Origin: Candidatus Thorarchaeota archaeon
GTDB lineage: Archaea > Asgardarchaeota > Thorarchaeia > Thorarchaeales > Thorarchaeaceae
Assembly: GCA_016839445.1 (NCBI GenBank)
Contig: JAEOUG010000175.1
Span: forward strand, 1 to 21,007
Reading direction: 5' to 3'
Length of the DNA stretch: 21,007 nt
Shown here: piece by piece, positions 1-21,007 of the stretch
Position numbering within the stretch: position 1 is the first letter of the stretch
Layout of the letters: each line of letters begins with the position of its first letter
Translations under genes and position numbers: made by a program
The notes under the pieces: generated by a model
Told to the model about the DNA's origin: nothing
Databases searched by the model: none
Seen by the model: only the letters and a program-made list of their open reading frames with translations

Positions 1-138
1 ATACCGGGAGACCTCCTCGCCATCCTTCATCGCGGCTGCGATTCTGGGAACGCGGTCAGGGTTGCCTGTGATAATCGTGACTTTCTCCACATCGCCCTCA
101 CCGACTCTCAGATGTGGCTGCACACGTCTCTTCATCAT
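1..138 (-). CDS. Uridine/purine nucleoside phosphorylase family protein, N-terminal fragment (runs off window start)
   Basis: Manual translation from ATG 138: MMKRRVQPHLRVGEGDVEKVTIITGNPDRVPRIAAAMKDGEEVSRY. The QPHL...G(N/D)PDRV..IA pattern is typical of the Udp/PNP N-terminus. Absent from the ORF track because it is truncated. Confidence 0.85.
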   Translation of the reverse strand, partial: MMKRRVQPHLRVGEGDVEKVTIITGNPDRVPRIAAAMKDGEEVSRY

Positions 139-215
139 CAATCACTTGCTCAGAATAGTGCCCACTCCTGCTTTTCACTGTTGAGGACAAGGAGTAATGT
201 ACCAAGTAGGTATCT

Positions 216-410
216 CTAGCAAGTGACACTCTGGATCCGTCTGAGAATGCAGTCGATGCAGACCCTCTTAGCATTGATGACAAAGACCCTATCAAACCGA
301 GGATTCGTGACGTTGCATTCGTCACAACTAGCATGCTCAGTTTCATAGTTCTCTGTCAGAAAGACAACTAGCAGGGACATCAGTTTGTGAGGCTCTTGCT
401 CGATGAACAT
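216..410 (-). CDS. Small putative zinc-finger protein (CxxC...CxxC), 64 aa
   Basis: CDEC and CIDC pairs about 18 aa apart. Fills the gap, co-oriented with the phosphorylase. Confidence 0.6.
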   Translation of the reverse strand: MFIEQEPHKLMSLLVVFLTENYETEHASCDECNVTNPRFDRVFVINAKRVCIDCILRRIQSVTC

Positions 411-508
411 TCTGACGGGTCCTCAACAGACACACATCATAGCGACTTATTAGCCCCCCTGTTCTTCTACGCACGACTCTCCAAGAGAAGAGATGAAGGT
501 CGGCAAGA

Positions 509-880
509 ATGAACGTTGATTTCACCTACTACTGCTACCGGTGCGGAACCAAGAATGACCGGAATCTGCCAAGCCCAACGGCTCCGGAGTTCTACGAGGG
601 CGAACTCAAGTGCAGCAACTGCGGAGACGGCACTCGGGTCATTCTGAGCCACTGCCCGAATTGCTCCCGTTACGTCTACTGGATCTGCGACATCTCGATT
701 CCCAACCTGGTGACCGGCTTCGCAAAATACATGGTTCACAACATGCAGACCATGATTGACAAAGCAGCTATGCAGGGAGCGACCATCAGTATCGACACTC
801 CAGAGAGCTATCCTATCAGTGCGAAGTGTCCATGTGGCGCGTCCTTCTCAGTGAACATCCCCATTCCCGACCTGGATTAG
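509..880 (+). CDS. Multi zinc-ribbon hypothetical protein, 123 aa
   Basis: CYRC, CSNC, CPNC and CPC motifs. Best ORF in the interval. Confidence 0.8.
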   Translation: MNVDFTYYCYRCGTKNDRNLPSPTAPEFYEGELKCSNCGDGTRVILSHCPNCSRYVYWICDISIPNLVTGFAKYMVHNMQTMIDKAAMQGATISIDTPESYPISAKCPCGASFSVNIPIPDLD

Positions 881-895
881 TGATTGGGGGTCAAC

Positions 896-1561
896 TCATC
901 GCTGCTGAGCACTCCACTGACAGTCTGACACAAGCGGGCAGATTGGGCATTTCGGGCTCCTCCGTCTGCAGATAGTTGACACCAAATCGATGATGCCCCA
1001 ATAGAGACGGGAGTCCTGCTCTTCGCCTCCCAGCTGTGACATGAGATCCCAAGCACCTGGGTCATTGGGCCCTGAGAATTGCACACCGAAGAGGCGCGAA
1101 GTCAGGTGAATGACATTGTTGTCAACAAGTGGTTCTGGTTTGCCAAAGGCGAAGTTGCGAACGGCTGAGGCGACATATCGACCAACTCCGGGCAGAGAGA
1201 TCAGTGCCTCGAATTCCGTGGGGACTGCACCGCTCCACTCCTGGACTATCTTCGCTGCGGCCTCCTTCAGATGTACTGACCGGGTCCTTTGGAGGCCAAG
1301 AGGAGCAACAAGCTCAGCCAAGCTATCGAGCGAGGCCTTCGACAAGGCCTTCGGAGAGGGATAGGACACTAGGAAAGGACCGTAGACCTTTGAAACCGCG
1401 GTGGCAGTGGTTCTCCGGAGCATCATCTCAGCTATCAAGATCTCATACGGACTGCTTGATTGCCGCCAAGGGAATCTTCGCCCACTCCGTTCATACCACG
1501 CGATTATCCCATTCAGGACACGATGGAGTGTACCGCGAGGAGGAATCCTTGTCTCGTTCAT
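896..1561 (-). CDS. mig: HhH-GPD [4Fe-4S] DNA glycosylase, MIG (T:G/U:G mismatch) type rather than MutY
   Basis: RRFPWR...PYEILIAEMMLRRTTA, HhH LPGVGRY (Tyr at the EndoIII Lys position), catalytic VD, FCL motif C-x6-C-x2-C-x5-C. 221 aa with no MutY C-terminal domain. Confidence 0.8.
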   Translation of the reverse strand: MNETRIPPRGTLHRVLNGIIAWYERSGRRFPWRQSSSPYEILIAEMMLRRTTATAVSKVYGPFLVSYPSPKALSKASLDSLAELVAPLGLQRTRSVHLKEAAAKIVQEWSGAVPTEFEALISLPGVGRYVASAVRNFAFGKPEPLVDNNVIHLTSRLFGVQFSGPNDPGAWDLMSQLGGEEQDSRLYWGIIDLVSTICRRRSPKCPICPLVSDCQWSAQQR

Positions 1562-1567
1562 CTACGG

Positions 1568-2116
1568 TCAGCTCAGGGAGGAGTGTGATTCGATTCTCTC
1601 AATGATCTCGGCAGGCGACGTGATAATCTCGACATTTCGCATCGTTCGAAGTGTGTCGACATTGGAGAGGTCAATGTCTCGGGCGCGCAATTCAACTCTC
1701 TCCCCCTTTGGGCCAAAAGTGGTCATCTTCCCGGGGTGCTGATCAACGGGATAGAGAAGAACTGGAGTGGATCCCTTCAAGGTCTGTGCAAAGCAATTGG
1801 TCACCAAGGTGTCAGCAATGCCAACTGCCATCTTTGCAGCCGAATTCGAAGTGAGAGGGGCCACTACAAGAAGGTCATACTTCCCCATCTGAAGAGGTCC
1901 TGCCAGGAAAGGTGTGTTGGCATTCGATTCTACGTGCAACTTGCCAAATGCGCCCTGCATGTCGTCCCAGACCCTGTACCACCGAAGAACCTGCTCGGCA
2001 GCCTTGGAAGCCAGTACTGTCATCTGGACGTCTGGTTTGCTGGCGACCTCCTTCATGGTATCTACTATCTCCCGGATTCTGTCGCCAGACCCGGTCATTG
2101 CCCAGACCAGTTTCAT
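1568..2116 (-). CDS. afpA: Archaeoflavoprotein AfpA / DmrX-related HFCD-family flavoprotein
   Basis: N-terminal WAMTGSG, NTPFLAGPLQMGKYDLLVVAPLTSNSAAKMAVGIADTLVTN, PVD motif. No ferredoxin insert. Confidence 0.85.
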   Translation of the reverse strand: MKLVWAMTGSGDRIREIVDTMKEVASKPDVQMTVLASKAAEQVLRWYRVWDDMQGAFGKLHVESNANTPFLAGPLQMGKYDLLVVAPLTSNSAAKMAVGIADTLVTNCFAQTLKGSTPVLLYPVDQHPGKMTTFGPKGERVELRARDIDLSNVDTLRTMRNVEIITSPAEIIERIESHSSLS

Positions 2117-2228
2117 TGTAATCAGGATAGCATAATACCGACCATCTCACAAATACCTGCCTCTGTAGAGCTGCATATTTGAGTGGCCACGAGTATCTAG
2201 TGAGAGAGAGCGGACAGAGGAAAACCAC

Positions 2229-3218
2229 ATGTATCGATTGAGTGTCGGTGTGACAACCGGGATGGGTTTTGAGACCACTGACTGGATAGCCTCTCATGCA
2301 GATACTCTAGGGATAGATGCAATTTGGATTGGTGAAGACATCGGAGCGGGGCAAGACACCTCAGTCCTTGCGTCCTCGATGATACTTCGTTCAACCAAGG
2401 TAGAGGTGGGGACAGGAATCGTTCCTGTCACGATGCACAACATCGCAACCATCGCTCGAATGGCTCTCACACTCCACGAGATATCGGATGGCAGGTTCTC
2501 ACTGGGCATCGGGATTGGAGGAACTCAGGACCTTCGGAAGGCAGGAGTACGAATCCGGAAACCAGTCACTGCCCTCAGAGAATCAACACTGTGTCTTCGT
2601 TCACTCTGGGAGGGTCAAAAGGTCACTGCAGCAAACGATCTCTTCAGCCTAGACAGATACTCACTTCGCCTTGGCGCGCCTGTAAGAATACCCATCTTCT
2701 ACGGAGTCAGAGGACCTCAAATGCTGACACTGGCAGGGGAACTAAGTGATGGAGTCATTCTCTCAGGGCCTTTCGACTACATCGAGCGTGCGATATCAAT
2801 AGTCCGTGAGGCTGCCGTCAATACGGGACGGGACCCTGCTGAAGTACGGGTTGTAGTCTGGGTTCCTACCATACCAACCTTCAGAGGAATCAAAGAGAAG
2901 ACTGCCAAGCGGATTGTGGCTCTAGTGGTGGCCGACACTCCTCAAGCAGTTGTGGAAATGCTCAGTCTTGACCGAGAGAAGATACGTGCGATAGGAGCGG
3001 AGGTGGCGAGGGGTGGGCCGAAGTCTGGGGCAGCTCTCGTCGATGATGAGATTCTCAATGCGTTTTCAATCAGCGGCTCCAAAGAACACATGGTGGACCA
3101 GTTCCAAGCCTTGCATGAGATTGGTGCCGACGAAGTCGTGCTAGGACCGCCATTCAGCGGGGAATGGAAGATAGCCCTAGCTGAGCTGGCGACTGAGCTC
3201 AGGAGGAGGAACGAGTGA
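2229..3218 (+). CDS. LLM-class (luciferase-like) oxidoreductase, Mer-like, probably F420-dependent
   Basis: GRFSLGIGIG, IPIFYGVRGPQMLTLAGELSDGVIL and C-terminal VVLGPP motifs of the Mer/LLM family. Confidence 0.85.
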   Translation: MYRLSVGVTTGMGFETTDWIASHADTLGIDAIWIGEDIGAGQDTSVLASSMILRSTKVEVGTGIVPVTMHNIATIARMALTLHEISDGRFSLGIGIGGTQDLRKAGVRIRKPVTALRESTLCLRSLWEGQKVTAANDLFSLDRYSLRLGAPVRIPIFYGVRGPQMLTLAGELSDGVILSGPFDYIERAISIVREAAVNTGRDPAEVRVVVWVPTIPTFRGIKEKTAKRIVALVVADTPQAVVEMLSLDREKIRAIGAEVARGGPKSGAALVDDEILNAFSISGSKEHMVDQFQALHEIGADEVVLGPPFSGEWKIALAELATELRRRNE

Positions 3219-4138
3219 TGGAGCTGGGTGTGGCGTTGAATGTGTCGGAGACCGTAGGGGTCACCACTGAGATCTCGCGACGCCTAGAGGAGGCCGGACT
3301 CAATAGCCTCTGGATCACCGATTTCCCGGCTGCAAGGGCGGCCGCGCCGCTAGCTGGCGCGGTGGCCGAGAGTACCAAAGAATGTAGGATTGGAGTGGGT
3401 CTCTTGAGTCCAGACCTCTATGGAGCTGATCAGATTGTCAGGCAGATTCAGACTCTGGAGCAGAACTTCGGCAAGCGGTTCGACGTTCTCCTAGGCCCTG
3501 GCGACAGGCTTGCATTGATGAGAATAGGGATTGCGTTGGAGGCAGGCACTGGTATCGCTGGTAGAACTGCCGAGGCTGCAATAAAGATTCGGCAGGAGCT
3601 ACAGGAGTCAGGCTTTACTGGCAGAGTTCTCTTGGGGGCTCAGGGGCATAGGATGATTGCGGCGTCCACCAAGCTCGATGGGGTCCTCCTAAACTACTCA
3701 GACCTCTCCATGATTAGATGGGCACTCGATCAGATGAAGGATGTGCCGAACCAGTTCACCCTGGGAGTGTTTCCCCCCACATGGTTGAGCCACAACCCGA
3801 ACTTCGAAGCGACGGAGCCAATTCGCCGCGCGGCCGCAATGGTTGCAGTTGGTCTGGCCAAGAAACCGAGAGAAGAATTCCAAGTCGCAGAACATGTAGA
3901 CGCGGGCCTCCGTGCAAGGCTAGCAACTGGAAAGCTGGGAGAAGACACAATGAATGCCATAGGAGATGGCACACTCTGCAGATTCGCGCTCTGCGCAAAC
4001 GAAGATGACCTCAACTCATATCTCAGACAGCTCGATGGATTGGGAATCGGCCTCGTGGTCTTTGGTCCACCGCTTTGCACAAGCTCAGAGGGATTGGAGA
4101 TGCTTATCGGCGCCTTGGGCAGGAGAGGGTCAGAGTAG
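3218..4138 (+). CDS. Second, divergent LLM-class oxidoreductase (Mer-like)
   Basis: LWITD, RIGVG, LLGPGD, LLGAQGHRMI...DGVLLN, VVFGPPL. ATG overlaps the upstream stop (TGATG at 3216-3220); alternative GTG start at 3215. Confidence 0.8.
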   Translation: MELGVALNVSETVGVTTEISRRLEEAGLNSLWITDFPAARAAAPLAGAVAESTKECRIGVGLLSPDLYGADQIVRQIQTLEQNFGKRFDVLLGPGDRLALMRIGIALEAGTGIAGRTAEAAIKIRQELQESGFTGRVLLGAQGHRMIAASTKLDGVLLNYSDLSMIRWALDQMKDVPNQFTLGVFPPTWLSHNPNFEATEPIRRAAAMVAVGLAKKPREEFQVAEHVDAGLRARLATGKLGEDTMNAIGDGTLCRFALCANEDDLNSYLRQLDGLGIGLVVFGPPLCTSSEGLEMLIGALGRRGSE

Positions 4139-5596
4139 CCACCATCGAAGGTCCACTGCTTCTCTATCAAATGACCACTTGCCATCTTCATATGCGTAGT
4201 CCTTAGTCAGATCGAGGAGAGATCTGGAGCCTCCTTGGACAATCGTCATGATTGGATGAACGAGTTCCACACCAGGGTCTTGTTCGAGAGCCCTGAACAT
4301 CCTGTAGTATTCGACCTGATGAGCACCAGGGGTCTTTGTCCAGACAATGACTCCTCGGTTGGATGTATAGAACATGGACCATGGGAAGCGCGATACGATT
4401 CTTGGTATCCTATCTCTCCACTCTTCGTTGCACACAATCTCGAAGCAGAAATTGGAGGAGAGGCCAATCCCGCCGAACAGGGTGTAGGGCATGTAGAGCC
4501 CTCTTTCACGCAGTCGTTTCTCGGACCTACTGACCCGTCTGGTGTCGACGTCATAGCCTCTTATAGCAAGGTTTGCACTAACCTTGCTGGGTGGCGATCT
4601 GAGATCAATCTGAAGATAGGTTGCCACAGCCAGGTCATTCTTTGTGAGTTCTACATCAACACCGTTGCAATGCATGATGACAGGGTCGTCAGTTGTATCA
4701 CTACTTCGAATCTCATCGGGAACGTACTCGGGCAATGACCATTCACCTTCGCGGTAGAGGTCGAGATTGGTTACCACGCCGTTGCCGCTCTGGTAGTGTG
4801 GACTTGCATACTCAAAGAACTCTGCGGATATGTCGCGTAGTGAAGAGTGGAAGACTGCGCGGTTCTCATCGAAGTTGGGTATCAGAAACGTCACGTAGCC
4901 AAGATCAGTCATTGTTGTCTTCAGGATACTCTTCGTGAAGGGATACTTCGCGAGGCCCTGCTCAAGTGGCTCCCACTCGACACCATCTTTCAGAGTGAAG
5001 AACACTATGGCTGACTGCAAGTTGAACGCGGTGAAATCAACGAGGGCGGTGAAGCGCAGAGAGTGACGCTGACTGAGACGCTCCAATGCGCGAGCGACAG
5101 TTCGGGGAGTGAGTCCAAGCGACTCCGCGGCATCGATTAGTGACACGGAGGGATTGTCAGAGAAGAGCTTCAGGGCTTGCTGGTCCGTCTTGGATAACGG
5201 CTGCTCCTCTGTGAGGAATGCGAAGCTGTAGGCGGACCTGATGGAATCCCGTGTGACTAGATTGAATTTCTTCAGTGTCTTCAGATTCTCTAGGATTTTC
5301 GACTTGTGAGAATCGTTTATCGGGATGGTGGCGGGGTTAGTGGGAAACGTCGTATACTCGGGACTCTCTCTGAGAATGTCTACTGCCTTCAGAGCAGCCT
5401 CTACAGAGATGGAGCCCGAACACAGTGCAAGATAGATCCGCATGGCATCCAGATAGTACTGTGCAGCCGGCTCGTCTGAGCTAGGAATGAGTTCGTCGAA
5501 TGGTGTTGGAATCTGTGACTCAAGGCTCTTAGACGGAGATACGTCTCTCACAAGACTCCCTATACCTGAACGTGCATTGTTCAAGGAGGACATCAC
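4130..5596 (-). CDS. Large regulator-like protein: N-terminal helical domain plus two Lrp/AsnC-like wHTH+RAM repeats
   Basis: HTH1 LSKTDQQALKLFSDNPSVSLIDAAESLGLTPRTVARALERL; HTH2 LTKNDLAVATYLQIDLRSPPSKVSANL...RRVSRSEKRL. Each is followed by an alpha/beta domain ending Y..G.W.(L/F). Confidence 0.75.
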   Translation of the reverse strand: MMSSLNNARSGIGSLVRDVSPSKSLESQIPTPFDELIPSSDEPAAQYYLDAMRIYLALCSGSISVEAALKAVDILRESPEYTTFPTNPATIPINDSHKSKILENLKTLKKFNLVTRDSIRSAYSFAFLTEEQPLSKTDQQALKLFSDNPSVSLIDAAESLGLTPRTVARALERLSQRHSLRFTALVDFTAFNLQSAIVFFTLKDGVEWEPLEQGLAKYPFTKSILKTTMTDLGYVTFLIPNFDENRAVFHSSLRDISAEFFEYASPHYQSGNGVVTNLDLYREGEWSLPEYVPDEIRSSDTTDDPVIMHCNGVDVELTKNDLAVATYLQIDLRSPPSKVSANLAIRGYDVDTRRVSRSEKRLRERGLYMPYTLFGGIGLSSNFCFEIVCNEEWRDRIPRIVSRFPWSMFYTSNRGVIVWTKTPGAHQVEYYRMFRALEQDPGVELVHPIMTIVQGGSRSLLDLTKDYAYEDGKWSFDREAVDLRWWLL

Positions 5597-5609
5597 CGAC
5601 TGTATCTCG

Positions 5610-6686
5610 CTAATGGCGTGCGGCAGACTGGTAGAGCTTCACTATGCTCTCGAGGCGTTTCTCTATTTCGTGATGGCTGGCTATAAATGTGCATATCTCT
5701 GAAGTCTTACCTGCGAGGTTAGAGAGAATCTGCGACATCGTAATCCAGTCAACCATCTCAGGGACTTCAAGGTCAAGGACCGTTAAACCGGAACCAGTTA
5801 TGACTCGTGCCCGAGGAAATGTGCTTGCTTGAGCACTGAGGAGTCGAGAGAGCTGCGATTTCTCGGCCTCTATCTCGTTGGCACACACCATGAGTTTCTG
5901 TCTTAGTCCAATATTCTTCAGGTCAACATAGGGTGTTGCCAACCCTTCTCTGACCTGAGACAGCCTTCTTCGGATTGTACGTCCTGCCGGAGGACTAAGA
6001 CCAGCTTGACGGAAGCGTTCACCAACCATGGATGATGTGGCGAAGTAGCTCTCGTCTAATGCAGATCCATAGATCAGAGTTTCAAGGTCTGGTTCCCGGA
6101 CTTCGCTCTGGTCCACCGAACCCACCGTAGGAAGAACGTCCACATACCCCTTGGCGGCGCCAATGGACGCTTCGAGGCGGAAGTAGTTACTGAAGTCCCA
6201 GGATGTACCGTCATAAAGACCCATGTTCATGTTGTGCGAGATTGTGGATGCGATTCCCTGTTTCATCGACAGGGAGTATGGACGTTTAGCGAACCTGTTG
6301 ACCTGACTGAGAAACCACTCCTCGGTCCGCCCTACAGGGACTGTCGCCTCGAAGTAGACTCTGGCATCCATTGTGGAGGACATAACGGAGCGTGTCATTC
6401 TAGTGACGAACGGACTGGTCTTCAGCCACCCTGAGAACTTGTCTATTATGTCAGAGGTCTCTGCACTACAGGCCCAACCGAACACAAGACGCAGGCCGAG
6501 CTCACCGAGATCCAGGTTGCCTCTGATCGCCAGCTCTCTCTCAGACTCGAGCTTCTTCCAGAGCTGCGTCACCGCAGACCTTGTCACGTCGAGTTCAGCC
6601 GCCAATGCAGCAGGTCGAAGTTCTGGATTGATGGTCAATCTTCTGAGGAGTCTCAATTCACCGGGTCCTACAGAACTTGACGCCAT
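5610..6686 (-). CDS. Tandem Lrp/AsnC-like winged-helix regulator, paralog of 4130-5596
   Basis: N-terminal HTH LRLLRRLTINPELRPAALAAELDVTRSAVTQLWKKL, LDLGELGL linker, LYDGTSWDF motif, second degenerate HTH (GRTIRRRL). Confidence 0.75.
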   Translation of the reverse strand: MASSSVGPGELRLLRRLTINPELRPAALAAELDVTRSAVTQLWKKLESERELAIRGNLDLGELGLRLVFGWACSAETSDIIDKFSGWLKTSPFVTRMTRSVMSSTMDARVYFEATVPVGRTEEWFLSQVNRFAKRPYSLSMKQGIASTISHNMNMGLYDGTSWDFSNYFRLEASIGAAKGYVDVLPTVGSVDQSEVREPDLETLIYGSALDESYFATSSMVGERFRQAGLSPPAGRTIRRRLSQVREGLATPYVDLKNIGLRQKLMVCANEIEAEKSQLSRLLSAQASTFPRARVITGSGLTVLDLEVPEMVDWITMSQILSNLAGKTSEICTFIASHHEIEKRLESIVKLYQSAARH

Positions 6687-6866
6687 CGAGAATATCCTCG
6701 TAAATATCCAGATAATATGGCCAGATGTTAAGATATGAAGGTAACGGGCGTCTCGATTCGCTTCCCCGTACTTGTGAAACGTGCGATACTCGCGGAGAGA
6801 TTCACTAGATAAGGGCAGCGCTGCATTTCTTCCAGTTCTACGGGGGGAATGTCATACGAACGCTGC

Positions 6867-6872
6867 TTATAA
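6867..6872 (+). promoter_or_regulatory. Possible TATA box for the small-ORF array
   Basis: TTATAA in the non-coding stretch upstream of the ORF at 6969. Confidence 0.3.
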
Positions 6873-6922
6873 CGGGGATTTGCACTGATAGAGTTGGTTC
6901 ACACTGTAGAATGAGCTCAAAG

Positions 6923-6939
6923 CATAGGTTATGCCTATG
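6923..6939. promoter_or_regulatory. Inverted repeat, possible operator
   Basis: CATAGG-ttatg-CCTATG, 30 nt upstream of ATG 6969. Confidence 0.3.
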
Positions 6940-6968
6940 ACCAGCCAGTCAAAGGTAGGTCACATTCT

Positions 6969-7070
6969 ATGAACAAAGTAGACGACAGACCGTACGAACT
7001 GGATCTGAACCAACATACAGTGTGCCCCGACCAGCTATATCCAGCAAACGAAGGAGGTGAAAGCGATTAG
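6969..7070 (+). CDS. Putative 33-aa acidic micro-ORF MNKVDDRPYELDLNQHTVCPDQLYPANEGGESD
   Basis: ATG preceded by GGTAGGT. Its stop overlaps the start of the next ORF (GATTAG). Confidence 0.4.
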   Translation: MNKVDDRPYELDLNQHTVCPDQLYPANEGGESD

Positions 7071-7203
7071 CACAGACCGTATGCGTACACTCTACGAGAG
7101 CATGACTGAGAATCGTGCTGCATTGGAGTTGCTATCAATCGGTGTCGTGCGCGGCATCTCGACCGTCGTGCGGCCGCCCTGTGAAGATCCGACCCCATTC
7201 TAG
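7066..7203 (+). CDS. Putative peptide (45 aa from ATT 7066, or 40 aa from ATG 7081) ending RPPCEDPTPF
   Basis: Perfect SD AAGGAGGTGA at 7051-7060. Reads (I/M)STDRMRTLYESMTENRAALELLSIGVVRGISTVVRPPCEDPTPF*. C-terminus shared with ORF 7453. Confidence 0.6.
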   Translation: MSTDRMRTLYESMTENRAALELLSIGVVRGISTVVRPPCEDPTPF

Positions 7204-7428
7204 ACCACTGCCCTTGTAGTGGATAGAAGGTCTCGGAGAATCTCAGGTTGGCTTCAGTGTCGAGATAGTTCGTTGCTGGACATGGTTGGTAGGGGATTCT
7301 TGTCATGCTCTACAGTGTGAGAGTCGAAGAGAGAACCCAATGGTGTAAGGTGGGTTTGATCGGCCCCCAAACGTCGGAGTAAGAGAATCCGGCCAACCTT
7401 ACGACAATTGGAGAAGAGAACAGTGAAC

Positions 7429-7543
7429 CAAGAAACGGAGGAGAACGAAACTATGAACCCATTTCACCCAGACGATCCAACCCCATGGTAGAATGAAGAA
7501 ATCGAGCGGTACGACCGCAAGAAACGGAGGAAAACAAAGAATG
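7429..7543 (+). repeat. Direct repeat of a translation-initiation cassette
   Basis: CAAGAAACGGAGGAGAACGAAACTATG (7429-7455) versus CAAGAAACGGAGGAAAACAAAGAATG (7518-7543). The first 14 nt are identical; each has GGAGG and a downstream ATG. Confidence 0.8.
7453..7491 (+). CDS. Putative 12-aa micropeptide MNPFHPDDPTPW (could extend to in-frame GTG 7423 or TTG 7408)
   Basis: GGAGG at 7437-7441. C-terminal DDPTPW* parallels EDPTPF* of ORF 7066. Confidence 0.55.
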   Translation: MNPFHPDDPTPW

Positions 7544-7795
7544 ATACGAACACACGGAATCGAACCATATCTCGGAGACATCATCAGTCCCGACCAGGGA
7601 CGTGAGGTGGACCCCTTCACTGATCCAGAGACAGTCAGGCTCGTGGCAATCAACCTTGAGCTGGCTGTAAGGAATCTGATCAGTGCAAGAGCCCCGCCGG
7701 AATGTCTCGTAATCACAGCCGACATCTGCACCCACAAGCTCATGGCCGTCCCAACAGCTGACGGTGACGTGAAAGTGCTAGTGTTCGACATGTGA
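7541..7795 (+). CDS. Hypothetical protein, 84 aa (start re-assigned from 7493 to ATG 7541)
   Basis: GGAGG at 7526-7530. Globular-looking sequence MIRTHGIEPYLGD...DPFTDPETVRLVAINLELAVRNL...KVLVFDM. Confidence 0.7.
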   Translation: MIRTHGIEPYLGDIISPDQGREVDPFTDPETVRLVAINLELAVRNLISARAPPECLVITADICTHKLMAVPTADGDVKVLVFDM

Positions 7796-7829
7796 TTGCG
7801 AGGAATTGATGATGACCCCCAAGCATCAA

Positions 7830-7849
7830 TGGGGGGCGAGAGCTCCCCA
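7830..7849 (+). terminator. GC-rich GNRA-capped stem-loop after the small-ORF array
   Basis: TGGGGGGC-GAGA-GCTCCCCA, 8-bp stem with one G-U pair. Confidence 0.45.
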
Positions 7850-8003
7850 AGAGAGGTTCAGTTAGCACAGTATGTAGTGATGGGTCTAAATAGTCAGGCA
7901 AAGGACCTTTGCTTGTTCTCTGGCCGCTTCGCTCCGCGACGTGAACCTCGCCGGCAGTATGTAAGCGGCAGGCACTGAACGAGAATGCTTGGGAGATTCA
8001 CAC

Positions 8004-9440
8004 ATGACTGATTTAGTCCAACAGGCAAGCGAGAGGAATGAACCTGAATTGGTGGAACAAACCGATCCTCTGGACTCCGACCTGTTGGCAGATCCTGCTT
8101 CTTCAGAACATCAGAACCCTAGTGAAACGAGTCTCGCTTCTGCATTGAGGACACTATTCTCTTGGCGGAACTACTCGGTCTACCTCACTACATCTTGGGT
8201 AATATCAGCCTCCAGCTACATTGGCCTGTTTCTCAATCTCTATCTCAGAGAACTGAGTTGGGAGTATGTGACCATAGGACTTCTCCTCTCTGTGGTCAAC
8301 TTCTTCTCCACGATGGGACGGCTCATCGGAGGCTATGTTGGAGACGTGGCAAACAGGAAGCACCTAGCAGTAATCGCAACACTCTGTCTTGCCGTCTACA
8401 ACATCCTGCTTGGGTTGTCAGCATCCTTCACGTTCATCTTTGCAGGCCTTCTCTTCCTCGCTTTGGTCGAGTACTTCAAGGGCGGCTCAACTGCCTACAT
8501 AATGGACAATATTCCCAAAGAGCACGGGGGATTGGGGATATCGCTCTTCTCATCCACAGGAAGAGCAGCCGGAGTGGTCCTTCTGGTTGGCCTCGCTCTT
8601 ATTGTGCCAGTCTTCGGGTTCACTGACAGCATCAGAACGCTCTATCTGGTCAGCGGCATCGCTCTCGTCCTGGCGGGAGTAGTAAGAGGCGTTTTGCTCA
8701 AAGGGGGGCAGACCGGCGGTACCGCGAAGGGAAGGAGCCATCTCAAAGCCATCTTCAACGAAAACAAAAGGACTGCAGGACTGCTTCTCCGTGTGGCACC
8801 TGGACTACTGGCAGTCGTAGTCGTTGACGGGCTTAGTGACTCCATGTTCAGGTTCGGCGCAAACCTGTACATCTACGAGATTGTCGGAATCAGCTACGAA
8901 GGAATCATCATAATGACGCTTGCCACAGCCCTTCTCTCCATCCCGCTCCTCCTGCTTATGGGAAGATCCTCTGACAAGAAGGGTGTTACCAGAGCGGCCC
9001 TCCTAATCTATGGCTTCATGCCCGTCTGCGCCGCCATCTTGGTGTTTGCCCCGGTCTTCTCCTTCTGGGCTCCAGCAGGCGTAGTATCAGCTGCCGACCT
9101 TCTGTATCCTGGACTGGGGGCCATCTTCTCAACTCCCTTCATCGCGGTGGTCATCAAGTCCGTTAACGACTCGCTATGGTATCTGATTCTACTGACGATA
9201 ATCCAGAAGAACCTTCCAGGCAAGGACACAGCCAAGATATTGGGCACCTTCTGGTTTCTGGTCTATCTATCAACATCAATCGGACCATCCATCGCAGGGA
9301 TCTTCTTCCAATACCTCAATCCCCAGCTCCTATTCGTGCTGGTCCTCATTCTCAACGTCGCCATCATGGCAACAATCAGTCGAAAGGGATTGATTAGCGA
9401 GTCTGCAATGCAGCAGATGAATGTCGAGAAGACGTCCTGA
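8004..9440 (+). CDS. MFS transporter
   Basis: About 12 hydrophobic segments; motif-A-like GGYVGDVANRK and GRSSDKKG. ATG 8004 follows GGGAG (track start TTG 7989). Confidence 0.9.
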   Translation: MTDLVQQASERNEPELVEQTDPLDSDLLADPASSEHQNPSETSLASALRTLFSWRNYSVYLTTSWVISASSYIGLFLNLYLRELSWEYVTIGLLLSVVNFFSTMGRLIGGYVGDVANRKHLAVIATLCLAVYNILLGLSASFTFIFAGLLFLALVEYFKGGSTAYIMDNIPKEHGGLGISLFSSTGRAAGVVLLVGLALIVPVFGFTDSIRTLYLVSGIALVLAGVVRGVLLKGGQTGGTAKGRSHLKAIFNENKRTAGLLLRVAPGLLAVVVVDGLSDSMFRFGANLYIYEIVGISYEGIIIMTLATALLSIPLLLLMGRSSDKKGVTRAALLIYGFMPVCAAILVFAPVFSFWAPAGVVSAADLLYPGLGAIFSTPFIAVVIKSVNDSLWYLILLTIIQKNLPGKDTAKILGTFWFLVYLSTSIGPSIAGIFFQYLNPQLLFVLVLILNVAIMATISRKGLISESAMQQMNVEKTS

Positions 9441-9503
9441 GAGCCCCCTGCGTAATAGCAGGCTTGAAGTACAGGTATCTCACTATCCCCCGTGGTGGTT
9501 CGC

Positions 9504-10142
9504 ATGAGTCAGACAGCTGCTGCAGAGGAGATACTGGGCCTTTTGCATGAGGCGTATCCTGACGCTCCCCTGACCTACCTCAACTTCAGTAATCCGTTCG
9601 AGATCCTGGTCGCCACTATTCTCTCTGCTCATACGGCTGACGCCTGTGTCAACACGATCACTGAACCGCTCTTCAAGAAGTACCCCGACCCCAAGTCACT
9701 TGCATCTGCGACCCAAGAAGACATAATCGAGATTATCAGACCATGTGGAACATATAATCGGAAATCGGAGTACATAATGCGAACAGCAAGTGAGATTGTC
9801 GAACGATACGGTGGAAGTGTACCGGACTCGCTTGAGGAGCTGATCACACTTCCTGGGGTGAGCCGCAAGACCGCAAATGTGGTCCTCTCGGTCGCATTCC
9901 AGAAGAACCAAGGTGTAGTAGTTGATACTCATGTGATGCGTGTCACTGTAAGACTTGGCCTAAGTGAACATGACAAGAAGCCGACAAAGATAGAAGACGA
10001 TTTGATGGCGTTGCTGCCTCGCAGCCAATGGGGCGACTATGCAAGACTCGCCGGAGCCCATGGAAGACGGACATGTAAAGCTCGGAGCCCGGAGTGCGGA
10101 AGGTGCAGATTGAACAAGAGATGTCCGTCTGCAGAGCTCTGA
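9504..10142 (+). CDS. nth: Endonuclease III
   Basis: PFEILVATILSA, LPGVSRKTANVVL (catalytic Lys), VDTHV, CKARSPECGRCRLNKRC [4Fe-4S] motif. Alternative GTG start at 9492. Confidence 0.95.
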   Translation: MSQTAAAEEILGLLHEAYPDAPLTYLNFSNPFEILVATILSAHTADACVNTITEPLFKKYPDPKSLASATQEDIIEIIRPCGTYNRKSEYIMRTASEIVERYGGSVPDSLEELITLPGVSRKTANVVLSVAFQKNQGVVVDTHVMRVTVRLGLSEHDKKPTKIEDDLMALLPRSQWGDYARLAGAHGRRTCKARSPECGRCRLNKRCPSAEL

Positions 10143-10199
10143 GGCAGCGAAACACGTTAAAGGAACTCAACGACGACGCAACACAAACTGGGATGTAAT

Positions 10200-11300
10200 A
10201 TGCGGATTGGGATGGTGAGCAAGTTCGGGGCCCCTGACGGGCTCTGCGTACGGTCAGGCGAGGTCCTAAAGGGCCTGGTCAGGCGAGGACATGACGTCCA
10301 TGCCTTCACTCAGTCCAAGTCAGTGGATGGTCTGCCGGAGGAGCGCATCCACAGGTTCAGAGCCGTGCAGCTGAATCCTCATTTCTCACTTGACTCGCTG
10401 AGCGCCTCAAACATGATCGCAAGGTTGTGCAAGGAGTTGGATATCGACGTCTTGCACATCCAGATGAACTCTGGAAGCACCGAGTTCTTCCTTCCTTACT
10501 TCAAGAAGTCACTGCCTCCTCTGGTTGTGACCTACCATCTAGCATATGCCGCTGGCGATTCTCTATATACAACTCTTTTCGGAATCGCCTGGAAAGCGTC
10601 GATATTCGCGGCCAAGAAGTATGACCATGTCATTCTGGTGGATCCCTCGCAGAAACCGTACTTTACCCAATATGGAATAACAGGCGAGCGAACCACGGTC
10701 ATAAGAAACGGAGTCAATACGGAGTTGTTCCAACCTCCTCGAACCAAGCTTCATGATGATGGAGTCATTGATTTCGTCTACGTTGGTCGACTCAGTCTAG
10801 ACAAGGGGGTCAACATCCTTCTTGATGCCTTCAAGGAGTACCATCTTCGGAACCCTAGCTCTAGGCTCACACTGATAGGGGATGGCATGATGAAGTTCCA
10901 ATTGGAGGGATGTGTGGAAGACGACTCGCTTCGCTGGCTCGGGCCAATGCAGCACGCAGACATTGCCTCCGTTCTGCAGAAGATGGACGTCTTTGTGATT
11001 CCTCAGAATATTGGAGGACTGGGCTTGAGTGTCCTTGAAGCAATGAGTTGTGGCCTTCCAGTTGTGACCACTGGCATCGGCGAGACCCTCCGTCTGCTCA
11101 GTGACAAGGAGGGAATCCTTGTGAGACCGCAGAATGTCAGAGAAGTAGTGGAGGCCATGACCTTGCTCGCTGATGACCACAAGCTCCGACGAGCAATGGG
11201 CGAGAGCTGCAGGAAGAAAGTGGTGAAGGATTACTCTTGGAGTTCACAGCTAGAGAGCATTGAAGGAGTCTACCGCAGAGTCATCGAGCAGGCCAGATAG
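10200..11300 (+). CDS. Glycosyltransferase family 4 (GT-B)
   Basis: GHDVHAFT, VIRNGV, YVGRL...KG, GLGLSVLEAMSCGLPVV. Confidence 0.92.
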   Translation: MRIGMVSKFGAPDGLCVRSGEVLKGLVRRGHDVHAFTQSKSVDGLPEERIHRFRAVQLNPHFSLDSLSASNMIARLCKELDIDVLHIQMNSGSTEFFLPYFKKSLPPLVVTYHLAYAAGDSLYTTLFGIAWKASIFAAKKYDHVILVDPSQKPYFTQYGITGERTTVIRNGVNTELFQPPRTKLHDDGVIDFVYVGRLSLDKGVNILLDAFKEYHLRNPSSRLTLIGDGMMKFQLEGCVEDDSLRWLGPMQHADIASVLQKMDVFVIPQNIGGLGLSVLEAMSCGLPVVTTGIGETLRLLSDKEGILVRPQNVREVVEAMTLLADDHKLRRAMGESCRKKVVKDYSWSSQLESIEGVYRRVIEQAR

Positions 11301-11367
11301 CCTCTGGCTACAGGAAACGACTTATCTGGATGGTGACTGTCCAAGCAGCAGACAGTGGTGAGACTGC

Positions 11368-12663
11368 ATGCTTCACATCCGGTTCATCAGGGAGAATCCT
11401 GACATCATCAGAAGCGACCTCAAGAAGAGAAGAAACGATGAGAAGCTTAGGGAGTTTGAAGAGCTTCTAAGGATAGATGAAGAGGTCAGATCCCTGAAGA
11501 GGAAGATTCAGGATCTTCGAACCCAGCGAAACAGACTCTCCAAAGAGATTGGCAAGCTGAAGAAGGCCGGAGAGGAGGACTCGAAGCTTGTTCGCCAAGT
11601 CAATAAGGTGAACAAGGAAATAGCAGCGCTAGAGGCGGAGAGCCAAGACCTTGAGGGAAGACTACAGACTATCCAGATGAGCATTCCCAACACTCTCCAT
11701 GAGAGTGTGCCGTATGGGACCGATGAGGAAGACAATGTGACGGTTAGGGAATGGGGAGGTCGACCTGAGCATGACTTCGAGATAAAGAGCCATGTCGACC
11801 TACTAGACTCGCTGGACATAGCTGATATTCCAAGAGCCGCGAAGGTCGCCGGCTCCAGATTCTTCTATCTGAAGAACGAGCTTGTCGTGCTAGACATGGC
11901 TATGCAGCACATGGCACTCGACATGCTTGTCAAGAAGGGATTCACAGCCGTCTACCCGCCCTTCATGATGCGCCGCGAGCCATACGAGGGCGTTGTAGAC
12001 CTGAGGGACTTCGAGGATGTTATGTACAAGATAGAGGGAGAGAACCTGTATCTAATAGCCACATCCGAACATCCTATGGCCGCAATGTACATGGACGAGA
12101 TCTTCGAACCCGCGGACCTGCCAATCAAGTTCGCAGGGGTGAGCACTTGTTTCAGAAAGGAGGCTGGAACTCATGGTAAGGACACCAAGGGGATCTTCAG
12201 AGTACACCAGTTCATGAAGGTGGAGCAGTTCGTCTTCAGTCACCCAGACGAGTCCTGGAACATCCATGAAGAGATTCTCAGGAACGAGGAGGAGTTCATC
12301 CAGAAACTGGGGCTGCCCTATCGGATTGTCAACGTCTGCACGGGTGATATCGGAACCGTAGCTGCAAAGAAGTATGATCTTGAGTTCTGGTTCCCAGGAC
12401 AACAGCTGTATCGGGAGGGAGGCTCCTGCAGCAACTGCACTTCCTATCAAGCAACACGACTCAACGTCAAGTATCGTATTGAGAAGGGCGGTGTCGACAA
12501 GGACTACGTGCACACTCTCAATAGCACGATGGTAGCTAATCCAAGAGCAATGGTTGCTCTGCTTGAAAACTACCAACAGGAGGATGGGACAGTGAAGCTG
12601 CCGCAGGCACTTCACAAGTACCTTCCATCTGGGCTCAGAGAGATAGTGCCGAAGAAGCAGTGA
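11368..12663 (+). CDS. serS: Serine--tRNA ligase (standard type)
   Basis: N-terminal coiled coil, LIATSEH, motif 2 FRKEAG...GIFRVHQF.KVEQF, SCSNCT.YQ, HTLNST. Confidence 0.98.
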   Translation: MLHIRFIRENPDIIRSDLKKRRNDEKLREFEELLRIDEEVRSLKRKIQDLRTQRNRLSKEIGKLKKAGEEDSKLVRQVNKVNKEIAALEAESQDLEGRLQTIQMSIPNTLHESVPYGTDEEDNVTVREWGGRPEHDFEIKSHVDLLDSLDIADIPRAAKVAGSRFFYLKNELVVLDMAMQHMALDMLVKKGFTAVYPPFMMRREPYEGVVDLRDFEDVMYKIEGENLYLIATSEHPMAAMYMDEIFEPADLPIKFAGVSTCFRKEAGTHGKDTKGIFRVHQFMKVEQFVFSHPDESWNIHEEILRNEEEFIQKLGLPYRIVNVCTGDIGTVAAKKYDLEFWFPGQQLYREGGSCSNCTSYQATRLNVKYRIEKGGVDKDYVHTLNSTMVANPRAMVALLENYQQEDGTVKLPQALHKYLPSGLREIVPKKQ

Positions 12664-12668
12664 GACCC

Positions 12669-13898
12669 CTACATTCCGCCTTCTAGACTCATTCGAATAG
12701 CTTCATCGATGGATGCCTGCAGGGCCGGAGGCAGGTCTGGCACCTTGAGCTTGACGAAGCCCCTGATGATGAGGGATGTCGCCTCTTCTTCATTCAGACC
12801 CCGGCTCATGAGATAGCTGAGCTGCTCAGCTCCGACTTTGCCCACTGTTGCCTCATGACTTAATTCAGCACCTTCTGCTCGAGCATTCAGCATGGGGACT
12901 GCCCGTATTGAAGCTCTGCCACTGATCAGCAATCCATCGCATTCCAAGCGAGCCTTAGTTTCACCAGAGAGACCCACAAGATCACCCCGGGCTATGATCT
13001 CGCAGCTGTCATTTGCTATGGCACGTGATACCACTTTGCCCTGAGTCTTCGGTGCCTCAAGGCTCAGAAGACCGCCGATATCGTACTTGGAGCTATTGCT
13101 ACCGTTCACAACAGAATAGAGGTCAGCCTTCGCACCTACGCCTACAAGCCGAACCTTCGGGAAGGTCTGGATTGACTTCAAAGGACTAAGAATAGCGTAG
13201 CTTGAGATGTAGGTTCCACCGTCTTCTACGATAGTAGCTGATCTTGGCCTGACACTTGTATTCTCGCTCCACCTGTGAACCATTGTGAAAGTCAGTCGTG
13301 CGCGCTTCTTGACGAAGAACTCAGAGATTCCGAGATGGAGGGATTTCTCGACAGAAGAAGGTGTGGCGCACCCAGTGATTACGTGAAGCTCTGAGCCTTC
13401 TTCAGCAATGACGATGTTGTGGACATTCTGGACTGACTGATTCTTCTTCATGATCAGACAGCTTTGTACTGGCATCTCGATGCGCGCCCCAGGCTCCGCA
13501 CGAATGAAGTAGCCGTTGTACTTCTCAAGTTCACTCCTGGCCGTGTACTTATCTGCATCCACAGGGACAGCGCTCCAGATCAGACTCTTCACGAAATCGT
13601 ACTTCCGGAGTGCTTCAGTAATCGGAAGAACCTCGAGACCTTCCTGTGACATGAGAACGTCAGCCAGAATGCTCTCATTGTCGAACTGCATGAATGACCC
13701 CGATGTGGTCCTTCCAGATGGATCGAATCCAACGTTCCGTACTAGGTCCCTATCGCTCTCAGACACTTCGTCGAGCGACTCCATGGTACTGGGGCCGGCC
13801 TCGTCATACTCAAAGACCTCCAAATCTATGTCTTCTCCGTATTCGGCCTTCTTCTCCTTTGAGGACGATGCGCGAGTCCTGATATCCTTCTTTGTCAC
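12669..13898 (-). CDS. sufB: SufB/SufD-family Fe-S scaffold (archaeal SmsB-like)
   Basis: QNVHN, ITGC, HLGISEF, VRPR, LECDGLL, ELSHEATVGK, YLMSRGLNEEEA...IIRGF. Confidence 0.93.
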   Translation of the reverse strand: MTKKDIRTRASSSKEKKAEYGEDIDLEVFEYDEAGPSTMESLDEVSESDRDLVRNVGFDPSGRTTSGSFMQFDNESILADVLMSQEGLEVLPITEALRKYDFVKSLIWSAVPVDADKYTARSELEKYNGYFIRAEPGARIEMPVQSCLIMKKNQSVQNVHNIVIAEEGSELHVITGCATPSSVEKSLHLGISEFFVKKRARLTFTMVHRWSENTSVRPRSATIVEDGGTYISSYAILSPLKSIQTFPKVRLVGVGAKADLYSVVNGSNSSKYDIGGLLSLEAPKTQGKVVSRAIANDSCEIIARGDLVGLSGETKARLECDGLLISGRASIRAVPMLNARAEGAELSHEATVGKVGAEQLSYLMSRGLNEEEATSLIIRGFVKLKVPDLPPALQASIDEAIRMSLEGGM

Positions 13899-13917
13899 AA
13901 GACCACCCCCGGGGATG

Positions 13918-14688
13918 CTATCGCATTACCTCCGCCAGGAATCGTTCGTATCCCTTCTTCTCAAGGACAGGGATGTCATCCATGTCGCCCGTGTACACCA
14001 CTCTCCCGTTCTGGAGAATGAAGACCTTGTCAACTTCCAAGAACTCCAGCACGTACCTGTGATGACTTATGATGACCATTGTGACCTCCTTCTTCTCCCT
14101 GATTGACTTCAGTTCCCGGCCCACTGTCTTCAATGAGTCATAGTCAAGACCACTGTCCGGTTCGTCTAGAAACATGATACGGGGCCGCATTGATAGAACC
14201 TGGAAAAGCTCACTTCGCTTGGATTCGCCACCTGAGAATCCATCATTGAGGTCACGCTGAGCTAGATTCTTTATCCCAAGTCTGTCGAAGTCCTCGTACA
14301 GCTCGTCCTTGCACGAACACATTGCCCCCATGAAGTGCTCAGAGTCTGTCTTGCATTGGTAGTCCGGACAGATGCGACATATGAAGTCCTCGAGCTTGAC
14401 CCCTTGGATTGCCGGAGGCGTTTGAAAGGCGTACGAGATGCCTAGCTGAGCTCTCTCTGTGATGGACTTGCCAAGGATTGACTTCCCCTCGAAGAGGATG
14501 TCCCCGCCAGTCACCCTATACTCAGGCAGGCCCATCACTGTCTTGGCAAGTGTAGACTTGCCGGAGGCATTGGGACCTAGGACTGCGTACACCATGCCTT
14601 GTTCAAACTCTATGTCGATGCCGCTGAGTATTGGAATACCATTCACTTCCACCCTCAGATCATGAGTGGCCAGCAAGGTCGAGGTCAT
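13918..14688 (-). CDS. sufC: SufC/SmsC ABC ATPase with a Cys-rich insertion
   Basis: Walker A GPNASGKST, GFSGGE signature, FLDEPDSGLD. Directly upstream of sufB. Confidence 0.93.
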   Translation of the reverse strand: MTSTLLATHDLRVEVNGIPILSGIDIEFEQGMVYAVLGPNASGKSTLAKTVMGLPEYRVTGGDILFEGKSILGKSITERAQLGISYAFQTPPAIQGVKLEDFICRICPDYQCKTDSEHFMGAMCSCKDELYEDFDRLGIKNLAQRDLNDGFSGGESKRSELFQVLSMRPRIMFLDEPDSGLDYDSLKTVGRELKSIREKKEVTMVIISHHRYVLEFLEVDKVFILQNGRVVYTGDMDDIPVLEKKGYERFLAEVMR

Positions 14689-14710
14689 ATCACTATCCTC
14701 CAGCCAATCC

Positions 14711-15178
14711 TCACACTTCTATATTACTCTCTGTAATGGTCTGAGTAATCGTATGTAGAACCCTCGCCGAACTCCACCTCACGTACTCATCGCAGAGGTC
14801 ACCAGTAGGCTTCATCGGGCGCTCTACACCAGCCTGAGGTATCTCGCCCTTGTCCATGGCTCGTAGACTCCTGCAGTCAACGGCACCCCAAGCATCCTGA
14901 AAATCGCGAAGGAGTGTCTTGACTTGAGCTCTTGCCCTTTCGCGCTTCTCTTTGAAGCGCTCTGTCGCTTCGTCACCATCAGTCCCAAACTGCAGGCCAA
15001 GGCAGATCACACTCCCACTGACAGCTCCGCAGACCTCGCCGCATCCAGCGATGCCTCCGCCTAGAACCGATGCAATTCTCATATGACTGGAATCAAATCC
15101 AATCAGAGCCGTGCCTTCATCGACCTGCAAGATCACGCTTTCTGCGCAGTTGAACGAGAGACCGTTACGCTTCTCCAT
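14711..15178 (-). CDS. C_GCAxxG_C_C family putative redox protein
   Basis: FNCAES, GGGIAGCGEVCGAVSG, VDCRSL, LCDEYV pattern. Confidence 0.88.
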   Translation of the reverse strand: MEKRNGLSFNCAESVILQVDEGTALIGFDSSHMRIASVLGGGIAGCGEVCGAVSGSVICLGLQFGTDGDEATERFKEKRERARAQVKTLLRDFQDAWGAVDCRSLRAMDKGEIPQAGVERPMKPTGDLCDEYVRWSSARVLHTITQTITESNIEV

Positions 15179-15305
15179 ACTGGGTCGCCGAAAGGCGGTG
15201 CAGTCCCTGACAAAAAGGTTCGCGTTGCGACAAAGGGTCTCAGGAAACCTATTCTATCATCATGCTTAAAACGGGCATGCGTAATCCGCACATCGGGTTG
15301 TACCA

Positions 15306-15776
15306 TTGACTTCAGTCCAACAGACTTTCGAGCAACTGGTTTCCCTCGCAATACAGAGGGAGGAAGAGGCATACAACTTCTACATGACACACGCAGAAGA
15401 GGCAGAGTTCTCCTCTTCTACAAAGCTGCTGAAGGATCTCGCCAAGCAGGAAGAAGGGCACAAGGCGAAACTTGAGGCAGCCCTTAAGCAGGGTGTCTGC
15501 ACGACCTTTTCGTGCGATACGGTAGAAGAGATTGAGAAGATGGACCTATCTCAGTATCTAGTTGACGTGCCACTGGCACCATCATCTAGTCCTCAGGATA
15601 TCCTGATCGTTGCCATCAAGAGAGAACAGGGAGCCGAGAGCTTCTACAAGGCACTCTCTGAACTGACAACGAGTGGACCACACAGAGCCGTCTTCGAGAC
15701 CCTCGCCAAGGAAGAAGAAGGCCACAAGACTCGTCTGCAGAACATGTATGACGATATTTTCCAGCCGGATATGTAA
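15306..15776 (+). CDS. Ferritin-like / rubrerythrin-domain di-iron protein
   Basis: Two repeats AI.RE..A..FY ... LAK.EEGH (ExxH). TTG start. Confidence 0.88.
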   Translation: MTSVQQTFEQLVSLAIQREEEAYNFYMTHAEEAEFSSSTKLLKDLAKQEEGHKAKLEAALKQGVCTTFSCDTVEEIEKMDLSQYLVDVPLAPSSSPQDILIVAIKREQGAESFYKALSELTTSGPHRAVFETLAKEEEGHKTRLQNMYDDIFQPDM

Positions 15777-15781
15777 TCGTT

Positions 15782-15797
15782 GGGGCCTTTCGGCCCC
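15782..15797. terminator. Stem-loop between convergent genes
   Basis: GGGGCC-TTTC-GGCCCC (GAAA loop on the minus strand), followed by pyrimidine-rich CTCCTTTCTCT on +. Confidence 0.65.
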
Positions 15798-15825
15798 CAT
15801 ACTCCTTTCTCTAGTGTATCTGCCT

Positions 15826-17109
15826 TCACTTCGTTCTATGCAGGTTTCTTGCCGCAATGAAGGTGAGGCCTCGCTTAGTCAGCTCCTGTGCTGTAACATT
15901 AAGTGAATGGTGCTTGTCCAAGTAGTTCTGTAGCATCTTGGGCATATCGCCCTTCTCGACAATCTCGCTCTTTGGTCGGAAGTAGTCCAAGATGTCGCTT
16001 GGATACTCGCGCGTAGCATCAATCTCAGGAATGGCACCTTCGTGCTTGGCGCTGATATTCTTCACATGGTCAGCAAGATCCAGAAGGTCGGGAAGCCTAT
16101 TGTACGGCTGCCGCACGATGTGTTTGTAGGTCTCAGTTATGTGATGCTCGATTCGGACTACGTCCTCAAACCCAAACGCCTCCCGAACATGTGCCGAGAG
16201 CTCGATAGTTTCCTTGTTTACACTGTTTGACAGATTGAAACCAATCAGCGGGCTTGTTCCGTCGTCTCTGCTGAAGAGCTTGGCCGTCATGAGTGTCCAG
16301 AGACAGGCATAGGGATTGTCATTCCCCATGAAAACGGATATCTTGAACTCCATGTCAATTCCTAGCTTGTGCATCATGTAGCCCAAGAGAACACTCCCCG
16401 GGTTTATGTTCAAGACCTGTTTGACTCCGTACTTCGTGTAGTAGCGGAGATACTCATCTGCCCACTTCAGAGGAAACTCGTTCGGCATCCCCACTCCACC
16501 GAAATAGCCCGTTATGGTATCGGGACCGCCGAGATGCACATTGACAGGGGCTCCATCGGGTCCTGGGAAAGTGCCCTTGGTATCCAGGGTCTCTACATAG
16601 GAGGCACCCACTACCTGCATCGCAGCAGCGAAGGCGATAACATCATTATCTGCAGTCTGCTCTGCCATGTTCCGTACTCGAATGAAGCGTCCGGGCATTA
16701 GCTCCTTCTTCGCAATGGCTTGCTTGGTTTCTTCAATGAGCCATGGGAAGTACTGCGCTGCACTAATCTCGAGAGTGACGGCGAAGCTGTCGTCAAATTC
16801 CTTCAAGTCAGCCTCAGGACCAAGAATGCTTCGTCTGTAATCAGGAATCGAAATGAAAGCATCATTCTCGAGCTGCCTCTCCAGCCACTCGATGTCCTTG
16901 ACATAGGGGGACTTCTTGGACTCAAGCTGGGCAACGAGATTCTCAAGCCTCCGAGCCTCTTCGGCCTTCTTGTTGATCTCGGCAACTCCGCCATGCTTCT
17001 CTATGACCTCTAGGAGATCAGCTACCAGCGGGTTGTCCTCGTCCATCAGGAATGAGTTGATTTCATTCAGGCTTGCTTCACTTATTCTCAGCTTCTTTCG
17101 ATCTGTCAT
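15826..17109 (-). CDS. Hypothetical soluble protein, 427 aa, enzyme-like
   Basis: Long ORF with motif-like blocks (ETLDTKG, NVHLGGPDTITGYFGG, RIEHH, KHEG). No function recognised. Confidence 0.85.
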   Translation of the reverse strand: MTDRKKLRISEASLNEINSFLMDEDNPLVADLLEVIEKHGGVAEINKKAEEARRLENLVAQLESKKSPYVKDIEWLERQLENDAFISIPDYRRSILGPEADLKEFDDSFAVTLEISAAQYFPWLIEETKQAIAKKELMPGRFIRVRNMAEQTADNDVIAFAAAMQVVGASYVETLDTKGTFPGPDGAPVNVHLGGPDTITGYFGGVGMPNEFPLKWADEYLRYYTKYGVKQVLNINPGSVLLGYMMHKLGIDMEFKISVFMGNDNPYACLWTLMTAKLFSRDDGTSPLIGFNLSNSVNKETIELSAHVREAFGFEDVVRIEHHITETYKHIVRQPYNRLPDLLDLADHVKNISAKHEGAIPEIDATREYPSDILDYFRPKSEIVEKGDMPKMLQNYLDKHHSLNVTAQELTKRGLTFIAARNLHRTK

Positions 17110-17206
17110 CTCGGGCTCTTCCGTCAGTTCAGAGGTGCCCCTGAGGGCCGCCGTTCTAATAGGCTACGCCTAAATAATCATTCTGGACCGTTCTTCTTCC
17201 CAATCA

Positions 17207-17761
17207 TCAGATTGCCTCTTGAAGGCTCTCCGATACTCGACCCTGCGAAGACAGGTATGCACGGAGTCTTGGGCCAACAAGCAGGGTTAGAACAGATCCC
17301 ACAGTGACCTGCAGGAGATTACCAGTTATGAGCTCCACCAGAGCCGGCCCGAAACCCTCAAGCAGGGTCTCAGCTATGAGATAACCCAGAAGCATCACTG
17401 CCGACCCAATGATCACGCCAATAACGTCCCACTTGCCAATCTTTTCCAAAGCCGAAGTACGTCTAGATAGATATCCTACTGCCAGTCCTTCCAGACCCTT
17501 GACAATGAGAGTTATCGGAGCAAAGCCAACATAGCCAAGTGATACGTCAGCTAGCATTGAACCTCCTCCGCCAGCTATGAAACCTCCTGCGGGCCCGAGG
17601 AGAATCCCGCTAATCATGACCATGATGTCACCAAAATTCAGATAGCCGCCGGTTGCAGGAATGGGGATTACGAGGACGACTGTGGCAATTGTAGTCAGTG
17701 CAGTGAGAATCGCCAGAAGAGAAATCCAAACCGTTTGGGTCGATGAACCTGAGCGCTCCAT
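17207..17761 (-). CDS. ECF transporter S component
   Basis: IPIPATGGYLNFGD, GGGSMLAD, APITLIVKGLEG. ATG 17761 follows GAGGT (track start 17797). Confidence 0.9.
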   Translation of the reverse strand: MERSGSSTQTVWISLLAILTALTTIATVVLVIPIPATGGYLNFGDIMVMISGILLGPAGGFIAGGGGSMLADVSLGYVGFAPITLIVKGLEGLAVGYLSRRTSALEKIGKWDVIGVIIGSAVMLLGYLIAETLLEGFGPALVELITGNLLQVTVGSVLTLLVGPRLRAYLSSQGRVSESLQEAI

Positions 17762-17940
17762 CTCTCTTAACCTCGCGAGATTGTGCGGGAGGCACATGTT
17801 CTCCAGTCAATGGTCGACATATAACATTGAGCATGGCATCAAGAGCAGCATCTACAAGACAACTGTTTTAACGGTCGAAATGCAAGTGGGGGCAGTGAGC
17901 AGTGACAGCTGCCACAATCTGACGAGAGAGGCAGGAACAA

Positions 17941-18330
17941 ATGTCAATGAAGTGGATTCAGACAGATGATTGGAAGAATGAGAAGCATGTCCCCGTAATC
18001 GAGGTCAAGGGACCAGTGAAGAAGGGTGAGCTTGTGAAGGTCAAGGTATCAGTGGGCAAGGAGATTCCTCATCCTAACACAACAGCGCACCATATCAAGT
18101 GGCTCGATCTCTTCTTCTGGCCTGACGGTGAGAAGTTCCCGGTGGAAATCGGTTACATGAGTTTCGACTCACACGGCGAGTCTGCAAAGGGCGCGGACAC
18201 AAGCACAATCTACACAGAGCCTCGGACGAAGTTCGTGTTCAAGACTGAGAAGTCAGGAACACTCATGGCAACAGCATACTGCAACATCCATGGACTCTGG
18301 AAGAGCGAAGAACAGCTCAAGATAGAGTAG
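17941..18330 (+). CDS. sor: 1Fe superoxide reductase (neelaredoxin / class II SORL)
   Basis: EKHVP, HPNTTAHHI.W, YCNIHGLW iron ligands. Confidence 0.93.
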   Translation: MSMKWIQTDDWKNEKHVPVIEVKGPVKKGELVKVKVSVGKEIPHPNTTAHHIKWLDLFFWPDGEKFPVEIGYMSFDSHGESAKGADTSTIYTEPRTKFVFKTEKSGTLMATAYCNIHGLWKSEEQLKIE

Positions 18331-18389
18331 GGCCCGCGATTGAGAGTCTGGCCTGTGGAATGCAGGCCAGTCGTGCTTTATTCACTAAT

Positions 18390-18620
18390 CTACTCTGCGA
18401 CCTCACTCAGGGAAGCGTTCCAGATAGTGCTACCATCAGTGATACCAGATGCCCTCATCCTTTTCCCAAGGCACCTCTCGAACTCGTCGGTGCCGTAGTC
18501 CGCGGAGACTGCGGCCCAAGGAAGAATGGCAGACAGTCTGTACTCACGGCCATCATCTGTGACGATAGCGTAGTTCCCTCCAGGCTTGGTCACCAGGCCC
18601 ACTACCTCAATGTCCTCCAC
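18390..18620 (-). CDS. Small beta-rich hypothetical protein (possible OB fold), 76 aa
   Basis: GTG start after GGAAGGTGG. Pattern EVVGLV...YAIVTDDGREYRL...GKRMRASG. Confidence 0.7.
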   Translation of the reverse strand: MEDIEVVGLVTKPGGNYAIVTDDGREYRLSAILPWAAVSADYGTDEFERCLGKRMRASGITDGSTIWNASLSEVAE

Positions 18621-18635
18621 AAGGCCACCTTCCGG

Positions 18636-18666
18636 GTAGTCACATGATGTGACTACTTGATGTGAC
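18636..18666. promoter_or_regulatory. Perfect palindrome plus extra half-site, probable operator
   Basis: GTAGTCACAT-G-ATGTGACTAC (18636-18656), with TGATGTGAC repeated at 18658-18666, in a divergent intergenic region. Confidence 0.6.
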
Positions 18667-18684
18667 CCTAAGTTGTGGCTCCGC

Positions 18685-18692
18685 TATATATA
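18685..18692 (+). promoter_or_regulatory. TATA box
   Basis: TATATATA ending 33 nt before ATG 18725. Confidence 0.55.
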
Positions 18693-18724
18693 CTGATTCT
18701 GAGTGGTGTATGTTGTGAACTATA

Positions 18725-18829
18725 ATGGCTCTAACAACTAACAACCCCTACACATCTGTGCTGAAGAACAAGACCGGCAAGACTCAGTCAACTGATGCTC
18801 TCGCCTACGCCTACCAGTATCGGAGGTAG
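18725..18829 (+). CDS. Micro-ORF A, 34 aa MALTTNNPYTSVLKNKTGKTQSTDALAYAYQYRR
   Basis: Downstream of a TATA box. Paralogous to ORF B. Confidence 0.65.
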   Translation: MALTTNNPYTSVLKNKTGKTQSTDALAYAYQYRR

Positions 18830-18835
18830 AAGATC

Positions 18836-18919
18836 ATGGCTCTAGCAAAGACAGAGAAGACAGCCCCAAGGAAGAGAATAACGACTGACGCAGTCACCTA
18901 CGCGTACTTCAGAAGGTGA
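18836..18919 (+). CDS. Micro-ORF B, 27 aa MALAKTEKTAPRKRITTDAVTYAYFRR
   Basis: SD GGAGGT at 18822-18827. Shares MAL and TDAxxYAY with ORF A, with synonymous codon differences. Confidence 0.65.
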   Translation: MALAKTEKTAPRKRITTDAVTYAYFRR

Positions 18920-18925
18920 TTCGTA

Positions 18926-19036
18926 GTGACCGGCAAGACTCACTCTCATTCGCGGACTGCCCCTAGCTCATCTGATGACGTGGCAAAACGTCGTCGCATA
19001 ACCAATGAAGAAGTGCTCATGCTTGAGGCAACCTGA
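18926..19036 (+). CDS. Micro-ORF C, 36 aa MTGKTHSHSRTAPSSSDDVAKRRRITNEEVLMLEAT
   Basis: GTG 6 nt after AGGTGA. Shares TGKT with A and TAP...R.RIT with B. Confidence 0.5.
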   Translation: MTGKTHSHSRTAPSSSDDVAKRRRITNEEVLMLEAT

Positions 19037-19040
19037 GCAC

Positions 19041-19055
19041 TTCTACTTCTTTTCT
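19041..19055 (+). terminator. Pyrimidine/T-rich archaeal-type terminator
   Basis: TTCTACTTCTTTTCT immediately after micro-ORF C. Confidence 0.45.
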
Positions 19056-19082
19056 GCTGTAGATCGACAATCCACGCAAGGA

Positions 19083-19682
19083 TCAATCATTCTTGATGAT
19101 CCAGCTAATCAGACCCGCTGTCATAGCGTTCTCTCTTACGAACTCATCCCGGTACCAGTCGTTCTCGAAGAGGAACAGGACATTCTGTATCCCTGCGTCA
19201 AATCCCACTAGACGCACTGCTCGCTCCAAGGCATTTGGCCTGAATGCGAAGTAGCTGGCAATCATGCAGGCTGCGAAGAAGATAGTGAACCCAATCGGGA
19301 TGAATCCAATTGGCTTTCCTCGCCATAGAGCATCGCCCACGAAAATCAGAGCAAAGAACATGAAGGCCATAGCGAAGCCATCAATCACGATACAGAATGT
19401 GCGGTACCGCTCGTGGCCGGCATCTAGGAACTGATGGTCGTCGCATACGTAGATGGGCAGTATCTTCGCGGGGGCTGAAGTTGACTGCATGCTCCTTCTG
19501 GCATACCTGCTGTAGTACGGGTCCCACGATCGGACAAGATACTCCTTTCGTCCAGAAACAACCTGTATCTTTGCCGTGTGAGATGCAGTCTTTCCGCAGA
19601 CCGGACAGACCCTAGGGAACCTGATCCGGGCAGTCTCTACCCGAACCACAGGTTTGCGGAAGTACTCTTTCTTCTGGCCCAT
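19083..19682 (-). CDS. Hypothetical membrane protein with a Zn-binding motif (CPVC...CDDH) and two TM helices, 199 aa
   Basis: ATG 19682 follows GGAGGT (track start 19784 would overlap the GNAT start). FPRVCPVCG, YVCDDH, two hydrophobic segments. Confidence 0.8.
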   Translation of the reverse strand: MGQKKEYFRKPVVRVETARIRFPRVCPVCGKTASHTAKIQVVSGRKEYLVRSWDPYYSRYARRSMQSTSAPAKILPIYVCDDHQFLDAGHERYRTFCIVIDGFAMAFMFFALIFVGDALWRGKPIGFIPIGFTIFFAACMIASYFAFRPNALERAVRLVGFDAGIQNVLFLFENDWYRDEFVRENAMTAGLISWIIKND

Positions 19683-19782
19683 TGATACCTCCCTGCAAGT
19701 CAAGCTCAGTCCGTGAAGTAAAATGTCTATCGAAGTAAGCCATGGGCCAGCTTTATGTGAACGCCCGGCTGTTTCTGCATCC

Positions 19783-20352
19783 ATGTACTACGGGGAGAAG
19801 GTGCACCTCCGGGCGCTGGAGATGGAGGATCTTGATACCGTTCTGTCCGGATGGAACAACCTAGATCTCAGGCGTCATCTAGTGACACCACTACCAGTTT
19901 CCAGACCGGCCGAACGACAGTGGCTCGAACGGGCGACAATGATGCATCCATTCAGAGATGGAGGAATCGTTCTGGCCATTGAGGACAAGGACTCCTCGGA
20001 GTTCCTAGGTACGACAAGCCTGATGGGCATCGCCAAGCAGCACTCTAGAGCAGAGTTCGGGATTGCCATACACAGGGAGTCCGACAGAGAGAGGGGGTAT
20101 GGTACCGACGCAACAAGGGTAATGCTCTGGGTTGCATTCAACATTCTTGGCCTCAACTCAGTGCACCTAAGGACCTTGGCCAGAAATGAGAGAGCTCAGA
20201 GAGCATATGAGAAGGCCGGATTCCGTTTCGTCGGGAGATACAGAGATGCTGCCTTTGTGATGGGAGAATTCCAAGATGTCGTCACCATGGATTGTCTCAA
20301 GAGAGATTTCTTCGAAACCCTTCCTCCCGGAAAACCAGTCGGAACAACATAG
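19783..20352 (+). CDS. GNAT N-acetyltransferase, RimJ/RimL/SpeG-like
   Basis: GEKVHLRALE, AEFGIAI, RGYGT, N.RA.RAYEKAGF. Start assigned to ATG 19783. Confidence 0.9.
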   Translation: MYYGEKVHLRALEMEDLDTVLSGWNNLDLRRHLVTPLPVSRPAERQWLERATMMHPFRDGGIVLAIEDKDSSEFLGTTSLMGIAKQHSRAEFGIAIHRESDRERGYGTDATRVMLWVAFNILGLNSVHLRTLARNERAQRAYEKAGFRFVGRYRDAAFVMGEFQDVVTMDCLKRDFFETLPPGKPVGTT

Positions 20353-20472
20353 TCCAGCGAAACAGGTAAAGGCAGGATGTCCTCGCCAAGCGTAACAACC
20401 AAAAGCAGGGCTTTGGGAAGACAGCGCATCCCATTGGGAAAGCGCTAGTACCGGTAAGAAGGAGAGCAGAGA

Positions 20473-21007
20473 ATGACTGATTCAGACCTACGAGAGCGAG
20501 CGATCAACACCATCCGATTCCTGTCAGCAGACGCTATCCAGAAGGCGAACTCAGGCCATCCGGGTATGCCAATGGGTGCCGCCGCAATGGCCTACTCTCT
20601 GTGGACACGTCACCTTCGGTTTAGTCCGCAGAATCCGGGATGGTATGATAGAGACCGATTTGTGCTATCTGGAGGTCACGGATCAATGCTCCTCTATTCA
20701 CTGCTACACTTGACTGGATATGACCTCACCCTTGATGACATCAAGGACTTCAGACAGCTGGGCAGTAAGACACCAGGGCACCCTGAGAGTCACATGACTT
20801 CGGGTGTCGAGGTGACTACTGGGCCCCTAGGACAAGGTCTTGGGAATGCTGTAGGAATGGCGATAGCAGAGGCACACCTAGCGGCAACATTCAACCGGCC
20901 GGGCCACGAGATTGTAGACCATTATACGTACGCCATTGTGACTGACGGAGACCTGATGGAGGGAATCTCAAGCGAGGCAGCAAGTCTTGCAGGTCACCTC
21001 AGACTAG
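20473..21007 (+). CDS. tkt: Transketolase, N-terminal part (runs off window end)
   Basis: Manual translation: [35 protein letters not shown]...[17 protein letters not shown]...TPGHPE...TTGPLGQG...[19 protein letters not shown]. Confidence 0.96.

Follow-up and report, generated by a model that had tools for sequence, protein, structure and literature searches.

Comparative sequence evidence for an undescribed multi-copy family of 27-40-residue proteins in one family of Asgard archaea

Comparison among related genomes indicates that a small operon of a Candidatus Thorarchaeota archaeon belongs to an undescribed family of 27-40-residue proteins, which occurs in multiple copies in one family of Asgard archaea. 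Its three genes, A, B and C, genuinely code for protein; they are translationally coupled, and the operon is self-contained, with its own operator, TATA box and 3' hairpin followed by a T-tract. They lie near one end of the window, by which we mean the whole stretch of 21,007 nucleotides that was analysed. Proteins of about 30 residues are largely missed by gene callers, and we know of almost nothing that has been learned about them in Asgard archaea, which are hard to study and are used in reasoning on the origin of eukaryotic cell organisation. The family offers a well-supported case, with three paralogous types, hundreds of copies in one archaeal family and purifying selection, and with a promoter that is more conserved than the genes it drives. 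A shared operator links the peptides to a conserved bactofilin-domain gene and, at some loci, also to an MFS transporter, and the profile built here can be used by annotators to label intergenic gaps that look "empty".

Organization of the operon

The features of the operon are collected in Table 1. All three ORFs share one frame, with offsets of 111 and 90 nt, C starts with GTG, and the next gene (19083-19784) is encoded on the opposite strand and converges on them. The layout proposed by an earlier sequence-only reading of this DNA was recovered in full: the ORFs stand at the same coordinates with the same translations, the A-B and B-C gaps measure 6 nt, each Shine-Dalgarno sequence is embedded in the end of the ORF upstream, and the TATA box and the T-rich terminator region, the latter preceded by a hairpin, are where they had been placed. 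The same holds for the internal resemblances it had listed, namely the T-D-A-[LV]-x-Y-A-Y segment common to A and B with its synonymous differences, and the 15 nucleotides identical between A and C (18772-18786 and 18928-18942). Its caveat that the terminal Arg-Arg might be a mere by-product of the overlapping Shine-Dalgarno sequence did not hold up, as the conserved Arg column is encoded by AGG (29), CGG (17), AGA (5) and CGT (1), and members that come last in their operon, with no ORF downstream, still end in Arg-Arg (e.g., AGA CGC at the C7 locus).

Table 1. Positions in the window of the operon's genes and of its putative or predicted control elements.
Feature	Position	Strand	Basis
Palindromic operator GTAGTCACAT-G-ATGTGACTAC	18636..18656	+	read in sequence; aligned in 35/41 distinct family upstream regions
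Third half-site GATGTGACCC	18659..18668	+	conserved as CTGTGACCC in promoter alignment
GTGGCTCCGC box, then TATA box TATATATA (18685-18692)	18675..18692	+	nearly invariant in 35/41 upstream regions
TATA-to-start stretch, short 5' leader ending TTGTGAACTATA	18693..18724	+	conserved across loci
ORF A, type 1 microprotein, 34 aa	18725..18829	+	translation, profile search, AF2 model, codon usage
Shine-Dalgarno GGAGGT for B, within final codons of A	18822..18827	+	read in sequence; 6-nt gap to ATG 18836
ORF B, type 2 microprotein, 27 aa	18836..18919	+	translation, profile search
Shine-Dalgarno AGGTGAT for C, includes B's TGA stop	18914..18920	+	read in sequence; 6-nt gap to GTG 18926
ORF C, type 3 microprotein, 36 aa, GTG start, C-terminus EEVLMLEAT	18926..19036	+	conserved in syntenic loci
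3' hairpin, arms 19010-19019 and 19034-19043, overlapping last codons and stop of C	19010..19043	+	folding; RNAalifold
T-rich run after hairpin, terminator-like	19044..19055	+	read in sequence

At the 3' end, the hairpin folds in most of 20 loci (-16.7 to -38.5 kcal/mol), and RNAalifold finds eight consensus pairs in it, two of them with compensatory double changes, while the codons of C that fall in its loop vary synonymously. T-runs follow the hairpin in most of these loci, and the run in the window is terminator-like, a putative terminator. One metatranscriptome run matches part of a 1.1-kb stretch here; its single contig covers 18353-18595, an adjacent small gene, with the operon lying outside it.

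Family size and distribution

The source genome (2.9 Mb, 89.8% complete) carries ten members of the family to which A and B belong, at four loci. A profile HMM made from nine of them recovered those nine at E values of 2e-19 to 8e-12 and gave the tenth at 0.0017, the next match standing at 2.8. In a motif search of the kind suggested by the sequence-only reading, the pattern [ST]?DA..YAY matched a six-frame translation of the genome six times, always within the four family loci. Among 85 further genomes of the same GTDB family, the peptide family was found with intact frames in 78, covering 16 of 16 genera, and it was found in none of 191 genomes from 27 other families of the phylum. The motif matches, the profile matches and this recurrence exceed what chance would give. 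Type 3, to which C belongs, was found in 25 of the 85; at all 20 of the 20 loci fetched a type 2 gene precedes it, with type 1 ahead of them in 19, and the pairing of type 1 with a subsequent type 2 likewise recurs at the loci of relatives. Rather than being a degenerate copy, C is a separate, conserved third type that is divergent from A and B.

The loci of the operon are stable and chromosomal, because the same flanking genes recur across genera, in the order desulfoferrodoxin, operon, a protein of about 200 aa of unknown function, and GNAT. A scan of viral contigs with the promoter pattern returned no match, and no related loci were found with the 233-aa neighbour protein as query.

None of the ten members of the source genome is matched in NCBIfam. 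The best Pfam-A match is DUF5371 (E about 0.07-0.09 in three of the ten), whose 13.5 bits fall short of the cut-off of 25; a single match to Herpes_TK_C (E 0.12) is likewise below the curated cut-off. C matches no curated-family profile, sequence searches of the PDB with the profiles gave no match at E values up to 10, and the ESM Atlas gave nothing usable. Full-text literature searches indicate that the family is undescribed. No mention of Thorarchaeota was found in a study of archaeal RiPPs (PMC12144867) or in a preprint on small proteins of the deep sea (10.64898/2025.12.15.694180), whose supplements could list such peptides.

A large protein library contains proteins of 69-84 aa in which a type 2 and a type 3 sequence are joined with Q at the junction. 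In genomes, 46 of 50 matches to one such protein span all 70 residues and have exactly one in-frame TAG at that place; the library entries are most likely gene calls that translate TAG as Gln, and these "natural fusions" were therefore dropped as evidence of physical coupling. No PylS scoring above the cut-off was found in the source genome. If the one in-frame stop that separates type 2 from type 3 were read through at a low level, a fused two-helix protein could result; an AF2 model of one 70-aa read-through form has two helices joined by a low-confidence linker (pTM 0.30) and is uninformative about their packing. Nine of 22 fetched library matches are proteins of 137-341 aa in which variable spacers separate copies of one constant unit, about 11 residues long and of the ISTHALT type; we regard them as false positives that stem from translated repeat arrays.

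Evidence that the genes code for protein

In relatives the reading frames are intact and conservation lies at the level of amino acids, not the frameshifts, stops and nucleotide-only conservation that a non-coding element or a decayed repeat would show. Among the 150 matches listed in each of three homologue searches there is no internal stop, and indels come in multiples of three. Invariant residues are encoded by three to four synonymous codons: the Ser column by TCA (15), TCG (14), TCC (13) and TCT (8), the Thr column by ACT (22), ACC (21) and ACA (13), and the Ala column by GCT (26), GCA (16), GCC (9) and GCG (5). Across 56 members dN/dS is 0.10-0.40 and differences at third positions are about twice those at other positions, from which purifying selection on the family is indicated. 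The idea that the operon is no set of genes but a non-coding RNA or decayed repeat whose frames are open only by chance could draw on the promoter and first codons (ATG GCT CTA), which are better conserved at the nucleotide level than the rest of the genes, and on the real RNA hairpin that overlaps the end of C. However, synonymous variation at invariant residues, the dN/dS values, indels in threes and the lack of stops among those listed matches all speak against it, as does the search of the whole window against Rfam, which gave no match at the gathering score, and this explanation can hardly be credited.

Promoter, operator and the bactofilin-domain gene

The promoter, some 100 bp long, is near-identical in the 35 of 41 distinct upstream regions in which it was aligned. 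From its position 32 nt before the ATG, the GTGGCTCCGC box with the element that follows it is probably the BRE/TATA pair, and the spacing from the TATA box would put the start of transcription about 10 nt upstream of the ATG of A. The operator pattern AGTCACA-N3-TGTGACT, with at most one mismatch allowed, occurs four times in the genome as against about 0.5 times expected, at three peptide loci and, at C98:1592, in the promoter of a bactofilin-domain gene, which encodes a protein of 413 aa. The operator precedes the orthologue of this gene at 25 of 30 loci examined and was not seen at the other five, although the start of that gene was called crudely. Such sharing would indicate co-regulation with the bactofilin gene at most, and not physical interaction. 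A winged-helix gene of the HTH_45 type (C98:1170-1541 in the source genome) adjoins the bactofilin-domain gene in 28 of 29 relatives and is a candidate for the regulator that would act on the operator. Its distribution is much wider than that of the peptides (55 of 59 genomes within the family and also 47 of 191 outside it), which counts against this role.

Properties and predicted structure of the peptides

The peptides are hydrophilic and rich in Lys and Arg. Net charges of types 1 and 2 lie between +3 and +7, and both types are free of Cys (a mean of 0.00 per peptide in 27 and 25 sequences, respectively). Mean GRAVY is -0.56 in type 1, -0.58 in type 2 and -0.82 in type 3, and all 15-residue Kyte-Doolittle windows are below 1.0 (highest 0.97); none of the three types has a hydrophobic membrane-spanning segment as in type I toxin-antitoxin toxins. 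As modelled by AF2, A consists of a disordered N-terminal part rich in Lys, Thr and Asn and a short C-terminal amphipathic helix, the sole one, at residues 23-32, where pLDDT is about 82. The consensus of this predicted helix is S-T-x-A-[ILV]-x-x-A-Y-x-[YF]-R-R, with the C-terminal Tyr conserved at 91% and the Arg at 93%, and the N-terminal M-A-L is also conserved. Type 3 retains the helix start as [ILM]-T-x-E and has an acidic-hydrophobic tail, EEVL[ML]LEAT. Conservation is strongest at a Thr and at two Ala, with a spacing of i and i+4 that suits a helix-packing face better than a site of modification. Prediction of a complex of A, B and C scored 0.07 against a mark of 0.32, with the 27 residues of B below the calibrated range of the tool, and the score speaks neither for nor against such a complex. 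Precursors of PQQ and mycofactocin, PCNA- and Cdc48-binding motifs and WH2 motifs were set aside, as the spacing of the conserved residues does not seem to fit.

Discussion

The explanation that we favour, at somewhat under an even chance, is that the microproteins are cytoplasmic binding modules of the short-linear-motif type, made together and switched together with a bactofilin-like gene by one regulator, because the dispersed copies share a near-invariant promoter and the bactofilin-domain gene shares their operator. The operon would then be one of several dispersed copies, all under the same promoter of about 100 bp, and its three products would be made together in fixed proportion. One DNA-binding regulator, for which the HTH_45 gene beside the bactofilin gene is the candidate, would switch on the peptide operons and the bactofilin-like gene together, while docking would take place through the Ala/aromatic/Arg face that is conserved on the helix, with the basic tail as an accessory contact. 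We infer the cytoplasmic location, the binding of a partner, which protein the regulator is, and any link to bactofilin function. What the sequence-only reading had proposed is supported insofar as it saw a new family of short peptides, encoded in an operon of its own and sharing a linear motif, which proves to be conserved at the C-terminus, and is unsupported insofar as it thought of RiPP precursors. A more specific proposal, that the microproteins serve solely to partner the bactofilin-type cytoskeletal protein of Asgard archaea with which they share an operator, for example by capping, bundling or tethering its filaments with the conserved Ala/Tyr/Arg helix face, and with type 3 as an acidic counter-piece, seems to us rather unlikely.

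Among the other explanations, that of cationic peptides exported without a signal peptide, with the co-transcribed MFS transporter as exporter, is unlikely too, and draws on analogy. In leaderless multi-peptide bacteriocin operons and in the staphylococcal psm-alpha operon of phenol-soluble modulins, the peptides are hydrophobic or amphipathic throughout and membrane-active, and exporter or immunity genes stand at one locus. The present operon may be likened to these in that several paralogous ORFs (about 20-45 codons) stand in tandem, each preceded by a ribosome-binding site, and in its cationic, leaderless products, encoded under one promoter and a presumed dedicated regulator. At four loci of relatives (L013, L018, L023, L026) an MFS_1/MFS_3 transporter gene stands 9 nt downstream of a type 2 gene, on the same strand, and an MFS gene is nearby at three more (L035-L037) and at the C43 locus of the source genome. 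However, the microproteins are hydrophilic and mostly disordered, with the negative mean GRAVY given above, only about ten residues predicted to be helical, and no hydrophobic or long amphipathic stretch. They are spread over at least four dispersed loci per genome, and genes for transport, immunity or processing are absent at most loci, including that in the window. The same four type 2-MFS loci, together with a conserved non-coding element ahead of this unit, could also suggest cis-acting leader peptides (uORFs), in which C-terminal residues stall the ribosome and thereby control downstream genes such as the MFS gene, and such a role would suit ORFs this short, whose last dozen residues and stop are conserved. 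A same-strand downstream gene that could be regulated is present only in the MFS class of loci, however; in the window, as at most loci, a hairpin and T-run close the operon and no such gene lies beyond them. Moreover, there are three coupled ORFs, not one, and conservation reaches the N-terminal M-A-L, which makes control in cis very improbable.

Processing into a RiPP or a cofactor, by an enzyme encoded elsewhere that cross-links the C-terminal Tyr/Arg motif, is improbable as well. Tyr-cross-linked RiPPs include the cittilins and biarylitides, which are made by P450 enzymes, and the triceptides, which are made by radical SAM enzymes, and some RiPP classes have multi-copy precursors, which might be adduced in favour of this explanation. 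The P450 is normally encoded next to its precursor, and radical SAM-dependent RiPPs (triceptides, sactipeptides, ranthipeptides) usually have the radical SAM/SPASM maturase and an RRE in one gene cluster with theirs. The microproteins resemble such precursors in being short and in having an aromatic-x-aromatic or aromatic-x-basic motif near the C-terminus, where the conserved residues, including the Tyr and Arg, are found, and the genome has one radical SAM/SPASM enzyme. That enzyme lies elsewhere, at C188:58747, however, from where it might still act in trans, and no radical SAM or RRE gene stands beside any of the 47 loci examined; radical SAM, P450, YcaO and lanthipeptide-type enzymes are all absent among 122 neighbour ORFs at 43 related loci, and the four loci of the source genome have no modifying enzyme either. 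A search for P450 (PF00067) gave matches in control genomes but none in the source genome, which is 89.8% complete. With no modifying enzyme beside the examined loci and this negative P450 search, the RiPP reading is unsupported, and further points against it are that types 1 and 2 contain no Cys, on which lanthipeptides and some radical SAM RiPPs depend in their core peptide, and that the motif is in a predicted helix whose invariant Thr and two Ala suit a packing face better.

With regard to genomic habit, the minor small acid-soluble spore proteins of Bacillus are a parallel. They are dispersed, lineage-restricted and mono- or bicistronic, under one dedicated type of sigma-factor promoter, and the microproteins similarly appear as a dispersed, lineage-restricted multigene family of very small hydrophilic proteins with the same type of promoter throughout. 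In contrast, there is no sequence similarity (Pfam and NCBIfam were negative), and an archaeal palindromic operator takes the place of the sigma-factor promoter. Among small modulators of transporters, many of which are membrane-embedded, AcrZ, SgrT and MgtS offer a parallel in view of the type 2 genes immediately upstream of an MFS gene in four loci of relatives, but unlike the membrane-embedded ones the microproteins have no hydrophobic segment and most of their loci are without a transporter. As a separate observation, the type 2-MFS loci fit export or control of a transporter at least as well as a cytoskeletal link.

Operon Anatomy and Evidence for Coding

The sequence-only reading described an operon of three short genes, and the ORF listing and the raw sequence both place ORFs A, B and C, encoding microproteins of types 1, 2 and 3, exactly as it had proposed. 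All three share one frame, are separated by spacers of 6 nt each, and are followed by a T-rich run directly 3' of the hairpin at the end of C. They are real genes with this operon anatomy. Rfam and tRNA scans of the window gave no match. Table lists the features with their coordinates.

Table. Features of the operon, its neighbours and related elements
Feature	Position	Strand	Description
Palindrome	18636-18656		perfect, GTAGTCACAT-G-ATGTGACTAC, upstream of A
Third half-site	18659-18668		3' of palindrome
GTGGCTCCGC box, then TATATATA	18685-18692 (TATATATA)		upstream of A
ORF A (type 1)	18725-18829	+	34 aa, ATG start
GGAGGT	18822-18827	+	inside final codons of A
ORF B (type 2)	18836-18919	+	27 aa, ATG start
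AGGTGAT	18914-18920	+	inside final codons of B
ORF C (type 3)	18926-19036	+	36 aa, GTG start
10-bp hairpin	arms 19010-19019 / 19034-19043		overlaps last codons and stop of C
76-aa ORF	18390-18620	-	weak DUF5818 match, E 0.0012, below cut-off
233-aa protein	19083-19784	-	no Pfam match, convergent with operon
GNAT (Acetyltransf_3)	19723-20352	+	RimJ/RimL-type
ECF riboflavin S component			window neighbour
Desulfoferrodoxin			window neighbour
Transketolase			window neighbour
HTH_45 gene, palindromic operator, bactofilin-domain gene (413 aa)	C98:1170-2920 (L107)		pair on another contig of the same genome
~110-nt element	L005 (C43) 2559-2705; L033 (C97); L018, L023, L026, L035-L037		between type 1 and next peptide gene

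Frameshifts or stops in relatives had been named as the finding that would speak against coding, and no internal stop occurs among the 150 matches listed for each of three profile searches. Codon statistics, compiled from 56 members at 30 loci, bear out conservation at the protein level: invariant residues are spelled by several synonymous codons (Ser: TCA 15, TCG 14, TCC 13, TCT 8; Thr: ACT 22, ACC 21, ACA 13; Ala: GCT 26, GCA 16, GCC 9, GCG 5; Arg: AGG 29, CGG 17, AGA 5, CGT 1), codon position 3 differs roughly twice as often as positions 1 and 2, and dN/dS between pairs stands at 0.10 among the closest and at 0.29-0.40 among all others. The caveat that the terminal Arg-Arg might simply reflect the overlapping Shine-Dalgarno sequence falls away, because the Arg codons vary and peptides encoded last in an operon also end in RR. 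Codons 2 and 3 are unusually uniform (GCT 38/55, CTA 34/55), which points to an additional nucleotide-level constraint near the start. We regard it as very probable that the operon is translated into microproteins.

Paralogues and Distribution

The promoter and ORF A recur at three more places in the 2.9-Mb assembly that contains the window (190 contigs, completeness 89.8%), with 85-92% identity in a BLAST search with 18650-19080. The search for the TDA-YAY motif that had been suggested earlier yielded six matches in the six-frame translation, all within these four loci, where further, looser paralogues are visible on reading. An HMM built from nine members recovers all nine (E 2e-19 to 8e-12) and adds a tenth (E 0.0017), with nothing further better than E 2.8. 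The type 1/2 family in this genome thus comprises 10 members: A and B in the window, four on contig C43, and two each on C97 and C7. Topoisomerase VI B encoded on C43 shares 74-88% identity with proteins from MAGs that mostly carry the title Candidatus Thorarchaeota, which places the genome in this Asgard group.

A profile of these 10 peptides is positive in all 24 genomes of the same genus, with 3-13 matches each, and in 78 of the 85 further Thorarchaeaceae genomes, covering 16/16 genera. A deeper profile of 55 sequences found members in 52/59 genomes of the Thorarchaeaceae and in 0/191 genomes from 27 other families of the phylum; a miss in an incomplete genome is not proof of absence. The peptides are restricted to one archaeal family. 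Among 1.84 billion representative proteins, 66 matched a profile at E <=0.001, and most are 29-46 aa, so that some gene callers do predict such ORFs; the sole name for them in any source is "hypothetical protein". One match, P0024 (229 aa, E 5e-6), contains six tandem repeats of ~19 aa, each with [ST]-T-D-A-L-F, and is probably an unrelated repeat protein. No relative was found in Pfam, NCBIfam, PDB or the ESM Atlas, and the peptides match no curated family, no solved structure and no description in the literature searched.

The Third Gene and Its 3' Hairpin

The type 1/2 HMM misses ORF C, yet three other species have an ORF at its position in their syntenic loci. This ORF varies in its N-terminal half, where a 3-nt indel occurs, and keeps a conserved C-terminal half (...AK-R-R-C-[LIM]-T-x-E-E-V-L-[LM]-L-E-A-T); C is a third, conserved type. 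A type 3 profile is positive in 25/85 other genomes of the Thorarchaeaceae, from 4/16 genera. The three types stand in a fixed order and several peptide copies occur per genome: each of the 20 loci retrieved has a type 2 gene directly 5' of type 3, and at 19 the pair is preceded by type 1.

The 5' arm of the hairpin consists of the last type 3 codons. There is little variation in the stem codons (GAA 19/20, GTG 16/20, CTC 17/20), and in the loop the residues stay constant while their synonymous codons change (Glu: GAA 16, GAG 4; Ala: GCA 8, GCC 6, GCG 3, GCT 1; Thr: ACA 9, ACC 6, ACG 3, ACT 2); the end of type 3 thus encodes protein and folds as RNA at the same time. The RNAalifold consensus has eight pairs, two of them with compensatory double changes. 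The 15 identical nt noticed earlier in A (18772-18786) and C (18928-18942) are present in the raw sequence; in other species the C orthologues begin with ATG and do not contain these nucleotides, while the window's C begins with GTG, which suggests that a small local conversion from A replaced the 5' end, and with it the N-terminus, of the window's C.

Six of the library matches, 69-84 aa long, looked as if type 2 had been fused to type 3 through a Gln residue. When one of them was compared with genomes, 46 of 50 matches spanned all 70 residues with a single in-frame TAG at the Gln position; natural fusions were therefore rejected, and the likeliest origin of these entries is gene prediction with a code in which TAG means Gln. 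No pyrrolysyl-tRNA synthetase scored above the cut-off in the window's genome, where the junction stop (18917-18925 region) is TGA rather than TAG. Types 2 and 3 are usually in frame, one TAG and two codons apart, because the spacing from stop and Shine-Dalgarno sequence to start is fixed; read-through of the single stop may occur.

A Control Region Whose Operator Recurs Before a Bactofilin-Domain Gene

Of 41 distinct upstream regions, 35 align nearly base for base over ~100 bp, in the order palindrome, third half-site, GTGGCTyCGC, TATATATAC, conserved spacer and TTGTGAAaTATcATGGCTCTA. In five of the six others a type 2 gene had been taken as the first member, so that the supposed upstream sequence includes the tail of a type 1 ORF that had gone unrecognised; the region at locus L019 is truly different. 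Contigs of three metagenome DNA runs break or diverge into other sequence at this promoter (window 18660-18716), one loose end continuing into the C7 paralogue of the same genome; the repeat thus fragments assemblies.

The operator AGTCACA-N3-TGTGACT (<=1 mismatch) is present four times in the genome, where ~0.5 would be expected. Peptide loci account for three of these sites, and the fourth (C98:1592) lies 90 nt before the gene for the bactofilin-domain protein; the remaining peptide locus, on C97, has the operator with two mismatches. The bactofilin-domain gene is single-copy in 78/85 other genomes of the Thorarchaeaceae, and in 25 of 30 loci examined the operator lies <=200 nt from its approximate start. 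The operator within the rigid promoter is common to the peptides and this gene. Directly 5' of the bactofilin-domain gene, 28/29 relatives carry an HTH_45 winged-helix gene (72-94% identity), whose product is a candidate regulator that would bind the palindrome. The HTH_45 gene is also found in 47/191 genomes outside the Thorarchaeaceae, and if its product is indeed the regulator, the peptides would be later additions to an existing regulon.

Some loci have an additional unit, whose peptide gene is set off from type 1 by ~110 nt of conserved non-coding DNA carrying stop codons in all frames. Three GGTCAC direct repeats, an inverted GTGACC, CAGCATATC and a weak TATA lie within this element, which may serve as an internal promoter/operator or fold into an RNA hairpin.

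Proposed Function and Alternatives

In the AF2 model of A, computed from a 55-row alignment, all is disordered but a helix at residues 23-32 (pLDDT ~82 in the helix block, 67 on average). The near-invariant residues S22, T23, A25, A29, Y30 and R33, together with hydrophobic position 26 and aromatic position 32, would share one helix face in this model, A25 and A29 being spaced i and i+4. Mean GRAVY is -0.56, -0.58 and -0.82 for types 1, 2 and 3, net charge +3 to +7, +4 to +7 and -4 to +5, and Cys per peptide 0, 0 and 1.2. No 15-residue window reaches Kyte-Doolittle 1.0, so a membrane segment and a signal peptide are both absent. The products are hydrophilic and, as modelled, mostly disordered with a short conserved helix. 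A tentative reading, to which we give slightly less than even chances, is that the microproteins act in the cytoplasm as binders of the short-linear-motif type, would be made together in fixed proportion, and would be switched on by the same regulator as the bactofilin-like gene and, in some loci, an MFS transporter.

The positive charge of types 1 and 2 would suit export as cationic peptides, which we nevertheless consider unlikely for such hydrophilic products. Somewhat less likely again are RiPP or cofactor precursors modified in trans. The proposed search for co-occurring modifying enzymes came back empty, with no radical SAM, P450, YcaO or lanthipeptide enzyme among 122 neighbour ORFs of >=100 aa at 43 loci of relatives and no P450 in the window's genome, which encodes one SPASM enzyme, away from the peptide loci. 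Cis-acting leader peptides are improbable; an MFS_1/MFS_3 transporter does start 9 nt after a type 2 gene at L013, L018, L023 and L026. Non-coding DNA, for which the uniform early codons might be cited, is very hard to reconcile with the synonymous codon variation and is the least probable reading of all.

Genomic Setting of the Loci

The window's locus class, found in several genera, runs desulfoferrodoxin, operon, ~200-aa unknown protein and GNAT; the other classes are marked by PolX, the MFS transporter, eEF1A/aIF5B, a UbiE-type methyltransferase with TrmB, and an amino-acid kinase with an IclR-type HTH. In the window's genome the four peptide loci are flanked by unrelated housekeeping genes (topoisomerase VI, SMC, aIF5B, NDK and others). 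The loci are old paralogues at stable chromosomal sites rather than a mobile cassette, and the promoter pattern had no match among viral contigs. The sole RNA-library contig fitting the 1.1-kb stretch spans 18353-18595, the 76-aa minus-strand ORF.

Across several genera the 200-233-aa Pfam-less protein and the RimJ/RimL-type GNAT stay beside the three-gene operon. All family members begin with Met-Ala, and a link to N-terminal acetylation by the adjoining GNAT is conceivable. At L007, the C7 locus, a stretch ~150 nt 3' of the peptide pair resembles by eye a tRNA 3' half on the opposite strand, and the extra sequence within it might be an intron.
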